Part shown: in pieces, positions 1-64,000 of the stretch | Layout of the letters: each line of letters starts with the position of its first letter | Numbering within the stretch: position 1 is the stretch's first letter | DNA from: a phage | Reading direction: 5' to 3' (one strand) | Length of the DNA: 64,000 bases | NCBI GenBank assembly: GCA_027337125.1 | Contig: GCA_027337125.1_3057.1 | Position numbers and translations under genes: made by a program | The notes under the pieces: generated by a model | Databases searched by the model: none | What the model saw: the letters and a program-made list of their open reading frames with translations, nothing else | What the model was told of the DNA's origin: nothing

Positions 1-629
1 GCATCTAATTTAGCTGCATCAGTTGCGCCAGCATCGATTGTTACTACAGCAGAAGCCTGCAGATACACAGTACCAGTGTCCTGGAAGAAGTGAGTATAGA
101 TATCACCTACTGTGGTTTGTGTGCTAGCAGCCAGAGCTGTGAATTTCTTAGCAGCACCCTGACCAGAGAACATTGCATCTGGACCATACATTGGGTGGAA
201 TGCTTCTTTAGCACCGGCAGCGATTGGGTCTTTACCATATACTGCGCGCAGTGCGAATACCTGACCGGTCGGGCTGTTCATCGGCTGAACACCGCAAATA
301 TCGAAAGCAATCAGGTTAGGAATAGCACGACGTACCATACCCATAACAGCTGGGCCAATCTGAGTTACTGCGCCAGAAGTCTGACCAGCAGCGATGTTAG
401 TAGCGTTGTAACCATGGTCACCACCGATTTCAGCTTCTGTTAAGAAAGAACCGAATGCCTGAGCAATTTTTTCGTCTTTGTACTCTGGAGCTGTCTGGAA
501 ATCTTTTTCCTGGTTTTCAAAGATTTTAGCGATAATCGCTTGTTTGCTATTAGCAATTTCCGGTAAACCTTCACCTTCCAGTAATGGCTTCCATTTGTTC
601 AAAAGTTCAGCTTTAGTTTTGATAGTCAT
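1..629 (-). CDS. 23: Major capsid protein gp23, N-terminal ~209 codons (3' part lies beyond window start)
   Basis: Reverse complement of 600-629 reads ATGACTATCAAAACTAAAGCTGAACTT = MTIKTKAELL, the T4 gp23 N-terminus; frame open to position 1; sits downstream of gene 22 as in T4. Confidence 0.93.
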   Translation of the reverse strand, partial: MTIKTKAELLNKWKPLLEGEGLPEIANSKQAIIAKIFENQEKDFQTAPEYKDEKIAQAFGSFLTEAEIGGDHGYNATNIAAGQTSGAVTQIGPAVMGMVRRAIPNLIAFDICGVQPMNSPTGQVFALRAVYGKDPIAAGAKEAFHPMYGPDAMFSGQGAAKKFTALAASTQTTVGDIYTHFFQDTGTVYLQASAVVTIDAGATDAAKLD

Positions 630-647
630 TTGTGTTAACCTTTAAAA

Positions 648-1457
648 TTAGAAACGAGATGCGACTTTCGCATATACACTTACAATATCTTCTGCACCGG
701 GTGCAGCTTTATCTTCTACAGCTTCAGTGACGAAATTCAGTCCGGCTGCTTCAGTATCAGGAGTATTTATACCCTCAGTAATAGTGCTTTCATCTTTATT
801 AGACTTCTTCACCATTTCTACGATGGCACTCAATTTACTTGAGAATTCATCTGAATAATCCATACCTTCGACCAGAGCAGAGACTTTTTCTTTTTGAGAC
901 TCAGTCAGATCTTTAGTACTTTCGCTCAATGCCACTTCACGCTGCACATAATTGATATATGCGTCGCGCATATTGAGTTCTTCGAACAGACGAGCTGATT
1001 CTTCTTTATGTTCTTGCAGCTCTTCTTCCATTTCAGCCACAACATCAACTGATTCTTCTGGAACAACAACGTTGTGTTCAACAAAGAGCTCTTTTAATCC
1101 ACCAAGCATGGATTCAAACAGTTCGGCTTTGATGCCTTTATCAACTGCTAATTTATTTTCAGCGAGCCATTCTTTCGCAAGATGGTCGATGAATTTAGAA
1201 GCTTGCTCAGCGATTTTCTTCTCAGCTTTTTCTTCGGCTTCTTCTTTATTTTTTTCTACTTCTTCTTCTGCTTTTTCAGCAATTTTAGCGATATGAGATT
1301 CAGCTAATTTAACGGCGTGCTGCTTGACGGTAGCTTCGAATACAGTGCCGAAAGTTTCTTTTGCTTCCGGAGAAATATTAACTGATTCGAAAATACTATC
1401 AAGAGCAACGGAAGCATCAATTTTTTGCGCTTCAGCAATCAGTTGTTCTTTAAGCAT
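648..1457 (-). CDS. 22: Prohead core scaffold protein gp22
   Basis: 269 aa, ATG start, acidic coiled-coil-like sequence; same length and position as T4 gp22. Confidence 0.92.
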   Translation of the reverse strand: MLKEQLIAEAQKIDASVALDSIFESVNISPEAKETFGTVFEATVKQHAVKLAESHIAKIAEKAEEEVEKNKEEAEEKAEKKIAEQASKFIDHLAKEWLAENKLAVDKGIKAELFESMLGGLKELFVEHNVVVPEESVDVVAEMEEELQEHKEESARLFEELNMRDAYINYVQREVALSESTKDLTESQKEKVSALVEGMDYSDEFSSKLSAIVEMVKKSNKDESTITEGINTPDTEAAGLNFVTEAVEDKAAPGAEDIVSVYAKVASRF

Positions 1458-1484
1458 TTTGTAGTCCTGTTGTTTAGATAATAA

Positions 1485-1492
1485 TATTTATA
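1485..1492 (-). promoter_or_regulatory. T4-type late promoter (TATAAATA on minus strand) upstream of gene 22
   Basis: Plus-strand tatttata 28 nt upstream of the gene 22 ATG. Confidence 0.5.
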
Positions 1493-2126
1493 ACGCTTTT
1501 TTCATGGCCTCTGCGAGAGCCATATAGGCGTCATCGGCACTTGTATCGGCTTCCGCCGTCTGTGATTCGGTAATTTCCTTAGGAGTTACCCATGCATCTG
1601 GAGCACTTGGACCCCATACTGCATCAACACCTACAGTTAATTTGAATCCTTCGTTTACGATACGATAACCTTTATTTGTGTCAGTCAATGAACCTAATCC
1701 ACGAGAAGAAACTCCTGGAATCCATCCGGCACGAATATTAGCTGCTAATTTATCTCCAGGACCGTGGTCACCTTCAATAACACGAGCTCGTCCGTATACG
1801 TCATTTCCTTTCCACCACATATCTTCTATAATGATAGCGGCTTGCATCGGGTCAACATTAGCGCGTGGAGGATGATTTAATTCTCCGAGAGCTTGTTTAG
1901 TTAAAACTTGCTCATTAATATAGTCTTTTACCGCTTTTTCTAATATGCGTTTTGGATAAAGACGTTTATTTCTATTGACGACTTCTGCTTGCATGAATAT
2001 TCCTTCGATGTATAAACCCGGTTTTAAACCTAAGTCTTTTCCATCGTGGGATTCAAGCATTGGCACACCATCAATAATTTCGCCAGGTTGACCCCAAGTT
2101 TCAATTAGTAATTGGGGTTCATTCAT
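1488..2126 (-). CDS. 21: Prohead core protease gp21
   Basis: 212 aa, same length and synteny as T4 gp21. Confidence 0.92.
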   Translation of the reverse strand: MNEPQLLIETWGQPGEIIDGVPMLESHDGKDLGLKPGLYIEGIFMQAEVVNRNKRLYPKRILEKAVKDYINEQVLTKQALGELNHPPRANVDPMQAAIIIEDMWWKGNDVYGRARVIEGDHGPGDKLAANIRAGWIPGVSSRGLGSLTDTNKGYRIVNEGFKLTVGVDAVWGPSAPDAWVTPKEITESQTAEADTSADDAYMALAEAMKKAL

Positions 2127-2551
2127 TAGCTTAATCCTAATGCTTTACGGCGTTTAAGAGCTTTTTTACGCTTACGCTGAGCACGAGATTGACCTGCTGG
2201 ATTGGCAATCTTCGTTTTGGTAGCTTTGCGAGCAATTTGTCTACGTTTTGCTTTAGACAGCCCAGTGGTTTGAAATGCATTACGTTCGCGTGTTTTGCGG
2301 TCTTTAGTACGTGTAATTTCACCACGAGCTGAAACGTGCTTAACAATGAATTCATTTAACGGCATGTTTTCATTAATAGAAGCTAATGCAACTGCTAAAT
2401 CAGTTTCATCATCAAGCATATTCTCGACAATTGTATTTATATCGTCTTTATTTAAAGCAGAAGACAATTCGTCAAAGCGACCCTGTGCTTCAGGAATAAG
2501 TGCTTCGACATTCTCGAGAACTAATTCATGAGTTTCAGGGATCAGAAGCAT
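2126..2551 (-). CDS. 68: Prohead core protein gp68
   Basis: 141 aa with basic C-terminus, between genes 67 and 21 as in T4. Confidence 0.85.
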
Positions 2552-2780
2552 TATTCATCATCCTCGTCTTCGTCATCTTCGTCTTTTTTGTCGTCTTTAT
2601 CATCACCGTCTTCGTCATCATCCTCGTCTTCAGGTTCTTCACCTTCGATTAAGAAATTACGAGCGATAGCGATTTTTTCTTCTTTAATTAAATCAATCGT
2701 TCTTGCAGCCATGGCTTCAGCAAATAATTTACGAGCGGCTACGAGGTCGTTTGATTTAATAGCTTCAATTAAACCTTCCA

Positions 2781-2781
<1 letters not shown>
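2551..2781 (-). CDS. 67: Prohead core protein gp67 (acidic C-terminal tract)
   Basis: 76 aa ending in a poly-D/E tract; position between 20 and 68. Confidence 0.85.
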
Positions 2782-4406
<1,625 letters not shown>

Positions 4407-4438
4407 TTAAGCAGGATGGGGATTTCTCCCCATTCATT

Positions 4439-4930
4439 TTATTCCCAATAATCGAGAGCGAGAGTTACTTCAAAGGTTTGGATTTCATTGTTTGAATCCC
4501 AATCTAACTGAAGTTCACCCACGTTAGTAGGCCACAGGCCTTTAATTTCGACTTCTTTTGTTACAGTTTTAGCGTCACGAGCATATTGGCGTACAATAGC
4601 ACTCTTTTTATACTCTGCTGGTTTTCCACCAGTAATTTCGTTTCCTTGCCCAGCAGCAATGCTTTGCCAGTCAACAAACTTCTGGCGTGCATCATGCGCC
4701 TCATCATTCATTACTGTAATAGTCCAGTCATCGAATGTACGATCGCCTGCTACGTTAATTTTACGGTTCATAAATCCGACTGGAATTTTTTCTACAATAC
4801 CAGCTGGTAAAGCAGTGGCTTTACATTGAAACGTAAAATTTTGTCCAAGATAAGAAATTTCTACTTGGAATAAGTTAGGTCGAGCAAAATCACCAGATTC
4901 AAACGCTCGTGTTACATCATCTACAAACAT
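4439..4930 (-). CDS. 19: Tail tube protein gp19
   Basis: 163 aa, same length as T4 gp19; synteny between 18 and 20. Confidence 0.94.
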   Translation of the reverse strand: MFVDDVTRAFESGDFARPNLFQVEISYLGQNFTFQCKATALPAGIVEKIPVGFMNRKINVAGDRTFDDWTITVMNDEAHDARQKFVDWQSIAAGQGNEITGGKPAEYKKSAIVRQYARDAKTVTKEVEIKGLWPTNVGELQLDWDSNNEIQTFEVTLALDYWE

Positions 4931-4944
4931 ATTAGCCTCTGTAG

Positions 4945-4952
4945 TATTTATA
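4945..4952 (-). promoter_or_regulatory. Late promoter TATAAATA proximal to gene 19
   Basis: Plus tatttata 15 nt upstream of the gp19 ATG with a GAGG RBS between. Confidence 0.45.
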
Positions 4953-5003
4953 TCCCTATGTTTAACCTAGGGCATATAGAATTAAAGAATTAAGGATATA
5001 GTG

Positions 5004-5011
5004 TATTTATA
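5004..5011 (-). promoter_or_regulatory. Second late promoter TATAAATA, directly after the HNH-gene hairpin
   Basis: Plus tatttata at 5004-5011 adjacent to hairpin 5013-5030. Confidence 0.4.
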
Positions 5012-5012
5012 T

Positions 5013-5030
5013 GGCCTGCCGAAACAGGCC
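5013..5030 (-). terminator. GC hairpin (ggcctg-ccgaaa-caggcc) just downstream of the HNH ORF stop
   Basis: Perfect 6-bp stem read directly; no strong U-run on the minus strand, so may be a stabiliser/processing hairpin rather than a terminator. Confidence 0.35.
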
Positions 5031-5037
5031 TTTAGAA

Positions 5038-5676
5038 TCATTCTAGTAAATCCCAAAGATCTACGCTATTTCTTTTTGACTTTTCTCGGTTAGATTCCCA
5101 AGTGATTATTTCTAAATTTTTTACGCTTGCTATAATTTCCGGTGGAATTAAATTATCAAATCCATATTTGATAGATACTTTATGATCGAGTTGGTAAGCA
5201 CCTTCTACACCACACACTCCTATTTTATCAGCATTCGGCCATTTTGACCAAATTTTTCTTATTTTAGCTGACTTAGTTATAGAATGAACTCTACTAGCAT
5301 ATAATGCAAACTCTTTTCTTTTACCAGTCCATCGAGGATGTTTATCGCCTCTTTGCCATGGTCTGCTTATTCCAGATTGAACTTCCGAATTTTTAATAGC
5401 AACTTGTTTAATGCTACATTTTCTACATGCGTGGGTGGGTGTTCTATTTAAAAGCTGAATGCTTCTACTAAATTTAACACCACACAAATCGCATTTAGCG
5501 TCAACTATTTTATTACTATTCTTTGGCATTAATTCTATTGGAACAGATATTGTATCATGATATGATACTTTATATCCCAGAATTGTCGACCACATTTTTG
5601 AATGATTTCTTGGTTTTATTGTAACAAACTTAGAAATAATCACTTGTTTCCTCGATAATAGGGGCCGAAGCCCCAT
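5038..5676 (-). CDS. Free-standing HNH homing endonuclease (N-terminal Cys-rich zinc-finger-like region, C-terminal HNH)
   Basis: C-terminus AYQLDHKVSIKYGFDN...NLEIITWESNREKSKRN is HNH-like; N-terminal CDLCGVKF...HACRKCS; track ORF starts at TTG 5682, first ATG is codon 3 (5676), inside hairpin 5661-5674. Confidence 0.75.
   Translation of the reverse strand: MGLRPLLSRKQVIISKFVTIKPRNHSKMWSTILGYKVSYHDTISVPIELMPKNSNKIVDAKCDLCGVKFSRSIQLLNRTPTHACRKCSIKQVAIKNSEVQSGISRPWQRGDKHPRWTGKRKEFALYASRVHSITKSAKIRKIWSKWPNADKIGVCGVEGAYQLDHKVSIKYGFDNLIPPEIIASVKNLEIITWESNREKSKRNSVDLWDLLE
5661..5674 (-). other. GC hairpin (ggggcc-ga-ggcccc core) after the gene 18 stop, overlapping the HNH start codon
   Basis: Inverted repeat ggggccgaagcccc read directly; encodes codons MGLRP of the HNH ORF. 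Confidence 0.45.
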
Positions 5677-5686
5677 AATCAATCAA

Positions 5687-7666
5687 TTAACCTGCAAGAC
5701 CAGTCAACTCATCGAAATCTGCACCAGTAGCAGTTGCGACGAAATTAAGTTGGATATAATTTATACTACGAGCCGGTTGGATGTAGAATGTTGCAACAAA
5801 CTCATTTCTATCAATTACTGACGGAGTATTATTTGTTGTATCGCAAACTACACGATATTCATAAATTCCACCGAGAGCTTTAATTCCCTGTAAGTATTGG
5901 GCAGTTTCTGTGCGGAATGATGAACGAGTAAACGCGTTGTTTAATTCGAACAAACGATATTTTGAACTACGTCCGATATTCGTTTTCAACATATTAAACA
6001 GACGGCGAACGTTAATACGATCAAATGGAGAAGGAACAGAAGTAGCTGTTTTATCACCATACAATACGTAACCATCACCACCGGTACCAGTTACAGGGTT
6101 AATAGCTTCTTGATATAAGCGGTCACGCTGAGATTGGCGAGTTTCAATAGCAAGTTTAATAACGTTCAGAATTTGACCACGATTATAACCAGCTGGTGAC
6201 ATCCAAGTTTGAGAAACATTATCAGTTCTTGCGCACAATCCAGCAATATCAGCTGCTAATGGAACCCAACGATTCACATCATTATATTTGTCATACTGAT
6301 ATTTGTAGTTACCATCAATTGCTGCATAGGTTGAACTAATATTAAAGTTATTATCAGTATATGAACCTGCGGCAGTTCTCCAGTTAACTAAATTATCTAC
6401 TGCACGAGTTACAGGAATTCCAACTACAGTTTCACGTGGAGGAGAGCACAATACTAAGCAATCTTGACGAGCATCACCAATTGAAACAACATGTTTTTGA
6501 ACAGTAGATGCTGTTTCAAGAGATTCACCGGCACAAGAACCAGCAATAAACAACTGAACATCTACAGATTCACGGTCAGCAAAGAAGTCCCATGCTTCCA
6601 TCAAATCTCCTGCTGTTACTTCAGCATTTGATGATAACCCACCAGACAGAGTTAAAATTCCAGAGAATCCTTCTGGCCAGTTTTGTGCAGTTGCAAAAAT
6701 ATATTCTGAACCACCTTTTGCGAAAAAGTCATCGATATAGATGTTACTATCGTAAATATCTTTTTCACCACGCTTAGTTGAAAGAACAATGCTTTGAACA
6801 ATAGCATCATTTCGACGAACTATAATTGCGTACTGTGAGTCAGTCTGCGGTCCATATCCAAACACTGCCTTGGCAGTAGATGCACGAGTACCACCACCTG
6901 GATAAATTGGGAGTAATGCAGAAGCGCCTTTCGCGTAGTCAGCTTTAGATACGATTTCAATTTCAATTTTATCGCCTAATTCGCCTGGATAAAGAGCTAC
7001 TACTCCTGGAATTCCATATTTTTTAAGATTTTCCTGAAAATCAACAGCTGTTATAGCAGCTTCAGCATTTTCAATTTCAGCTAATAAAATACCAGAATCA
7101 GTAATAATTTTTCCAAGAGTTATTACTGCAGCTAAACCAGAGGAAGATGAAGAAACTTCAGCGGTCCAGTTAGAACCTAATTCCGGATATTCACCGACTT
7201 CTTTCGCTTTAGCGATAATTTTTGCAGTAGGAATATTAATTTTCTTAATTTTTCCATCAGCATCTACTTCGGTAATTTTACCTTCCGTTTCAATGTCTTC
7301 TGAAACATACTTAACTGTGATTTTATCTCCAACCGCGTAGTTACTACCTGGGGTAGAAATAGTGTATTCAATATTACCAGCAATCGGAGATGAGTTTTTA
7401 GCGGTATCTCTATCGACAGCACGCACAACTCGCAAATCATTTCCATATTGTAAGAAATTCATTGCAGACATAAAATAGTCAGCAGTTTCAGCTGTAGGTT
7501 GACCAAAAGTATTAACTAAATCTACTTCATTTGTAACCTGTTTAATTTGAAAAGCAGGACCCCACTGGAATTTACCGGCCAAAGCTGCTGTACCAGTAGA
7601 GTTATTAACCACGGTGCTTTGAACCGTAGTTTCTTTGAGCTCAATGCCCGGAGATAATAAAGTCAT
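5687..7666 (-). CDS. 18: Tail sheath protein gp18
   Basis: 659 aa, identical length to T4 gp18; synteny. Confidence 0.95.
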   Translation of the reverse strand: MTLLSPGIELKETTVQSTVVNNSTGTAALAGKFQWGPAFQIKQVTNEVDLVNTFGQPTAETADYFMSAMNFLQYGNDLRVVRAVDRDTAKNSSPIAGNIEYTISTPGSNYAVGDKITVKYVSEDIETEGKITEVDADGKIKKINIPTAKIIAKAKEVGEYPELGSNWTAEVSSSSSGLAAVITLGKIITDSGILLAEIENAEAAITAVDFQENLKKYGIPGVVALYPGELGDKIEIEIVSKADYAKGASALLPIYPGGGTRASTAKAVFGYGPQTDSQYAIIVRRNDAIVQSIVLSTKRGEKDIYDSNIYIDDFFAKGGSEYIFATAQNWPEGFSGILTLSGGLSSNAEVTAGDLMEAWDFFADRESVDVQLFIAGSCAGESLETASTVQKHVVSIGDARQDCLVLCSPPRETVVGIPVTRAVDNLVNWRTAAGSYTDNNFNISSTYAAIDGNYKYQYDKYNDVNRWVPLAADIAGLCARTDNVSQTWMSPAGYNRGQILNVIKLAIETRQSQRDRLYQEAINPVTGTGGDGYVLYGDKTATSVPSPFDRINVRRLFNMLKTNIGRSSKYRLFELNNAFTRSSFRTETAQYLQGIKALGGIYEYRVVCDTTNNTPSVIDRNEFVATFYIQPARSINYIQLNFVATATGADFDELTGLAG

Positions 7667-7694
7667 TTTTAATCCTCTTTAATATGCTTTAATA

Positions 7695-10835
<3,141 letters not shown>

Positions 10836-10876
10836 GATTTCTCCTAATCTGGGCTTTAATTAGTTTATAATATTTA

Positions 10877-13387
<2,511 letters not shown>

Positions 13388-13400
13388 TTAAAAATCCTTT

Positions 13401-13416
13401 GGGGCCTTGCGGCCCC
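13401..13416 (-). terminator. GC hairpin after the wac stop (ggggcc-ttgc-ggcccc)
   Basis: Perfect inverted repeat; a U5 run follows 6 nt downstream on the minus strand. Confidence 0.4.
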
Positions 13417-13419
13417 ATG

Positions 13420-14877
13420 TTATGCTGGTGATAAAAAGGTAGAAAGTAGTACCCATTCGCCGTCTTTACGAACGTAAGCTTGGCCATCTTTTGGAGCTTC
13501 AGGGATATAACCTGCTTCCTGTAAAGTCTGAACATCCCCCTGTAATGAAGATACATTACTTTTAATACTACGCATTTCTTGATTAATAGAAGAAATGTTA
13601 GTTTCATTAGCTTTTATTGAATTAGTTAATCCGCGCTCTTCTACCGTTGAACCATTTGGATTTGTGCCGCTTACTAGTTTATTTAGTGCAACAACTTGGC
13701 CTTTAATTCCAGTAGTGTTATTACCAATTTCAACCTGTAAGTTTTGAACATCATTGTTCAGTCTATTAACTGAAGTTTCAACAGTTGAAACCCTATTTAA
13801 AAGAGACCCAGGAGGAGAAGGCTGACCTCCACTAGAATCAGTTCCAACGATTTGGTTTAGCCATGAAACGTTTGCTCGTAGTCCAGATGAAGTGTTTTCA
13901 CCAACAATTCCATTTAAAAACTCAATTGATGTGGTATTATCTTTAATTTGACCTTTAATACTAGAAGGAATATCATCTGAGCCAATTGATGTTTCAATGA
14001 CAGTCAATCGTTGTTTAATACCTCCGCTTTTATTTAGTTCATCATTTAAAGCTGAAATTTCTCGTGTATTAGTGTTAACATCTGTGATTATTGAAGTATT
14101 TCCTGGATATCCAATAGAAGTTTTGATAGATTTAATTTCGGAACTAAGATTAATCTGCGATTGATCTAAATTATGAACACGTGAATATATGCTTTCACTG
14201 AATGAAGATGGTCTTTGTCCAAGTTCTTGTCTAAGATTTCCGACTTCAATTGTCAGTGAACCTACATCAGATTCAATAAATTTTTCTTCCAAATCACTTA
14301 GACGTATTCCTTGGGAAGTTATAGCATCTGTATTATTAATGATGCGGTGCTTCATACCCGTGCTGCTATTTCCTACAACAGGAAGACCATTAATGTCTTG
14401 CCCAGCATATTGTCCTAATTCCCTTTTAATCCATAACAAATCATTTCTAATCGTTCTATAAACTGAATTTGCTTGCGAATTAAATGGACCAATATCAGAA
14501 AGAATATTATCAACCGTAGTATTTGTACCATTTAATATATCAGTATGTTCATTCGTGAGTGTCTTTAAATTTGATATATCATTTTTATTAACACTGATCT
14601 GTGATAGCGCTTCTATATCTCCTGATACATCTAAAATGCCTTGAATGGTTTTAATATCTTCCTGAGATGTTTCAATGGCAGTTTTAAGAATTCCTACATT
14701 TTCGTCGAGAACCTCGACATTTTTAAACACAGAAACAGTTGGTCTATTCATTGACCCATCGTTTCCGTACTTAGTACTAGCTCCTAATATTTCTTCACCA
14801 TTTTTAATCCATGAAATACGTTCCTGACCTTCGCCAGGAACGCTATCAACAAAAGGTAAATCTTTTAATTCAATCAT
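13420..14877 (-). CDS. wac: Fibritin (whisker antigen control)
   Basis: 485 aa; N-terminal LKDLPFVD...[14 protein letters not shown] and C-terminal foldon [27 protein letters not shown]. Confidence 0.95.
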
Positions 14878-14886
14878 TTGTAATCC

Positions 14887-16443
14887 TTAGTAATGAATTT
14901 TAATAATATAGTTTAATGATATATTCCATGGTCTAGTTTCATAACCAATTAATCCTTCGCGATTTAACGTGCCGAACGAGTCACGAGGACCACCCATTTC
15001 AAATCCGTCATTAGTAAAGAACAAATGGTTGTCCCAGTCGGCGCTTCTACCATTGCCCAAATATCCATTGCCATTAGATGCGCCAAACGGTGCATAACCT
15101 CTGTTATTTCCATTTTCCCCCCAGGCACCAGCATGTTTATGGTATGATATTTGTTGTGCTTGAACACCACCAACATGCATTCCATCACATCCTACACCAA
15201 GTCTATCCTTCCCATAACCATCTTGTCCTCGTTGATTTAAAATATGACCGCCGGTGCCCGCTCCTCTAACAAAAAGACCTCGCATATCAGGAATCCCTGG
15301 ATTATTCCAATCCCCGCCAAATCTTGTTCCAACCGTGTTTCTATAATCAGGATATTGATCTCCTGACACGGTTCCGCCGTGGCACATAATCCAACCCGGA
15401 GGTGCTGAATCACCCGCAAACATCATAATAGTTCCAACTGGAACTCTTTCGGACGCATATCTTTCAGTGGCAACAGGTTGATCGCCATTTTTCCACATTC
15501 CGCCGCGCGACCAAATTCCGTTTGCTGTAAGATGGTCTAAATTTAAAGAACCATTAATAGTTTGTCCACCACGAGTATTAATTACATCTGCGTTCCATGC
15601 TAATGCACCAGAGCTATCACCTTCAGGGGCAATACCGGCTTGCGTCGTTAATTTAACTACTCCACGCATAGAACCAGTAGCTCCTCGACCATTTAGCGTT
15701 TCACCCGTTACTGCAACATCTCCCAAATTACTGTTAATTTCCGATTGTGTTCCTAAACGTATAACACCCTTATATTCTTGTGTTGCAACAGAATTCATAA
15801 AGGTATACGGAGAAATTGCATATCCTTCGCGGAGAGTTCCTTGACGAGTTTGCGCAACAGTAGATAATTGAACTACACCTCTCACAGATTCTGATGCAGT
15901 ATCTTCGGAAGGAGCTATTTGTGAAATTAATTTTATTGCAAGTTTTTGCGTTTTTAATGGAGTCATTGCCGTAGTATCATCAACTCCAGCTAAAGCTGCA
16001 GGTGTAGATGATATTTTAATAACCCCGTTTGATGACTCAGACGAATATCTATTTTGGAACACATCGTCAGTGTGGTATTTCAGTTTTTGCGGCGTTATTG
16101 ATGAATTATTATCTGAACCTTCTAATGTTTCTTCATTTGTTGAATAACGCGTTAAACCATATTTAGTTTCAGTAGCATTTGGATATAATAATCTTGTTGC
16201 TAATGTAGCTGGTGTAACGATTTTAGAATTATTAGTTCCATCTAAAACCTCTTGCTCTGACGCAATCATTGCTATTCCTTTAACTTCCATAGTTGCATCA
16301 GGAATACCATTTACGCCGATATTACTTATTTTTGATAATGCAGACTGCACTGTCACGACAGTGTCAGGAAAATTCGATCCAGTAGGATCGAATTTAACAT
16401 ATTTTGATTCATTTGATACGTGCTGATATGTATTGTTACTCAT
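14887..16443 (-). CDS. 12: Short tail fibre protein gp12
   Basis: 518 aa; [13 protein letters not shown]...[13 protein letters not shown] as T4 gp12. Confidence 0.95.
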
Positions 16444-17099
16444 GCTATTCTCTCAAAATAATAAAATACCGTAGGTTGTGTGTGACTATCTAGCGTGACA
16501 GTTTGCGCACCTAATAATTGCCAAGTTCCGTATCCAGGTTTAGAAGGAGAAATTATTTCTTGTTTGAAAGTAATTCCTTTATCAGAGTATTGTTCTAAGA
16601 TATGTTCTTGGTTATCTAAATACTTAACTTGTATTTTATTTCCTATGGTAGGATGGTCTTCAAATGAATCAATTGCAATAAATTTTGCAACCATTTCCTG
16701 CAGAGCTGTTCTAACGGCACTGGTAAATTCGATTGAAGTCATTCCGTTAGTAGCTTTAACAGGAATGCCAAACATGTTAACAATAACTGGGTCACCTGGT
16801 TTGGCTGAAGTATCATTGACAGTTCCTTCAAATGACCAATAGTCTGTTTGCTGCACGCCAGTAGGAGATACGCCACTTATATTAACTAATACAGCTCCAA
16901 CCTGTTGCTCTGCCATATTTCTAACATCATTGATAGCAGATTCTACATTTGGGTCATAAAAACCTTTTGCTATTTGTGAAATTGTTACAGCACCTACTGG
17001 CTGATTATTCATAACCGAAATATCATTTTTCTTAGTTCTAAAACCAAGAAAATCTGCTAAGCGGGAAATAACTCCCGCTTTATTATTAAGTAAACTCAT
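16440..17099 (-). CDS. 11: Baseplate wedge protein gp11
   Basis: Start set at Met 7 of the track ORF ([20 protein letters not shown]), giving 219 aa as in T4 and a 1-nt TAATG overlap with the gene 10 stop. Confidence 0.92.
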
Positions 17100-18904
17100 T
17101 ATGCAATCCTTATCCAACGGTATACAGTAATAGACGGTTGAATATTACTAATATTAGCAGGAGGAGTATGTGAAGAGTTTGTTGTTGCATAGTCTTCACG
17201 ATATTTTGTATATATAGGACCAGTTTCATCTGGGTCATATTGGCAACCCCCAATAATAACCGATCCATTTTCGTCTTCAATTAAAACTCTTTCGTCGGTT
17301 TTAGTCGCAGGAAGATTTGCGTTTTCAAGTGTCACCGTTGTTGTTCCAACCGTTCCACCGGCAGTATGTGAAGGATTTCCGCTAGAATCTAAATCATTAT
17401 TGTTTAAAGCAAAGTTTGGATCCGTAACATCATCATTCCATCCTACTAAAACTTGTCCTTTACCAAATAATTTCCATGAACCAAATCCCATATAAGTCAC
17501 CGGATTATTTGGATTTATAGCATTTTCATAAATTGAACCTACAGGATAAATGCTATCGAAAATAGATGATATTGAATTATACGTTCTAGTATAAGAATCA
17601 ACTTTTTCAACATTTGGCCAACCGATTTTATCAAAATCTGTTAAGGCCACATCACCAGTAACTTCAGTAGATGATCCTTTACTAACATAACGGTCATCCG
17701 TTAATTCAATAATGTCATCTTTTTCTAAAAGAGTTCCTAAATCATTATTGAACCACGTTATAACGATTATATCGCCTGATTCAAATTTTCTATCAAATAA
17801 AAGACTGATAGGTTTTCCATCTTCATATTCTATAGAATAATCTGTGTTTGATTCTTTCCATTCGCCACCAAGAGATATACATCCTTCTTGCGTATCTGAA
17901 TTAGCGCCTTCACACAAAAACAGAGGATATCCAGCGGTTCCAGCCTGCTGCTGTAAAATTCCATTAAAACGAACCTCAAGAGAATTAGGATTAATGGGTT
18001 CACCAGGAATTAATCCAAATGCAGAAAATGGAATTGATTTCATCGCCGATAAATCAGTAACATAAATGCTTCCTTCTAAAGAAGTCTTTGATGTTAGTTT
18101 TGAATCCAGTACTTTTATTTGGCGTCTTGTATATGAACTTCTCCATTGTGATACACCATCCATAAATGTTTCAATTTGAACGGTGTCACCAATATTACAA
18201 GGCTGTCTTAATCGAATATTAAATCCATCAAGAGGAACTAATTCGCCTTCATTTTCGCCCGGAGAGCCAAAGTCACTGTTTTCGCTAAATACATCACCGT
18301 AATACAATTCGTTACCACGATGTTTTACTCTGATGTTATTGACATTATAACTAGTTCCATTGAAAACATCTAAAAAGTCTGTTTGCCCTTGAACTTCAAC
18401 TAAAAATTCTTTGCGAGCTACATTACTAATGTCTGAACTAATAATTTTATCAATTTGCTTATTTTTGACATACTCCCAGCGTCCTGGAGCGCAATAAACG
18501 AGCTCTAAATCACTAAATTGAATATTAATTTCAACTGATGATGACGACCCTTTAATTGTATCTCCGGAAGCAGCTACTAGTGTAACTGGATTGATGTTCC
18601 ACGTTGCAAATACATCCCTGGCTCTAATTACCTTGTTGTAATCATTGACAGTTCCTTTAGGAAGTTGTAGAGTTACTCTTCCAGAAGAGGTATTAATAGC
18701 GTATGATTTTCCCCATTCTGCCGTTAGTGTTTGACCAGATGAAGCATCATAAGTTTTCCAGGCACCGGCTGAATATGGAACATCTCCATCACCAAGTTCA
18801 TAATAAAGCTCATCAAAGTTTTCATTTATTTTTATACCACCTTTACGCAGGTAGTCACCGGTACCATCATCAACAACATTACCGATATTAATATTTTGTT
18901 TCAT
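17099..18904 (-). CDS. 10: Baseplate wedge protein gp10
   Basis: 601 aa; size and synteny with T4 gp10. Confidence 0.92.
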
Positions 18905-19770
18905 TATTGAGCCACCCCGATTTTCTGCGTAGCGATAACTTTAACTGCTGCTCTCATACCGACAGTTGAAGAACTTATAGTCGCCGTTACATAATTTTCT
19001 TTAATACTAAATGCAATATTAGCGATTTCGTCTTCTTCGGTTTCATTCCCAACCCGCATGACAGCATATTCAGAAGAAATGACCGTTGAATTAACAGTAT
19101 CTACAAGAATATTTATTTCTGCTGTTTTAATTTTTCTTCCATCTACTGATTGGCATGTAACTAACAATTTAGCCATGTTATATTCAGTACGATGAAATAA
19201 TGGAATGTCAACTGACCCAGATGTAGAAATATTCCATGTACCTTCGACCGGTGATTCCTTTTGGCCAAACATACTTTCAATAGAATAATTCCAAACTGAC
19301 GTAGAATTATCAGATGAAATACAACGTAAAGTAACTTTACTATATGGGCTAGTTACTACCAAATTACCCGAAACACCTTTAATTGAATCAATGGCTTGAA
19401 TTGTTAAAGGATTAGTAACTGATATCGATCCGTTAGAATTAATGAATTCAACACAGTCACCGAGTTCTCCTCTTTCAATGATAACTTTAACACCTACAGT
19501 AGAGGTATCAATATCATGTCTAGTGCCAACTTTTACTGGAGTTGCGTACTCTGTGATAGAATGCTTTTGATAATATCCAGTAGCATGGATAATTTGGCCG
19601 TCAGCGCCAGTACCATTTGCTACTGCCATTTTACGCTGATCGCCAAACGCGTTATAAATTGCATTAAAATCACTATTAATTTTATTACCACCGTCGAATA
19701 AGATATCACCAGTAGAAGCGTTACCAATTTCGCCGGTATCAATCAATTTCTTTGGTTCTTGAATGAACAT
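18904..19770 (-). CDS. 9: Baseplate wedge protein gp9 (long tail fibre socket)
   Basis: 288 aa as T4 gp9. Confidence 0.92.
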   Translation of the reverse strand: MFIQEPKKLIDTGEIGNASTGDILFDGGNKINSDFNAIYNAFGDQRKMAVANGTGADGQIIHATGYYQKHSITEYATPVKVGTRHDIDTSTVGVKVIIERGELGDCVEFINSNGSISVTNPLTIQAIDSIKGVSGNLVVTSPYSKVTLRCISSDNSTSVWNYSIESMFGQKESPVEGTWNISTSGSVDIPLFHRTEYNMAKLLVTCQSVDGRKIKTAEINILVDTVNSTVISSEYAVMRVGNETEEDEIANIAFSIKENYVTATISSSTVGMRAAVKVIATQKIGVAQ

Positions 19771-19794
19771 AGCGGTTTCCTTATGAGTTTATAG

Positions 19795-19802
19795 TATTTA
19801 TA
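19795..19802 (-). promoter_or_regulatory. Late promoter TATAAATA upstream of gene 9
   Basis: Plus tatttata directly after the gp8 terminator. Confidence 0.5.
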
Positions 19803-19805
19803 AAG

Positions 19806-19828
19806 AAAAAGGGAGCCCATGGGCTCCC
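19806..19828 (-). terminator. Intrinsic terminator after gene 8 (gggagccc-atgggctccc palindrome + U5)
   Basis: Palindromic hairpin at 19811-19828 followed on the minus strand by TTTTT. Confidence 0.6.
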
Positions 19829-19833
19829 TTAAT

Positions 19834-20838
19834 TTAAAATGTAAACAGAATATTGATTTCTTCTGTTTGATCCATTGCCATAATAATAGGTGGCCTATTT
19901 TCCATATAAATCATTTCGCCCGAATGCCTCATTAAATCTTCCGGATCATAGTAATCCTTTTCAGCTTTAACGTTTGTGTCATTTGGATGAACTTTAGCTT
20001 CAAGAGGATTCGTGATTATCGATATTTGTCTAAATCCTTTATTTCCTGGCAATGCAGCTTCAGGAAAATAAACTGAATCTAAGTATGCTTTAAAACGAAT
20101 AGTATTTGCCTTAACCCGGTAAATTAATCCAAAATCATCTTGCTGCCAAGTGAGGTTATCTTCATACCCCCATCTAGTCGGATCTTCTTTTAATTCCTCA
20201 GGCCAAGGAACCACGATATATTCATTCGTGCATCTGTTTATAGATACATCAGGCGGAATCTCAAAAAGATATTCCCATACATACCCGTCTCCAGGTTCGA
20301 TTGTTCCTTCCGCGTCTCCTCGACCTTCAGGAGGAGTCATTGACCTAACAGAAGGAGTCCATTTTCCACCTAGCTTAAGGCATTCATCCTTATTAGTTAA
20401 AGACTCAATTGAGCACATTCCGGTATCAGGAACATCTAAACAACGATATACTAACCAGCCTGCGCCTGATTCGGTAGCGTTGTAAGGAGCTGAGTTACAC
20501 ACTACAATATCGTTAATTCTAAATGTGTATGGATCCGGATATCTAGTATCTCCCCAATCTCGACGAGGAATAACTGCATCAAGCATAGATGGAAGAACCT
20601 TCACGGTTCCCATCATATGAGTCCACATGTCAGTTACACCTAACACAGAATCGGTGGGATAAGGTGGGGCAAATCCCACCTCATTTTCGTTTGATGACCA
20701 CGGTTCTGATCTTCCAAATGTAATAAAGATAGTGTTTTTATCCGGACCACTTCCAATTGAATTATAAAAATTCAACATTTTTTCTGTTCTAAATTTTGAA
20801 GTAACTATCGCACGATAGATAACACTTGAATCATTCAT
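19834..20838 (-). CDS. 8: Baseplate wedge protein gp8
   Basis: 334 aa as T4 gp8. Confidence 0.92.
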   Translation of the reverse strand: MNDSSVIYRAIVTSKFRTEKMLNFYNSIGSGPDKNTIFITFGRSEPWSSNENEVGFAPPYPTDSVLGVTDMWTHMMGTVKVLPSMLDAVIPRRDWGDTRYPDPYTFRINDIVVCNSAPYNATESGAGWLVYRCLDVPDTGMCSIESLTNKDECLKLGGKWTPSVRSMTPPEGRGDAEGTIEPGDGYVWEYLFEIPPDVSINRCTNEYIVVPWPEELKEDPTRWGYEDNLTWQQDDFGLIYRVKANTIRFKAYLDSVYFPEAALPGNKGFRQISIITNPLEAKVHPNDTNVKAEKDYYDPEDLMRHSGEMIYMENRPPIIMAMDQTEEINILFTF

Positions 20839-23800
20839 CTATTTTAACCTGTGTTGGATTTTCAGGGTCTCTTGGATTTCCTATATTATCTTTTAGACGT
20901 TTATTAACTAAATCCCTAAATTGTGCAAATGTTGTTCCAGATGCATCAAATAGAGGACTCATTAATTTACGTCGTTCAGATGGCAATTGACCTTGAAATA
21001 TTGAATTATTATTTTCAGCATTATAGTCATCAGGAAGAGGATATTCTACACCAGCCATTGGGCCAGGTTCATAAATTGCTTCGCCTGTTACTGAGTCATG
21101 CTCAATTTCACCGGTTGGAGTCAATTTGGCTACTCTATCAGCATATTCAGTAGGCAATCCAGAATCCCATTTATAGTTTTTGTATTTATTAATTATAGTC
21201 TCTGTGTGTTTAAGAGTTAAACCAACATTAATAAACATTGTTAAAAGGGTAATTGCTATAAATCCAAATCCTACTGGATGAACAAAACGAATAACGTCAG
21301 ATTTCCAGCGGGAAGAAGGTAAATTGGATTTAATTTTCATTACATAATATGATCTACTTCTATTAATATAGTCTATATTATTTTGAAGCAAATCCTTTCC
21401 TTTAACCCCGCGAATAATTTCGCCTTCGAAACTAGGGAGTCTTTCTGCTTTAACTTCTTGACCGGCAATTAATCTTCCCAAAAGATTATGAATAGTTACG
21501 GTCCATTGCAATTTACCATTAGAATAGCTTCTTTCTATATAAGTAACATTACATCTTCCTGTAGCTGTATAAATCGTTTGTCCTACTAAGTCTTCGGTTA
21601 AAGAATCAGATTGAACGATTACATCATATTCAGTACCAGCTCCAGATTCAATTTCAATTTCAACTTCTTCATTATAAAGAACTTTAAAAAGAAATTTGTA
21701 TGATGCTTCAATTCCTTTAGTAGAATAAAAATCATAGCTACGTGATTCAAAAAATCTTGCAACAGCATCACGTTTATCAGCATTTAAATAAATGTTTCTT
21801 TTATATATCTCTGACCACAAATATTCCCATGCGTGCTCTTCTCGCGGATATTGGTTACGAATTAAATTTCGTAAATTATTATACTGAGTTCCATATCCAT
21901 CAGAAAGATACTGAATATATGCTTCGCAGAATGCCTCAAAATTAGAATCCTGTAGCAAATAAGAATCAGGCATCATTGTGCCAATCAATGGTCTTAAATC
22001 AGGATCAGCTAATCCATGCTCTTCTTCCGGGGACCAAGGAGTTTCACGCTCTTGGTTTTGTAAAAATGCTTTTAAAAATATTCCAGTTGGCTTCCAAATT
22101 ATTTCAACCGTGTCTCTCACTCGATAGTTAAAATCATAGTAAGAAATTATTTCACCAGAAGACTTATAAAAAAGCATCCCAGACGCGTATTTTTTAAATC
22201 CCGTGAATTTAACATTTGGCATTACTATCGTGCAATCACCATCATCCCAATATTCATGAACTAATCTATCTGGCGATGTTTCCGGAATATTTTCTATAAC
22301 TTTGGTGTATTTTAAATCAGCATAAACTACTACAGCTCTATCAGAGTTGTTTATCCAACAGCGTGTGTTAGATTTTTTAGACCAGTTAAAGAATGGTTCT
22401 GCATAGTATTTCATCGGCTGAGGCGTAAAAGTTTCCCAATCAGATTTTTCATCTGCTATAAATGCCATCATATGATAATGCTTATCAGCTAGCCATTCAC
22501 GAGGAAATTCATATTTAACAGCACCGATTAACTGATATTTCGCTGCAGTTTCAGGGTCATTAACAATGTTATCACTTAAAAATTTAAAATTACTCGAAGA
22601 CAGAGAAACTAATTTACCGTCAGTTGACATATTCGCATATCCAGGTTGAATACGTCTTCTTTCTTCTTCAGTGTTGCCAAAAACTCTTTTCCATGTTTTC
22701 GTGTCATGATTTAAAACATATATTCCTTTATCAGCAGAATCAATTATTTTTGATGTTCTAGGATTAGCATTTAATGTTTCAACTTCACCAATAATAAGAG
22801 CAAAAACTTTATCACCAATAGAATCCATTTTATAACATACTGCTTTAGGATTTCCGGTTATAGTCATTGTGTCAGGTTCAAAAAGTCTTTCCGAATATGT
22901 TGGAGATAATGGATCAGAATCTATAGGTGCATTACTCGTTTTTATGTATCTAACTTTATCTCTGGCAACAACATAGATATAATCATCCGTGCAAGTAATA
23001 GCCTCAGCTATACGGTATACATTCGCTGGTAAAGTTGCGTAAGTGGCAAAAATTTCTACATCAAATCCTAGATGTAATTGGTCGCCAAGTTTAGCGAATG
23101 TTATATCCTGTGAACTGAATCTGACATCATCGGCTGACCATCTAACATCAGTAGATTTACGGTCATAGAAAATCTTGTCGTATCCTAGAACGTATGTAGT
23201 GTTCGCGGATTGGTAATATACAGTCTTAGATAAAGGATATCCTACGCGGTCATTGAAGAGCTTTACAGCTTTCCAAGTTTGTCCTTTATCATTGGATACT
23301 TTAACTACGGGTTGATAGCGCTCAAAAAGATATAGAACCCCTTCTGATTCCATCAAATAAACTCGGTTAATATCCTTACATACTTGCTGAATAGAACCTT
23401 GTATTTCATGATACTCATTTTCACCAATAATAAAATTACTTATTGATGAAACATCGACATATGATGGGCTGAATTGAAACGATTCATTCATCAATGCAGC
23501 CATTATAGTGTCATTGTTAAAATTGACATAGTCAGAATTATTAAGAGTAAATTTTTCCTGAATGAATTTATTAGCTAATTGCATTTCAATCATGTTTTGA
23601 AATGTATAAGCGTTTGTAGCAAAAGTTTCAAACTCTTCAGTATAAATCCAATCAGACTGCTCAAAATCCTGCGCAGCTGTAGCTACTCTAATAATGTACG
23701 ATGTCAATGGATTAGCATTATCAAAAAAGAAGCTGTTATTTGCAGTATATCCTAAGTTAATCCATCTGTATTGATTACTCGGGAGATTTTCCCCCAAGTT

Positions 23801-23929
23801 TGTTTTTGTCTCAGCGATTTCTACAAAATAGTAGAAATTAGCACCAACGTCATCCCAGCGTACTTGCACCTGATTTGCGGATAACTTGGAAATTCTGAGA
23901 CTAGTGACTGAAGGTGCTTTTACTGTCAT
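20831..23929 (-). CDS. 7: Baseplate wedge initiator gp7
   Basis: 1032 aa as T4 gp7. Confidence 0.95.
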   Translation of the reverse strand: MTVKAPSVTSLRISKLSANQVQVRWDDVGANFYYFVEIAETKTNLGENLPSNQYRWINLGYTANNSFFFDNANPLTSYIIRVATAAQDFEQSDWIYTEEFETFATNAYTFQNMIEMQLANKFIQEKFTLNNSDYVNFNNDTIMAALMNESFQFSPSYVDVSSISNFIIGENEYHEIQGSIQQVCKDINRVYLMESEGVLYLFERYQPVVKVSNDKGQTWKAVKLFNDRVGYPLSKTVYYQSANTTYVLGYDKIFYDRKSTDVRWSADDVRFSSQDITFAKLGDQLHLGFDVEIFATYATLPANVYRIAEAITCTDDYIYVVARDKVRYIKTSNAPIDSDPLSPTYSERLFEPDTMTITGNPKAVCYKMDSIGDKVFALIIGEVETLNANPRTSKIIDSADKGIYVLNHDTKTWKRVFGNTEEERRRIQPGYANMSTDGKLVSLSSSNFKFLSDNIVNDPETAAKYQLIGAVKYEFPREWLADKHYHMMAFIADEKSDWETFTPQPMKYYAEPFFNWSKKSNTRCWINNSDRAVVVYADLKYTKVIENIPETSPDRLVHEYWDDGDCTIVMPNVKFTGFKKYASGMLFYKSSGEIISYYDFNYRVRDTVEIIWKPTGIFLKAFLQNQERETPWSPEEEHGLADPDLRPLIGTMMPDSYLLQDSNFEAFCEAYIQYLSDGYGTQYNNLRNLIRNQYPREEHAWEYLWSEIYKRNIYLNADKRDAVARFFESRSYDFYSTKGIEASYKFLFKVLYNEEVEIEIESGAGTEYDVIVQSDSLTEDLVGQTIYTATGRCNVTYIERSYSNGKLQWTVTIHNLLGRLIAGQEVKAERLPSFEGEIIRGVKGKDLLQNNIDYINRSRSYYVMKIKSNLPSSRWKSDVIRFVHPVGFGFIAITLLTMFINVGLTLKHTETIINKYKNYKWDSGLPTEYADRVAKLTPTGEIEHDSVTGEAIYEPGPMAGVEYPLPDDYNAENNNSIFQGQLPSERRKLMSPLFDASGTTFAQFRDLVNKRLKDNIGNPRDPENPTQVKIDE

Positions 23930-25908
23930 TGTGATATAGGCTCCAAATCGATAGTTAAGTATTGTGGACGTAAATCATTTTCAAATACAATCAGTGAACC
24001 ATCGCGTGTGAAAATAACATCGTCTATTGGATCAGAATATAGCTCAATAGTCTGAACCTCAAATTTATCGGATGTTAAATTAATTTTAGCGATATTCCAA
24101 TAAATCATGTCAGCTGGATAATTTATTTCACCGATAACATAGTATTTGTCACGTCCATCGGAACTTGCTAATTTATTAAAATCATTGCCTGTATATGGCT
24201 GAATGTTTTCATTTTCTGTAACATCGCCAGAAGCAAATGGACCAATAATAACTTTGCCAATTCCTTTAGAATCTCGGTCTGTTGATACTATACGAACGTC
24301 ATATAATACATCTTCTTCTAAACCAGTATCAGGATTTACAACCTTTCGTCCAGAATTAAATGAAAACGTATTAGATTCCATAGAACGATCTTTTATTTGA
24401 TTATTGTATTTAATACCAGCTTCAGGCGTTTTATAGAAGTTTTGTACTTCACGTACCATTTGAATTGTCGCGGATGAGCCAATGATAGAATGATCTGCAT
24501 CATCTACATATGTCAACATCTTAGATTTAGCGAAAGATGAGTTAAAAATTTCTACATCTTCGGTATAATAACGATCAATTTTATCAATTATTTGACCTTC
24601 TAGCCACTGTTCTGATTCTTGCAGTTTATTTAAAGCATATGTGACTTTTAAATTAGTCTTAACAAAAAGATAATTAGGAGAAATAATTGATGGTGTAATA
24701 GGAGCTAAATTATAATCTTTAAGATAATTTTTAATATCTTCACGTTGTACAGTAGTTAAATATAGTCCTGATTTAGGTTTAGCAGCAATAAATGCATAAC
24801 CGGGTTTAGTAGAATCAGTGAACGTCTGAACTGCTTGAATAATAGAACCAAATCTCTCTGAAACGAATGTATCATAGTCAGTCGCAGTTACGCAGCGTTG
24901 CTGGGTTTCGCGTTTAATAGTACCCAATTCGCGAATACGCTCAATATCTTCTGGATCGCCGCCGCCATCTGCCCCAACAAAATCTGGGTCATCATTTGGA
25001 TTTTCGTTAATATTGATGACAGTTATATTTGTTAATGTATCTGCGTATGAAAATCCGACTGCACCATTCGCATCTGCACCGTTAGTACTGATGTACTCAA
25101 TAACAATCGTAGAGTTCTGGGTAGGTTTAAGACCTCCAATATAATTAGCGGTCAATGCTCCTTCTGCCGCGTTAACAGAAATCTCACCTTCACCAAAATA
25201 AAATTCAGTATTTCCATCAATAGTTTCACGCATGTAGTAAATTGTTGATGTAGAACCAGCATGAACCATTGACTTTCTTGTCCAGTTAATCCATTCTGCT
25301 CCATCAACGTATAGTTTAACTTGGTTTCTATCTATATTTTTGTCATAAATGATAATAGGTGTTAATTTATCATAAATGATTTCAGTTCTTACTATACGTC
25401 CCTGGGCTAATTTTAAACGTGGAAAATACTGGTTATTTTTATCACGAATAGCAATAACATCTTCGGTAGAGACAAAGTTATAAGGATTAACAGAAGTATC
25501 TTTTGCATATGCTAAAAAGCGAGTACCACGAGGAATAGTAATGTAATTTCTATTCAATGCGTCTGTACAAGTTAGCATAATTTCAGTTTGAGCAGCTGAT
25601 TTTGAAGTAGGTAAATATCCATTATCTTGCGCCGCTTGAACTACTGAACTACGTAAGTTAGCAGTACGCATAAAGCTTTCATATACGGCAGCATTACCAA
25701 ACTGCTGAATGTATAATGTATTATAAGCTAAAAGGTCACACAGAACGTTTAATCTTGAGCCTTCAAAATCATAATCCAAAAATTCATTTTGGCCATTAAG
25801 CCATTCAATGAGGTTTTGTTTTATTTCAGCAAATGTGCCCCCGACGAATATCTCGGGAATAGCATTTGCTGTTCTTGTTAATTGATAATTTACAGGGGTA
25901 TTTGCCAT
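23926..25908 (-). CDS. 6: Baseplate wedge protein gp6
   Basis: 660 aa as T4 gp6. Confidence 0.95.
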   Translation of the reverse strand: MANTPVNYQLTRTANAIPEIFVGGTFAEIKQNLIEWLNGQNEFLDYDFEGSRLNVLCDLLAYNTLYIQQFGNAAVYESFMRTANLRSSVVQAAQDNGYLPTSKSAAQTEIMLTCTDALNRNYITIPRGTRFLAYAKDTSVNPYNFVSTEDVIAIRDKNNQYFPRLKLAQGRIVRTEIIYDKLTPIIIYDKNIDRNQVKLYVDGAEWINWTRKSMVHAGSTSTIYYMRETIDGNTEFYFGEGEISVNAAEGALTANYIGGLKPTQNSTIVIEYISTNGADANGAVGFSYADTLTNITVININENPNDDPDFVGADGGGDPEDIERIRELGTIKRETQQRCVTATDYDTFVSERFGSIIQAVQTFTDSTKPGYAFIAAKPKSGLYLTTVQREDIKNYLKDYNLAPITPSIISPNYLFVKTNLKVTYALNKLQESEQWLEGQIIDKIDRYYTEDVEIFNSSFAKSKMLTYVDDADHSIIGSSATIQMVREVQNFYKTPEAGIKYNNQIKDRSMESNTFSFNSGRKVVNPDTGLEEDVLYDVRIVSTDRDSKGIGKVIIGPFASGDVTENENIQPYTGNDFNKLASSDGRDKYYVIGEINYPADMIYWNIAKINLTSDKFEVQTIELYSDPIDDVIFTRDGSLIVFENDLRPQYLTIDLEPISQ

Positions 25909-25916
25909 TTTAAATC

Positions 25917-26210
25917 CTATTTAATGAATACTTTAGATGATGCCTGAGCCACAGTATCACCGCATGATATTGGATCAGCCATTTGAACAGCTTTCTTTCC
26001 AGTGACATATACCTTAGAAGTTCTAGGTTGTGTCACTCCGCCATGTGTTTCATATGGCTTTTTAATTTCTGTATGTTCTGTAATTGGATCGCCTTCTACG
26101 AGAACAGCAATTCCTCCGGTGAATACTTTACTTTGTGTAGCATTCACAACTGTTGGAGGCCATGCTTCATGGCCAGCAGTAACACACTTATCATAACTTA
26201 ATCCTGACAT
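25917..26210 (-). CDS. 5.4: gp5.4, PAAR-type spike tip protein
   Basis: 97 aa, [15 protein letters not shown]..., between gene 5 module and gene 6. Confidence 0.85.
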
Positions 26211-26776
26211 TATTGCCTCTCATATACGTAGCTTCTCAATTTATTAGCCCAACGACTCCAATTTCCAACTATAGTTTTTGTGTAATTTTTAACAAGAGTT
26301 TTTCTTATTGGAGCTGGAGGATCGGTTGGATCGGTTGGTTCAGTAGTATCAGAAGATGACCTAGAATTACTGCCAGAACCTCCAGATTCACTTTGTTCTT
26401 GGTAGTCATATATTAATGTTACTTCGTAAGTGAATGTCTTCTGGAGGTTTTGAGGAGCTTTCCATAGATATAACTGAGTATTAGAATCAGTTGGAAGGTC
26501 TTCCCATGAAGCAGCAGTTTTAAATTCATCATCTAAACGATATTTCAATGCGTCATTTCCAAATCCAAACACAGATTCATACGTTCCATATAAATGATTT
26601 TCTTCTACTAAAACCCCAGGAGTTTCTTCGTAACTAGTTATATTTATAGATACTAACGTTTCACCTGTTTCTAATTGAGCGGTAAAGGTGACGTCGATAG
26701 AAGAACCTTCCATGGATTCTCCTAAATCAGCGCTCATTGGAAGTATATTAGCCAATGTCAATCCTCGATCCATCAA
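26210..26776 (-). CDS. gp5.1-like protein (function unknown)
   Basis: 188-aa ORF directly downstream of gene 5; track start is TTG with ATG as codon 2; Ser/Thr/Pro-rich C-terminal half. Confidence 0.7.
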
Positions 26777-28475
26777 TTGTGTATTGACCAGATGAAATAG
26801 AACTCATAGATGCCATTTTTTCTGTCCAATCACCACCAACGTCCCAATCAACTGTCCCAGCAACTTTCCAAGAAAGATTTCCATTTACTGTATTAGTTTG
26901 ATTTCCTTCAACTAAAGTAGTAGCATCCCCTTTAACTGTAATGTCAGCATTACCTTCAACTACAATAGTAACATTACCTTTAACTAGGATAGTTCCATTA
27001 CCTTCAACTGTCTTAGTTTCATCGCCACGCACAAATATTGTGTTGCTTCCATCTATTTGGTGAAGACGATTATCCATGTTGTAATAAATTTCTGATCCAC
27101 CAACGTTAGTCTTTTTATCGCCGGCTACTAAAAAATTACCATCAGCATTTGTTATATCATACAAATTATCAACGGTTTTTCTTGTTCTTCTTCCTGATGG
27201 TGATACTTCCTCATACGTTCCAGTCGGATGAACTAATCTGTATCGTTCTTGTCCAGGGGTATCATCAAATTCCTGAATATGACCGCTTTCAGTTTCCATT
27301 GTGTGAACATACGGATATTCACCTTTATATGAAGAAACAGGTTCTTTGAATAAAATTCTCGAATCATTCGGAATAGGAGGATCGGCCGGGTCAGAAGACT
27401 TTGCTACAGTAGCAGCCATTGCTGACAAAGACCTAGCTGGCGTTTTAACTTCAATACCGTATGATTCCAAATTCCCGGTAAGAATAATCATGGTAACACG
27501 GGATGCACGGCCTTTTGTTTGTTGATACCACAATGAATCACGACCGGCTTTATATGCTTTTTCCCAATCTCCGGCTAACATAGCAGTTAACATTGTGTTA
27601 AATTTAGCTACGCCACCAACGCCCATTTGGAATGCCATATTTTCTAACGCCATTTGACGAGAACGATTAACTGCCTGCCAAACTGGGCCAACTTTAGAAT
27701 GTGATTTAATGTCACGTTGCATATCAGCCAAATCGCGTTCAAATAAAGTTACCGCTTCTTCCATTGTAATAGAACCTGGATTTCCGGTAATTTCACGACC
27801 AACTTGTTTTGATAAAACTTTATTAATTTGGGCCATATCACGAACTGGCTGCTTCATGATAAGATGACCAATACCAATTGTCGGATATCCTTCGGTATCC
27901 CAATAAACTTTTAGTCTTAATCCTTCATCACGGCGAAGCATTTCAGCCATTGACATATTTGGATTATCATCAGTTGGAATCTCTGATAGTGGTCTATCAT
28001 CGGGATTTATCGCAGTATCTAAATTACTATCTTGGATAATATTAGAAGACGAATCATATCCTACTTCTCCGCCTTGGTTTAATACGTTAGTATCATTTCC
28101 TAGACGTCTAGGATACTGTCCAGTTGGGTCAGAAAATCCTTCAAGTCTATTAGGTTTTTCGCGAACTATCCCACCATACGTGCCAAGGACAATTCCGTTA
28201 GTTTTCCATTTGTCTAAAAAATGACCATATACTCTAGTTCCTTCTACCGGACCAGTAACAGAACCTCCAATTCCAGACATTGCTGCAGAAGTTATAGGTT
28301 GAATAACTGACATCCATGGCAATTTATCGGTTGGAATACCCATTACGTCGCCTTGCGCTCTTTGGGGTGGATGCAGACCAACCACACGAACACGAACACG
28401 ACCTAATTTTAATGGGTCCATTCTATCTTCAACAACACCAACAAACCAGTTGAGGTTATTACTTATCATTTCCAT
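26748..28475 (-). CDS. 5: Baseplate hub and tail lysozyme gp5
   Basis: 575 aa; internal lysozyme domain YWDTEGYPTIGIGHL and C-terminal VxGxxxV beta-helix repeats. Confidence 0.95.
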   Translation of the reverse strand: MEMISNNLNWFVGVVEDRMDPLKLGRVRVRVVGLHPPQRAQGDVMGIPTDKLPWMSVIQPITSAAMSGIGGSVTGPVEGTRVYGHFLDKWKTNGIVLGTYGGIVREKPNRLEGFSDPTGQYPRRLGNDTNVLNQGGEVGYDSSSNIIQDSNLDTAINPDDRPLSEIPTDDNPNMSMAEMLRRDEGLRLKVYWDTEGYPTIGIGHLIMKQPVRDMAQINKVLSKQVGREITGNPGSITMEEAVTLFERDLADMQRDIKSHSKVGPVWQAVNRSRQMALENMAFQMGVGGVAKFNTMLTAMLAGDWEKAYKAGRDSLWYQQTKGRASRVTMIILTGNLESYGIEVKTPARSLSAMAATVAKSSDPADPPIPNDSRILFKEPVSSYKGEYPYVHTMETESGHIQEFDDTPGQERYRLVHPTGTYEEVSPSGRRTRKTVDNLYDITNADGNFLVAGDKKTNVGGSEIYYNMDNRLHQIDGSNTIFVRGDETKTVEGNGTILVKGNVTIVVEGNADITVKGDATTLVEGNQTNTVNGNLSWKVAGTVDWDVGGDWTEKMASMSSISSGQYTIDGSRIDIG

Positions 28476-29049
28476 AAGATTTCTCCATTATACGTATAAG
28501 GTCGTTCATAAATGAATTAATGTCTGATTTTGCTATTATTTTTATTTGACGAAGTTTTTCATTTTCAAGAACAGCAGCTTCATACGTATCGACCGCAGCA
28601 AGTGCTCCTTCGTATTGAGGATATTTTCTAGCTTTATCGCCTTTATCATACCAAACATATGGATTATCATCGTATGATATTAAATTATAAAATTTTTCAC
28701 CATTCTCATTCACATGATATACTATTTGGTCTCCACCTACATTTTTGTATTTTTGTATAGATGCTTGATAAGCAGCTTCTTGCGAAGTAATCCATCCATA
28801 ATACGGATCATAATTATCATTACACATCAATAAAACCCAATACAACTGCGGATTTCCATATATAGCATTTGCTAATTCTTCCGGGCGTGGTGAACCTTTA
28901 ATATAATAAGTACGTAAGCGATATCCCGCAAGAGCGCGTTTGAAATAGTCTTTATAGTTTCTAAAAATATCTGTCATAGGAATAGTCGGCGCGTTTTTAT
29001 TCACCGTTTTGGCCGCATATTCAATCGGATCAAAAAATGTAAAGAGCAT
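28459..29049 (-). CDS. 53: Baseplate wedge protein gp53
   Basis: 196 aa as T4 gp53; divergent from gene 4. Confidence 0.9.
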   Translation of the reverse strand: MLFTFFDPIEYAAKTVNKNAPTIPMTDIFRNYKDYFKRALAGYRLRTYYIKGSPRPEELANAIYGNPQLYWVLLMCNDNYDPYYGWITSQEAAYQASIQKYKNVGGDQIVYHVNENGEKFYNLISYDDNPYVWYDKGDKARKYPQYEGALAAVDTYEAAVLENEKLRQIKIIAKSDINSFMNDLIRIMEKSYGNDK

Positions 29050-29062
29050 GGGCCCTCCTGTT

Positions 29063-29070
29063 TATAAATA
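29063..29070 (+). promoter_or_regulatory. Late promoter TATAAATA for gene 4
   Basis: tataaata 27 nt upstream of the gp4 ATG. Confidence 0.5.
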
Positions 29071-29077
29071 TATTATC

Positions 29078-29085
29078 TATTTATA
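29078..29085 (-). promoter_or_regulatory. Late promoter TATAAATA for gene 53 (divergent)
   Basis: Plus tatttata 29 nt upstream of the gp53 ATG on the minus strand. Confidence 0.5.
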
Positions 29086-29096
29086 AGGAGAATCCA

Positions 29097-29549
29097 ATGG
29101 CATATTCTGGAAAATGGGTTCCTAAAAATATATCAAAATATAGAGGTGACCCTAAAAAAATTACGTATAGATCAAATTGGGAAAAATTCTTTTTTGAATG
29201 GTTAGATAAAAATCCAGAAATTATTGCATGGGGTAGTGAAACAGCAGTAATTCCTTATTTTTGTAATGCAGAAGGGAAAAAACGTAGATACTTCATGGAT
29301 ATTTGGATGAAAGATTCTTCTGGACAAGAATTTTTTATTGAAATAAAGCCTAAAAAAGAAACACAACCACCAGTTAAACCAGCACATCTAACAACTGCAG
29401 CGAAGAAAAGATTTATGAATGAAATTTATACATATTCCGTTAATACTGACAAATGGAAAGCAGCACAATCTTTAGCTGAAAAGCGTGGAATAAAATTTAG
29501 AATTCTAACAGAAGATGGATTACGAGCTCTTGGCTTTAAGGGGGCATAA
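29097..29549 (+). CDS. 4: Head completion protein gp4
   Basis: 150 aa as T4 gp4. Confidence 0.92.
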
Positions 29550-30376
29550 TGGCTATTTTTCAAATAATTAATGAAAGCACTCCCCAAGTTCCAAAGGTTA
29601 AGCAATCATTAAACGAAAAGAAATGGATTCAGATAGGTCTTGAATACAAAAAGGCCAAAGCAAAAGGAATGACAGGAAAGCAATTTGCTGAAGAAAGAGG
29701 AATCAAATACTCTACGTTTACTTCGGCAATGTCAAAATATGCTTCAGGAATTAAAACGGCTGAAAAGATTCAAAAGCTTGAATCAAAACCAATGAATAAA
29801 CTCAATAAGCAAGAAAGACAACTGCTTATGATAAATTCATTCAGACAAACATTGCGTGATAAAATTCGTAATGAAGGCGCAGCAATTAATAATAAAACCA
29901 GAAAGTGGTTTGCTGAAACTATTAAGCAAGTAAAAGGACATAAAGTTGTTCGCCCGCAGCCGGGACGAATATATGCTTTTGCTTACGATGCTAAACACAA
30001 AGAAACTCTTCCTTATTGGGATAAATTTCCTTTGATAATTTACCTTGGTTTAGGTAAACATAATTTAATGTATGGATTGAACTTGCACTATATTCCACCT
30101 AAAGCTCGTCAACAGTTTCTAGAAGAGCTTTTAAAGCAATATTCAAATACACCTACTATTACTAATAAAACGAAATTAAAAATTGATTGGAGTCAAGTGA
30201 AAGGATTTAGGGGTGCAGACCAAATGATTAAGGCATATATACCCGGTAATATTATGGGTAGCCTTGTTGAAATCGCCCCGAAAGACTGGGCGAACGTTGT
30301 GTTAATGCCACTCCAAAGCTTCTACTCCAAAGGAAAACGTTTCTCTGCAAACAAAGTTTGGAGCAATGTACGATGA
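29549..30376 (+). CDS. 2: DNA end protector protein gp2
   Basis: 275 aa; follows gene 4 with overlapping stop/start. Confidence 0.92.
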
Positions 30377-31032
30377 ATTATGAAAAAATTTATAATTCAC
30401 TAATTGATAGGGCTCGCAATAGAGCCCTTACTGGATATAAAGAAAGACATCATATTATTCCGAAATGTTTAGGCGGTAGTAATGATGCTTCTAACTTGGT
30501 TGATTTAACTCCAGAAGAGCATTATGTTGCACATCAGCTATTAGTAAAAATACACCCAAATTCTTTAAAATTATCTTATGCAGCCATAAAAATGACGGTT
30601 TCAACTAAATATGTTAGGAGAAATAATAAAGTTTATGGTTGGTTAAAAAGAAAACATGCAAATAATATTTCAAATACACAAACTGGACGAAAATATTATA
30701 ATAATGGTAAAAGATGTATAAAATTGCATGATGGAGATATAATTCCTGAGGGATTTATTTTAGGAAGAGGATGGAGTCCGACACAAGGAACAACTCATTC
30801 TAGAAAAAATGACACATTTAAAAACAAAAAGCTTCAATCTGCTTTAGCTAATAAACGGTGGGAAAAAGAAAAGAAAATAATGTTAGATAACTTTGGAGTT
30901 AACACTATTGATGAAGCAAAGAAAATTGTTCTTGATTTAAAATCAACTTGTCATCCAAGATATTGGCGAAAGCCAACTTTAGAAAAATTTCCATTTATGA
31001 CTTCTGCTCGTTTAAGAAGTCTAATAAATTAA
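30373..31032 (+). CDS. Mob-family HNH homing endonuclease (free-standing) between genes 2 and 3
   Basis: [14 protein letters not shown]...[34 protein letters not shown]; ATG overlaps the gene 2 TGA (ATGA). Confidence 0.85.
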
Positions 31033-31138
31033 TTCTATTATCTTCCATTCTTTTCTATTGTTTGTTCTAATTGGAATTGAATGGAAGGGACTTAGACCCA
31101 TTATACCACCAACACTTATAAAGCATTATGAGGAATAT

Positions 31139-31669
31139 ATGTCGCAAGCACTACAACAAATTTTTAACCAAGCAAATACAACTAACTTTGTAGTATCAAT
31201 ACCGCATAGCAATACTACATCTGCTTTTACTTTAAATGCTCAGTCAGTTCCTATTCCAGGAATTAGAATACCTGTTACTGATACCGTGACTGGGCCGTTT
31301 GGACTAGGCAGAGCGCAACGTCCAGGAGTTACATTTGAGTACGATCCACTCATCGTGAGATTTATAGTTGACGAAGAGCTTAAGTCGTGGATAGGAATGT
31401 ATGAATGGATGCTAGGAACTAGTAACTATCTTACAGGTGAAAATACTGCCCAAAAAACAGGTCCTGAATACATTACGCTTTACATTTTAGATAATAGTAA
31501 AACTGAAATCGTGATGTCAATAAACTTTTATAAGCCTTGGGTTTCTGACCTGTCTGAAGTAGAATTTAGCTACACAGAAGATTCAGACCCAGCTTTAGTA
31601 TGCACAGCAACGATTCCTTATACGTATTTTCAAGTAGAAAAAGATGGCAAAATTATAGCAGAAGTTTAA
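31139..31669 (+). CDS. 3: Tail completion / sheath stabiliser gp3
   Basis: Start set at Met 28 of the track ORF (MSQALQQIFNQANTTNF), giving 176 aa as in T4 gp3; GAGG RBS upstream. Confidence 0.92.
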   Translation: MSQALQQIFNQANTTNFVVSIPHSNTTSAFTLNAQSVPIPGIRIPVTDTVTGPFGLGRAQRPGVTFEYDPLIVRFIVDEELKSWIGMYEWMLGTSNYLTGENTAQKTGPEYITLYILDNSKTEIVMSINFYKPWVSDLSEVEFSYTEDSDPALVCTATIPYTYFQVEKDGKIIAEV

Positions 31670-31693
31670 TGCTTCAGTTTCATGTGTTATAAT
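31668..31693 (+). promoter_or_regulatory. Putative MotA-dependent middle promoter upstream of gene 1
   Basis: MotA-box-like aaTGCTTCA centred about 30 nt upstream of the inferred start, with tataat at 31688-31693. Confidence 0.45.
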
Positions 31694-31718
31694 CTTAACT
31701 AAATTTGAGGAGAAACAT

Positions 31719-32431
31719 ATGAAACTAATCTTTTTAAGTGGTGTAAAGCGTAGTGGAAAAGATACTACTGCAGATTTTATCATGAATAATTATTCTGCAG
31801 CTAAATATCAACTTGCTGGTCCTATTAAAGATGCATTGGCTTATGCATGGGGCGTATTTGCAGCAAACACTGACTATCCTTGCTTAACTCGTAAAGAGTT
31901 TGAAGGAATTGACTATGATCGTGAGACTAATTTAAATCTGACTAAATTAGAAGTAATTACGATTATGGAACAAGCATTTTGCTATCTTAATAGTAAAAGC
32001 CCAATTAAAGGCGTGTTTGTTTTTGATGACGCAGTTAATTTCGTAGCATTTAACAAGATTATTGACGTTATAAATAATATTGAAGATCAATGGTCAGTCC
32101 GTCGTCTGATGCAAGCCCTAGGTACGGATTTGATTGTTAATAACTTCGACCGCATGTATTGGGTAAAATTATTTGCTTTAGATTATCTTGATAAATTTAA
32201 CTCAGGTTATGATTATTATATCGTTCCTGATACTCGTCAAGATCATGAAATGGATGCGGCTAGGGCGATGGGTGCTACAGTAATTCATGTAGTTCGTCCT
32301 GGTCAAAAATCCAATGATACTCATATTACAGAAGCTGGATTGCCAATTCGTGATGGCGATTTAGTAATTACAAACGATGGTTCTCTTGAAGAACTTTTTT
32401 CTAAAATTAAAAATACACTAAAGGTACTATA

Positions 32432-32432
<1 letters not shown>
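31719..32432 (+). CDS. 1: Deoxynucleoside monophosphate kinase gp1
   Basis: 237 aa; P-loop GVKRSGKDT; synteny. Confidence 0.93.
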
Positions 32433-33129
<697 letters not shown>

Positions 33130-33141
33130 TTTCACAAAGTT

Positions 33142-33172
33142 GTTTACACGTTGATGAGGTAGTGATACTATT
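33142..33172 (+). promoter_or_regulatory. T4-type early promoter (GTTTAC -35, TAnnnT -10) upstream of the internal protein gene
   Basis: ttcacaaagttgtttaca ... gatactat; the same upstream cassette recurs at 33497 and 62935. Confidence 0.5.
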
Positions 33173-33201
33173 ATCTCATCAAAATTAATTAGGAAAATAA
33201 A

Positions 33202-33489
33202 ATGAAAACTTTCAAAGAATTTACTTCTACAACTACCCCGGTTTCTACTATTACTGAAGCTACTCTTACTTCTGAAGTTATTAAAGCAAATAAAGGACGA
33301 GAAGGTAAACCAATGATTAGTTTGGTTGATGGCGAAGAAATCAAAGGTACTGTTTACCTAGGTGATGGGTGGTCTGCTAAAAAGGATGGTGCTACAATCA
33401 TTATCTCTCCTGCTGAAGAAACTGCGTTGTTTAAAGCTAAACACATTTCTGCGGCACATCTCAAGATTATTGCTAAAAATCTTTTGTAA
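33202..33489 (+). CDS. Capsid-targeted internal protein (IPI-locus type)
   Basis: 95 aa beginning MKTFKEF, the internal-protein capsid targeting sequence pattern (T4 IPs begin MKTYQEF); located after 57B as ipI is in T4. Confidence 0.75.
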   Translation: MKTFKEFTSTTTPVSTITEATLTSEVIKANKGREGKPMISLVDGEEIKGTVYLGDGWSAKKDGATIIISPAEETALFKAKHISAAHLKIIAKNLL

Positions 33490-33507
33490 TAAATATTTCA
33501 CAAAGTT

Positions 33508-33538
33508 GTTTACAGTAGGGTAGTAGTGTGATACTATT
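33508..33538 (+). promoter_or_regulatory. T4-type early promoter
   Basis: tttcacaaagttgtttaca ... gtgatactat. Confidence 0.5.
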
Positions 33539-33565
33539 ACCCTATCAACTACTGAGGAGAATAAA

Positions 33566-33751
33566 ATGAAACGTTGTGAATTAATTCGAAATGTTGCTAT
33601 TGCAATTTCTGCTTCCGCTTTTAGTTTTTCAATGTTTGCTGGATTTATATGCGGATTATTGACTACAGCAGAAAATGTTTTTTCACTTGTAGTAGCATTT
33701 TTAATTGGTTTAATCGCTATTGTTATGGATAAAATTTCTAAAGGTGAATAA
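33566..33751 (+). CDS. Small hydrophobic membrane protein (hypothetical)
   Basis: 61 aa, two predicted TM segments, GAGG RBS. Confidence 0.6.
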   Translation: MKRCELIRNVAIAISASAFSFSMFAGFICGLLTTAENVFSLVVAFLIGLIAIVMDKISKGE

Positions 33752-34156
33752 ATGAATATTAACGAATATTATGTTTATGCTGGGGATTATGCAAATCCTT
33801 CTCATTTTGAAGGTAATTTAATACCTGATAGAGTTTTTAATACTCCTTTTGAAGCGTGGAGTTGGGTTGAAAGTAAAAATGGATTTTCTTATCGTTATGT
33901 TGAAGTAACTGATTGGAAAGGAACTAAATATCCTAAAGAGCATTATTATGTAGACCCATCTAAAGTAAATTTTCTTTTGTTCGCAGGCGATAATTACTAT
34001 CCTTGCGGTGGATATGATGATTTGATTGCGTATGCTGAAACAGAAGATGAATTACGCCAAATTATTGAAGACAATAAATCAAAACGATTTGGCGATAGTT
34101 TTGACTGGTGGCAAATCGTAAATACCCATACACATACTATTGTTGATAAAGGTTAA
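33752..34156 (+). CDS. Hypothetical protein
   Basis: 134-aa ORF with start abutting the upstream stop. Confidence 0.65.
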   Translation: MNINEYYVYAGDYANPSHFEGNLIPDRVFNTPFEAWSWVESKNGFSYRYVEVTDWKGTKYPKEHYYVDPSKVNFLLFAGDNYYPCGGYDDLIAYAETEDELRQIIEDNKSKRFGDSFDWWQIVNTHTHTIVDKG

Positions 34157-34158
34157 TA

Positions 34159-34443
34159 ATGATTCTTTATGCGAAAGTATCGTCCATTGAAAATGGATAT
34201 AAATATGATCAAGAAGCAGCTAAAGCCTTGATTGATGATTATGGCATTTTAACGTGTTTTGAAGTTGAAAAGGTTTACATTGACCGTTCATCTTCTCAAG
34301 TTAAATTAGTGAAGGAAGACCGTAAATTTAATACAGTAAATTTTGATTTCTTTATTGAAACAGAAAAAGGTCCTCTTGAATATGATATTTTCAAGAATCC
34401 TTTGGGTCTTGAATGCATCGTAAACATGTATTATCATAAATGA
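34159..34443 (+). CDS. Hypothetical protein
   Basis: 94-aa ORF; AT-rich early-gene codon usage. Confidence 0.65.
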   Translation: MILYAKVSSIENGYKYDQEAAKALIDDYGILTCFEVEKVYIDRSSSQVKLVKEDRKFNTVNFDFFIETEKGPLEYDIFKNPLGLECIVNMYYHK

Positions 34444-34448
34444 TAAAT

Positions 34449-34476
34449 ATGCTTTAAGAATTATTTGTTATTATTA
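34449..34476 (+). promoter_or_regulatory. Possible MotA-box middle promoter ahead of the tRNA cluster
   Basis: aTGCTTTAa followed ~13 nt later by tattat; weak. Confidence 0.3.
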
Positions 34477-34543
34477 ACTCATACCGCACTGATTAATACC
34501 CTCTATCATCAAGGGTTCTTATTTGAGAGCCTTTGTTAATAAT

Positions 34544-34616
34544 TGGGAATTAGCCAAGTTGGTAAGGCATAGCACTTTGACTGCTAGATGCAAAGGTTCG
34601 AGTCCTTTATTCCCAG
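34544..34616 (+). tRNA. tRNA-Gln (anticodon UUG)
   Basis: Cloverleaf folded by hand: acceptor tgggaat/attccca, anticodon stem tagca/tgcta with loop ctTTGac, T-arm aaagg-ttcgagt-ccttt. Confidence 0.85.
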
Positions 34617-34617
34617 C

Positions 34618-34704
34618 GCGAGAATGGTCAAATTGGTAAAGGCACAGCACTTAAAATGCTGCGGAATGATTTCCTTGTGGGTTCGAGTCCCACTTCTCGT
34701 ACCA
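34618..34704 (+). tRNA. tRNA-Leu (anticodon UAA), long variable arm, encoded CCA
   Basis: Acceptor gcgagaa/ttctcgt, anticodon loop ctTAAaa, T-arm tgggttcgagtccca, 3' acca. Confidence 0.8.
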
Positions 34705-34710
34705 AAGTTT

Positions 34711-34782
<72 letters not shown>

Positions 34783-34794
34783 AAATTTAATTTA

Positions 34795-34868
34795 CTCCGT
34801 GTAGCTCAGTTTGGTAGAGCGTCTGCTTTGGGAGCAGAATGTCGCAGGTTCAAATCCTGCCACGGAGA
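34795..34868 (+). tRNA. tRNA-Pro (anticodon UGG)
   Basis: Acceptor ctccgtg/cacggag, anticodon stem tctgc/gcaga with loop ttTGGga, T-arm gcagg-ttcaaat-cctgc. Confidence 0.85.
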
Positions 34869-34870
34869 CT

Positions 34871-34957
34871 GGAGGCGTGGCAGAGTGGTTTAATGCACCG
34901 GTCTTGAAAACCGGCAGTCGCTCCGGCGACTCATAGGTTCAAATCCTATCGCCTCCG
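34871..34957 (+). tRNA. tRNA-Ser (anticodon UGA), long variable arm
   Basis: Acceptor ggaggcg/cgcctcc, anticodon stem ccggt/accgg with loop ctTGAaa, T-arm ataggttcaaatcctat. Confidence 0.85.
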
Positions 34958-34964
34958 TAATTTC

Positions 34965-35037
34965 GCTGATTTAGCTCAGTAGGTAGAGCACCTCACTTGT
35001 AATGAGGATGTCGGCGGTTCGATTCCGTCAATCAGCA
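34965..35037 (+). tRNA. tRNA-Thr (anticodon UGU)
   Basis: Acceptor gctgatt/aatcagc, anticodon stem cctca/tgagg with loop ctTGTaa, T-loop ggttcgattcc. Confidence 0.85.
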
Positions 35038-35043
35038 TATCAA

Positions 35044-35115
35044 GGCCCTGTAGCTGGAAGGTTCAAGCAAGCGACTCATAATCGCCAGATGGTGGTTCAA
35101 TTCCACCCAGGGCCA
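35044..35115 (+). tRNA. tRNA-Ile (anticodon CAU, lysidine-type) or Met-like
   Basis: Acceptor ggccctg/cagggcc, anticodon loop ctCATaa, T-arm ggtgg-ttcaatt-ccacc; T4 encodes a CAU tRNA-Ile at this position. Confidence 0.75.
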
Positions 35116-35156
35116 TATTTTGAGAACATAAATACTCTTAGAAATAGGAGATATTT

Positions 35157-35822
35157 ATGTTCCATTACATTTATAAAATAACAAATAAAATTAATAATAA
35201 AATCTATATAGGCGCTCATTCTACCGAAAATTTAGATGATGGATATATGGGTTCTGGTAAATTATTAAAAAGAGCCCAAGATAAATATGGTATAGAAAAT
35301 TTTTCTAAAGAAATATTAGAGTTCTTTGACGATAAAACCTCTATGTTTGAGTCAGAAAAGAATATTGTGACTGAAGAGTTTTTAAAGCGCCCTGATGTTT
35401 ATAATTTGAAATTAGGTGGTGAAGGTGGTTGGGACCATTTAAACACTAAAGAATATTTGGATAAAAAGAAAGAAGCTTCCTTAAAAGGAGCTGCCGCTTT
35501 TAAAACCAGATTTGAGAACGACCCAGACCTTAAAGAAAAATATCGTAAAATGGGTTCAGAAAGGTTTAAACAGCTTTGGGATAATCCTAAGTATAGAGAG
35601 AAATTTTTAAATACTAAATCTTTCTTGGGTAAGACCCATACTCCTGAAACTATTAATAAAATGAAAGAATCTCACGCCAGAAATAAACACCAACAAGGTG
35701 AAAAGAATTCCCAATTTGGCATGATGTGGATTCATTCATTAGATGAAAAAGTTTCTAAACGTATTAAGAAAACTGACCCAATTCCAGAAGGATGGTTTAA
35801 AGGTCGAAAAATGAAATTTTAA
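35157..35822 (+). CDS. segB: SegB-type GIY-YIG homing endonuclease within the tRNA cluster
   Basis: 221 aa; YIYKITNKINNKIYIGAHS (GIY-YIG), YMGSG, LGGEGG; sits between tRNA-Ile and tRNA-Arg as T4 segB does. Confidence 0.88.
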   Translation: MFHYIYKITNKINNKIYIGAHSTENLDDGYMGSGKLLKRAQDKYGIENFSKEILEFFDDKTSMFESEKNIVTEEFLKRPDVYNLKLGGEGGWDHLNTKEYLDKKKEASLKGAAAFKTRFENDPDLKEKYRKMGSERFKQLWDNPKYREKFLNTKSFLGKTHTPETINKMKESHARNKHQQGEKNSQFGMMWIHSLDEKVSKRIKKTDPIPEGWFKGRKMKF

Positions 35823-35825
35823 TTA

Positions 35826-35902
<77 letters not shown>

Positions 35903-36244
35903 GACAAGAAACCGGGTCGCTACCGGTAAGTCGTCGGACTGATGTTCCCTGAGTAAGGAATTGCGTTAATAATCTTTGTGTTTATTGATGCCCTCTTACA
36001 TCACAGCAGAAACGGCGCACCGAATTATCGATTCGAGGAAATATCTTTGCCGTAAGCCGAGTAGCGTTTTTGACGGAACGTTCGGATATGGTCGAGATGT
36101 GGCCTTTTAAAAATATTGAGTAGCGTCAACTACTTAATAACCGGGTTCGAATCCCGGCGTTTCGTACAAACACTTGCCTTAGCAGGTGGAACCCGACAAG
36201 GTTGCCGCAAGGCTTAGCCCCGACCGAAAGGTTGGGGCTTTTTA
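35903..36244 (+). ncRNA. Stable small RNA region downstream of tRNA-Arg (T4 species 1/2 RNA-like; boundaries approximate)
   Basis: ~340 nt without a convincing ORF, contains a tRNA-like T-arm (gggttcgaatcccggcg) and ends in an intrinsic terminator; T4 encodes two stable RNAs here. Confidence 0.45.
36216..36244 (+). terminator. Intrinsic terminator (agcccc...ggggct + U-run)
   Basis: Hairpin agccccgaccgaaaggttggggct followed by ttttt. Confidence 0.65.
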
Positions 36245-36376
36245 GTATCTAGGCCTTTCTGGACCTCTCTAGGCATCATTTAGTTTCTACCCTTTATAAT
36301 ATATTATCTTATCTTTTAATTGTCCCTCCCTGCCCTAGAATTCCCTAAAACTTTTTAAAAATTTTTTCACAAAACT

Positions 36377-36406
36377 ATTTACATCCCTGTTCTTCCATGG
36401 TACTAT
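36377..36406 (+). promoter_or_regulatory. T4-type early promoter with conserved ggtactatacaactatcaa cassette
   Basis: -35 atttac, 18-nt spacer, -10 tactat; the track ATG at 36397 lies inside this promoter so the real start is taken at 36451. Confidence 0.55.
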
Positions 36407-36450
36407 ACAACTATCAACTACTGATACAGAAAAACAACTTGGATAATAAA

Positions 36451-36714
36451 ATGGATAATTACGGCGAACTGTTCAACTTCTTTATGAAATGTGTTTCAGA
36501 AGATTTCGGTCGTACGGTGAATGATATTAAAGTTATCGGTCCTGACCATCCGATGTTTGAAACTTACGCAGTAATGGGTAATGAAGATGGTCAGTGGTAT
36601 ACTGTAAAGGTTGTGATTAACATGTTTACTGCTGAAGGTTATGTTAAACTGTCTTCTAAAGTTTACCACGATAACGACGAAATCGCAGAAGAATATTTCA
36701 ATAATATGAAATAA
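36451..36714 (+). CDS. Hypothetical protein (e.8-like by position)
   Basis: 87 aa from the first ATG downstream of the promoter, RBS ggataa. Confidence 0.65.
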   Translation: MDNYGELFNFFMKCVSEDFGRTVNDIKVIGPDHPMFETYAVMGNEDGQWYTVKVVINMFTAEGYVKLSSKVYHDNDEIAEEYFNNMK

Positions 36715-36782
36715 ATGTGTACAAACACCAAGGACGGTGTTATTATAGATTTATCAAAACAATCACAGAAGCGGAGAAATAA

Positions 36783-36959
36783 ATGACTACTTTAACTATT
36801 TGGTTTGACGAAAATGAAGAAACATACTGCGTGAACATTGATGAAAGTCCAATGCCTGACTTTGAATCTTCAGATAAGAAGTCGGTTATATCTTGGGCTG
36901 AAGGTTATAAAGCAGCAAAAGGCGATGTTAAAATAGTTTATAAACTCTTTGAAATATAA
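36783..36959 (+). CDS. Small hypothetical protein (58 aa)
   Basis: ATG preceded by GGAG RBS; MTTLTIWFDENEETYCVNIDESPMPDFESSDKK...; below the track size cut-off. Confidence 0.5.
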   Translation: MTTLTIWFDENEETYCVNIDESPMPDFESSDKKSVISWAEGYKAAKGDVKIVYKLFEI

Positions 36960-37002
36960 TATTCTCACGGATTTTAAATCTTAATCAACCTAAGGAAATA
37001 CT

Positions 37003-37596
37003 ATGAACACACTGAAGAAAATTGTTGAGTTTATTCGCACTAAACTTGGTTCTGCTATGGCTAAAAATCTATCTGTTGAAGAACAGTATACTGCTGCAGC
37101 AGCAAAACTACTTGATAAAATTAAAGATCTAAAAACTGCTTCTGTTAAATCTATTAATGAAGAAAAACGTATTCGTGAACTTGTTATCGAAAAGAATCGA
37201 CAGGCCGAATCAAAAGAGCGTGAAATTCGTAAACTTCTTTCCGAAGGTCAAGATGTAACAATGCATGCTAAACTCGGTTTGCTATATCGTCGAACAGCTG
37301 AACAGTTGACTACTAAAGCTGATGGTTATGCTGAAATGCGAATTGAAATCGCCAAGAAAGTAGTTGAGTTAGATGATGCTCGCCAAGAACTTGCAGTTAA
37401 ATTGGAATATATCCGTGAAACTCGTGCAGCAAATGCCCTTGGAATTAGTACTGCCGATGATGTAGTTGAAATTGCAGCACTGACTAAGGTTGATATTGAA
37501 GATACTCTTGCTCGAGTTGAAACCTTTAATGGCAATATTTCTGGGGTTGAAACCACCTCTGCTGATGTTCAGGAATACATTAATTCTCTGAAATAA
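37003..37596 (+). CDS. Coiled-coil protein with PspA/IM30-like features
   Basis: 197 aa, almost entirely predicted helix with heptad pattern and a TLARVE segment resembling PspA TLARMK; assignment is tentative. Confidence 0.7.
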
Positions 37597-37601
37597 TGAT
37601 A

Positions 37602-37617
37602 AGGGGCTTCGGCCCCT
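37602..37617 (+). terminator. GC hairpin (aggggc-ttcg-gcccct) after the coiled-coil gene
   Basis: UUCG-tetraloop hairpin; weak U-tract, so possibly an RNA stabiliser. Confidence 0.4.
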
Positions 37618-37637
37618 ATTACTTGGAGTAAATAGGA

Positions 37638-38246
37638 ATGAGAATGCAAAATGATTTCAATTCAATGTTTGAAGAGTTCCAAAGACAGGTTGATGTTCCA
37701 GACCAATTACTGAATGCTCTTAAACGCATGGCAGAAGGACGTAATTACTATTGGGGGTCTTCATATGAAACTGACGAAAGTCTTTCTGGAAGATTTTATA
37801 GAGGTAAAAAGTCTTTAATACGTCCTGGAATACTTATTAACAGTATTGAATCAATTCATTCATTGACATGTGATTTTGATGTTGAATTTACTGATTTCAT
37901 TTCTCCTGAATGGACAGTTTGTTATTTAAACGACGATTATGATTATCTTGGCATTTATAGTTTAAGTGACGCATGGTTTAAGCGTAATTTACAAAAGTCA
38001 AATTTATTTTATATTGATACTACGGTAAAATTTCAAGGCAAGAAATATTTCTTTACTCTTATAGTTGACTCTGAAACAAAATATGAAAATAAGCGTATTC
38101 TTAGTAAAAAGAATATCTTGACTATTGTTGATGATCTTTTTGATAAATTCGTAGAAAATCCTAATTTTGAAAGCGATTTATTACTAGAAAAATTTGTTAA
38201 GGAATGTAGAGAATATGTCAAAGCCATCACTATACCTTCCAAGTAA
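37638..38246 (+). CDS. Hypothetical protein
   Basis: 202-aa ORF (alternative start at 37644). Confidence 0.65.
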   Translation: MRMQNDFNSMFEEFQRQVDVPDQLLNALKRMAEGRNYYWGSSYETDESLSGRFYRGKKSLIRPGILINSIESIHSLTCDFDVEFTDFISPEWTVCYLNDDYDYLGIYSLSDAWFKRNLQKSNLFYIDTTVKFQGKKYFFTLIVDSETKYENKRILSKKNILTIVDDLFDKFVENPNFESDLLLEKFVKECREYVKAITIPSK

Positions 38247-38607
38247 ACCTTTGAAGTATGAATTAAAGCGCCAGCTAATTTCTACTGATGTATTAATAGG
38301 TCCTGTTATACTCATATCATTTGTAATTCTATTGATTATTGGAGGTGTTTTAGATGTTATGACTGATATTGATTCTGGCGAAATACTTGTATTAATGCTA
38401 ATTCTTCCATTAATAGTTCCATTTTTATTAGTACCTGTAAATTGGGTAGGATACTGGTATCAAGGAAGGCATTATCGTAAACGCGTACGTGATTGGAAAG
38501 CACAGTGTAAAAAGATTAAAAAGGAATATCAGCTTAAACTTGCTGCGTATGAATTTGATGAAATTATGAAATTTGTTAAGGAATCACGATGCAAAAGCCA
38601 AAACTAA
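38215..38607 (+). CDS. Small membrane protein (two predicted TM helices)
   Basis: Start set at Met 8 of the track ORF (MSKPSLYLPSK); hydrophobic core ISTDVLIGPVILISFVILLIIGGVL...LMLILPLIVPFLLVPV, basic C-terminus. Confidence 0.6.
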   Translation: MSKPSLYLPSKPLKYELKRQLISTDVLIGPVILISFVILLIIGGVLDVMTDIDSGEILVLMLILPLIVPFLLVPVNWVGYWYQGRHYRKRVRDWKAQCKKIKKEYQLKLAAYEFDEIMKFVKESRCKSQN

Positions 38608-38951
38608 ATAAAGTCAAATATTCGCTTCCTGAGTCATTTTTAATTTTTGCTGTGGCGTTGGCTGCAGCTCTTGCGGGTAGTCTTTTTGGATTGTTAATTG
38701 ACTGTCTTATTTTAAACATCGATGGCACAGTAAATATAATAGAAGTTTGGAGTGAACTTCGCTATACTAAAATTATTTCATTATTTTCATTCTTTTGTAT
38801 CATTCTATATTTTCATTATGATAATTTTAAAATAAATTGGCAAAGAAAAAAGGATTACAAAATACAATTAAAAGAATATAATAGCTACATGTCTTATATT
38901 GAAAATGAATCAATGAAAGAGTTTGTGATTGATTGCAGGAAATTAAAATGA
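38589..38951 (+). CDS. Small membrane protein
   Basis: 120 aa; hydrophobic segments FLIFAVALAAALAGSLFGLLIDCLIL and IISLFSFFCIILYF. Confidence 0.6.
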   Translation: MQKPKLNKVKYSLPESFLIFAVALAAALAGSLFGLLIDCLILNIDGTVNIIEVWSELRYTKIISLFSFFCIILYFHYDNFKINWQRKKDYKIQLKEYNSYMSYIENESMKEFVIDCRKLK

Positions 38952-39388
38952 AAACATTATCAGCTGGTATTATCTTTATGACAGAAGATAAAGATTTATT
39001 TATGGGTCGGGTTACTGGTTCTCGTAAGCCTGGAATGATGGCACATCGCTGGGATATTCCAAAGGGCCGTGTAGAAAATTCTGATTTAAGCGCATTAGAT
39101 GCAGCACGAAGAGAATGCTTAGAAGAGACTGGTTTTAGCAATTATAATCCAGACCTTCTAGAAGACCTAGGTGTATTTAAATATTCTAGTAATAAAGACT
39201 TACAGTTATTTTATTATACGATTCCAGTAGAGCATGAGATGTTTAGAAATTGCCATTGCGAGTCTTATTTTGAAAATAAAGATGGTGTTATGATTCCAGA
39301 GATGGATGCTTTTGCTCTTATTCCTCGTACTCAGTGGCAATATGTGATGGGTCCTTCACTTTACCGAATAATGAACAGCCTCTTTTAA
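38933..39388 (+). CDS. nudE: Nudix hydrolase
   Basis: Nudix box GRVENSDLSALDAARRECLEETG; immediately upstream of lysozyme e as in T4; alternative start at 38948 (ATGA overlap with the upstream stop). Confidence 0.85.
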   Translation: MQEIKMKTLSAGIIFMTEDKDLFMGRVTGSRKPGMMAHRWDIPKGRVENSDLSALDAARRECLEETGFSNYNPDLLEDLGVFKYSSNKDLQLFYYTIPVEHEMFRNCHCESYFENKDGVMIPEMDAFALIPRTQWQYVMGPSLYRIMNSLF

Positions 39389-40308
<920 letters not shown>

Positions 40309-40310
40309 TA

Positions 40311-40331
40311 AGGCCTATACTTAGGCCTATT
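40311..40331 (+). terminator. Hairpin aggccta-tact-taggcct after the IPIII-like gene
   Basis: 7-bp perfect stem followed by attt; weak terminator. Confidence 0.35.
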
Positions 40332-40455
40332 TACATTCAAATAACATGGGAACAAGCTGGACCTCATGATTCTGTGAGGGATTCCCGCCAACCTGTAATA
40401 AGGTCGAGCCCAAGTGCGGTAATGGGTAAATACAGAAACGGACAATTCATGCGCC

Positions 40456-41028
40456 ATGGAATGGCCCAAATTTAGAGATAACAAAATGAAAACATTTTTA
40501 ACTGGTCCTTATCTATCCCTGATGAATGCTTTTACACACCATTCTGATGCTAGAGTAGAAGAAATTTGTAATAGTGGATTTTATGTACCTGATTCGCCAC
40601 ATTTATTTAAAGAATACTGCACACTTCGACTAGATGGTGGACGTCAATCCGGTAAATCAACTGCAGTAACTAATTTTGCCGCTAATTGGTTGTATGACGG
40701 TGGAACAGTTATTGTTCTTTCTAATACTTCAGCTTACGCTAAAATTTCTGCGGGCCACATTAAAAAAGAATTTTCACGCTATTCTAATGATGATATTCGA
40801 TTCCGTTTATTTACTGATTCTGTCCGTAGTTTTGTTGGTAATAGAGGTAGCAAGTTCAGAGGTTTATCGCTTTCGCGGATTTTGTATATAATCGATGAGC
40901 CTGTTAAATCTCCTGATATGGATAAAATTTATGATATTCATATTGAAACTGTGCAACACTGCTGCAATAGTAAATGTTGCATTGGTGGTATTACTCGTCC
41001 ACAGTTTTTCGTAATCGGAATGCAATGA
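40456..41028 (+). CDS. P-loop NTPase-like protein (hypothetical)
   Basis: Walker A GGRQSGKST and Walker B-like ILYIIDE; alternative start at 40486 (MKTFLTG). Confidence 0.65.
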   Translation: MEWPKFRDNKMKTFLTGPYLSLMNAFTHHSDARVEEICNSGFYVPDSPHLFKEYCTLRLDGGRQSGKSTAVTNFAANWLYDGGTVIVLSNTSAYAKISAGHIKKEFSRYSNDDIRFRLFTDSVRSFVGNRGSKFRGLSLSRILYIIDEPVKSPDMDKIYDIHIETVQHCCNSKCCIGGITRPQFFVIGMQ

Positions 41029-41354
41029 TGACAGACACACAGCTTTTCGAATATCTTTATTTTTCGCCAAAAACTATTAAAAATAAATTGGTGAATCATT
41101 TTGAAATTTTGGCAAATAACAACGTCTTGAGCGAATTTTATCCTAAGCAGTATAAACTACAAAAAGGTGTATTCAAAGGATGTAGAGTTTTGTGTACTGC
41201 TCCTAATGCACGGTTAATGAATAAAATTCCATATTTTACAATGGAATTTATTGATGGACCTTTTAAAGGACTAATTACCCAGAGTTTAATGGCATATGAT
41301 TCTGAGCCATTTTTAATTAAAGAACAATCTTGGATAAATTTATTTTCTAATTGA
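41025..41354 (+). CDS. Hypothetical protein
   Basis: 109 aa from ATGATG overlapping the upstream TGA. Confidence 0.55.
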
Positions 41355-41361
41355 GGTTTAT

Positions 41362-41724
41362 ATGAAAGCATATCAAATTCTTGAAGGCACGCACAAAGGT
41401 ACTATTTATTTTGAAGATGGTATTCAAGCACGAATTATCGTTTCTAAAACCTTTAAAGAGGACTCTTTTGTAGACCCAGAAATTTTCTATGGTTTGCATG
41501 CCCGTGAAATTGAAATTGAGCCACAGCCTACAGTTAAAATTGAAGGTGGTCAGCACCTGAACGTTAACGTTCTGCGTCGTGAAACTCTGGAAGATGCAGT
41601 TAAGCATCCGGAAAAATATCCGCAGCTGACCATCCGTGTCTCCGGTTATGCAGTTCGCTTTAACTCTCTGACTCCGGAACAGCAGCGCGACGTTATCGCT
41701 CGTACCTTTACCGAGAGTTTGTAA
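41362..41724 (+). CDS. Autonomous glycyl-radical cofactor (GrcA/YfiD-like spare part)
   Basis: C-terminal [26 protein letters not shown] carries the glycyl-radical signature; 120 aa. Confidence 0.85.
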
Positions 41725-41945
41725 TGGCAAAGATAATTATTGAAGGTTCTAAAGATGTGCTAAATGCTTTCGCCGAATGGTTTAGTAATTCAGGCGAACA
41801 GCAATTTAATGAAGCATGGAACATGGGTGATATTAGTGGAATTTATCCTACGACAGAAATTTCTGTTCAGGGATATGGCATTCATGAACCTATTCGTTTA
41901 GTTGAATATGATTTGGGTACTGGTGAGGAAGTAAAATATGATTGA
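41724..41945 (+). CDS. Hypothetical protein
   Basis: 73-aa ORF, overlapping start/stop with neighbours. Confidence 0.55.
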   Translation: MAKIIIEGSKDVLNAFAEWFSNSGEQQFNEAWNMGDISGIYPTTEISVQGYGIHEPIRLVEYDLGTGEEVKYD

Positions 41946-42204
41946 AGATATTAAGGGTTATAAGCCACATACTGACGATAAAATCAGTAAAGTGAATGCT
42001 ATTAAAGATGCTGAAGTTCGTTTAGGACTTATCTTTGACGCTTTATATGATGAATTCTGGGAAGCACTAGATAATTGTGAAGACTGTGAATTCGCGAAGA
42101 ATTATGCTGAAAGCCTCGATCAGTTAACTATTGCTAAAACGAAACTCAAAGAAGCCAGTATGTGGGCTTGTCGTGCTGTGTTCCAACCAGAGGAAAAATA
42201 TTAA
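41938..42204 (+). CDS. Hypothetical protein at the vs.4 position (candidate Acb2-type cyclic-nucleotide sponge)
   Basis: 88-aa acidic helical protein, second ORF upstream of regB; assignment is by synteny and size only. Confidence 0.5.
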
Positions 42205-42482
42205 TGGCTCAATTAAGCGCAGGGTTTGGTTATGAGTATTATACTGCCCCTCGTCGTGTATCTGTTGCTCCTAAGAAAATTCAAAGTCTTGATGACTTCC
42301 AGGAAGTAGTTCGTAAAGCTTTCCATGACTATGCGAGTTATCTTAAAGAAGATTCACAGGACTGTCTCGAAGAAGATGAAATTGCTTACTATGAGCAGCG
42401 TCTTGAACAGCTTAAAAACCTACATGAGGTTCGTGCAGAAGTTTCAAAGTCTATGAATAAATTGATTAGATTTAAAGAATAA
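42204..42482 (+). CDS. Hypothetical protein (vs.3 position)
   Basis: Start set at Met 15 of the track ORF ([13 protein letters not shown]), TAATG overlap, GAGG RBS. Confidence 0.55.
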
Positions 42483-42484
42483 CT

Positions 42485-42514
42485 GTTTACTTTTCCTCTT
42501 GACTGTGGTATAAT
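42485..42514 (+). promoter_or_regulatory. T4-type early promoter upstream of regB
   Basis: -35 gtttac, 18-nt spacer, -10 tataat; AGGAG RBS follows. Confidence 0.6.
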
Positions 42515-42541
42515 TTTTCTATCAGTTAAGAGGAGAATAAC

Positions 42542-43003
42542 ATGACTATCAACACAGAAGTTTTTATCCGTCGAAATAAGCTCCGTCGTCACTTTGAGTC
42601 GGAGTTTCGTCAAATTAACAATGAGATTCGTGAGGCATCAAAAGCAGCAGGGGTCTCATCGTTTCATCTAAAATATTCTCAACATCTTCTTGATCGTGCA
42701 ATTCAACGGGAGATTGATGAGACATATGTTTTTGAATTATTCCATAAAATAAAAGACCATGTTTTAGAAGTTAATGAATTCCTAAGTATGCCTCCGCGTC
42801 CTGACATTAATGAGGATTTTATTGATGGGGTTGAATATCGTCCTGGGCGTTTAGAAATCACCGATGGAAATCTTTGGCTTGGATTTACAGTTTGTAAACC
42901 TAACGAGAAGTTCAAAGACCCGTCACTTCAGTGCAGGATGGCAATTATCAACAGTCGTCGTTTACCGGGAAAGGCTTCTAAAGCAGTAATTAAAACTCAA
43001 TGA
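42542..43003 (+). CDS. regB: RegB endoribonuclease
   Basis: 153 aa, MTINTEVFIRRNKLRRHFESEFRQINNEIREASK..., same length as T4 RegB. Confidence 0.92.
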   Translation: MTINTEVFIRRNKLRRHFESEFRQINNEIREASKAAGVSSFHLKYSQHLLDRAIQREIDETYVFELFHKIKDHVLEVNEFLSMPPRPDINEDFIDGVEYRPGRLEITDGNLWLGFTVCKPNEKFKDPSLQCRMAIINSRRLPGKASKAVIKTQ

Positions 43004-43010
43004 GGTAAGC

Positions 43011-43556
43011 ATGAGAAAAGCACTACTCGCTGGTCTATTGGCCATTTCAATGATGGCACATAGCTCCGAGCATACTTTCAGTAATGTCCAACTCGATAAC
43101 ATGCGTTACGCGTATCAATTCGGGGAACAATTTTCTAAGGATGGAAAATATAAAACACACAAAAATATCCACAAGAGCGGATTAGGTCATATAATGGCTG
43201 CTATTTTATGGCAAGAAAGCTCTGCCGGAGTTAATTTAAAATCTAAACCAAAGCATCACGCTTATGGAATGTTCCAAAATTATTTGCCTACTATGCGAGC
43301 AAGAGTTAAGGAACTTGGTTATAATATGACCGATGCTGAAATAAAAAGAATGTTGAATAAACGATCCAATTCAGCTTCATGGGCGTACATTGAACTTTCT
43401 TATTGGTTAAATATACATAAGGGTGATATAAGAAAAGCAATATCCTCTTATAATTCGGGATGGAATGTTAAAGCAGGTTCTAAATATGCTTCTGAAGTCC
43501 TAGAAAAGGCTAATTACCTTAAAAATAATAAACTTTTGGAAATAGTAAATGACTAA
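43011..43556 (+). CDS. vs.1: Vs.1-like secreted protein (lysozyme-like/transglycosylase fold suspected)
   Basis: 181 aa with N-terminal signal peptide MRKALLAGLLAISMMAHS; position after regB. Confidence 0.75.
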   Translation: MRKALLAGLLAISMMAHSSEHTFSNVQLDNMRYAYQFGEQFSKDGKYKTHKNIHKSGLGHIMAAILWQESSAGVNLKSKPKHHAYGMFQNYLPTMRARVKELGYNMTDAEIKRMLNKRSNSASWAYIELSYWLNIHKGDIRKAISSYNSGWNVKAGSKYASEVLEKANYLKNNKLLEIVND

Positions 43557-43896
43557 AATTTTGGTTTTATGTATAGGATTAATTTCATTTTCTGCTTATG
43601 CGTCAGCAGATACATCATATACTGAAATTAGAGAGTATGTAAACCGTACTGCCGCGGATTATTGCGGGAAAAATAAAGCATGCCAAGCTGAATTTGCGCA
43701 GAAATTAATATATGCATATAAAGACGGAGAAAGAGATAAATCAAGCAGATACAAAAATGATACTTTATTAAAACGATATGCTAAAAAGTGGAATACCTTA
43801 GAATGTTCAGTTGCGGAGGAGAAAGATAAAGCCGCTTGTCATTCAATGGTTGACCGTTTGGTAGATTCTTATAATCGAGGATTGAGTACTAGATGA
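43549..43896 (+). CDS. Vs-like protein with signal peptide (by position)
   Basis: 115 aa, signal-peptide-like N-terminus, four Cys; naming by synteny only. Confidence 0.6.
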   Translation: MTKILVLCIGLISFSAYASADTSYTEIREYVNRTAADYCGKNKACQAEFAQKLIYAYKDGERDKSSRYKNDTLLKRYAKKWNTLECSVAEEKDKAACHSMVDRLVDSYNRGLSTR

Positions 43897-44372
43897 TTGT
43901 AAAATATATCAAGGGCGATATTGTCGCCCTATTTCTTCAAGGTAATATTATTGCGCATGGGTGCAACTGCTTTCATACTATGGGTTCAGGTGTAGCAGGT
44001 CAATTAGCAAGGGCCTATCCTAAAATTTTAGAAATAGATAAAACCACAACTGAATATGGTTCGCGTGAAAAACTTGGTGATATGTCTATTGTTTTTAAAC
44101 ATAATCCTACAGGATTTGGTATATGCTATAACCTGTATACACAATACGAACCAGGTCCTAATCTTGATTATGGTGCTTTAGTAAACTGCATGATAGAATT
44201 AAATCTACAGGCAGAAACCCTTTTGTTTAAACCAGTAATTTACATTCCACGCATAGGTTGTGGTATTGCTGGCGGTGATTGGGATAAGGTTTCTAAATTA
44301 ATCGACATGTTTACTCCTGATATTGATTTAATAGTGGTGGATTATGAAAGCACATTACCCGCATCCGTTTGA
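43893..44372 (+). CDS. Macro-domain protein (ADP-ribose binding/hydrolase fold)
   Basis: KGDIVALFLQGNIIAHGCNCFHTMGSGVAGQL and IPRIGCGIAGGDW match the macro-domain N-terminal Gly-rich and C-terminal G-x-G-x-x-G motifs (compare E. coli YmdB). Confidence 0.75.
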   Translation: MIVKYIKGDIVALFLQGNIIAHGCNCFHTMGSGVAGQLARAYPKILEIDKTTTEYGSREKLGDMSIVFKHNPTGFGICYNLYTQYEPGPNLDYGALVNCMIELNLQAETLLFKPVIYIPRIGCGIAGGDWDKVSKLIDMFTPDIDLIVVDYESTLPASV

Positions 44373-44556
44373 TCCTAAAAACAAAGCAGAAATTATTCGT
44401 CAATGGGAACGCATTTGCCGTACTAAATGCCCAATTAATAGTCCACATGATGTAGATAAAGACTATATTGGAACATTCGTTGAATATACCTTTATTGATA
44501 AGAAAGGTCGTAAACAGCATGTAGAAGAATATTGCTTAAAGGTTACATGGTTATGA
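44344..44556 (+). CDS. Hypothetical protein
   Basis: 70-aa ORF. Confidence 0.5.
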   Translation: MKAHYPHPFDPKNKAEIIRQWERICRTKCPINSPHDVDKDYIGTFVEYTFIDKKGRKQHVEEYCLKVTWL

Positions 44557-44738
44557 GTTTAAGTAAAGAACAGAAAGATAAATTGTTTGAGCTTATCCAT
44601 GAACTTCTAGATGAGCATACAGAAGCAAACACCTTTTATGATGAATACGGCCCGCTATCTCCCGAACAGCAGGAAGAATTTGCTGAACGGTTTGATAAGA
44701 AAGAAAATGAATTAATAGCTTATGTGAATACACTTTAA
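44532..44738 (+). CDS. Hypothetical acidic protein
   Basis: 68-aa ORF; probable start at 44553 (ATGA overlap). Confidence 0.5.
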   Translation: MLKGYMVMSLSKEQKDKLFELIHELLDEHTEANTFYDEYGPLSPEQQEEFAERFDKKENELIAYVNTL

Positions 44739-44747
44739 GAAGGTGAT

Positions 44748-45329
44748 ATGGCGAGTTTAATTTTTACTTATGCAGCAATGAATGCTGGAAAATCTGCTTC
44801 TCTTTTGACTGCTGCGCATAATTATAAAGAACGTGGAATGAGTGTATTAGTTCTTAAGCCTGCTATTGATATTCGCGATTCTGTCTGTGAAGTTGTTTCT
44901 CGCATTGGAATTAAACAGGAAGCGAATATTATTACAGATGATATGGATATTTTCGAGTTCTATAAATGGGCTGAAGCACAAAAAGATATTCATTGCGTAT
45001 TTGTAGATGAAGCTCAGTTTTTAAAAACTGAACAAGTACACCAATTAAGCCGGATTGTTGATACATATAATGTTCCTGTTATGGCTTATGGATTAAGAAC
45101 TGATTTCGCTGGAAAATTATTTGAAGGTTCTAAAGAACTTTTGGCGATTGCTGATAAACTTATTGAGCTTAAAGCGGTTTGTCACTGTGGTAAAAAAGCT
45201 ATTATGACCGCTCGATTAATGGAAGATGGAACCCCAGTTAAAGAAGGCGATCAAATTTGTATTGGTGATGAAATTTACGTATCTTTATGTAGAAAACATT
45301 GGAACGAATTAACTAAAAAGCTAGATTAG
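44748..45329 (+). CDS. tk: Thymidine kinase
   Basis: 193 aa; P-loop AAMNAGKSASLL, C-terminal zinc ribbon CHCGKK...CIGDE...C. Confidence 0.95.
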   Translation: MASLIFTYAAMNAGKSASLLTAAHNYKERGMSVLVLKPAIDIRDSVCEVVSRIGIKQEANIITDDMDIFEFYKWAEAQKDIHCVFVDEAQFLKTEQVHQLSRIVDTYNVPVMAYGLRTDFAGKLFEGSKELLAIADKLIELKAVCHCGKKAIMTARLMEDGTPVKEGDQICIGDEIYVSLCRKHWNELTKKLD

Positions 45330-45338
45330 CGCAAAAGT

Positions 45339-45346
45339 TATAAATA
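45339..45346 (+). promoter_or_regulatory. Late promoter TATAAATA upstream of the rI-region genes
   Basis: tataaata 26 nt upstream of the 45372 ATG. Confidence 0.4.
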
Positions 45347-45371
45347 GGTTTATCTAACTAAAGGGGTATAT

Positions 45372-45584
45372 ATGCTACAATTAACTGAAAAGCAACTTCG
45401 CAATCTTACTGTGCTTCAATTAGATGAAATTCGTAGAGAAGTTGGAAATGTTATTTCAGCTTTGCGTCGAGAAGTATCAATCAACCAATCTCCGGCAGAC
45501 TATACCAGATTGCGAAATTTTGAAAAATACCTTGATAAAGTTAAGGCCGTACATCGGCATAAAGTAAATACAGGACAAAAATGA
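45372..45584 (+). CDS. Hypothetical protein (rI.1 position)
   Basis: 70 aa, AAGGGG RBS. Confidence 0.6.
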
Positions 45585-45596
45585 TAGGAGGCCTTT

Positions 45597-45890
45597 ATGG
45601 CCTTAAAAGCAACGGCACTATTTGCCATGCTAGGATTGTCATTTGTTTTATCTCCATCTATTGAAGCGAATGTCAATCCTCATTTTGATAAATTTATGGA
45701 ATCTGGTATTAGGCATGTTTATACACTTTTTGAAAACAAAAGCGTAGAATCGTCTGAACAATTCTATAGTTTTATGAGAACGACCTATAAAAATGACCCG
45801 TGCTCTTCTGATTTTGAATGTATAGAACGAGGCGCGGAGATGGCACAATCATACGCTAGAATTATGAACATTAAATTGGAGACTGAATGA
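45597..45890 (+). CDS. rI: Lysis inhibition regulator RI (antiholin)
   Basis: 97 aa; MALKATALFAMLGLSFVLSPSIEANVNPHFDKFMESGIRHVY... with signal-anchor N-terminus. Confidence 0.9.
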   Translation: MALKATALFAMLGLSFVLSPSIEANVNPHFDKFMESGIRHVYTLFENKSVESSEQFYSFMRTTYKNDPCSSDFECIERGAEMAQSYARIMNIKLETE

Positions 45891-46273
45891 AATTCAGCGA
45901 CTTTTCACAAAGTGGAAAACCTTCGAAGGCAGATGAATACTTAGGTTTATTAATGGCTGCACAAGCTTATTTTCATTCTGCACATTTTGAAACTAAAAGT
46001 TATGCTAGACACAAAGCATACGATTTTATTTTTTCCGAGTTACCAGATTTGATTGACAAATTTGGTGAGCAGTATTTGGGGTATTCTGGTAGAAAATACA
46101 CTCCTTCAATTCCAGATGCTAGTAAACTTCCTACCGATACAATTAAAATGATTGATCACATACTAGACCAATCTAACAGCATTTATAAAGAAATGCCTCC
46201 AGCCATTCAAAGCACGATAGATGATATTACTGGAATGTTTTATCAAAGTAAATATCTTCTTTCCCTCGAATAA
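45887..46273 (+). CDS. Hypothetical protein (rI.-1 position)
   Basis: 128 aa, ATGA overlap with rI. Confidence 0.65.
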
Positions 46274-46277
46274 CATT

Positions 46278-46300
46278 AGTCTCCTTCGGGAGACTTTTTT
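46278..46300 (+). terminator. Intrinsic terminator (agtctcc-ttcg-ggagact + U6)
   Basis: Perfect hairpin then tttttt. Confidence 0.75.
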
Positions 46301-46310
46301 CATTTTACCA

Positions 46311-46340
46311 GTTTACTTTTCGTTTGAGCCGTGGTACTAT
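46311..46340 (+). promoter_or_regulatory. T4-type early promoter with conserved ggtactatacaactatcaa cassette
   Basis: -35 gtttac, 18-nt spacer, -10 tactat. Confidence 0.6.
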
Positions 46341-46368
46341 ACAACTATCAAATAAAGAGGAGAACATC

Positions 46369-46557
46369 ATGAAAATTGAAGCACTCAATCAAGAAGGAAA
46401 TATCTATGTCATCATTAATGGTGATTTTTTCGTCGACATGGATGAAGTCACTAGTGAAGAACTTGTAGAATTTCTTAAGAAACGCTATAATATGTGTGAT
46501 GAAGCTGCAACTCACATGGCGTGTGCAATATTCTCTCTTTCATATGTGGTGGAATAA
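46369..46557 (+). CDS. Small hypothetical protein
   Basis: 62 aa ([10 protein letters not shown]...) from the first ATG after the promoter, GAGGAG RBS. Confidence 0.6.
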
Positions 46558-46760
46558 TGATTAGTATCGAACAAGCGGATAAGATTAAAGAATTGGTGGC
46601 TTTAATTCGTAAAGCAGATGAGGAACTTAGTGACTTTGGTTGGTTTTCGTCAGGCATTGCAAATAAAGGTATTGATGAATTTGAAGCTAAAGTTGATAAT
46701 GCTATGGAAGCTTTAGATAGGTTTCTTGATGAAATTATCGATCACAATACGAGAGTTTAA
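46557..46760 (+). CDS. Small hypothetical protein
   Basis: 67 aa; TAATG overlap with the upstream ORF. Confidence 0.55.
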   Translation: MISIEQADKIKELVALIRKADEELSDFGWFSSGIANKGIDEFEAKVDNAMEALDRFLDEIIDHNTRV

Positions 46761-46762
46761 GT

Positions 46763-46957
46763 ATGCTGACACACGAACAGTTTGAAAAAATCATTAAATT
46801 AGCACGTGATGTTGAAATAGATTCATATCAATTAGCAGTTGAGCATTGCGAAGGATATTCATACGAAGGTATAGCAGCAGCTAAAAAGGATTTGGATAAA
46901 TCTAAAGCTAAGTTAGTTCAATATCTTGAAATGATTAGGTGGAATAATGAAAACTGA
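46763..46957 (+). CDS. Small hypothetical protein
   Basis: 64-aa ORF. Confidence 0.55.
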   Translation: MLTHEQFEKIIKLARDVEIDSYQLAVEHCEGYSYEGIAAAKKDLDKSKAKLVQYLEMIRWNNEN

Positions 46958-47120
46958 AAAGCAGATGTTTTTAATGAAGCTAATTGAAGAATATGCTAAT
47001 GCAGTTTCTGACTATGAGTATTCTTCTCGTGAAAGAGGTACAGCTTTCGCCAAAGAAGAAATGAAAATCATGGTTGATGCTCATACAAAGCTTCAAAATT
47101 TTATTGAAAACAACATTTAA
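46947..47120 (+). CDS. Small hypothetical protein (57 aa)
   Basis: ATG overlaps the upstream ORF end; MKTEKQMFLMKLIEEYANAVSDYEY...; below the track cut-off. Confidence 0.45.
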   Translation: MKTEKQMFLMKLIEEYANAVSDYEYSSRERGTAFAKEEMKIMVDAHTKLQNFIENNI

Positions 47121-47122
47121 CG

Positions 47123-47152
47123 GTTTACAAGTTGGCAAGGTTATGGTATAGT
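47123..47152 (+). promoter_or_regulatory. T4-type early promoter
   Basis: -35 gtttac, 18-nt spacer, -10 tatagt. Confidence 0.55.
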
Positions 47153-47287
47153 AATCTTGTCAACTGCCAAGGAGAAGAGAATGAAAGTTTTGTTTGTTGT
47201 GTATGTGATGATTCAATATAATTACCCAATGTTTACTTATAATCTAGTGAACAACATTATTGATATTATTCAAAGGAGTATGTAACT

Positions 47288-47611
47288 GTGAGTGAGTCGA
47301 AGAGAATCAATATGAAACGATTAGTACTAGAAGTTAGTTCACTTTTTGGTGAATTGGCTATAGAAAAAGTAAATAACATGTATCGTTTGACGCAAGAAGA
47401 CGATATGCTATATTTTACGCCTAGCGAAATTATTCATTTAACCCAAATTGAAAAACCTTACACTGATAAAATTGTAAGCATTAATGATGAGCATAAAATT
47501 CATTTTTATTCTTTATGCCCAGGATTTAATATTGAAAGCGAGTCAATATGCTTATCAATTAATAATTGGGATAATTTTATAGCTAAGATTAAATATTTTC
47601 TATTATTCTAA
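47288..47611 (+). CDS. Hypothetical protein
   Basis: 107-aa ORF; start is GTG (AGGAG 9-10 nt upstream) or the ATG at 47312. Confidence 0.5.
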   Translation: MSESKRINMKRLVLEVSSLFGELAIEKVNNMYRLTQEDDMLYFTPSEIIHLTQIEKPYTDKIVSINDEHKIHFYSLCPGFNIESESICLSINNWDNFIAKIKYFLLF

Positions 47612-47843
47612 TGAAAGAAAACATGGTTTAAAATGGTTTAAAAATTGCAATGCTATTATTACTAACGCTTGTAATCAAAATTATGAAACTGTTTTAAATG
47701 TATCAAAATGCTATGAAGAGGGAGATGTCTTAACTATTCGTCAATCGGTAAATGATGTTAATGCTGTTGTATTAAACAAAGAAGAAGCTGTTTTATTAAA
47801 GACTTATCTTGATTCTGTCATTCCAACTATGATTTCAAAGTGA
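47612..47843 (+). pseudogene. ~75-codon open frame without any start codon, following the 47288 ORF in a different frame (possible frameshifted remnant)
   Basis: Frame runs through 47843 (...VIPTMISK*) with no in-frame ATG/GTG/TTG near its 5' end. Confidence 0.25.
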
Positions 47844-47917
47844 GGAAATATGTTTATTTCAAGTGGAACAGACCTGTGTTATAAATGCAAAGCAAAATTA
47901 AATGAGACGAAGAACCA

Positions 47918-48697
47918 ATGAATTATACTAAAGTATATAATAATTTAATTAAGAAAGGAAAACTCAGAAAATTAGATAAATCTAAATTAAATTTTTATAC
48001 GGAAAAGCATCATATTATTCCATCTTGTATTGGTGGTAATGATGATTCTGATAATCTAGTTTTATTAACAGCTAGAGAGCATTTTATAGCCCATTGGCTT
48101 TTAGCTAAAATTCATTATAATTCGCCTGGATTAATTTATGCATGGTGGTCATTTTATAATTTTGGAGAAGATTCTTTAGGAAGAAATCTCAAATTAACTT
48201 CAAGAGGATATCAGTTAGTTAGAGAAAAATTTTCAAAAATACATTCTAATACAATGAAAGAAATGTGGAAGTCTAATGAATACAGAGAAAAACGTTCGAT
48301 AACATTAAGTCTTCCTGAAATAAGGGCTAAAATTTCAGAATCCCAGTTAGAAGCACAAAACAAACCGGAAGTTAAAGAAAAAATATCTAAAGGGGTGAAA
48401 GCTGCTTTTAAACGACCGGGAGTTAAAGAAAAACACTCTGCTGCAGTCAAAAAATCTTTGAATAATTTTGAAACTAAAAAGAAACAATCAAATTCATCTA
48501 AAATTAGACAAAGAACTGGTAAACATTGGCAAGACTATGACTTACTTTATAAGTTATGGATTAAATTAAATAGACCTAAACGCGGGTCATTCGGAACTTA
48601 TATAAGTAAATTAGGATATCCAAAATCTAATTATCATCGATTGATTGTACAATTTAATGAAGATTATGAAAGGTCTAATAATGAAAACTGTAGTTAA
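47918..48697 (+). CDS. mobD: Mob-family HNH homing endonuclease
   Basis: MNYTKVYNNL...EKHHIIPSCIGGNDDSDNLVLLTAREHFIAHWLL plus repeated KPEVKEK modules; located between the rI block and the nrdC.x block as T4 mobD is. Confidence 0.85.
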   Translation: MNYTKVYNNLIKKGKLRKLDKSKLNFYTEKHHIIPSCIGGNDDSDNLVLLTAREHFIAHWLLAKIHYNSPGLIYAWWSFYNFGEDSLGRNLKLTSRGYQLVREKFSKIHSNTMKEMWKSNEYREKRSITLSLPEIRAKISESQLEAQNKPEVKEKISKGVKAAFKRPGVKEKHSAAVKKSLNNFETKKKQSNSSKIRQRTGKHWQDYDLLYKLWIKLNRPKRGSFGTYISKLGYPKSNYHRLIVQFNEDYERSNNENCS

Positions 48698-49691
48698 GTC
48701 TTATTTTGGTAGTCATCTTTATGGAACTTCTACCCCAGAATCTGATGTAGATTTTAAAGAAATCTTTGTTCCTCCTGCTCGTGATATTCTTATCGGAAAT
48801 GTTAAAGAGCATATGAGTAAAAATACCAACAACACATCATCTAAAAACACTAAAGATGATATTGACCATGAACTATACAGTCTTAAATATTTCTTTAAAT
48901 TAGCAGCAGATGCTGAAACTGTAGCATTGGATATGCTCCATACTCCACCTGAGTTAGTGGTTAAATCTGATTTGCCTGATGTATGGAAGTTTATTCAAGA
49001 CAATCGTTCTCGTTTTTATACGACTAACATGAAATCCTATTTAGGATATGTTCGCAAGCAAGCTTCTAAATACGGCGTCAAGGGTTCTCGTTTGGCCGCA
49101 TTACGTGATGTATTGAAAGTAGTTAATCAAATCCCTGATCAGTGGGTTGATTATCAAGAAGACGGTTCTATTAAGCAGCGTCGTACTAAAGTTGAAGATA
49201 TTAAGCATCGTCTTCCAGAGAACGAATTCTGTGAATGGGTGTTCCATAATCATGAGAAAACAGGCCCACAAACGTTCTATACAGTGTTGGGTCGTAAATA
49301 TCAGACAACGCTTTCTCTTATTGAGCTTAAGCAGTCACTGAACAAATTAGATGCTGAATACGGCGAACGCGCTCGTAAGGCTGAAGCGAATGAAGGTATT
49401 GACTGGAAAGCTCTGAGTCATGCTTGTCGTGGTGGACTTCAATTATTGGAAATTTACAAAACTGGTGACTTAGTTTATCCACTTCAAGACGCTCCATTTA
49501 TTCTCGACGTGAAGCTGGGTAAACACCCATTTAAAACTGTTCAAGAGTTTTTGGAAGATGTGGTCGATCAAGTAGAAGCAGCATCCATTGAAGCTTCTAA
49601 GAATGGTATGCAGCAAAAAGTAGACATGAGTTTCTGGGATGACTTCCTTGAAAGGGTGTATCTCGAAAACCACCGAAGTTATTATAAATGA
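48681..49691 (+). CDS. Nucleotidyltransferase-fold protein (pol-beta-like NTase motif)
   Basis: Start set at Met 13 of the track ORF; N-terminal GSHLYGTSTPESDVDF fits the G[SG]-x(9-13)-D-h-[DE] NTase signature; 336 aa. Confidence 0.7.
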   Translation: MKTVVKSYFGSHLYGTSTPESDVDFKEIFVPPARDILIGNVKEHMSKNTNNTSSKNTKDDIDHELYSLKYFFKLAADAETVALDMLHTPPELVVKSDLPDVWKFIQDNRSRFYTTNMKSYLGYVRKQASKYGVKGSRLAALRDVLKVVNQIPDQWVDYQEDGSIKQRRTKVEDIKHRLPENEFCEWVFHNHEKTGPQTFYTVLGRKYQTTLSLIELKQSLNKLDAEYGERARKAEANEGIDWKALSHACRGGLQLLEIYKTGDLVYPLQDAPFILDVKLGKHPFKTVQEFLEDVVDQVEAASIEASKNGMQQKVDMSFWDDFLERVYLENHRSYYK

Positions 49692-49693
49692 TA

Positions 49694-49718
49694 GGGAGCC
49701 TTCGGGCTCCCTTTTTTT
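49694..49718 (+). terminator. Strong intrinsic terminator (gggagcc-ttcg-ggctccc + U7)
   Basis: Perfect 7-bp GC stem, UUCG loop, ttttttt. Confidence 0.8.
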
Positions 49719-49742
49719 ATTTCAAAATTTTTTCATAAAACA

Positions 49743-49772
49743 GTTTACAAACATAAAGCTTTATGGTACTAT
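49743..49772 (+). promoter_or_regulatory. T4-type early promoter with conserved ggtactatacaactatcaa cassette
   Basis: -35 gtttac, 18-nt spacer, -10 tactat; the track ORF start at 49639 would read through terminator and promoter, so the start is taken at 49807. Confidence 0.6.
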
Positions 49773-49806
49773 ACAACTATCAACTGATACGGATTTGGAG
49801 AACAAA

Positions 49807-50775
49807 ATGAAAACTGTAACTATCAATAAGGGTATCTACTTCGGTAAAGAAATCTCTGGAACTTTTGAGCTCTTAGGCGAATGGTTCCCAGATAATGCTC
49901 CGGTAGATGCACAAGGAGATGGTAAAGTTTTTGTTGAAATTGACGGTAAACGTCGCGGTGTTTGGGTTTACAAATCAGACATTTCATATGATGGTGTAAA
50001 AGTTGAAGAAGTTAAAGAATCATATGAAGATATGAAAACCCGCATTAATAAAAGATTTAATGTTATGGGAATGATGACGAATGGTATTATTAACGGAAAT
50101 ATTCGTTCATTAATTATCTCTGGTGCGGCGGGTATTGGTAAAACGTATTCTTTAGATAAAGCTTTAAATAAAGCAAATGATATTGGATACATTGAGTATA
50201 AAAGCATTAACGGTAAAATCTCTGGTATCGGTCTTTATGAACAGCTTTGGAATAATCGTGAAGAGAATTCTGTCCTTTTGATTGATGATGTGGATGTTTT
50301 CTCTGATATGGACATTCTTAATCTTCTAAAAGCTGCTCTGGACACTGGAGAGACCCGTAAAGTCTGCTGGAGCACTGCATCTTCTTACTTAGAAGAAAAA
50401 GGCATTGAGCGTGAGTTTGAATTTAAAGGAACGATTGTTTTTATCACAAACGTTGATATTGACCACGAATTAGACCGTGGTACTAAACTTGCTCCACATT
50501 TACAAGCATTAGTGTCCCGCTCAGTTTATTTAGATTTGGGTGTTCACACTAATGAAGAAATTATGGTCAGGGTTGAAGATGTTATTCTTTCAACTGACAT
50601 GATGCAAAAGCGCGGTCTTTCTGATGAAGAAACTTATAAAGCATTATCATGGATGAAAGTCAATGTTAATCGTTTACGCAATGTTTCACTGCGTACTGCA
50701 CTTTATCTTGCTGACTTTATTATGACCGACAAAAACGGTTGGGAAGAAATCGCTGAAACGGTATTGTTAAAATGA
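49807..50775 (+). CDS. AAA+ ATPase (hypothetical function)
   Basis: Walker A GAAGIGKT, Walker B LLIDDVD, sensor-1-like FITNVD; 322 aa from the first ATG after the promoter. Confidence 0.8.
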   Translation: MKTVTINKGIYFGKEISGTFELLGEWFPDNAPVDAQGDGKVFVEIDGKRRGVWVYKSDISYDGVKVEEVKESYEDMKTRINKRFNVMGMMTNGIINGNIRSLIISGAAGIGKTYSLDKALNKANDIGYIEYKSINGKISGIGLYEQLWNNREENSVLLIDDVDVFSDMDILNLLKAALDTGETRKVCWSTASSYLEEKGIEREFEFKGTIVFITNVDIDHELDRGTKLAPHLQALVSRSVYLDLGVHTNEEIMVRVEDVILSTDMMQKRGLSDEETYKALSWMKVNVNRLRNVSLRTALYLADFIMTDKNGWEEIAETVLLK

Positions 50776-51491
50776 AAAAATATTTTACTATCTATAAAAC
50801 TGAAATATTAAATTTAAAGACTGGCATTAAGAAATATTATTATGGTCGACATATAACTAATAATATCAATGATTCGTATGTTGGTAGTGGAAATTATATA
50901 GAACGCGTAAAAGTGTCAAATGACCATATATTATCAAAAACTGTTTTAGAAGTTTTTGATAATTATGATAAAATGGTACAATCTGAAATATTATATATCA
51001 TGGCAGGCAAATTAAAATATGGTAAAAACTGTGTTAATCTGTCGTATGGGGGTGAAGGAGGAAAAGTTGCGGATGAAACTAGGATAAAATGTAAAAAGCA
51101 TTCCATAAATTTATGGAAAAATCCTAATCATATACAGCATATGAAGAAAAAGATGAAAGAGGTCACATCTACACCAGAAGCTAAATTAAACACTTCAATA
51201 AAAACTTCACAACGATATAAGGACCCAGTTTTTGTTAGAAAAGTTAGTAATATTATTAAAAAGGCACTAAGCAATCCTACGGTAAAAGAAAAGCATATTA
51301 ATGGAATTAAAGCTGCAAAGCGTTCTCATTTAACTATATGGCAGTATGAAGATGAATTATTCGAGCTTTGGAAAGAAACTAAATATGGATGGAGAAAATT
51401 TACAAAGGAAGCTATAAAACACGGGTATCCAAATGAACCGTATCGTAGTATGGTATCAACTTTTCAGAAAAGACATTTAGAAGAATCGTAA
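50772..51491 (+). CDS. Seg-like GIY-YIG homing endonuclease (free-standing)
   Basis: YFTIYKTEILNLKTGIKKYYYG (GIY-YIG-like), YVGSG, LSYGGEGG; resembles the segB product in this window; basic C-terminal half. Confidence 0.78.
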   Translation: MKKYFTIYKTEILNLKTGIKKYYYGRHITNNINDSYVGSGNYIERVKVSNDHILSKTVLEVFDNYDKMVQSEILYIMAGKLKYGKNCVNLSYGGEGGKVADETRIKCKKHSINLWKNPNHIQHMKKKMKEVTSTPEAKLNTSIKTSQRYKDPVFVRKVSNIIKKALSNPTVKEKHINGIKAAKRSHLTIWQYEDELFELWKETKYGWRKFTKEAIKHGYPNEPYRSMVSTFQKRHLEES

Positions 51492-51573
51492 GACAAAAAG
51501 GCAGTTCAGAAATAGATTATATGGACTGCCATCAAAAAGATGACTAGAATTAAACTGGTAAATGGAGGTAGTG

Positions 51574-51876
51574 ATGTTATACTCAAAGGCTCGTGAAATT
51601 TACGAAACTAAAATTAAAGAAGCAGTATTTCAGTTCGCAACAACAATGCGATGGACAAATGATTGGGAATATTCAAAAAATCATAAGAAGCCCCTGGTGA
51701 CAAGAAAGACTCATATGTTAGTGTTAATAGACCGTGAGCAGATTAAAGCCCGAGAAGCCCTCCAGAATCATAAAAAGGCTGCCTTTGAATGGTTTATGGA
51801 TAACACTGCTCCTGAGACTAAGAAAGCAGTGAGCGCTTGGTTCAGTGGAAAAAATTGTGAAAGAAGTTTCTTTTAG
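51574..51876 (+). CDS. Hypothetical protein
   Basis: Start set at Met 5 of the track ORF (GGAGG RBS 6 nt upstream); 100 aa. Confidence 0.6.
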   Translation: MLYSKAREIYETKIKEAVFQFATTMRWTNDWEYSKNHKKPLVTRKTHMLVLIDREQIKAREALQNHKKAAFEWFMDNTAPETKKAVSAWFSGKNCERSFF

Positions 51877-51878
51877 TG

Positions 51879-51908
51879 GTTTACAAGACTGTTCCTCTGT
51901 GGTACTAT
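51879..51908 (+). promoter_or_regulatory. T4-type early promoter with conserved ggtactatacaactatcaa cassette
   Basis: -35 gtttac, 18-nt spacer, -10 tactat. Confidence 0.6.
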
Positions 51909-51936
51909 ACAACTATCAACTACGGAGGAACACAAA

Positions 51937-52464
51937 ATGAACGCTAAAGATATTTTCAACCTGGTAAATTACAACGACGGTAAATTTAAATCTGAAGCAC
52001 AAAGCAAGTTCTTTAATGACATCTCAATCGGAGGTGAAATCACGGTTGATGGAGGACAAATTTACAAATCCCGTTGGAATTGGATCGTTATTATTGATGA
52101 GATTGGTATTATAGAAATTTATAAGAATACGAATAAAAATCGTACATTACACTGGTCTCGTGATACTAACGAACAGTACAAAAAGGATAAAGCATCTAAA
52201 TTATCTCGTGTAACTCAAGAAGATATTGAGTTCATCAAGAAAGATATTTTGATGTATGATAACTTAATTGCTGAAGAGCAAGCTGTTATTGATAAATTTG
52301 ATGAGATTAAAGCTTCTCGTGAAATTCCTGATTTTATGAAAGAATCAGTAAATGAACGATACACTCTCATTTCAGAGCGTATTGAAACTTACAAAAAGCA
52401 AAGAGCTGAACGCCAAAATACTCTTCGGAAGTTTGAAGAACGGTTAAAGACGGTACTCGCATAA
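51937..52464 (+). CDS. Hypothetical protein
   Basis: 175 aa, GGAGG RBS, helical C-terminal half. Confidence 0.7.
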   Translation: MNAKDIFNLVNYNDGKFKSEAQSKFFNDISIGGEITVDGGQIYKSRWNWIVIIDEIGIIEIYKNTNKNRTLHWSRDTNEQYKKDKASKLSRVTQEDIEFIKKDILMYDNLIAEEQAVIDKFDEIKASREIPDFMKESVNERYTLISERIETYKKQRAERQNTLRKFEERLKTVLA

Positions 52465-52465
52465 C

Positions 52466-52490
52466 CGCTTTATACCAAGGATGGTATAAT
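52466..52490 (+). promoter_or_regulatory. Putative MotA-dependent middle promoter
   Basis: cCGCTTTAt MotA-box-like element about 13 nt upstream of an extended -10 tggtataat. Confidence 0.45.
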
Positions 52491-52519
52491 GGTTCTAAGC
52501 CCTTTTAATTGAGATTATT

Positions 52520-52858
52520 ATGAAACAGTTGATAATTAAAAGATTGAATTTATTGATATGTTGTTTATGTATAGTAATTGCATATGGTTATTATGCTATT
52601 AATGATTATATGCATTATAAAGATTATGATGTTACTGTAGTTAATACCCTTACAGGAACTCAAGGAAAGGGGTCTAGTTTATCGTTTATTGCTGTATATG
52701 AACTAAATGACGGTTATAGATTTAGTGAATATATTTCCCCAGAGATGTATTCTTCAATAGAAAAAGGTGATAATATTACTGTAAGTTTACGTCCTTTCGA
52801 CGTAAAACAGACATGGTTTGATAATATTGTTTGGTTCTTTGGAATGGTATTAGTTTAA
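52520..52858 (+). CDS. Membrane-anchored protein (N-terminal TM helix)
   Basis: 112 aa; LNLLICCLCIVIAYGYYAI hydrophobic anchor plus C-terminal hydrophobic tail. Confidence 0.65.
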   Translation: MKQLIIKRLNLLICCLCIVIAYGYYAINDYMHYKDYDVTVVNTLTGTQGKGSSLSFIAVYELNDGYRFSEYISPEMYSSIEKGDNITVSLRPFDVKQTWFDNIVWFFGMVLV

Positions 52859-52934
52859 TCTGTGTGTGGTGCTTATGTAGTCTGTTCAATCATATTCTGT
52901 GTATTTAGTAAAATTGAAATTGAGTGAGGAAAAT

Positions 52935-53825
52935 ATGTCAGTGGTAATTAATAATGTCAATGCAGTAATTAAATCTTTAGTTAATAAAAAAATGATGAAT
53001 GAATGGACTGTATTTCGTCGTGGAGAGCCAGATAAATTTTTTCATAGATTTAACCCAACTTTGGATTTGAATGTTATTGACAGAGATGTTCATGCCGAAA
53101 TTTTAGATAAGTTTAAAGTTGATATTGGCTTTGGATTAGAAAAACATTTACAGCGAACAAATGGGTCTGGAATGAGTTTATCTAATCGCATTATGAAAGC
53201 CCTTAATAAAATTGGAGCATTGTCTCGTATTAATGCGAGTGAAATCCTTCGCAATTATAATAAAGGATATGACCTTTATGATCGACTAATGCCGAAGTTA
53301 TCATTTGACCAAATGATAGCAGATTTGTGGGAAAATCAACGACGATTATTAGCATTAGGCGCTCGATTAGCTAAAGGTCTAGATAAACAAATGATTTTTA
53401 AGACCAATAATACAGAAGACCTTAAATGCTTTAAATTTAGTATTCGCGGAGATGATTATTATATCAGAGCTCGCTCTACAGATTATGTTAATATGGGGCA
53501 TCATCTCTGTTTAGCTTTTGAAGTTTTAAAAGAAGCTGGAACATTAGAATATTCATCTGGTGCAAAATGTCCAATTGGTTCAAGTTGTATTTTAATTTAT
53601 CGCCCTGATGAATCCAGTTCATCTAAATTACCTACAAAACCTGTACCAGTTCGTAGTAACGAAAAACATTCTGAACAAATTGATTATTTTAATAAGCAGA
53701 TTGAAGAGCTGAATATTTCTATTCAACAATATGATGATGAAATTTTTAGACTATCTGGATTGAGTAGTAAAGCTAAATCTGAGCGTGAAAAGTTAATTAA
53801 AATTGTTGATTTACTTAAATCTTAA
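52935..53825 (+). CDS. Hypothetical protein with C-terminal coiled coil
   Basis: Start set at Met 13 of the track ORF (GAGGA RBS); 296 aa. Confidence 0.7.
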   Translation: MSVVINNVNAVIKSLVNKKMMNEWTVFRRGEPDKFFHRFNPTLDLNVIDRDVHAEILDKFKVDIGFGLEKHLQRTNGSGMSLSNRIMKALNKIGALSRINASEILRNYNKGYDLYDRLMPKLSFDQMIADLWENQRRLLALGARLAKGLDKQMIFKTNNTEDLKCFKFSIRGDDYYIRARSTDYVNMGHHLCLAFEVLKEAGTLEYSSGAKCPIGSSCILIYRPDESSSSKLPTKPVPVRSNEKHSEQIDYFNKQIEELNISIQQYDDEIFRLSGLSSKAKSEREKLIKIVDLLKS

Positions 53826-53833
53826 GGAATACT

Positions 53834-54862
53834 ATGAAAACTCGTTCTCAAATTGAAGATATTGTTCGTAATGCCAGTTATACTCGTGATGCTATGACAT
53901 TTTTGTGCGAAAATAATTTAGACCTTGGTAAAGTTAATTGTTCCATTCATGCCTTTAAGCATCTGAATAGCAGTGAATGGTTACGTCATTTTAGTAAAGC
54001 GGGGTATATTACACAAATGACTGCTCGTGAACAACTCGTTGATTTCTGTAAAACTATTGATTATAAAAATCCTCTATTTGTTCAAGGTGTTGGTCAAAGT
54101 AAGGTCGATTTATCATCTGGATTTTTCAATCCAAATCATTATCGTATTGAATGGAGATTTATTGCTCTATTTCGTAAACAACTAAAACAAATTTTGTCCA
54201 CAGCAAGTCGATTAAAAGGTTCTGATATCAACTTAAAGAATCTGAAATTTGATGGTTATACTCTTCAGATGGAAGTAAGACCATTAAAAGAAAATAATAG
54301 AACTGCACGAATTAGCTTTAAACCTAATACAAAAAATTCTCTTTCAATTTGCGAATGCCTTAAATCGCAGTTGACAGAAGCATTTAAGTATATGGATGTT
54401 GTTGCTGGTGTTCAGTCTAAGATTTCACAGCATTTCGAACGATTTAAATTAGACACAACAACATATGAACTTGATATGATCGTTTCATTTAAATATGATT
54501 TTTTGAGAAAGGACGAAGTCACGCAAGAGAAAAAGCAGGAAGTGCAAGATAACTTAAATTTAAATTTATCCAATTACTCATCAAACGATCCTAAATTTTG
54601 GATGTATAGTTCAGGTAATAAGGATGCATGGAAATTCAATAAAGTGAATTTTCTTCCTGTTGAAAATCCGAGTCTTAAACCTGTTGAAAAATGGCATGCT
54701 GATGCGATTGAGAAGTCTATCAAGGCAGTAGATGATGAACTCGTTAAAGCAACTAATGAAGTGTTAGAAGCTGAAAAGATGTTAGAAAAAGCTCAAGAAA
54801 AAGTCAAAAATCTCACGAAGCAACGTTCTAAACTGAACAATGCACTAAATGCACTGAACTAG
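53834..54862 (+). CDS. Hypothetical protein with C-terminal coiled coil
   Basis: 342 aa; C-terminal VLEAEKMLEKAQEKVKNLTKQRSKLNNALNALN. Confidence 0.7.
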   Translation: MKTRSQIEDIVRNASYTRDAMTFLCENNLDLGKVNCSIHAFKHLNSSEWLRHFSKAGYITQMTAREQLVDFCKTIDYKNPLFVQGVGQSKVDLSSGFFNPNHYRIEWRFIALFRKQLKQILSTASRLKGSDINLKNLKFDGYTLQMEVRPLKENNRTARISFKPNTKNSLSICECLKSQLTEAFKYMDVVAGVQSKISQHFERFKLDTTTYELDMIVSFKYDFLRKDEVTQEKKQEVQDNLNLNLSNYSSNDPKFWMYSSGNKDAWKFNKVNFLPVENPSLKPVEKWHADAIEKSIKAVDDELVKATNEVLEAEKMLEKAQEKVKNLTKQRSKLNNALNALN

Positions 54863-54891
54863 TTTACTTTACCACAAGGATGTGGTATAAT
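54862..54891 (+). promoter_or_regulatory. T4-type early promoter
   Basis: -35 gtttac, 18-nt spacer, -10 tataat. Confidence 0.6.
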
Positions 54892-54919
54892 GTTCTTACT
54901 TTCTACTGAGGAGATTAAT

Positions 54920-55921
54920 ATGACTCGTAACGAATATATCAAATCATTCAACAGCGTTATTGATGATAAAGCTATACCGATGTTTGGCCAAAATAGCGTT
55001 ATTTCTATTATCAATCAATGGCTCAATAGCGTTGACGCAAGTATTGTTTCTTCTGTTAAATTTATTCATGAAATTCGTAAAATTTCTAGCCGTGTAGATA
55101 AAGATGTTATCAAGAAAACCTTTAAAGAGTCTCGTCTTCTTTCATATTTGGTTAATCGGGATATTCTTGGTAATTTTGGGAAAGAAATTAAACGAACCAA
55201 AGATGTAGTAGGATATAATTGGTTCGGTGATGTTAATTCTTATCATCTTAATGTCAAAGAAGACCCCGAGAATATTTTTACTCGTCGTTGGATTAGTAAT
55301 TTCAGACTTTTCAAAGGACAGATTCTAAAATCAGCTTCTAAATTATGTTATGGTGATTATCGTCAAATTCATCCTTTGGCTTCTGATATGATTATCGTAA
55401 AAGAATATGAGCTTGATAAAAATAAAGTAGCTATTTTTGTGAATTATGAATTTTTTACACCAGAAACTAATCAAAAGAATATTAATAAATTTTTCTCAAT
55501 TGCTAGCACTATAACTCGTCAATTAGAAACCGCATTACTTTGTATGGAAACGGTAGAAAATATTCATACTTATCCTTTTAAGAATATGTGCGGTTGGGAA
55601 GGATATAAAATTGTAGTTAGTCTTCGTGAAGTGAAATGTGCTTATTCACCGACTGATAAAGAAATTTACCAACAAAAATGTGATGAAATTGTGAATACTC
55701 CTAAAGAAGAAACCACCCTTGAGGAACTAATGGATAATCTTAATGATTCGCCTGAACCAGTAGAAATTCGTCCAGAAGTTATTGCACTAGAAAAAGCTTA
55801 TAAAGAAGCTCTAGAAATTTCTAATAAAGCACAGAAAGAATATGTGCAGGCTAAAAGGATTTGGGAAGAATCTGTTAATCGCCTGGATCGTCTTGAACAA
55901 GCTTTACAGTTAATTAAGTAA
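54920..55921 (+). CDS. Hypothetical protein with C-terminal coiled coil
   Basis: Start set at Met 11 of the track ORF (GAGGAG RBS; the upstream ATG lies inside the promoter -10); 333 aa. Confidence 0.7.
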   Translation: MTRNEYIKSFNSVIDDKAIPMFGQNSVISIINQWLNSVDASIVSSVKFIHEIRKISSRVDKDVIKKTFKESRLLSYLVNRDILGNFGKEIKRTKDVVGYNWFGDVNSYHLNVKEDPENIFTRRWISNFRLFKGQILKSASKLCYGDYRQIHPLASDMIIVKEYELDKNKVAIFVNYEFFTPETNQKNINKFFSIASTITRQLETALLCMETVENIHTYPFKNMCGWEGYKIVVSLREVKCAYSPTDKEIYQQKCDEIVNTPKEETTLEELMDNLNDSPEPVEIRPEVIALEKAYKEALEISNKAQKEYVQAKRIWEESVNRLDRLEQALQLIK

Positions 55922-55973
55922 TTTAAAGCCAAGGATGGCTCGGAGCATAAATCATTAACCAAGTGAGAAGAAA

Positions 55974-56216
55974 ATGACCAAGCGTAAAGAATATATGGAG
56001 ATTGCTGAAAAGGCAGTCCGTGAATTAGCAATAGCGTATTATAATGAACACGGTAAATTTCCTGATAGATACAGCGTGCTTAAATCTGCTTTAACTCGTT
56101 CATATAAAAATATGCTATCAGAAGTAAGTGATATTATATACAAACATAAAGAACAAACAGGTCAAAGTCTTGATTACGACGAGACTTTTAAACAAGTACT
56201 AGGAATTAAGGAATAA
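55974..56216 (+). CDS. Hypothetical protein
   Basis: 80-aa ORF just upstream of nrdC. Confidence 0.6.
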
Positions 56217-56217
56217 T

Positions 56218-56481
56218 ATGTTTAAAGTATATGGTTATGATAGCAACATCCACAAATGTGTGTATTGCGATAATGCAAAACGTCTCTTGACTGTGAAGAA
56301 ACAGCCGTTTGAATTTATCAACATTATGCCGGAAAAAGGTGTTTTTGATGATGAGAAAATTGCTGAGCTTCTGACGAAACTAGGTCGTGATACTCAAATC
56401 GGATTGACGATGCCTCAGGTATTTGCTCCTGATGGAAGTCATATTGGTGGATTTGACCAATTGCGGGAATACTTTAAATGA
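56218..56481 (+). CDS. nrdC: Glutaredoxin (T4 thioredoxin) NrdC
   Basis: 87 aa, MFKVYGYDSNIHKCVYCDNAKRLLTVKKQPFEFINIMPEKG..., CVYC active site. Confidence 0.95.
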   Translation: MFKVYGYDSNIHKCVYCDNAKRLLTVKKQPFEFINIMPEKGVFDDEKIAELLTKLGRDTQIGLTMPQVFAPDGSHIGGFDQLREYFK

Positions 56482-56693
56482 TGCTCGAAGGAACTGATTA
56501 TATCCATGACTACCGCGGAAGCGCGGTATATGTGGGTGATGAGGTTGCAGTTTATTATGGTTATGGAACTTTGATGACAGCAAAGGTTATTCAAATTAAA
56601 AATGGCCGCGCTAAACTCGAAGTTTATTATTCTAATGGTGAAAAGTCTATTTCTAAATGGAAATACGGCGATTGTATCGTCAAATTGGGGTAA
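56478..56693 (+). CDS. Hypothetical protein
   Basis: 71-aa ORF, ATGA overlap with nrdC. Confidence 0.55.
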   Translation: MMLEGTDYIHDYRGSAVYVGDEVAVYYGYGTLMTAKVIQIKNGRAKLEVYYSNGEKSISKWKYGDCIVKLG

Positions 56694-56695
56694 AT

Positions 56696-56866
56696 ATGAT
56701 TTACGATATTAGTGTATCAAGAACTCCGTCAATGGTTACTATTCCAGCTGAAGAATTAGATCGTCTTCAGAAAATTGAAGAGCTTCTTTGGGAAATTGAA
56801 TCTGATTTGCCATCAGGATTAGAATCCTGGATTGATTATGAAGAACTTAATAAATTGCGAAATTAA
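56696..56866 (+). CDS. Small acidic hypothetical protein
   Basis: Start set at Met 14 of the track ORF, RBS GGGG; 56 aa. Confidence 0.5.
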   Translation: MIYDISVSRTPSMVTIPAEELDRLQKIEELLWEIESDLPSGLESWIDYEELNKLRN

Positions 56867-56876
56867 GTGGTGACAA

Positions 56877-57197
56877 ATGACTATTGAAAATAAATTAGAT
56901 GTTGATGCAGTTCTGAGTGAAATCATCGAAGACCATGATGCATTTTCAGAAAACTATGATTTCGATTTTTCCGATTATCTTAAACCTGTCGAAATAGAAG
57001 ACTGGGTGCAAGATGGTAAATGCCAATATCGTCAGTGTGTTTATTTTAGCCCAAAACATAATGTACATGTTTCCGTAAATGAATGCCGTTCAGGTTCTTA
57101 TCATTCTGACTGGTATTATGCAGTTCCGACTGTTGAATTAGTCGAGCCCCGTGAACGTGTAGTAACCCAGACAGTACGAGAATGGATTACGCTATAA
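56877..57197 (+). CDS. Hypothetical Cys-containing acidic protein
   Basis: 106 aa; four Cys (CQYRQC...C) could bind metal. Confidence 0.6.
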   Translation: MTIENKLDVDAVLSEIIEDHDAFSENYDFDFSDYLKPVEIEDWVQDGKCQYRQCVYFSPKHNVHVSVNECRSGSYHSDWYYAVPTVELVEPRERVVTQTVREWITL

Positions 57198-57320
57198 AAC
57201 CCTGGTGGGCGGCTAGATGGGAAACTGTAGAGCCAGAGCCGGAAGAACCGGTTTACACTGATGAAGAAACAGTATATAATGAACCAACGATAAACGACTT
57301 AATTGATATGGAGATGGGAT

Positions 57321-57704
57321 ATGATTGCAGTAGATAAGTGGTTTAGAATTAATCGTGCTGATATAGGGTTGTGTAATTACTGGCCGGAACTTAGTGCAGG
57401 TATTGTCTTTAAAGTTCGTGAACTTGTAAAAGAATGTGAAGATGACATAGAACCTGATATTGGAATTATTGAAATTGAACTTTCTGATGGAAAGATTATT
57501 AACATCTACGATAAGCCAATTACCTATTGGTGCTTGTGGAATACTGAATCAGTAGAAAATGGCGAAATTGAAGAAGTTGTAGAACGAGCTGATCAAGCTC
57601 TTCATAAACCTAAAGCCGCTTTTCAAGGTGAACGCATTTCATACGCATTAGCTAAATTAGCTGCACAAGAAAATAACGATGGTTATGAAGGAAATTTGAT
57701 GTAA
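57321..57704 (+). CDS. Hypothetical acidic protein
   Basis: Start set at Met 7 of the TTG-initiated track ORF, RBS GGAG; 127 aa. Confidence 0.6.
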   Translation: MIAVDKWFRINRADIGLCNYWPELSAGIVFKVRELVKECEDDIEPDIGIIEIELSDGKIINIYDKPITYWCLWNTESVENGEIEEVVERADQALHKPKAAFQGERISYALAKLAAQENNDGYEGNLM

Positions 57705-57816
57705 GCTGCGGCAGAATATATTGAATGGCTTGAAACTCAAATTTCTTTTTCTGACCGAGCGTTTTAATACTTGAAAATAATAAATACCCTTATCTATTCA
57801 AGGTAAGGGTTTTATT

Positions 57817-58290
57817 ATGTTATTGACTGGCAAATTATATAAAGAAGAAAAACAGAAATTTTATGATGCACAAAACGGTAAATGCTTAATTTGCCAACGA
57901 GAATTAAATCCTGATGTTCAAGCTAATCACCTTGACCATGACCATGAATTAAATGGACCGAAAGCTGGAAAGGTACGTGGGTTGCTTTGTAATCTCTGTA
58001 ATGCGGCAGAAGGTCAAATGAAACATAAATTTAATCGTTCTGGCTTAAAAGGACAAGGCGTTGATTATCTTGAATGGTTAGAAAATTTACTTACTTATTT
58101 AAAATCCGATTACACCCAAAATAATATTCACCCTAACTTTGTTGGAGATAAATCAAAGGAATTTTCTCGTTTAGGAAAAGAGGAAATGATGGCCGAGATG
58201 CTTCAAAGAGGATTTGAATATAATGAATCTGACACCAAAACACAGTTAATAGCTTCATTTAAGAAGCAGCTTAGAAAGAGTTTAAAATGA
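57817..58290 (+). CDS. 49: Endonuclease VII (Holliday junction resolvase) gp49
   Basis: 157 aa; MLLTGKLYKEEKQKFYDAQNGKCLICQRELNPDVQANHLDHDHELNGPKAG...; zinc-binding Cys plus H-N-H-like core. Confidence 0.95.
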   Translation: MLLTGKLYKEEKQKFYDAQNGKCLICQRELNPDVQANHLDHDHELNGPKAGKVRGLLCNLCNAAEGQMKHKFNRSGLKGQGVDYLEWLENLLTYLKSDYTQNNIHPNFVGDKSKEFSRLGKEEMMAEMLQRGFEYNESDTKTQLIASFKKQLRKSLK

Positions 58291-59108
58291 ATGTAGTATA
58301 TAAACTATCATTTGTTAATAGAATTAATGCTAAAACCCCGCCATATTATTACATTGGAAGTAAAACTAATTGCACTTTTGATGGAACGAATATTATTGAT
58401 AAAAATGGTAAATTTTATTATTCGTCTTCGTCATCTTCTGAATTTCAAAACGCTCTATTGAAAGAAACGCCGAAAGTTGAAATATTATATTTTCAATTAG
58501 TCGGAGATGAACAAATAACTAGCATTGAAGCTGAATTTCAAAAGAATGTAGAAAAAGATGTATGGAATAAAGAGTATTTTAATTTAGCATATGCTGATGG
58601 CCAATTTACGACATATGGTATTTCTCCTTCTAAAGAAACTAGAGAAAAGCAATCAATAACCATGATTAAAAGAAATCGTAATAAAGGCAAAAATCATGGA
58701 TTTTATGGAAAGCATCATACTAATTTAGCCAGAAAGAAAATATCAGAAGCTTCTAAAAAATACTGGAAAGAAAATCCACATCGTGGATTTTCGCATACAA
58801 AGGAAGCTAAAATTAAAATTGGAATTTCATCTTCTATCAGGCATAAAGGAAGTGGAAATCCGATGTATGGTGTAAAACCTTGGAAAACTCCGAGAGCAAT
58901 TAAATCTGGTACTTGTATATTATGGTTAAAATACGCAGAAATTTTATATGATTATTTAGGTCCAGATTTTAAAAGTAAATCATCTGTTTTTGTGGATTTA
59001 AACTTACCGAAATTTAGAATTGATAATTTCATCAAAAGGTTTAAAATGGGTTGGAACCCATATTTAGACGAAGAATTTCAAAAGGATAAATTAGAATTAT
59101 GTCTTTAG
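58287..59108 (+). CDS. GIY-YIG-type homing endonuclease (free-standing) between gene 49 and nrdD
   Basis: VYKLSFVNRINAKTPPYYYIGSK (GIY-YIG-like) plus C-terminal repeated basic modules (KGKNHGFYGKHHT, KGSGNPMYGVKPW); ATGA overlap with gene 49 and 10-nt overlap with nrdD. Confidence 0.75.
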   Translation: MNVVYKLSFVNRINAKTPPYYYIGSKTNCTFDGTNIIDKNGKFYYSSSSSSEFQNALLKETPKVEILYFQLVGDEQITSIEAEFQKNVEKDVWNKEYFNLAYADGQFTTYGISPSKETREKQSITMIKRNRNKGKNHGFYGKHHTNLARKKISEASKKYWKENPHRGFSHTKEAKIKIGISSSIRHKGSGNPMYGVKPWKTPRAIKSGTCILWLKYAEILYDYLGPDFKSKSSVFVDLNLPKFRIDNFIKRFKMGWNPYLDEEFQKDKLELCL

Positions 59109-60916
59109 AGAAAGATGTTTTAAATTTTATTTCAAATAAAGATAAAGAATTAAATACCGAAAATGCCAACAAAGATTCTCGTGTCTTTCCAACAAAAAGA
59201 GATTTAATGGCCGGTATTGTTTCTAAACATATCGCTTGTAGTATTCTTCCAAGCCATATTGTAAATGCTCATAATGCCGGGTTAATTCATTTTCATGATT
59301 TAGATTACAGTATATCATTGCCTTTTACTAATTGTTGTTTAGTAGATTTAAAAGGAATGCTTGAGAACGGATTTAAGCTTGGTAATGCACAGATTGAAAC
59401 TCCTAAATCAATCGGTGTTGCTACTGCAATTATGGCACAAATTACTGCACAGGTTGCTTCCCATCAATACGGCGGAACGACTTTTGCTAATGTAGATAAA
59501 GTACTTTCTCCTTATGTTAAACGCACCTATGCAAAACATATTGAGGATGCAGAAAAATGGCAAATCGCTGATGCGTTAAATTATGCTCAATCTAAAACAG
59601 AAAAAGACGTATACGATGCATTCCAAGCTTATGAATATGAAGTAAATACTCTCTTTAGTTCAAACGGACAAACGCCTTTTGTAACAATTACATTTGGTAC
59701 GGGAACTGACTGGACTGAACGAATGATTCAGAAAGCAATTCTGAAAAATCGTATTAAAGGTCTTGGTCGTGATGGGATAACTCCTATTTTCCCTAAGCTT
59801 GTTATGTTTGTTGAAGAAGGTGTTAATCTTTATAAAGACGATCCGAACTATGATATTAAGCAGCTTGCTTTAGAGTGTGCAAGCAAAAGGATGTATCCTG
59901 ATATTATTTCAGCTAAGAACAATAAAGCTATCACTGGTTCATCTGTTCCTGTTTCTCCAATGGGTTGTCGTAGTTTCTTGAGCATATGGAAAGATTCGAC
60001 TGGCAATGAAATTCTTGATGGACGTAATAATCTCGGTGTTGTAACACTGAATCTTCCTCGTATTGCGTTAGATTCTTATATTGGAACACAGTTCAATGAA
60101 CAGAAATTTACTGAATTATTCAATGAACGAATGGATTTGTGTTTTGAAGCTTTGATGTGTAGAATTAGTTCCTTAAAAGGAGTTAAAGCGACTGTTGCTC
60201 CTATTCTTTACCAAGAAGGCGCATTCGGGGTTCGTCTTAAACCTGATGACGACATAATTGAGTTATTTAAAAACGGTAGAAGTTCAGTGTCTTTAGGATA
60301 CATTGGTATTCACGAATTGAATATTCTTGTCGGTCGTGATATTGGACGAGAAATTTTAACTAAAATGAATGCTCATCTTAAACAGTGGACTGAAAGAACC
60401 GGATTTGCTTTTAGTTTATATTCGACTCCTGCTGAAAACCTTTGTTATCGCTTCTGTAAACTTGATACAGAGAAATATGGAAGTGTAAAAGATGTTACCG
60501 ATAAAGGCTGGTACACTAACAGTTTCCATGTTTCAGTAGAAGAAAATATTACTCCGTTTGAAAAGATTTCTCGTGAAGCTCCATATCATTTCATTGCGAC
60601 AGGTGGTCACATTTCTTATGTTGAACTTCCTGATATGAAAAATAACTTAAAAGGTCTTGAGGCCGTGTGGGATTATGCCGCACAACATTTAGATTATTTT
60701 GGTGTTAATATGCCAGTAGATAAATGTTTTACATGTGGAAGTACCCATGAAATGACTCCTACTGAAAACGGATTTGTTTGTTCTATTTGCGGAGAAACTG
60801 ATCCTAAAAAGATGAACACAATAAGAAGAACGTGTGGTTATTTGGGAAATCCGAACGAACGCGGATTTAATCTCGGTAAAAATAAAGAAATCATGCATAG
60901 GGTTAAACACCAATGA
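59099..60916 (+). CDS. nrdD: Anaerobic ribonucleoside-triphosphate reductase NrdD (glycyl radical enzyme)
   Basis: 605 aa uninterrupted; C-terminal zinc ribbon CFTCGS...CSICGE and glycyl radical motif RRTCGYLG. Confidence 0.95.
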   Translation: MSLEKDVLNFISNKDKELNTENANKDSRVFPTKRDLMAGIVSKHIACSILPSHIVNAHNAGLIHFHDLDYSISLPFTNCCLVDLKGMLENGFKLGNAQIETPKSIGVATAIMAQITAQVASHQYGGTTFANVDKVLSPYVKRTYAKHIEDAEKWQIADALNYAQSKTEKDVYDAFQAYEYEVNTLFSSNGQTPFVTITFGTGTDWTERMIQKAILKNRIKGLGRDGITPIFPKLVMFVEEGVNLYKDDPNYDIKQLALECASKRMYPDIISAKNNKAITGSSVPVSPMGCRSFLSIWKDSTGNEILDGRNNLGVVTLNLPRIALDSYIGTQFNEQKFTELFNERMDLCFEALMCRISSLKGVKATVAPILYQEGAFGVRLKPDDDIIELFKNGRSSVSLGYIGIHELNILVGRDIGREILTKMNAHLKQWTERTGFAFSLYSTPAENLCYRFCKLDTEKYGSVKDVTDKGWYTNSFHVSVEENITPFEKISREAPYHFIATGGHISYVELPDMKNNLKGLEAVWDYAAQHLDYFGVNMPVDKCFTCGSTHEMTPTENGFVCSICGETDPKKMNTIRRTCGYLGNPNERGFNLGKNKEIMHRVKHQ

Positions 60917-61752
60917 ATTATGATAGATTTTATCCTTGCGATTTTGTGAATGATAAATTATCTTTAATATTTGAAGAAAATAATGATTTACTATTGTCAT
61001 ATGTTGATTTGATAACAAAAAATTATAATAATCCTAAAATAAAAGGAAAAACGGAAGCACATCACGTGCTTCCCAAATCTATATTTCCTGAATATAAAAC
61101 AGATAAATGGAATATTGTTAATTTGTCATATTATGACCACGCGTTAGCTCATTACTATTTAGCTAAAACAAGTAATAGTAAAATGTGTTATGCCTTTCAT
61201 AGAATGATAAACTCGAATACCGATAGATTTAATACAAATGAATTGGATGAAATTCTTAAATTGTATTCCAGCGAAAAGGAATTATTTCACCGCTCTATGT
61301 CAAAATTATCGAAAAATATATGGAAGGATGACGATTTTAGAAAAAGACATAGAGAACTAACTAAGTTAGCAATGCAAAAACCTGAAGTTAGAAATAAAAC
61401 TTTATTAAATTTGTCAAATGCAATGAAAACTGATGAAGTTAGAAATAAAATTTCCAGGCTAACTAAGTTAGCAATGCAAAAACCTGAAGTAAAAGAAAAA
61501 CATAGAAATTCATTGAAGTTGGCGTATGCAAATCCTGAGGTTATGAAAAGGAAACATCAGCGTCTTCGAGAAAAATATACTCTTAATTTATTTGGCGCAT
61601 ATAAAGATGGTGTTCTTTTAAAAACATTTAATTATATACCAGACGCAGCAAAATATTTTAATATTTCTAGCAAAGGAAATATTTTAAAATGTTTAAATGG
61701 CGAACGTAAAAGTGTTGAAGGCTATAATTGGAAATATATAAATGAATTATGA
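60913..61752 (+). CDS. mobC: Mob-family HNH homing endonuclease between nrdD and nrdG
   Basis: HNH core TEAHHVLPKS...NLSYYDHALAHYYL; N-terminus MNYDRFYPCDFVND copies the nrdG start; internal 32-bp perfect direct repeat. Confidence 0.85.
   Translation: MNYDRFYPCDFVNDKLSLIFEENNDLLLSYVDLITKNYNNPKIKGKTEAHHVLPKSIFPEYKTDKWNIVNLSYYDHALAHYYLAKTSNSKMCYAFHRMINSNTDRFNTNELDEILKLYSSEKELFHRSMSKLSKNIWKDDDFRKRHRELTKLAMQKPEVRNKTLLNLSNAMKTDEVRNKISRLTKLAMQKPEVKEKHRNSLKLAYANPEVMKRKHQRLREKYTLNLFGAYKDGVLLKTFNYIPDAAKYFNISSKGNILKCLNGERKSVEGYNWKYINEL
61357..61490 (+). repeat. Perfect 32-bp direct repeat (two copies, 102 bp apart, in frame) inside mobC
   Basis: ctaactaagttagcaatgcaaaaacctgaagt at 61357-61388 and 61459-61490, each encoding LTKLAMQKPEV. 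Confidence 0.85.
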
Positions 61753-62212
61753 CAGAATATACCCGTGCTGCTTCGTGAATGGCCCTGGATGCAGGACCGT
61801 TCTTTTCGTTACAGGTTGTTTGCATAAATGTGAAGGGTGTTATAATAAATCAACATGGAATGCTAGAAATGGTATTCCATTCACTGGTGAAACACTAGAA
61901 CAATTGATTGAATGTTTGAATAATGATTATATAGAAGGATTAACTATAACCGGAGGTGACCCTCTTTATCCTGATAACAGAGACGTGATTCACTCTGTGG
62001 TTCAAACTATTAAAAATCTTTATCCCAATAAAAGCATTTGGTTGTGGACAGGATATAAGTTTGAAGATATTAAACAACTAGAAATGCTTAAATATGTTGA
62101 TGTTATTATTGATGGGAAGTATGAGAAAAATCTTCCGACCAAAAAGCTGTGGCGAGGTTCAGATAATCAGCGACTTTGGTCAAATACCGATGGGGTGTGG
62201 AAACATGATTAA
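61742..62212 (+). CDS. nrdG: Anaerobic ribonucleotide reductase activating protein NrdG (radical SAM)
   Basis: MNYDRIYPCCFVNGPGCRTVLFVTGCLHKCEGCYNKSTW: NrdG N-terminal signature and CxxxCxxC cluster. Confidence 0.93.
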   Translation: MNYDRIYPCCFVNGPGCRTVLFVTGCLHKCEGCYNKSTWNARNGIPFTGETLEQLIECLNNDYIEGLTITGGDPLYPDNRDVIHSVVQTIKNLYPNKSIWLWTGYKFEDIKQLEMLKYVDVIIDGKYEKNLPTKKLWRGSDNQRLWSNTDGVWKHD

Positions 62213-62326
62213 ATTGAATTATATTATGGACACTATAAATGATATGATTTTTCATTTTGGTCCAGAATTTTATTCGCAATATAGTTTAGTGCTTATCAAT
62301 GCTTGGTTAATCAATTAAGGGTAAAT

Positions 62327-62539
62327 ATGTATAAATTTCGTAAAGGTTTAGCTGATTTTCTTACAACCGTAACGTTCTTTTTGTTTATGGCAGTTGGTGC
62401 TATTTTTCTTATTCCTTTTATTGCTATATTTTTCGTGATTAGTTTGATTTCTCCAGAAAAAGGACTGTCTTCTAGCGAATTCAATGAGCGTCTGGATAAA
62501 ATTACTAACAAGCTGAATGCTGCTCTTAGTAAGGAATAG
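62327..62539 (+). CDS. Small membrane protein
   Basis: Start set at Met 9 of the track ORF; FLTTVTFFLFMAVGAIFLIPFIAIFFVISLI hydrophobic core. Confidence 0.55.
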   Translation: MYKFRKGLADFLTTVTFFLFMAVGAIFLIPFIAIFFVISLISPEKGLSSSEFNERLDKITNKLNAALSKE

Positions 62540-62541
62540 TT

Positions 62542-62850
62542 GTGAAACAAAACAAGATTGAAGTCTATGGAATTCCAGATGAAGTAGGTCGTTGTCCTGG
62601 ATGTCAATCAGTTACAAAACTTCTAAAGGAGCTCAATGCTCCTTTTACTTTCTATAAAGTTCTTACAAATAATGGTAAGATTGAGTATGATCGTCCACTG
62701 ATTGTATCTCTTGCTAAACGAGCTGGATTCACATCTCTTAACATTCGTTATCCAGTCATTTTCATCAATGATTCTAGACAAAAGAACATTAAACACTTCA
62801 AAGAAACTCTCATTTCACTTGGATATGATAGAGATATCATAGAAGACTAA
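62542..62850 (+). CDS. Thioredoxin-fold redoxin (NrdH/glutaredoxin-like, CPGC motif)
   Basis: 102 aa, GTG start with AAGGA RBS; VYGIPDEVGRCPGCQS; directly downstream of nrdG. Confidence 0.7.
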   Translation: MKQNKIEVYGIPDEVGRCPGCQSVTKLLKELNAPFTFYKVLTNNGKIEYDRPLIVSLAKRAGFTSLNIRYPVIFINDSRQKNIKHFKETLISLGYDRDIIED

Positions 62851-62854
62851 GACG

Positions 62855-62875
62855 GGCCCTCTGGGCCTTTCTTTC
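62855..62875 (+). terminator. Intrinsic terminator (ggccc-tct-gggcc + U-rich)
   Basis: Hairpin then tttctttct. Confidence 0.6.
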
Positions 62876-62946
62876 TCGCATTCTGTATATTACCATTCTA
62901 AGCTATCGTTCCCTTCTTATCATTCCCTAAAAATTTTCACAAAGTT

Positions 62947-62976
62947 GTTTACAAGAAGTTCAAACTGTGGTATTAT
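62947..62976 (+). promoter_or_regulatory. T4-type early promoter
   Basis: ttttcacaaagttgtttaca upstream cassette, 18-nt spacer, -10 tattat. Confidence 0.55.
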
Positions 62977-63006
62977 TGACATATGAATTGCCTTTGAGGA
63001 ATTGAT

Positions 63007-63189
63007 ATGGTTGTGGTTGATAAAGAAATTAAAAAGGGACAATATTATCTTATTAATGGTAATGTTGTTCGTGTTACTTATGTAAACGGTTTTGAAGTTT
63101 ATTATCTTATACTTAAGTTAAATAAACAGATGATTTGTGACCGTGCTGTATTTAGTTCAGTTGCTAAGGAAATTAAACTCCATGGGTAA
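63007..63189 (+). CDS. Small hypothetical protein
   Basis: 60 aa, GAGGAA RBS. Confidence 0.5.
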   Translation: MVVVDKEIKKGQYYLINGNVVRVTYVNGFEVYYLILKLNKQMICDRAVFSSVAKEIKLHG

Positions 63190-63475
63190 AACGTATCGTC
63201 GTAAAGACTTGAAAGTTCGTGATTATGACTATTTCGGAAAGCGTAAAGCTCCTGATGGCGTAAGTCATAAAGATATGGTTGAAAACATTTTTCGCTCAGA
63301 TAAATGGCGTAGAATGAAAGGCATTGATTCAGAAGTTAAAGATGAGCTAAATCGCCAATTACGTGGTGAAGTAAGAAAGTTGAAAAAATCAGTTTACATT
63401 GATGATGATTTTGATTATAATACTTCTCAACGAGTTGCTAAACGTAAATCAAACGAGTGCTATCGTTACAGCTGA
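63182..63475 (+). CDS. Small basic hypothetical protein
   Basis: Start set at Met 16 of the track ORF; MGKTYRRKDLKVRDYDYFGKRK..., very Lys/Arg-rich (possible nucleic-acid binder). Confidence 0.55.
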   Translation: MGKTYRRKDLKVRDYDYFGKRKAPDGVSHKDMVENIFRSDKWRRMKGIDSEVKDELNRQLRGEVRKLKKSVYIDDDFDYNTSQRVAKRKSNECYRYS

Positions 63476-63482
63476 GGAAAAT

Positions 63483-63614
63483 ATGAATATCAAACGCATG
63501 CTTTTTAAACAAGGATTATACACTTTAAATGTTACTCCAAAAGGTGATACAACTAAGTGGTCAGTAAATGACTGGATTAAATTTATTGATGAAAACGGTA
63601 ACTGGAAAATTTAA
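63483..63614 (+). CDS. Small hypothetical protein (43 aa)
   Basis: Start set at Met 29 of the track ORF, GAGGAAAATATG RBS. Confidence 0.45.
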   Translation: MNIKRMLFKQGLYTLNVTPKGDTTKWSVNDWIKFIDENGNWKI

Positions 63615-63815
63615 ATGAATCCTGAATCTAAATTATCGCAACGAATTGCTGAAGCTCGTCGCCAGTTCTTTGAAAATATGATAGCCCAAGGTATTGATGA
63701 CGAAGTTTTTCTGAACTGGTTTTGGAATCACAAATATTCAAGTTGCTCAGGAGCAATATTAATATCAGCCGCAATGATGTACGAAGGCTGGAAGGGCGCC
63801 AAAAAGTTTAGCTAA
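63615..63815 (+). CDS. Small hypothetical protein
   Basis: 66-aa ORF followed by a terminator. Confidence 0.55.
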   Translation: MNPESKLSQRIAEARRQFFENMIAQGIDDEVFLNWFWNHKYSSCSGAILISAAMMYEGWKGAKKFS

Positions 63816-63832
63816 GGGCTTCGGCCCTTTTT
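63816..63832 (+). terminator. Intrinsic terminator (gggc-ttcg-gccc + U5)
   Basis: Hairpin gggcttcggccc then ttttt. Confidence 0.7.
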
Positions 63833-63867
63833 GGATAATAAAATTTTAACGTAATTGGGAATAATGT

Positions 63868-64000
63868 ATGACTATTCAAATTAAAAACGCCATTAATTCT
63901 TATGCATATGATAAAGTAGTTTCTTTGCTAGAAAAAGGCGATATTGTAACTCCTCAAATTTTGGATAACTGGGAAAAAGAGCTTCATCAGACGATGAAAC
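63868..64000 (+). CDS. Hypothetical protein, 5' part (continues beyond window end)
   Basis: ATG at 63868 with GGGA RBS; open through the window end (MTIQIKNAINSYAYDKVVSLLEKGD...). Confidence 0.5.
   Translation, partial: MTIQIKNAINSYAYDKVVSLLEKGDIVTPQILDNWEKELHQTMK

Follow-up and report, generated by a model that had tools for sequence, protein, structure and literature searches.

Organization of the vs.4 locus

The window, meaning the whole 64-kb stretch of DNA that was analyzed, comes from a T4-like (Tequatrovirus) genome and runs in the direction of early-gene transcription. The gene under study lies in the e-to-tk early region, in the same orientation as in T4 (Table 1), and the surrounding 1.8 kb are 97-99% identical to hundreds of T4-like phages of Escherichia, Shigella and Yersinia. 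The ORF starts with ATG and ends with TAA, the last A of which is the first base of the vs.3 ATG, in agreement with the start of vs.3 in the original prediction. At its 5' end, the last 8 nt of vs.5, stop codon included, are also the first 8 nt of vs.4, and translational coupling of the two genes is therefore likely. A putative Shine-Dalgarno sequence, GGTGAGGAAG, is found within the 3' end of vs.5, with GAGGA at 41925..41929, 8 nt before the vs.4 ATG, and the same sequence stands upstream of vs.4 in both T4 and phage P8. Opposite vs.4, the other strand has no competing frame, long or short, and an Rfam scan of the whole window returned eight tRNAs only, with no RNA family near the locus.

Table 1. 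Coordinates of vs.4, its signals and neighbours, and other features of the window mentioned in the text
Feature	Coordinates	Strand	Description
Gene 2	29549..30376		
Homing-endonuclease ORF	30358..31032		224 aa; PHROG 655, E = 4e-59; HHIIPK motif
Gene 3	31058..31669		
57B/acb1	32674..33129	+	cyclic-oligonucleotide phosphodiesterase; about 9 kb upstream of vs.4; 151/151 residues identical to T4 57B
IpI	33202..33489		Pfam IPI_T4, 178.7 bits
Eight tRNA genes	34544..35902		after IpI
GIY-YIG (seg-like) endonuclease ORF	35157..35822		between tRNA-Met and tRNA-Arg
Lysozyme e	39425..39913		
IpIII-like ORF	39910..40308		132 aa; PHROG 5341
Terminator-like hairpin	40311..40328		3' of the IpIII-like gene
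Frame matching Vs.8 residues 1-32	40374..40469		
Frame matching remainder of Vs.8	40453..41025		
vs.6	41362..41724		GrcA-like glycyl-radical spare-part protein; Pfam Gly_radical, 66.8 bits; 99% identical to T4 Vs.6
vs.5 homologue	41724..41945	+	73 aa; PHROG 1986
Shine-Dalgarno-like GGTGAGGAAG	41922..41931	+	read from the sequence, putative function
vs.4/acb2 CDS	41938..42204	+	88 aa plus stop, 267 nt; candidate cyclic-dinucleotide sponge
vs.3 homologue	42204..42482	+	92 aa; 95.7% identical to T4 Vs.3
Sigma-70-like site	42486..42514		after vs.3, ahead of regB
regB endoribonuclease	42542..43003	+	Pfam REGB_T4, 230 bits; 99.3% identical to T4 RegB
tk.4 macro-domain ORF	43893..44372		159 aa; Pfam Macro, 34 bits; 58% identical to T4 Tk.4

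The arrangement of vs.5 is not the same in all relatives. In the T4 reference a 1-nt deletion shifts the frame and yields a 58-aa Vs.5 that ends 36 nt before vs.4, whereas the product of the window has 73 aa and its gene overlaps vs.4; phage P8 has the 73-aa form with the same 8-nt overlap (locus L001, 3882..4058, belongs to the same comparison). The first half of PHROG 17468, a profile of 163 positions, is what Vs.5 matches, a hint that some phages may have Vs.5-Vs.4 fusions in their annotation.

A consensus sigma-70 scan and pattern scans for MotA boxes and for early and late promoters gave no convincing promoter between the terminator-like hairpin and vs.4, and the only strong sigma-70-like site nearby is the one ahead of regB. 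In the series vs.8 to vs.3, stop codons adjoin or overlap the start codons that follow, and this packing suggests that these genes are co-transcribed and translationally coupled. It is likewise from gene packing that we infer the mode and timing of vs.4 transcription.

The early region departs from T4 in several places. In the stretch 39425..40460, lysozyme e is followed directly by the IpIII-like ORF, which has a capsid-targeting leader and shares 88% identity with the last 115 aa of T4 IpIII, and then by vs.8. T4 DenV and IpII gave no tblastn match within the 64-kb window; at the spot between e and vs.8, denV is absent from T2 too and present in phage P8. Unless its gene lies beyond the window, the pyrimidine-dimer glycosylase may be missing from this phage. 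Within 40374..41028, the first 32 residues of T4 Vs.8 (219 aa) match one frame and the remainder another, and vs.8 is consequently split or shortened, leaving a 190-aa ORF (PHROG 1488) with a P-loop-like GGRQSGKST. The GrcA-like gene vs.6 stands two genes upstream of acb2. Downstream, tk.4 is a locally divergent allele in a near-identical block, its neighbours vs, vs.1 and regB being 99% identical to T4. Farther away, a homing-endonuclease ORF sits between genes 2 and 3, where the gap in T4 is about 100 nt, and a seg-like endonuclease ORF is found among the tRNA genes.

Kinship with T4 Vs.4 and the Acb2 family

The ORF is almost certainly the Tequatrovirus allele of vs.4/acb2, and by its sequence the product would be a hexameric cyclic-dinucleotide sponge like T4 Vs.4. 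The assignment to Acb2 had originally been a guess from synteny and size, and it is borne out by direct comparison. Along the full length of the protein, 85 of the 88 residues (96.6%) are identical to T4 Vs.4 in PDB entry 7UQ2, which was crystallized with cGAMP (E = 9e-56, PDB sequence search), and the same count is obtained against vs.4 of the T4 reference NC_000866 (63078-63344). The match to the Pfam profile PF24729 (Acb2/Tad1 hairpin) reaches 70.6 bits, the cut-off being 27, and covers it completely (profile positions 1-58 of 58). PHROG 717, the family from which Jenson et al. drew their Vs.4 homologues (PMC10097602), is matched with E = 3.8e-32. After 7UQ2, the next PDB sequence matches are the PaMx33 Acb2 entries 8H2J and 8IXZ, which are weak (E about 0.09) and collinear.

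Position leads to the same gene. The order vs.8, vs.7, vs.6/GrcA, vs.5, vs.4, vs.3, regB, vs.1, vs, tk.4 is that of T4, both in the T4 annotation and by tblastn of the T4 proteins onto the window, so that counting upstream from regB does lead, as originally predicted, to the vs.4 slot, between vs.5 and vs.3 and two genes upstream of regB. T4 vs.4 is likewise 267 nt long and likewise abuts vs.3 with one common base; a miscount of the synteny is ruled out by the matching gene order and the equal length. Nor is this a chance ORF: relative to T4, 8 of its codons have synonymous changes and 3 have conservative non-synonymous ones, the former in keeping with purifying selection, and tblastn with the protein finds it in 1240 phage records.

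The protein was described beforehand as acidic and helical. It is acidic, having 19 D + E versus 12 K + R, with a computed pI of 4.6 and a mass of 10.2 kDa, and a two-helix hairpin is predicted, with helices at residues 13-45 and 50-81. The hairpin appears in a single-sequence AF2 model of moderate confidence (pLDDT 73.6), made without an alignment. A Foldseek search of the PDB with this model placed 7UQ2 on top (E = 1e-9, TM 0.57, a match that is largely sequence-driven), followed by PaMx33 Acb2 (8H2X, 8H2J). With its moderate confidence and TM score, the model adds little beyond the sequence comparison; the fold would follow instead from the known structure of a protein that is 97% identical.

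Among the known systems, T4 Vs.4/Acb2 (NP_049728; 7UQ2) is the closest characterized counterpart, with the same length and slot, the same D61 and T68, and the same contact, helix-cap and interface residues. The Shigella phage ESh36 (ASZ76035.1) and the Escherichia phage vB_EcoM_SP1 (MT682709) encode a protein that does not differ from that of the window in any residue, and this exact 88-aa sequence is present on 52 contigs. Its UniRef title is 'Acb2/Tad1 hairpin domain-containing protein'. In GenBank the gene is still a 'hypothetical protein' in the majority of records of T4-like phages, and one record or more, from a close relative, already has it as 'anti-CBASS protein 2'. The gene is therefore already known: its family is established and structurally solved, its sequence is public, and nothing about it is new. 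More distant is PaMx33 Acb2 (p26; 8H2J, 8H2X, 8IXZ), the founding member from a Pseudomonas phage, which belongs to the same Pfam family and aligns end to end, its Y11 and K26 corresponding to Y8 and K23 of the window (PMC10312549). The T4 protein is reported to be 24% identical to it (PMC10312549).

The functional anatomy of the T4 protein is well described. Its Kd for 3',3'-cGAMP is about 30 nM (Jenson et al. 2023, PMC10097602), and the hexamer takes up three cGAMP molecules without cleaving them, one in every pocket that a pair of protomers forms; the bases are stacked by Y8 and F82, and polar or ionic contacts come from Y8, H11, K23 and R79 (PMC10097602). Inhibition of the CBASS effector CapV is abolished by mutations at T12, S74 and A77 and by interface mutations at L29, A66, A73 and A77, and F33A destabilizes the hexamer (PMC10097602). 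A T4 mutant deleted for vs.4 is sensitized to CBASS (PMC10097602, PMC12657218). All of these residues are found in the window as they are in T4, namely the cGAMP contacts Y8, H11, K23, S74, R79 and F82, the helix cap T12, and L29, F33, A66, A73 and A77 of the hexamer interface. Hexamer formation, cGAMP binding and the effect in vivo are here carried over from the 97%-identical T4 protein, and would hold to the extent that the two behave alike.

Natural variation and alternative readings of the allele

The three residues that differ from T4 (E13D, E14D and G17S) lie at the start of helix 1, directly after the H11/T12 segment that forms the ligand loop and helix cap. To place them, 46 related IMG/VR loci were collected; 41 of them, with the window added, made up an alignment of 42 full-length sequences (38 distinct), and positions 13, 14 and 17 were also compared in 15 members of the cluster at 90% identity. 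Among the 38 distinct T4-like homologues, Y8, H11, K23, A66, S74, A77, R79 and F82 are invariant, the N- and C-terminal segments are nearly so, and residues 34-69, which surround the hairpin tip, are hypervariable. Columns 13, 14 and 17 are among the variable ones, and D is the majority state at both position 13 (23/38) and position 14 (20/38). Distant lineages (L010, L011 and L013) have S17 too, inside the same motif as in the window. Given this variability and the majority states, the three changes look like ordinary polymorphism, and a functional importance of E13D, E14D and G17S was set aside.

All three non-synonymous differences fall within five residues next to H11/T12; by our own enumeration, three changes placed at random would be grouped this tightly in about 0.5% of cases. 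Some Acb2 homologues bind 3'cADPR (PMC12393519). The D13/D14/S17 allele might have a ligand spectrum shifted from that of T4, for example with weaker binding of the Panoptes decoy 2',3'-c-di-AMP or a gain of cyclic trinucleotides or 3'cADPR. We regard this as very unlikely, since the three residues are common natural variants and none is a reported ligand contact (PMC10097602); moreover, the residues tied to the failure of the T4 protein to bind trinucleotides (the context of D61 and T68) are unchanged. Lying directly after the ligand loop, residues 13, 14 and 17 may change affinity or selectivity in degree. Tuning of specificity has been proposed as an escape route in the work on the Panoptes defence (PMC12657218), and a still less probable form of the argument is that the allele is tuned in this sense, keeping the sequestration of 3',3'-cGAMP and binding decoys such as 2',3'-c-di-AMP less. 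If this were true, the phage would evade CBASS without tripping Panoptes-type guards, and the cluster of changes by H11/T12 would be the signature of an arms race.

The opposite possibility is a sponge that has been lost, as in phage T2, whose allele no longer binds cyclic dinucleotides. T4 Acb2 is needed, and also enough, to trigger Panoptes (OptSE), a defence based on decoy nucleotides, and Y8 and F82 are required for this (PMC12657218); T2 carries a lesion in the Vs.4 binding site (PMC12657218). In our alignment, T2 Vs.4 (NC_054931, YP_010073770; L004, 8591..8851) begins MKILRD-KPHT and is without I5 to Y8, the stacking tyrosine included, although it occupies the same slot and is identical to the window from K9 on except at positions 13, 14 and 17. 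Disrupted copies occur elsewhere as well, as vs.4 is frameshifted or truncated in 3 of 44 IMG/VR relatives: a C-terminal frameshift removes R79 and F82 in L045, and stops follow after 26 aa in L048 and after 74 aa in L049, the latter on a contig of 180,500 bp. Natural loss of the sponge is one possible source of these cases and of T2, and sequencing errors are another. That the gene of the window is such a decayed or inactivated acb2, perhaps selected by decoy-sensing systems such as Panoptes, is scarcely credible. The ORF has its full length and a T4-type N-terminus, Y8, H11, K23, S74, R79 and F82 are intact, and it departs from T4 only by conservative changes that are frequent among its relatives; the alignment, the intact ORF and the pocket residues together rule out an inactive allele of the T2 type. 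With its stacking tyrosine in place, Vs.4 of the window is predicted to be active like the T4 protein, unlike that of T2.

Predicted ligand range and role in defence evasion

The preferred reading, a functional sponge of the T4 type, also sets expectations for the ligands. Cao et al. measured a Kd of about 84 nM of T4-Acb2 for 3',3'-cGAMP and saw no binding of cA3 or cAAG (PMC10312549). The second pocket of PaMx33 Acb2, which accepts cyclic trinucleotides, involves R67 and T74 and a kinked helix (PMC10312549); the T4-type proteins, including that of the window, have D61 instead, and the failure of T4-Acb2 on trinucleotides has been linked to this replacement of R67 and to an unkinked helix (PMC10312549). 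The window has D61 in place of R67 and retains T68, exactly as T4-Acb2 does, and is without the R67/T74 feature of the second pocket, which is found in a subset only. With D61 and T68 as in T4, its Vs.4 should bind cyclic dinucleotides and not cyclic trinucleotides.

A mechanism can be proposed on this basis. The 10-kDa helical-hairpin protein would assemble as a hexamer, whose three inter-protomer pockets would hold 3',3'-cGAMP and related cyclic dinucleotides with an affinity in the tens of nM, through aromatic stacking by Y8 and F82 and polar or ionic contacts from Y8, H11, K23, R79 and S74. The signal would be sequestered without being degraded, CBASS effectors such as CapV would stay inactive, and the phage would replicate. 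Cyclic trinucleotides, which Vs.4 is predicted to leave unbound, could be hydrolyzed by Acb1 (57B) of the same genome.

The presence of 57B/Acb1, also expected from the original prediction, was verified by the Pfam profile PF23474 (Acb1; 202.7 bits, cut-off 27) and by a match to Acb1 in PDB entry 7T26 (E = 4e-62). An enzymatic and a sequestration route against cyclic-nucleotide immunity are thus both encoded, as had been suggested, and T4 has the same pair, already published (PMC12657218). Just downstream of acb1 lies IpI, whose Pfam family is described as 'Nuclease inhibitor from bacteriophage T4', another anti-defence gene.

Intact Acb2 together with Acb1 predicts resistance to cGAMP-type CBASS systems with moderate signal output, with trinucleotide signals predicted to be covered by Acb1 and not by Acb2. 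The same intact binding site would be a liability, as Vs.4 of the window should trigger decoy-nucleotide guards such as Panoptes. Since the N-terminus of its Vs.4 is of the T4 type and intact, the phage should escape CBASS of the cGAMP type and be sensed by Panoptes-like systems, to which it is predicted to be sensitive, unlike T2. The main value of the analysis is one of annotation, in that a 'hypothetical protein' of the T4-like phages corresponds to a structurally and genetically characterized anti-CBASS sponge. No new question is opened by the predictions, which are useful for considerations of host range or the design of phage therapy.

Follow-up and report, generated by a model that had tools for sequence, protein, structure and literature searches.

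One of the known systems closest to the protein described here is Tk.4 of phage T4. When a T4 transposon library was grown on DarTG2 E. coli (HIDEN-SEQ), tk.4 was the single significant hit, and a clean T4 tk.4 knockout was sensitive to DarTG2, although the gene is dispensable on K-12; in this November 2025 preprint the gene was named adfM, for anti-DarT factor Macrodomain (bioRxiv 10.1101/2025.11.20.689424). Removal of ADP-ribose from DNA by T4 Tk.4 was considered "likely" by its authors on the basis of genetics and structural comparison (10.1101/2025.11.20.689424). Annotation of a macro ("A1pp") domain in tk.4 of T4-like phages goes back approximately 20 years: its presence in tk.4 orthologs was reported already in a 2006 comparison of T4-like genomes (PMC1524935), and the RefSeq notes for T4 tk.4 and RB69 read "contains A1pp phosphatase motif".

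Another stand-alone phage macrodomain that counters DarTG2 is gp104 of the chimallivirus PhiKZ, which is also called AdfM (Cell Rep 2026, PMC13309987). Biochemical work showed that this protein takes the ADP-ribose added by DarT2 off DNA and that its conserved Asn (N23) matters; the protein is imported into the phage nucleus (PMC13309987). Among cellular macrodomains, SCO6735 rescues DarT toxicity and clears DarT-made thymidine-ADP-ribose from DNA at a higher rate than DarG or TARG1 (PMC9411070). Its Q85A and Q85E mutants are inactive, N27S is nearly inactive and G128E has reduced activity; a backbone-positioned water was proposed as the nucleophile, with the Gln positioning the ribose, and a mobile loop, five residues longer than in DarG and TARG1, was tied to the high activity on DNA (PMC9411070).

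Here, we describe a tk.4 gene found in a window of 64,000 nucleotides of phage DNA (contig GCA_027337125.1_3057.1 of GenBank assembly GCA_027337125.1). For the T4 ortholog, both the gene and its anti-DarTG2 role have been described before, and the allele in the window is common in GenBank; what we add is the allele dimorphism, a lysine-free active-site signature and a separation of this protein from the AdfM of PhiKZ.

The tk.4 gene and its surroundings

A first-pass annotation of the window had proposed a 159-aa macro-domain protein. An ORF of this length (ATG to TGA) is present at exactly 43893..44372 on the plus strand, stop codon included, and all of the hallmark motifs quoted in that annotation were found in it: K-G-D-I (residues 7-10), H22-G-C-N25, G31-S-G-V-A-G36 and I121-G-C-G-I-A-G-G-D-W130. 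The Pfam Macro model (PF01661) matched over positions 2-117 of its 118 and scored 34.4 bits (E=2.3e-8), where the gathering cut-off is 22, and PHROG 335 matched with E=1.8e-71. The macro motif and the domain match are far beyond chance. A search of 5.8 billion proteins returned 796 homologs at E<=1e-3. In the AlphaFold2 model (pLDDT 93.7, pTM 0.89), strands and helices alternate, and the predicted fold is the three-layer alpha/beta fold of macro proteins. Structure prediction, which had been suggested as a check on the assignment, placed the protein inside the macro family, and the top Foldseek matches of the model were macrodomains without exception. Both Gly-rich ADP-ribose-binding loops also held on alignment, with G33, A35, G122 and G124 invariant in 75 homologs. 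The product is a stand-alone macrodomain of approximately 18 kDa.

The 2.4 kb around the gene matched 750 phage records with identity up to 97.3%, nearly all of them from T4-like phages of Escherichia and Shigella. In both annotated Shfl2 and T4 genomes, the gene order is regB - vs.1 - vs - tk.4 - tk.3 - ... - tk, and the position between vs and tk.3 is conserved in the window (synteny with T4, T2, T6, RB69 and Shfl2). In a BLASTP comparison, the window protein was 58% identical to T4 Tk.4 over 155 aa without gaps (E=2e-70). The ORF is tk.4 of a T4-like (Tequatrovirus) phage, the positional and sequence ortholog of T4 Tk.4/AdfM, and encodes a single-domain protein.

Genes in this region overlap one another. 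The ATG of tk.4 overlaps the stop codon of the upstream gene vs (ATGA), and the last 29 nt of tk.4 overlap the start of tk.3. The vs gene (valyl-tRNA synthetase modifier, 43549..43896), whose product is 99% identical to that of T4, was depleted in minimal medium more strongly than any other T4 gene in the preprint in which adfM was named (10.1101/2025.11.20.689424). These two conditionally important early genes, vs and tk.4, are probably translationally coupled. Further upstream, the vs.1 homolog (43011..43556) codes for a protein of 181 aa that is 99% identical to T4 Vs.1 and has a signal-peptide-like N-terminus (MRKALLAGLLAISMMAHS); a weak match of vs.1 to the SLT lytic transglycosylase domain has been reported (PMC1524935). 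A hydrophobic leader was also present at the start of the vs product, and, to judge from these N-termini, vs.1 and vs look like genes for exported proteins within the early gene block. On the other side of tk.4, only tk.3 (44344..44556) and tk.2 separate it from tk in the window. The likely true start of tk.2 is the ATG at 44553, which gives a protein of 61 aa that is 98% identical to Shfl2 Tk.2. The window contains neither T4 tk.1 nor the two extra small ORFs (~360 bp) of Shfl2 and its closest relatives, and this small-ORF region (44344..44747) is a second variable spot that adjoins the divergent tk.4 cassette described below.

The protein had also been labeled as early-expressed, and this label, like the anti-DarT hypothesis, finds its support in data on the T4 ortholog. 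In a time-course study, the RNA of T4 tk.4 fell into the early class and its protein into the middle class, and the T4 genes of the regB-to-tk block were classed as early RNA (PMC9697503 supplement); by analogy, tk.4 of the window would also be transcribed early. It lies within a co-directional, tightly packed block of overlapping genes downstream of a sigma-70-type promoter-like site (TTTACT-17-TATAAT with a TG before the -10 element; 42486..42514, plus strand) that precedes regB. This site, a pattern match from a consensus scan in a region where promoter-like sites are overall no more frequent than in shuffled sequence, may serve the regB-vs.1-vs-tk.4-tk.3-tk.2-tk block as an early promoter. 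The late-promoter sequence TATAAATA was absent from the plus strand between 42401 and 44400, and a search upstream of tk.4 for MotA-box middle promoters and late promoters yielded none that was convincing.

Two hairpins were observed in this part of the window. A bidirectional terminator-like hairpin (AGTCTCC-TTCG-GGAGACT, 46278..46295), with T-runs on both strands, is located just past the rI.-1 homolog and plausibly marks the end of a regB-to-rI.-1 early transcription block. The other hairpin (AGGGCGAT-ATT-GTCGCCCT; 43912..43930), GC-rich with eight perfect base pairs and a T-rich stretch behind it, occurs 20 nt into tk.4. It coincides exactly with the left edge of the allele-divergent cassette, and T4 has it as well. 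The segment 43870..43950 folded no better than shuffled sequence (z=-1.43, with 19 of 200 shuffles equally good), and this hairpin is therefore probably incidental; a role as terminator was set aside in favor of chance or a by-product of the conserved KGDIVALF codons.

Active-site signature of Tk.4

The closest structural and sequence neighbors of Tk.4 belong to the ALC1-like (TARG1/DarG/SCO6735) class and not to MacroD, PARG or viral Mac1, and Tk.4 is an ALC1-like class macrodomain with a Gln-type center. Its first Gly-rich loop (codons H22-G36, 43956..44000, plus strand) reads H-G-C-N-C followed by T-M-G-S-G-V-A-G and, by alignment, is predicted to serve in ADP-ribose binding and catalysis. 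Residues H22, G23, N25, C26, G33 and A35 are invariant in this loop among 75 homologs, and N25 aligns with N27 of SCO6735 and N22 of DarG. The position of the catalytic Lys is occupied by Gln84, the last residue of N80-L-Y-T-Q84 (44130..44144, plus strand). In alignments, this Gln (LYTQY) corresponds to the Lys of DarG (K80, PTKK), TARG1 (K84) and PhiKZ gp104 (PTKD), and to Gln85 of SCO6735. N80, Y82 and Q84 are invariant both in 75 phage or metagenome homologs and in 80 bacterial relatives, as are H22, N25, D49, G122, G124 and W130.

The second Gly-rich loop, the one for diphosphate binding (codons P119-R-I-G-C-G-I-A-G-G-D-W130, 44247..44282, plus strand), is nearly identical to the corresponding segment of SCO6735 (PRIGCGLAGGTW). 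In it, P119, G122, G124 and W130 are invariant in the 75 homologs, and A126 occupies the place of the catalytic D125 of TARG1. Over the whole site, H24-V25-C26-N27, Q85 and PRIGCGLAGGTW of SCO6735 align with H22-G23-C24-N25, Q84 and PRIGCGIAGGDW of Tk.4, respectively. As in the Gln-type subclass, Tk.4 has a Gln in place of the Lys, together with the Asn of loop 1. The extended, Lys-bearing mobile loop of this subclass is absent from it: the loop after the Gln (YEPGPNLDY) is short and has no Lys, and BT1257 has six additional residues here when aligned to the profile of the Tk.4 family. Taken from sequence alignments, this signature suggests that Tk.4 probably catalyzes in the manner of SCO6735 and not of DarG/TARG1.

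For these comparisons, M. tuberculosis DarG and human TARG1 were verified by sequence against PDB entries 5M3I and 2LGR, respectively, the sequences of T. aquaticus DarG (5M31), BT1257 and SCO6735 were obtained from PDB alignments, and that of PhiKZ gp104 was taken from the methods of PMC13309987. Active-site geometry was derived from the alignments and not from model coordinates.

Allele dimorphism and proposed function

Comparison with T4 revealed a divergent allele cassette of ~470 bp (43933..44400, plus strand), in which sliding nucleotide identity is approximately 37-87% per 30 nt. The sequence is nearly identical to T4 up to 43932 and again at least 93% identical past ~44400, until a separate difference in tk.2/tk.1 near 44580. 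Protein identity to T4 is 57% for tk.4, compared to 94-99% for regB, vs.1, vs, tk.3 and tk. Two types of Tk.4 could be distinguished. T4-type proteins are 100% (T2), 99% (T6) and 83% (RB69) identical to T4 Tk.4, whereas the window-type protein is 55-57% identical to those of T4, T2, T6 and RB69 and 97% identical to that of Shfl2. A tblastn search detected a Tk.4 relative in 2768 phage records, approximately 320 of which carry the window-type allele at >=90% identity. Because the Mosigvirus JS98 carries a Tk.4 with 92.5% identity to the window type and RB69, also a Mosigvirus, carries one of the T4 type, both tk.4 alleles cross genus boundaries. We sought a laboratory phage with the window-type allele and examined T2, T6 and RB69, all of which had the T4 type; a published DarTG2 phenotype for any phage with the window-type allele was not found in the literature.

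Among distant homologs, 36 positions show conservation of at least 80%; the window allele has the conserved residue at 35 of these, whereas the functional T4 allele deviates at five. Deviations of T4 at which the window allele has the consensus residue are A126G, G127K, D129N and I137L, and the second Gly-rich loop reads AGGD in the window and GKGN in T4. The consensus positions kept by the window allele argue that it may well be catalytically competent. More than 300 sequenced phages carry this allele, which lies nearer to the family consensus than the tested T4 protein does.

We consider it likely, with a probability of roughly 0.7, that Tk.4 of the window counters DarTG2 by hydrolyzing thymidine-ADP-ribose on DNA with SCO6735-type catalysis. 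Counter-defense against DarT-type DNA ADP-ribosylation had been suggested in the first-pass annotation, and the genetic work on the T4 ortholog, both the HIDEN-SEQ hit and the DarTG2-sensitive knockout, supports this reading. As the window protein shares only 57-58% identity with the T4 protein that was tested, we infer the activity of its allele from that ortholog; it presumably has the same target as the T4 allele, and protection would be enzymatic. In the most likely mechanism, host DarT2 ADP-ribosylates thymidines in single-stranded phage DNA (TNTC motifs) and blocks replication. Tk.4 may then bind ADP-ribose between its two Gly-rich loops and hydrolyze the thymine-ribose N-glycosidic bond, whereby ADP-ribose would be released and the base restored, so that its target would be the product of the toxin and not the toxin itself. 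In such a mechanism, Gln84, held by Asn25, would position the distal ribose and the transition state with no catalytic lysine, and backbone atoms of the H22-G23-C24-N25 loop would hold the attacking water. T-even Tk.4 probably uses this lysine-free SCO6735-type chemistry, which predicts that mutants of Q84, N25 and G124 would abolish protection. One point that speaks against the anti-DarTG2 reading is that Tk.4 does not have the Lys-bearing mobile loop linked to the high DNA activity of SCO6735. In addition, the stand-alone bacterial relatives fit general ADP-ribose processing as well as counter-defense.

It is unlikely that Tk.4 is instead a small-molecule enzyme, such as an ADP-ribose-1''-phosphate phosphatase or an O-acetyl-ADP-ribose deacetylase similar to Poa1p, the effect on DarTG2 being secondary or specific to the T4 allele. 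The "phosphatase" label of PHROG 335 and the A1pp notes in RefSeq for T4 and RB69 point in this direction; however, such database labels are transfers of domain names and not assays. Poa1p ranked with the best matches both by sequence and by fold, and the invariant H22 aligns with the His that the Poa1p H23A structure probes (the roles of Poa1p residues were taken from PDB entry titles only). A further point in favor is that bacterial relatives are stand-alone genes in unrelated neighborhoods with no toxin partner. On the other hand, T4 tk.4 is dispensable on K-12 and needed specifically on the DarTG2 host, and SCO6735, a relative of the Gln type, hydrolyzes thymidine-ADPr on DNA with very high activity. 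Moreover, small-molecule hydrolysis is an in vitro side activity of many macrodomains, and the two roles are not exclusive.

A shift in specificity of the window allele, which would then erase an ADP-ribose conjugate other than that erased by the T4 allele (for example, on another DNA or RNA base, at phosphate-linked nucleic-acid ends or in a protein linkage), appears slightly less probable still. In that case, an arms race against different ADP-ribosyltransferase defenses of hosts would underlie the two-allele polymorphism of tk.4. Such a shift would agree with the low identity (57-58%) within a sharply bounded cassette whose neighbors are 94-99% identical, with the occurrence of both allele types across genera (JS98 and RB69) and with the different second Gly-rich loops (AGGD and GKGN), but all invariant and near-invariant family residues are kept, and the window allele matches the consensus and SCO6735. 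Mosaic exchange of early-gene cassettes is common in T-even phages and does not require a functional shift, and an eraser directed at a product has little reason to track toxin variants. The two deeply diverged types, that of the window, Shfl2 and JS98 and that of T4, T2, T6 and RB69, circulate as exchangeable cassettes among T-even phages, and it is similarly doubtful that they differ in their substrate or defense spectra; if true, the window allele would counter another or an additional ADP-ribosylating defense via a lysine-free mechanism that is uncharacterized in any phage protein.

By far the least probable reading is that Tk.4 degrades or sequesters NAD-derived immune signals (cyclic ADP-ribose isomers of Thoeris) or reverses the marks set by Alt, ModA and ModB. 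Breakdown of NAD-derived signals and control of the ADP-ribosyltransferases of the phage itself, which are Arg-specific, had both been offered earlier for this protein, and neither found support in our data or in the papers examined. Under the preferred anti-DarTG2 reading, the presence of tk.4 would be a reasonable marker of DarTG2 resistance in phage therapy and host-range prediction, for the window allele by analogy with T4.

Comparison of Tk.4 with known macrodomain systems

The T4 protein (Tk.4/AdfM, NP_049723) is encoded at the same locus and has the same single-domain architecture (155 aa, compared to 159 aa in the window). It shares all invariant residues with the window protein (H22, N25, D49, N80, Y82, Q84, G122, G124 and W130), and approximately 65 of the 155 aligned residues differ. 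The second loop is IGAGIGKGNW in T4 and IGCGIAGGDW in the window, and the window protein has four extra C-terminal residues, encoded in the overlap with tk.3. More distant are two cellular Gln-type ALC1-like proteins, SCO6735 of Streptomyces coelicolor (PDB 5E3B) and BT1257 of Bacteroides (2FG1/2AFC), which are ~26-29% identical to Tk.4. They share with it the H-x-C-N, N-x-x-x-Q and PRIGCGxAGGxW motifs, and differ from it in a six-residue-longer, Lys-bearing mobile loop.

Matches of Tk.4 to DarG were weak but specific (PADLOC DarG, E=3.6e-7; NCBIfam DarG, E=1.1e-6). Membership in the DarG family was rejected: the NF048014 equivalog model gave 28.1 bits against a cut-off of 250, covering model positions 2-142 of 338, Q84 replaces Lys80, the C-terminal DarT-binding domain is absent, and the adjacent genes are vs and tk.3 and not darT. 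In the DarG macrodomain (M. tuberculosis, 5M3I; T. aquaticus, 5M31/5M3E), Lys80 lies in PTKK, whereas Tk.4 has the Gln of LYTQY. The "DarG-like" analogy for Tk.4 is functional only. The possibility that Tk.4 is an orphan antitoxin captured from a DarTG operon found no support, as no conserved neighbor was present in 80 bacterial loci of the Tk.4 family (34-44% identity, many phyla). When all ORFs within 3 kb of these loci were clustered, no cluster occurred in more than 8 of the 80, and the most frequent ones represented lineage-specific synteny (rpoC and ribosomal genes, and a very long unannotated housekeeping-type ORF). Cellular relatives of Tk.4 look like stand-alone genes, as is SCO6735.

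Human TARG1/OARD1 and yeast Poa1p were among the top Foldseek matches (E=8e-10 and 2e-9, respectively) and have the PRIGCG loop in common with Tk.4. TARG1 also cleaves thymidine-ADPr DNA, and its catalytic dyad, K84/D125, aligns with Q84/A126 of Tk.4; Poa1p has been described as an ADPr-1''-phosphate phosphatase.

The PhiKZ protein differs from all T-even Tk.4 proteins in its subfamily. It is a DarG-type macrodomain that keeps the catalytic Lys (FPTKD), and because gp104 is DarG-type with a Lys and Tk.4 is Gln-type, two macrodomain lineages have been recruited separately by phages against DarTG2. The name AdfM is shared by two phage macrodomains that are not orthologous and represent independent acquisitions, a nomenclature clash that is likely to cause mis-annotation.

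Follow-up and report, generated by a model that had tools for sequence, protein, structure and literature searches.

A putative free-standing Seg-type homing endonuclease gene between gene 49 and nrdD of T4-like phages, a probable case of intronless homing

SegG, encoded between genes 32 and 59 with gene 32 as its target, and SegF, encoded between soc and gene 56 with gene 56 as its target, are the founding cases of intronless homing, both in phage T4. Sandegren, Nord and Sjoberg are said to have found in 2005 that a further GIY-YIG gene, SegH, replaces mobC between nrdD and nrdG. Free-standing endonucleases of T4 cut genes adjacent to their own (SegF, gene 56; SegG, gene 32; SegE, uvsW), and flanking sequence is co-converted with all three of these (PMC2988022). 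The 49/nrdD junction, with which we are concerned here, is absent from the 15 T4 endonuclease genes in Table 1 of that source (PMC2988022). Groupings of homing endonuclease genes (HEGs) known as HEG islands are known from the T5orf172 and IPA-HNH families of ICP1-like phages (PMC10448857).

The DNA analyzed was a 64,000-nt stretch from a phage (hereafter, the window), in which all of the features below lie on the + strand. Gene 49 (endonuclease VII; 57817..58290; Pfam Endonuclease_7 and Endonuc-dimeris) encodes a protein 100% identical to T4 gp49. It is followed by an ORF for a 273-aa GIY-YIG protein (58287..59108), here called seg, and then by nrdD (59099..60916), which encodes the large subunit of the anaerobic ribonucleotide reductase as a single, uninterrupted ORF of 605 codons. 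The ATG of seg overlaps the TGA of gene 49 (ATGA), and the 3′ end of seg overlaps the start of nrdD by 10 nt (59099-59108). An earlier note on this DNA had described both the continuous nrdD and the inserted ORF with its 10-nt overlap, and both descriptions held, the nrdD product covering the Pfam NRDD model from end to end (1-562 of 562, E 7.6e-171). A Pfam search also found the glycyl-radical domain in this product, which is 99.5% identical to T4 NrdD over residues 181-605 as against 83.8% over residues 1-179. The statement in the same note that the GIY-YIG gene is the only endonuclease nearby was mistaken, since an HNH/mob-like ORF of 279 aa (60913..61752) lies directly downstream of nrdD in the slot of T4 mobC, ahead of the activase gene nrdG (61742..62212; Pfam Fer4_12 and Radical_SAM). 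As read from the sequence, nrdD has an AAGGA Shine-Dalgarno sequence at 59082-59086. A sigma-70-like promoter match (59020..59047; TTGATA, 16-nt spacer, TAAAAT) occurs upstream of nrdD in the 3′ end of seg; it is a consensus match only (10/12), and such matches are no more numerous in the region than shuffled sequence would lead one to expect. No T4 late promoter (TATAAATA) was found in or near seg when positions 57000-62000 were searched.

Comparisons of the predicted protein suggest that seg is a free-standing Seg-type GIY-YIG homing endonuclease gene, and we infer endonuclease activity for its product. The N-terminus has the GIY-YIG catalytic fold, a tblastn alignment of the first 126 aa with T4 SegG gave 40.6% identity (E 4e-18), and the protein matches PHROG 7504 'homing endonuclease' at 7.6e-35. 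The catalytic domain (approximately aa 1-105) is followed by DNA-binding repeats of the NUMOD3 type (approximately aa 130-195; Pfam NUMOD3 match at 6.5e-07) and then by a helical C-terminal domain. The motif residues are V-V-Y5, Y22-I23-G24, E81 and N99, the last four being at least 90% conserved among 30 homologues. The spacing from GIY to YIG is 16 aa, where 10-11 is usual, and no counterpart of Arg27, the catalytic arginine of I-TevI, was identified in the seg protein. TIGR01453 'group I intron endonuclease' scored 22.6 bits, short of its cut-off of 56, and the Pfam GIY-YIG model gave no match to the seg protein even at E ≤ 10. I-TevII, used as a control, also fails the generic GIY-YIG model and has only a sub-threshold match to SegE_GIY-YIG, so the Pfam miss of the seg protein says little. 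Among the homologues, P0002 is located at the same 49/nrdD site and has the C-terminal region in common with seg, and P0003 is located at the gp5/5.1 site and has the catalytic domain alone in common with it; the other location of P0003 fits a specificity of the seg protein that would be set by its C-terminal domain.

The seg gene was found in 50 of 851 T4-like phage records, with every copy at the 49/nrdD junction. In seg-less phages, the ATG at which seg starts is the start of nrdD; at the shared ATGA, the left junction is precise to a single base. To the right, the first 225 nt of nrdD (59099..59323 in the window) form a recoded, variant 5′ end that is co-inherited with seg: in seg+ alleles these nucleotides are 28-43% diverged from seg-less alleles, as against 5-7% downstream. 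When six seg+ and eight seg− alleles were compared, 73 of 73 fixed differences fell within nt 1-225; gene 49 and nrdD nt 226-1818 had none. Past nt 225, the seg+ alleles form mosaics without fixed markers in common. Of the 50 records with the variant block, 49 carry seg as well. Neither a seg-less phage with a similar NrdD N-terminus nor a donor of the variant 5′ end was found, the next best seg-less match being 64.5% identical (protein). In phage OLB35, seg is deleted in frame and the variant nrdD allele is kept, and this phage is a seg-deleted derivative. A more distant T4-like contig, L053, has a seg homologue 57-65% identical to that of the window, also between gene 49 and nrdD, and its NrdD is 67% identical; the L053 NrdD N-terminus matches the window variant at 47 of 76 residues versus 41 of 76 for T4 and is thus marginally closer to the former.

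The nrdD gene of T4 is split by a 1033-nt intron carrying I-TevII, in agreement with the earlier note on the split of this gene by an endonuclease-bearing group I intron. The note had also predicted that a covariance-model search of the present nrdD for a group I intron would be negative, which proved correct: no Rfam family, whether group I intron or other structured RNA, was detected at E ≤ 1 in positions 55000-64000, and the same library detected the group I introns of the T4, fPS-2 and G8 nrdD loci at 105 bits. With no Rfam match, a continuous nrdD and these positive controls, we rejected the possibility that seg is an intron-encoded endonuclease of the I-TevII type. By alignment to T4, the empty intron site is at 59636..59637, after nrdD nt 538 and 313 nt past the end of the seg-linked block. 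It is the same empty-site allele as in all other intron-less phages compared; intron-bearing alleles have seven differing positions between −2 and +20 around the site. At least two phages, fPS-2 and G8, have both seg and the I-TevII-bearing intron, which does not support the idea of seg as a stand-in for the intron. Nor did we find a collaborative pair, in which the target of a free-standing enzyme would hold an intron lacking an endonuclease gene; the window is intron-free, and the intron of its relatives carries I-TevII. In phage FL18, nrdD is deleted outright.

We consider it likely that seg is a Seg-type homing endonuclease gene that has been spreading among T4-like phages by intronless homing. 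The earlier note had proposed an endonuclease acting on nrdD from outside, by either intronless or collaborative homing; the polymorphism at a fixed site, the linked block, OLB35 and the distant homologue favor the first of these, whereas the occurrence of seg both with and without the intron speaks against the second. During a mixed infection, the Seg enzyme would break both strands of a seg-less genome at the 5′ end of nrdD or close to it, and the break would be resected and then repaired from the seg+ genome, with gene 49 and the conserved part of nrdD (from nt 226 or so) providing the left and right homology arms, respectively. The cassette copied would be about 1.03 kb long (58291 to ~59323) and would comprise the seg ORF and the recoded first 225 nt of nrdD. 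The recoded block would probably remove or weaken the enzyme's own target, and its divergence of ~35% would prevent it from recombining away from seg, so that both stay linked. Expression of seg seems parasitic on the 49-nrdD operon, with seg taking the nrdD ATG that is coupled to the gene 49 stop codon and nrdD being given a new start and Shine-Dalgarno sequence within the 3′ end of seg. We predict that seg-less alleles hold the endonuclease target in the stretch corresponding to the variant 59099..59323, unless that variant came in as flanking sequence of the donor; gene layout, family assignment, polymorphism and linkage are observed, and the cut position and the immunity of the variant allele are what we infer.

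The diverged block could, in fact, simply be carried-over flanking sequence and not an immunity allele. It is less likely, though a fair possibility, that the Seg enzyme is active on a target outside the block, either in gene 49 or in conserved nrdD just past nt 225, and that the block is flanking DNA of the donor lineage. Homing endonucleases usually recognize conserved sequence, and the end of the block coincides exactly with the start of a highly conserved stretch of nrdD (PFTNCCLVDLKG...). The cut made by a Seg enzyme is also often hundreds of bp distant from the gene encoding it, and certain phage endonucleases of the free-standing kind, including SegH and Hef, cut their own, HEG+ genome as well. 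Should the seg enzyme do the same, the divergence would not locate its target, and gene 49 stays a possible target despite having no fixed differences, since HEG+ DNA may be cut too. The N-terminal counts for L053 are likewise compatible with a foreign origin of the block. Against this, the perfect linkage and the fixed differences that all lie beside seg are the pattern expected of, though not proof of, a target-site immunity allele.

We regard it as unlikely that seg is a resident relic, inactive or domesticated, that no longer homes and is kept for the nrdD signals embedded in it or for some other role. The start region of nrdD and the sigma-70-like promoter match do lie inside its 3′ end, and embedded signals that favor retention are known for seg and mob genes of T4 (PMC2988022). 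Several copies have also decayed: that of FL18 is truncated, those of Pu-Krd-SF3 and SF4 are 823 nt long and match aa 1-266 only (90.6%), and the L053 homologue is frameshifted. The window copy itself has about seven amino-acid changes relative to other copies. However, the pN/pS of the seg ORF is 0.04-0.34 in six copies, indicating purifying selection that acts on the protein and not merely on embedded signals, and the conserved residues of the catalytic domain are intact. Retention is not forced, since OLB35 shows that seg can be deleted with nrdD left intact, and the presence of copies 96-98% identical across several host-range groups argues for recent spread.

Least probable of all, to the point that we give it little credence, is homing in trans, by which seg would cut near the intron site, or its break would co-convert the intron 540 nt downstream, the two forming a functional pair and the intron-less window being a recipient or intermediate: MobE provides a precedent by mobilizing the nrdB intron in trans (PMC2790892; PMC2988022), and seg accompanies the intron in fPS-2 and G8 and, as longer matches suggest, in several other phages, but it is also found without the intron, the seg-linked block stops 313 nt short of the intron site, the seg+ alleles past that block are mosaic with no common fixed markers, and the nrdD intron, which the window lacks, has an active-type endonuclease gene of its own.

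The ORF downstream of nrdD (60913-61752) matches PHROG 655 (3.1e-36) and PHROG 12434 'HNH' (5.4e-15), and its product gave no match to the Pfam HNH models. It is 32% identical to T4 MobD and 38% identical to T4 MobC over 60 aa that include the HH...N...H motif; with no more than this 38% over 60 aa, mobC itself was rejected. At ≥95% the ORF was found in 22 records, and in most relatives the slot is empty or holds another gene. On the basis of its motif, its slot and its presence/absence polymorphism, we assign it as a putative HNH (Mob-type) free-standing homing endonuclease gene. Junction alignment showed that the ORF begins with what was originally the 5′ end of nrdG (40 nt, 60913-60952), and that the first 40 nt of the present nrdG (61742-61781) are a recoded duplicate differing at 9 of 40 positions. 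These observations suggest that the HNH gene is inserted 40 nt into nrdG and that the duplicated, recoded 5′ end restores nrdG. A bolder and, in our view, improbable reading is that the two unrelated endonuclease genes bracketing nrdD act jointly as an HEG island that replaces the whole nrdD allele between phages, intron gain and loss included. If this were true, Seg breaks at the 5′ end of nrdD and HNH breaks at the 5′ end of nrdG would drive the replacement, the same breaks would occasionally delete nrdD as in FL18, and the recoded 5′ ends of nrdD and nrdG would be obligatory immunity modules.

Among the papers searched, none described a seg gene at 49/nrdD. The gene is a new member of a well-known kind, and the locus leaves the current understanding of how such elements work unchanged. 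Its value lies in adding a natural and well-delimited instance, ordinary though clean, of probable intronless homing at a nucleotide-metabolism gene. The limits of the cassette are unusually clean, the left junction being exact and the right limit falling at nrdD nt 225, and public genomes hold all of the stages: sites that are empty or occupied, a variant allele kept after loss of the gene, and decayed copies. The 49-nrdD-nrdG segment of T4-like phages has three independent endonuclease insertion sites, the third of which accommodates at least three different genes, and this bears on the mosaicism of T4-like genomes and on marker exclusion in crosses.

Of the systems already described, SegG and SegF are the closest. 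Like them, seg is a free-standing GIY-YIG gene that has the orientation of the two conserved genes around it, lacks an obvious promoter of its own, overlaps its neighbors and is co-inherited with flanking sequence of the predicted target gene; its catalytic domain is 40% identical to that of SegG. It differs from both in its insertion site and in its C-terminal DNA-binding region, and its target is one predicted from sequence. I-TevII has the same host gene as seg, nrdD, and comes from the same catalytic superfamily; unlike I-TevII, which is intron-encoded after nrdD nt 538, seg is free-standing and not an I-TevII relative, and the two can coexist in one phage. SegH resembles seg as a free-standing GIY-YIG gene adjoining nrdD in T4-related phages but lies on the other side of nrdD. 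Pu-Krd-SF5 and fPS-2 have a GIY-YIG gene in the nrdD/nrdG slot that we take to be SegH, and it has no significant similarity to the window seg outside the NUMOD3 repeats. SegH, with its reported place in the mobC slot across nrdD and this unrelated slot gene, was thus rejected as the identity of seg. The HNH gene shares with T4 MobC the slot, the HNH motif and a beginning made of nrdG-derived codons (MNYDR(I/F)Y), yet it belongs to a mob-type lineage different from MobC and MobD. Finally, the HEG islands of Barth et al. (2023; PMC10448857) resemble the present locus, where two unrelated homing endonuclease genes at boundaries of sequence exchange flank a conserved nucleotide-metabolism gene; unlike in those islands, the flanking genes here are Seg- and Mob-type, and transfer of the whole of nrdD as a unit would be hypothetical.

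The region derives from a Tequatrovirus (T4-like) phage, and matches Escherichia phage TadeuszReichstein best, with 97.6% identity over 95% of window positions 57500-62400. On the + strand, gene 49, which encodes endonuclease VII (57817-58290), is followed by a 273-codon ORF encoding a predicted Seg-type GIY-YIG endonuclease (58287-59108; hereafter seg), nrdD (59099-60916), a 279-codon HNH/mob-like homing endonuclease ORF (60913-61752) and nrdG (61742-62212). The T4 order is gene 49, nrdD, mobC and nrdG, and a group I intron of 1033 nt that carries I-TevII interrupts nrdD. The start of seg shares an ATGA with the gene 49 stop, and its last 10 nt lie within nrdD. In the window nrdD is a single 605-codon ORF; its match to the Pfam NRDD model is full-length, and the glycyl-radical domain is present. 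The earlier note was largely right in describing a continuous nrdD, preceded by a GIY-YIG gene that overlaps its start, where T4 has an endonuclease-bearing intron; its statement that this was the only endonuclease nearby was wrong, the HNH gene having been overlooked. Among database records, only TadeuszReichstein has the same combination as the window: this seg, the HNH gene and nrdD without an intron. Farther upstream, the GC content of 56950-57400 was 0.42-0.43 versus about 0.30-0.35 nearby, a rise that covers two small ORFs (56877-57197 and 57182-57337) preceding a pin-like ORF.

The 126 N-terminal residues of seg were 40.6% identical to T4 SegG (E 4e-18), and seg matched PHROG 7504 'homing endonuclease' at 7.6e-35. 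Residues Y22, G24, E81 and N99, almost invariant in an alignment of 30 homologues, stand where GIY-YIG enzymes have YIG, Glu and Asn; no residue matching the catalytic Arg was identified in seg. Residues 1-100 had a pLDDT of about 90 in an AlphaFold model, and a PDB sequence search with seg returned nothing relevant. Pfam recognized the NUMOD3 motif alone in seg, a result that weighs little because the generic GIY-YIG model likewise misses I-TevII and a GIY-YIG gene that other phages carry at the mobC position. The pN/pS of six copies of the ORF was 0.04-0.34, consistent with continuing selection on the protein.

seg was present in 50 of the 851 phage records matching the region, every copy lying between gene 49 and nrdD with 96-98.5% identity. 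The left junction is exact: genomes with and without seg are identical up to ...GAGTTTAAAATGA, and one shared ATG starts nrdD in seg-less phages and seg in the carriers. Over nt 1-225 of nrdD (59099-59323), carrier alleles were 28-43% diverged from seg-less ones, whereas from nt 226 the two were indistinguishable, the 5-7% divergence being that found within the seg-less group. In a comparison of six carrier with eight seg-less alleles, all 73 fixed differences fell in nt 1-225 and none in nrdD nt 226-1818 or gene 49. Megablast with this variant block retrieved 50 records, 49 of them seg carriers, and the closest N-terminus of NrdD in any seg-less phage had 64.5% protein identity. Taken together, the divergence, the fixed differences and the linkage indicate that the unit of inheritance is a ~1.03-kb cassette, from 58291 to about 59323, comprising the seg ORF and the recoded 5' end of nrdD, and they are evidence that seg is, or recently was, mobile. 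Two exceptions are informative. Phage OLB35 (MH992122, 2480-2540; flagged UNVERIFIED in GenBank) is without seg, and its nrdD opens with the first 22 nt of seg, fused in frame to the variant nrdD allele; it is a derivative that lost seg while retaining the variant block. Phage FL18 (PP400780, 3001-4492) has a truncated seg (222 aa) with the mobC-slot GIY-YIG gene and nrdG directly behind it; nrdD is absent in its entirety, apparently through a deletion that joined the two endonuclease genes.

An Rfam scan of 55000-64000 at a permissive E<=1 gave no match, and since the same library scored the group I introns of the T4, fPS-2 and G8 loci at 105 bits, the absence of an intron from the window is a real negative. 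The T4-type intron interrupts nrdD after nt 538, a point between 59636 and 59637 of the window; in its surroundings the window did not differ from any of the intron-less alleles compared, and 59625-59660 (nrdD nt 527-562) is the empty-site allele. Intron-bearing T4, G8 and fPS-2 have in common seven substitutions from -2 to +20 of the insertion site, which may be exon markers acquired by co-conversion or may affect recognition by I-TevII. We rejected seg as a substitute for the intron or a collaborative partner of it: fPS-2 and G8 have both seg and the intron, the window, TadeuszReichstein and Pu-Krd-SF5 have seg and no intron, and the variant block ends 313 nt short of the intron insertion site. 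It follows that seg is an element in its own right, though the intron may occasionally be co-converted with it. Between the collaborative and intronless homing that the earlier note had offered, the comparative evidence backs the latter.

Intronless homing has been established for SegF, SegG and SegE (PMC2988022), and its classic form is the best-supported reading of seg. The enzyme would break a seg-less genome near the 49/nrdD junction, and repair off a carrier genome, with gene 49 and nrdD from nt 226 as homology arms, would copy the cassette into it. Most likely the variant block removes the enzyme's own site, and it would stay welded to seg because it is too diverged for internal recombination. 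Some free-standing phage endonucleases cut their own genomes as well, so the cut site could instead lie outside the block. Expression of seg looks parasitic on the operon: seg is translationally coupled to gene 49, and the new nrdD start has AAGGA 12 nt upstream. The best sigma-70-like match in the region, a consensus match only (TTGATA, 16-nt spacer, TAAAAT; 59020-59047, + strand), falls within the seg 3' end and 50 nt before nrdD starts; in the record of phage Lutter a promoter is annotated beneath the seg match.

The interval from gene 49 to nrdD also holds a seg homologue, 57-65% identical, in a T4-like but distant metagenomic contig (SRR27536177_201122, locus L053, 2352-3180; NrdD 67% identical). 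This homologue is frameshifted and spread over two reading frames, reflecting either a pseudogene or an assembly error, and an additional 55-aa ORF separates it from gene 49. Another homologue (P0003; locus L051, 4001-4822) has the N-terminal catalytic domain alone in common with seg and lies at a gp5/5.1-like junction, in the neighbourhood of T4 segC. Together the two homologues suggest that the choice of insertion site goes with the C-terminal DNA-binding region; P0003 also suggests an exchange of catalytic and DNA-binding modules in the lineage of seg.

At least three different genes occupy the nrdD/nrdG gap across phages: T4 mobC, the HNH gene of the window and a canonical Seg-type GIY-YIG gene (MHRYYIIYKITN...YIG...YMGSG). 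The last, probably the SegH reportedly described by Sandegren et al. in 2005, was found in Pu-Krd-SF5 (locus L047, 3710-4540) and fPS-2 (locus L048, about 4781-5604), where it overlaps nrdD and rewrites its final codons to give VKHA, not VKHQ; fPS-2 has three endonuclease genes around nrdD, namely seg, I-TevII and this one. The HNH ORF matched PHROG 655 (3.1e-36) and PHROG 12434 'HNH' (5.4e-15). Its first 40 nt are identical to those of nrdG where the slot is empty, and the nrdG that follows it opens with a recoded duplicate of them (61742-61781; 9 of 40 mismatched), the footprint of an insertion that entered the nrdG 5' end in frame.

T4 MobC, in the same slot, likewise opens with nrdG-derived codons (MNYDRIY), and the HH..N..H motifs of the two proteins align; otherwise their identity is just 38% over 60 aa. 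None of the 15 T4 endonuclease genes in Table 1 of PMC2988022 lies at the 49/nrdD site, our literature search found no paper describing a seg gene there, and dozens of GenBank records annotate it merely as 'homing endonuclease'. seg is an uncharacterised new member of a well-known kind, in the arrangement expected for free-standing Seg-type homing endonuclease genes.

Follow-up and report, generated by a model that had tools for sequence, protein, structure and literature searches.

A Mob-type HNH endonuclease cassette at the phage nrdD/nrdG junction that very probably borrows the nrdG start and carries a re-coded replacement for it

Organellar group I intron endonuclease ORFs can be fused in frame to the upstream exon and, as is proposed for the element described here, the endonuclease then uses the initiation signals of the host gene and is read from host codons, but in our case there is no intron or ribozyme and the host gene is restored as a DNA duplication and not by RNA splicing. 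An Allomyces atp6 mobile ORF was reportedly described by Paquin et al. in 1994. In fungal mitochondria, endonuclease ORFs adjoin partial C-terminal duplications of atp6 or cob, for example in Endoconidiophora resinifera (PMC6279837), and these elements resemble the present one in having a duplicated terminal host segment and an intact gene beside a displaced fragment; they differ in that the 3' and not the 5' end is duplicated, in belonging to other nuclease families and to organelles, and in that the fragment is a pseudogene piece and not a translation start.

Free-standing homing endonuclease genes of T-even phages usually lie between genes and, where they are intragenic, are described as splitting the gene (PMC2988022). 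Such intragenic Mob insertions are mobE in nrdA of Aeromonas phage Aeh1 and mobA in the T4 topoisomerase gene (39/60) (PMC2988022; bioRxiv 10.1101/2022.08.31.505936), which share with our locus a Mob-type gene within a conserved coding region for nucleotide metabolism or replication, but there the host pieces must reassemble, whereas here nrdG is whole and the displaced 5' piece is the start of the endonuclease. The “genes-in-pieces” class was ruled out for this nrdG, as the downstream gene is full length at 156 amino acids. Characterised Mob enzymes nick their targets, and the literature gives the target of T4 mobC as unknown (PMC2988022).

T4 mobC occupies the same nrdD/nrdG locus as the gene studied here and has the same ATGA overlap with the nrdD stop, the same 11-nt overlap between its stop and the nrdG start, a related C-terminal end (...GY.WKY..EL, then stop) and an HNH core that is 38% identical over 60 amino acids. 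It differs in its length (210 amino acids compared to 279), in its canonical Mob N-terminus, which is without the 26-amino acid extension, in a body without nucleotide-level match to our ORF, in having only 21 nt in common with nrdG, and in that the nrdG of T4 keeps D10. When the T4 genome was compared with this region the flanks alone matched (56% coverage), and orthology to T4 mobC was rejected, the BLASTP match (23/60 identities, E 1e-7) being confined to the HNH core; the name mobC used in the initial annotation is that of the gene at this locus in T4, and is the label in some GenBank records, but does not fit this ORF in the sense of orthology. SegH, a GIY-YIG free-standing homing endonuclease, is said to replace mobC in RB3, T6 and others, reportedly after Sandegren et al. 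in 2005. It sits at the nrdD/nrdG junction in 71 records, usually with the CC allele of nrdG (see below) after it and with a similar last ~16 nt before the nrdG ATG, but it is of an unrelated nuclease family, starts within a re-coded nrdD 3' end, uses no nrdG codons and has no duplicated nrdG sequence beside it.

Two copies of the nrdG start

The DNA analysed (the window) is a stretch of 64,000 nucleotides from contig GCA_027337125.1_3057.1 of a T4-like phage, and all features of the locus lie on its plus strand. The gene for the anaerobic ribonucleotide reductase large subunit, nrdD (59099..60916, 605 amino acids), is uninterrupted in the ORF list and carries this label in matching phage records, and its TGA stop overlaps, as ATGA, an ATG at 60913 which opens a 279-amino acid ORF (60913..61752, MNYDRFYPCDFVND...) recognised as a Mob-type HNH homing endonuclease by its phrog matches and dN/dS. 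Downstream lies an intact nrdG (61742..62212, MNYDRIYPCCFVNG...) for the 156-amino acid anaerobic ribonucleotide reductase activase, supported by the ORF list, by Pfam (Fer4_12 E 1.4e-48, Radical_SAM E 1.2e-7) and by alignment over its full length with NrdG of other phages; it is collinear from residue 1 with NrdG of phages in which the site is empty. The endonuclease ORF is separate from NrdG and out of frame with it, the two being joined by an 11-nt overlap, ATGAATTATGA (61742..61752), in which the nrdG start codon coincides with the last endonuclease codons and their TGA stop, which overlaps nrdG codons 3-4; in the variant KP01 a TAA stop directly abuts the nrdG ATG. An Rfam search of 57500-62600 (E <= 1, including group I and group II models) found no intron or ribozyme and one chance-level sRNA match only. 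When the two start regions and the empty-site junction were folded as RNA, nothing beat shuffled sequences (z -0.1 to +1.8) and no coupling hairpin emerged, a Shine-Dalgarno-like signal that would enforce coupling was not found at the locus, and sigma-70 promoter and terminator counts in 58900-62600 equalled the shuffled expectation.

The two ORF starts are 40-nt direct repeats, 60913-60952 and 61742-61781, identical at 31 of 40 positions (78%). The claim from which this work began, that the first 14 codons of the endonuclease ORF mirror those of nrdG at about 80%, was borne out by the strings at 60913-60953 and 61742-61782, which encode 11 identical amino acids out of 14. Position 41 is a mismatch (A compared to G), and the common stretch hence ends at 40 nt; the repeat search scored the pair as 41 nt, 78%, with a spacing of 829, because it counted in the preceding A. 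All nine differences fall in nt 12-33, leaving perfect ends, ATGAATTATGA and GTGAATG. A chance match is excluded: the binomial probability of 31/41 or better at the local base composition is 1.6e-10, and when the first 41 nt of all 81 window ORFs were compared, this was the top-scoring of 3,240 pairs (mean 14.3, sd 3.0).

The empty site and the cassette in two phage genera

Among 50,697 phage records, 558 have nrdD followed directly by nrdG with no endonuclease gene between, and in these the nrdG start overlaps the nrdD stop as ATGA. The upstream copy of the window (60913..60952), which includes the resident nrdG start and now forms codons 1-13 of the endonuclease ORF, is identical at 40/40 positions to nt 1-40 of nrdG in the empty-site phage CrRp10, with divergence from nt 41, and the flanks in empty-site records match across a gap of exactly 829 bp (a 1801-nt query spans 972 nt). 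Comparison with the empty site thus delimits a unit at 60953..61781, made up of a start-less endonuclease body and a re-coded nrdG 5' segment, whose boundaries can slide within the 7-nt GTGAATG common to both copies. Two genera, Tequatrovirus and Klebsiella Jiaodavirus, together contribute 32 records in which this unit lies at nrdG nt 40/41, with the same boundaries in both; it is therefore polymorphic for presence (32 records) and absence (558) at one precise site. All 32 carriers have the right junction, at 91% identity or more over 140 nt, and the design is the same in the seven of them that were read in sequence. The initial annotation had proposed an endonuclease gene inserted into the 5' end of nrdG and borrowing its start, and relatives without the gene do have the predicted insertion site, in CrRp10 and the other empty-site records and also in KP1079 compared with Mexia. 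Very probably, then, this is an 829-bp free-standing HNH cassette inserted at nrdG nt 40/41 (codon 14), with its start borrowed and nrdG rebuilt by a re-coded copy.

Comparison of the two genera showed which copy follows what. In the Klebsiella phage KP1079, whose site is empty, nrdG starts ATGAATTTCGACAGAATCTACCCTTCTGACTTTGTGAATG, and the same 40 nt begin the endonuclease of the carrier Mexia, whose own nrdG start is of the MNYDRIYPCC type; the upstream copy therefore matches the local nrdG allele in each genus while the downstream copy is of the cassette type in both. The downstream copy (61742..61781), which by this comparison belongs to the cassette and gives the functional nrdG its re-coded first 40 nt, encodes MNYDRIYPCCFVN, including the unusual D10C, in all seven carrier genomes read, from both genera. 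The window and Mexia versions differ at seven positions, all synonymous, and on this sequence comparison the downstream copy is constrained. Carriers differ from local empty-site nrdG at 9-11 positions in the first 40 nt compared to 5-22 in the next 431 (Fisher p 1e-5 to 1e-8, both genera), and between genera the endonuclease body is 85% identical compared to 68-70% for the adjacent nrdG, which supports horizontal transfer of the cassette. The Klebsiella phages have an extra 72-amino acid ORF upstream of the insertion.

Target-site duplications are common for mobile DNA, and the two direct repeats with perfect ends, ATGAATTATGA and GTGAATG, do flank the insert as they would if the first 40 nt of nrdG had been doubled in place at or before the arrival of the endonuclease, the downstream copy having then drifted or been selected in each lineage. 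We consider this very unlikely, since the Klebsiella downstream copy (MNYDRIYPCC) does not derive from the local allele (MNFDRIYPSD), from which it differs at 11 of 40 nt, and encodes instead the peptide of the Tequatrovirus cassette with synonymous changes only, and since the identical 40-nt allele is also found after SegH and in the empty-site phage U5. Of the earlier suggestion that the target region was duplicated to restore nrdG, the restoration therefore stands, as nrdG is rebuilt intact, but not duplication in place, as the second copy travels with the cassette. Given the shared peptide in both genera, and the 40-nt allele after SegH and in U5, this nrdG start circulates as an allele as well as moving with the cassette.

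Across 28 nrdG loci in IMG/VR, with protein identity as low as 54%, residue D10 of NrdG never varies. All 32 carriers have the CC allele, as do about 60 of the 71 SegH-carrying records but only 2/558 empty sites (U5 and ESh24); the genomes counted are related, and the counts lack phylogenetic independence. It is not private to the cassette, being found after SegH (in RB9 the following 40 nt are identical to the downstream copy, as they are in U5) and after one T4-type mobC (BEU50). U5 and ESh24 could be ancestors rather than loss products; when ESh24 was examined as a recent loss derivative of the carrier ESh25, its flanks were no closer to those of ESh25 than to those of other phages, and the two are not near-isogenic.

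A different history was also considered for the fused start, in which an intergenic gene with its own Mob-like start had roughly 13 codons overwritten by exchange with an empty-site nrdG, either homologous or microhomology-mediated, and nt 40/41 marks a scar left by recombination and not a homing insertion point. In its favour, the N-terminal extension of the paralogues is of similar length and its first 14 residues are faintly NrdG-like (T6: MKNFKLDINDEFLI), the stretch that T4 mobC shares with nrdG is only 21 nt long and lies at a Mob/NrdG microhomology, and the three cassettes of this locus have the last ~16 nt before the nrdG ATG in common. However, an unfused ancestral form was not found among the 32 carrier records, in IMG/VR or in the protein database, and the junction is at the same nucleotide in two genera with different upstream context, which fits transfer of an already fused unit, so we regard this history as rather unlikely. 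It concerns origin only, and the present-day element that it predicts is identical.

The endonuclease and its N-terminus

Against PHROGs the endonuclease matched phrog_655 (“homing endonuclease”, E 3e-36) and phrog_12434 (“HNH endonuclease”, E 5e-15). Its HNH catalytic core, codons 48-80 (61054..61152; EAHHVLP...NIVNL...HALAH), was placed by BLASTP to the T4 MobC core and by the residues E48, H50, H51, P54, N67, H76, A79 and H80, none of which varies when the protein is aligned with T4 MobC, with the Mob paralogues of the window and with those of T6 and DK-13; the Pfam HNH model gave no match at E <= 0.01. A repeat search found internal direct repeats at 61357..61504 (51 nt three times and 102 nt twice) encoding ...LAMQKPEV(R/K)... 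units, and at the C-terminus there is a candidate NUMOD-like helix-turn-helix (61621..61728), presumed to be a DNA-binding module, where residues 235-272 match PF22083 (E 2e-4, 21.1 bits, cut-off 27) and PF07453 (E 5e-3, 17.4 bits, cut-off 22.8), both below the curated cut-offs. Residues 161-278 gave weak matches to phrog_7140 and phrog_314, the last ~45 nt of the C-terminal module align with the T4 mobC 3' end, and a PDB sequence search gave nothing meaningful (E 0.31). Against the Mexia copy dN/dS is 0.08, which shows purifying selection on the endonuclease, and with its HNH residues kept and the linker indel between Tequatrovirus and Klebsiella copies in frame, it looks functional.

Its closest paralogues are a T6 gene between 46.x and 46 (34-36% identity) and a DK-13 gene (44%). 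The N-termini of these paralogues, and of five distant relatives (P0004-P0008), are unrelated to that of the endonuclease; the neighbours of P0004, the nearest non-orthologous relative, are an 81-amino acid ORF and an Rv2179c-like exonuclease gene, with nrdG not nearby. A metagenomic variant, P0003, is 37 amino acids shorter (242), without one 34-amino acid repeat unit and the last three residues (it ends ...WKYI). No further copies were among the eight IMG/VR tblastn matches, in seven of which an empty-site nrdG start aligned with residues 1-13 alone, at 100%, while the eighth was a weak match to residues 128-197.

Within the window the other Mob paralogues begin MNYEKIY (30373-31032, plus strand), MNYTKVY (47918-48697, plus) and MNYTKIY (12461-11649, minus), so that they do lack the YPC-FVN segment as first noted but do not all start MNYxKIY, one having V at position 6. 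Of the 120 homologues listed for a canonical Mob, 118 begin with Met and none of these has the segment, nor does any of P0004-P0008, confirming that it is not a general Mob feature. A family in which 2,931 members were detected has M[N/D]Yxx[I/H]YxxLIxRAxxR as its N-terminal consensus, and there is no support for the idea that all Mob proteins owe their MNY-IY start to nrdG. T4 MobC starts MNYDRIY, and its D4-R5 is found in 0/106 family members yet matches NrdG, so T4 mobC probably carries a shorter nrdG footprint of the same kind. As MN[Y/F]DRIY is a conserved, old NrdG start and M[N/D]Yxx[I/H]Y the Mob consensus, the resemblance between the two ORF starts might be put down to a motif shared by both families with the remainder due to chance, but this is practically out of the question given a 40-nt match with P about 1e-10, 40/40 identity to empty-site nrdG alleles that stops abruptly, and a YPC-FVN segment absent from all other family members examined. 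Coincidence is refuted for residues 8-13 and fits only the first seven residues of canonical Mob proteins.

It might also be argued that the nrdG-derived codons are a functionless or untranslated in-frame remnant, with the real start internal (for example TTG at codon 28) and the N-terminal MNYDRFYPCDFVNDK... not made. Codons 1 to 91 contain no further ATG, but TTG (codon 28) and GTG (codon 12) are present, and canonical Mob proteins begin about where codons 27-28 align. We hold this to be most unlikely, as every carrier genome read, in either genus, has an uninterrupted frame from the nrdG ATG onward, the indel within codons 14-27 is in frame between genera with substitutions there mostly synonymous or conservative, and these codons align with the T6 and DK-13 N-terminal extension and with phrog_655 positions 2-26.

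Putative homing mechanism and implications

Under the inserted-cassette reading the element lacks a start codon and is fused in frame to the resident nrdG start, and the endonuclease would be made from the nrdG initiation site with the first 13 residues of NrdG as its N-terminus, replacing roughly the first 13-14 residues of the native extension known from paralogues. At its 3' end the cassette supplies its own re-coded first 40 nt of nrdG with a new initiation region before it, leaving nrdG rebuilt intact and not split. The enzyme may nick or cut empty-site nrdG near nt 40, with recombinational repair copying the cassette in (intronless homing), and the nine changes at nt 12-33, among them the replacement of all three bases of GAT by TGC (D10C), may protect the rebuilt nrdG from cutting and also block recombination between the copies, and hence deletion of the cassette. 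Translation could run as a chain from nrdD through the endonuclease to nrdG by termination-reinitiation. The arrangement may have originated when a broken nrdG end was joined illegitimately to an endonuclease gene that already stood upstream of a resistant nrdG allele. Cleavage by free-standing T4 endonucleases is often hundreds of bp away from their own gene (PMC2988022), so a cleavage site at the insertion point is not guaranteed.

A further reading, possible though somewhat doubtful, is that the element is obligately start-less, that translation of NrdG depends on it since the endonuclease stop overlaps the rebuilt nrdG start, that nt 12-33 mark the recognition sequence, and that the target of T4 MobC is the nrdG 5' end. 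If so, the element could be expressed only after landing in frame behind the initiation codon of its target, nonsense decay of the selfish gene would be polar on the useful nrdG, giving an addiction-like retention, and the 22-nt re-coded core of nrdG (nt 12-33, with D10C) would mark the recognition sequence.

This is a variant of known biology, intronless homing, and not a new kind of system; a literature search of partial coverage, which is not proof of novelty, found no earlier description of this arrangement in phages. The arrangement explains annotation errors in which the endonuclease is labelled as the NrdG activase or nrdG is called truncated. Beside insertion between genes and the splitting of a gene it would represent a third outcome, in which the element takes the start and first 13 codons of its target and repairs the damage with a re-coded spare that it carries. 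It gives a precise prediction of the recognition site for a Mob-type enzyme that is uncharacterised and, by extension, for T4 MobC, and the D-type (putatively sensitive), CC with cassette and CC without cassette forms of nrdG would make up a natural allelic series for endonuclease-driven recoding, which includes a non-synonymous change at an otherwise invariant NrdG residue.

The nrdG start is repeated at the nrdD-nrdG junction

In the window, which derives from a T4-like phage (Tequatrovirus, closest records approximately 98% identical), three consecutive ORFs lie on the plus strand: nrdD (59099-60916), an HNH ORF of 279 amino acids (60913-61752) and nrdG (61742-62212). The HNH ORF starts in an ATGA overlap with nrdD, and its TGA stop falls in codons 3-4 of nrdG, as also happens at the T4 mobC/nrdG junction. 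The start of the HNH ORF had been proposed to mirror that of nrdG, and this was borne out, as the first 40 nucleotides of the two genes are identical at 31 of 40 bases and 11 of 14 residues, far beyond chance (binomial P ~1.6e-10, and the top pair among 3,240 ORF-start comparisons in the window). The upstream copy (60913-60952) and the downstream copy (61742-61781) form a direct repeat with a spacing of 829 bp and differ at nine positions which all lie within nucleotides 12-33 of nrdG, with perfect ends (ATGAATTATGA and GTGAATG). As had also been noted, the other three Mob paralogues in the window lack the YPC-FVN segment; they start MNYEKIY, MNYTKVY and MNYTKIY.

Most related phages (558 records) have no gene between nrdD and nrdG, the gap relative to the window being exactly 829 bp, and the nrdG ATG in these empty-site records overlaps the nrdD stop (ATGA). 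For one of them, CrRp10, nucleotides 1-40 of nrdG are identical to nucleotides 1-40 of the window HNH ORF and the two part at nucleotide 41 (GGC in nrdG, GAT in the HNH ORF), which argues that the HNH ORF opens with the start codon and first 13 codons of the resident nrdG. A tblastn search of IMG/VR with the endonuclease gave eight matches, in seven of which residues 1-13 alone aligned, at 100%, to the nrdG start of an empty site. The nrdG feature is real, and the core interpretation of the initial annotation, that an endonuclease gene sits in the 5' end of nrdG and uses its start, is supported by comparing junctions of phages with and without the gene (CrRp10, the 558 empty sites and the Klebsiella phages KP1079 and Mexia).

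The mobile unit and the re-coded nrdG allele

In the Klebsiella phage genus Jiaodavirus the local nrdG start differs (MNFDRIYPSDFVNG) and an additional 72-amino acid ORF sits between nrdD and nrdG. The nrdG gene of the empty-site phage KP1079 opens ATGAATTTCGACAGAATCTACCCTTCTGACTTTGTGAATG followed by G; the endonuclease of Mexia, which carries the cassette, opens with the same 40 nucleotides (ATGAATTTCGACAGAATCTACCCTTCTGACTTTGTGAATG) followed by ATAAGC, and its downstream nrdG opens MNYDRIYPCCFVNG, the start also seen in the window. Base-by-base reading of seven carrier genomes showed one design throughout, and the right junction was present in all 32 carrier records. The polymorphisms in the upstream copies likewise segregate in local empty-site nrdG. 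Seven substitutions, every one synonymous, separate the downstream copies of the two genera, which therefore encode a single peptide; the Klebsiella local allele differs from this peptide by three residues. As the upstream copy tracks the local allele and the downstream peptide is common to both genera, the mobile unit comprises the endonuclease body together with a re-coded 5' segment of nrdG (60953-61781 in the window), the upstream copy being simply sequence that the recipient already had. This refines the idea that a target duplication restored nrdG: there is a second nrdG 5' copy, but it belongs, as Mexia indicates, to the mobile unit and not to the local allele.

Carrier and local empty-site nrdG differ at 9-11 positions in the first 40 nucleotides and at 5-22 in the other 431, a clustering which was significant in both genera (Fisher p 1e-5 to 1e-8). 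Identity between the genera is 85% for the endonuclease body and 68-70% for the adjacent nrdG. In the Klebsiella carrier KP01 (L060, ~1165-1175) a 2-nucleotide TA insertion gives an endonuclease TAA stop abutting the nrdG ATG, suggesting that the 11-nucleotide overlap of the two genes is dispensable. The UTI-K1 record (L047, 345-1181) labels its endonuclease a second “activating protein”; the NrdG-derived start is the presumed reason.

Across 28 IMG/VR loci with identities as low as 54%, residue D10 and the MN[Y/F]DRIY start of NrdG did not vary; in the downstream copy all three bases of the D10 codon are changed (GAT to TGC), giving C10. The allele, termed CC (start MNYDRIYPCC), was found in 32/32 carriers, in about 60 of 71 SegH-carrying phages and in one T4-type mobC phage, BEU50, and directly after nrdD in only 2 of the 558 empty-site records (U5, L012, AY262145, 661-700; and ESh24, L013/L062). 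By these counts it is tightly linked to endonuclease occupancy of the junction, the genomes not being independent samples. In U5 and ESh24 a deletion between the AATGAATTATGA repeats may have removed the cassette precisely and left this allele as a scar; alternatively, their alleles may be ancestral and resistant.

Characterised Mob enzymes nick their targets and T-even phages show intronless homing (PMC2988022), and from this we propose that the enzyme would attack the 5' region of D-type (D10) nrdG near nucleotide 40, with repair then copying the cassette in. Insertion would part the two halves of the target site, the re-coded 22-nucleotide core would shield the rebuilt nrdG and block deletion via the repeats, and translation would be chained from nrdD through the endonuclease to nrdG. 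A sigma-70 scan of 58900-62600 gave no promoter excess over shuffled sequence, RNA folding gave no structure beyond shuffles at both start regions or the empty-site junction, and Rfam gave no intron in 57500-62600 (E <= 1).

The endonuclease and its relatives

The HNH ORF protein falls in two families, phrog_655 (annotated “homing endonuclease”) and phrog_12434 (annotated “HNH endonuclease”), and retains the conserved HNH residues. A dN/dS of 0.08 between the window and Mexia copies, together with a linker indel that is in frame, points to a translated, selected protein. Orthology to T4 MobC was rejected (38% identity across 60 amino acids). The nearest paralogues, a T6 gene between 46.x and 46 and a DK-13 gene, have GKTEAHHVLPKSIFPE in common with the HNH ORF and carry their own N-terminal extension of ~28 amino acids, unrelated to NrdG; endonuclease residues 14-27 align with this native extension, suggesting that the 13 residues of NrdG took the place of some 13-14 native ones. 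More distant relatives have unrelated N-termini and different genomic contexts. The T6 gene (L010, 1370-2224), the closest paralogue, is flanked by a DUF5487 gene and the SbcC-like gene 46, is also found in T2, RB51 and many others, and has an HNH core ~74% identical to that of the window gene at the nucleotide level.

Direct repeats inside the endonuclease gene (61357-61504; 51 nucleotides three times, 102 nucleotides twice) encode LAMQKPEV(R/K) units. A metagenomic variant, P0003, is 37 amino acids shorter (242 compared to 279), being without one 34-amino acid repeat unit and the last three residues (C-terminus ...WKYI). The 34-residue gap equals the 102-nucleotide repeat spacing, which suggests a repeat-mediated, in-frame deletion in the predicted DNA-binding region.

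Among 120 Mob homologues listed of 2,931 detected, ~109 of the 118 Met-initiated proteins have the N-terminal consensus M[N/D]Yxx[I/H]YxxLIxRAxxR and none of the 118 has YPC or FVN; this family-wide consensus gives no evidence for the earlier suggestion that the MNY-IY start of all Mob proteins derives from nrdG. T4 mobC itself opens ATGAATTATGACAGAATCTAT (MNYDRIY) and shares 19 of these 21 bases with the start of T4 nrdG (L002, 714-734 and 1336-1356); empty-site nrdG matches T4 mobC up to exactly nucleotide 21. D at position 4, the residue of NrdG, occurs in none of 106 canonical Mob N-termini, D4-R5 likewise being absent, and so T4 mobC probably carries a shorter nrdG footprint of like kind.

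Neighbouring endonuclease genes and known arrangements

In SegH carriers (RB9, L003; HY03, L004; FL18, L006) the last ~12 nrdD codons are re-coded (KMKEMVKRVKHA compared to KNKEIMHRVKHQ, each before the stop) and the nrdD stop overlaps the ATG at which the GIY-YIG motif opens (ATGCATAG). Several records accordingly give SegH too short or call it “segD”, and in the RB9 record the annotation of nrdG is truncated. The last ~16 nucleotides before the nrdG ATG are similar (TTGGA[A/T]AT...) in the window HNH gene (61726-61741), T4 mobC (L002, 1320-1335) and SegH cassettes (L003, 1521-1536), and could be an inherited shared 3' junction or a common nrdG initiation region.

Between gene 49 and nrdD there is a second free-standing endonuclease gene, a seg-like ORF (58287-59108, 273 amino acids) with NUMOD3 and a YYYIGS motif; 49 of ~702 records have it. 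T4_ev151 does not, and there the gene 49 stop and the nrdD ATG overlap as ATGA; in the window that ATGA holds the ATG of the seg-like ORF. The first ~240 nucleotides of window nrdD (59099-59340) are only ~65% identical to those of T4_ev151, with ~100% identity thereafter, and form an abruptly bounded stretch that was re-coded or co-converted, with no duplication.

Known free-standing phage endonuclease genes are usually intergenic, and the known intragenic cases, Aeh1 mobE and T4 mobA, split the host gene (PMC2988022); no nrdG was reported to be interrupted in a survey of reductase genes from phages (PMC3653736). The mirror image occurs in fungal mitochondria, where duplicated C-terminal segments of atp6 or cob adjoin endonuclease ORFs (PMC6279837). 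No prior description of the present nrdG arrangement was found in the literature searched, which is a partial coverage, and within that coverage it adds a form not previously described to known intronless homing.
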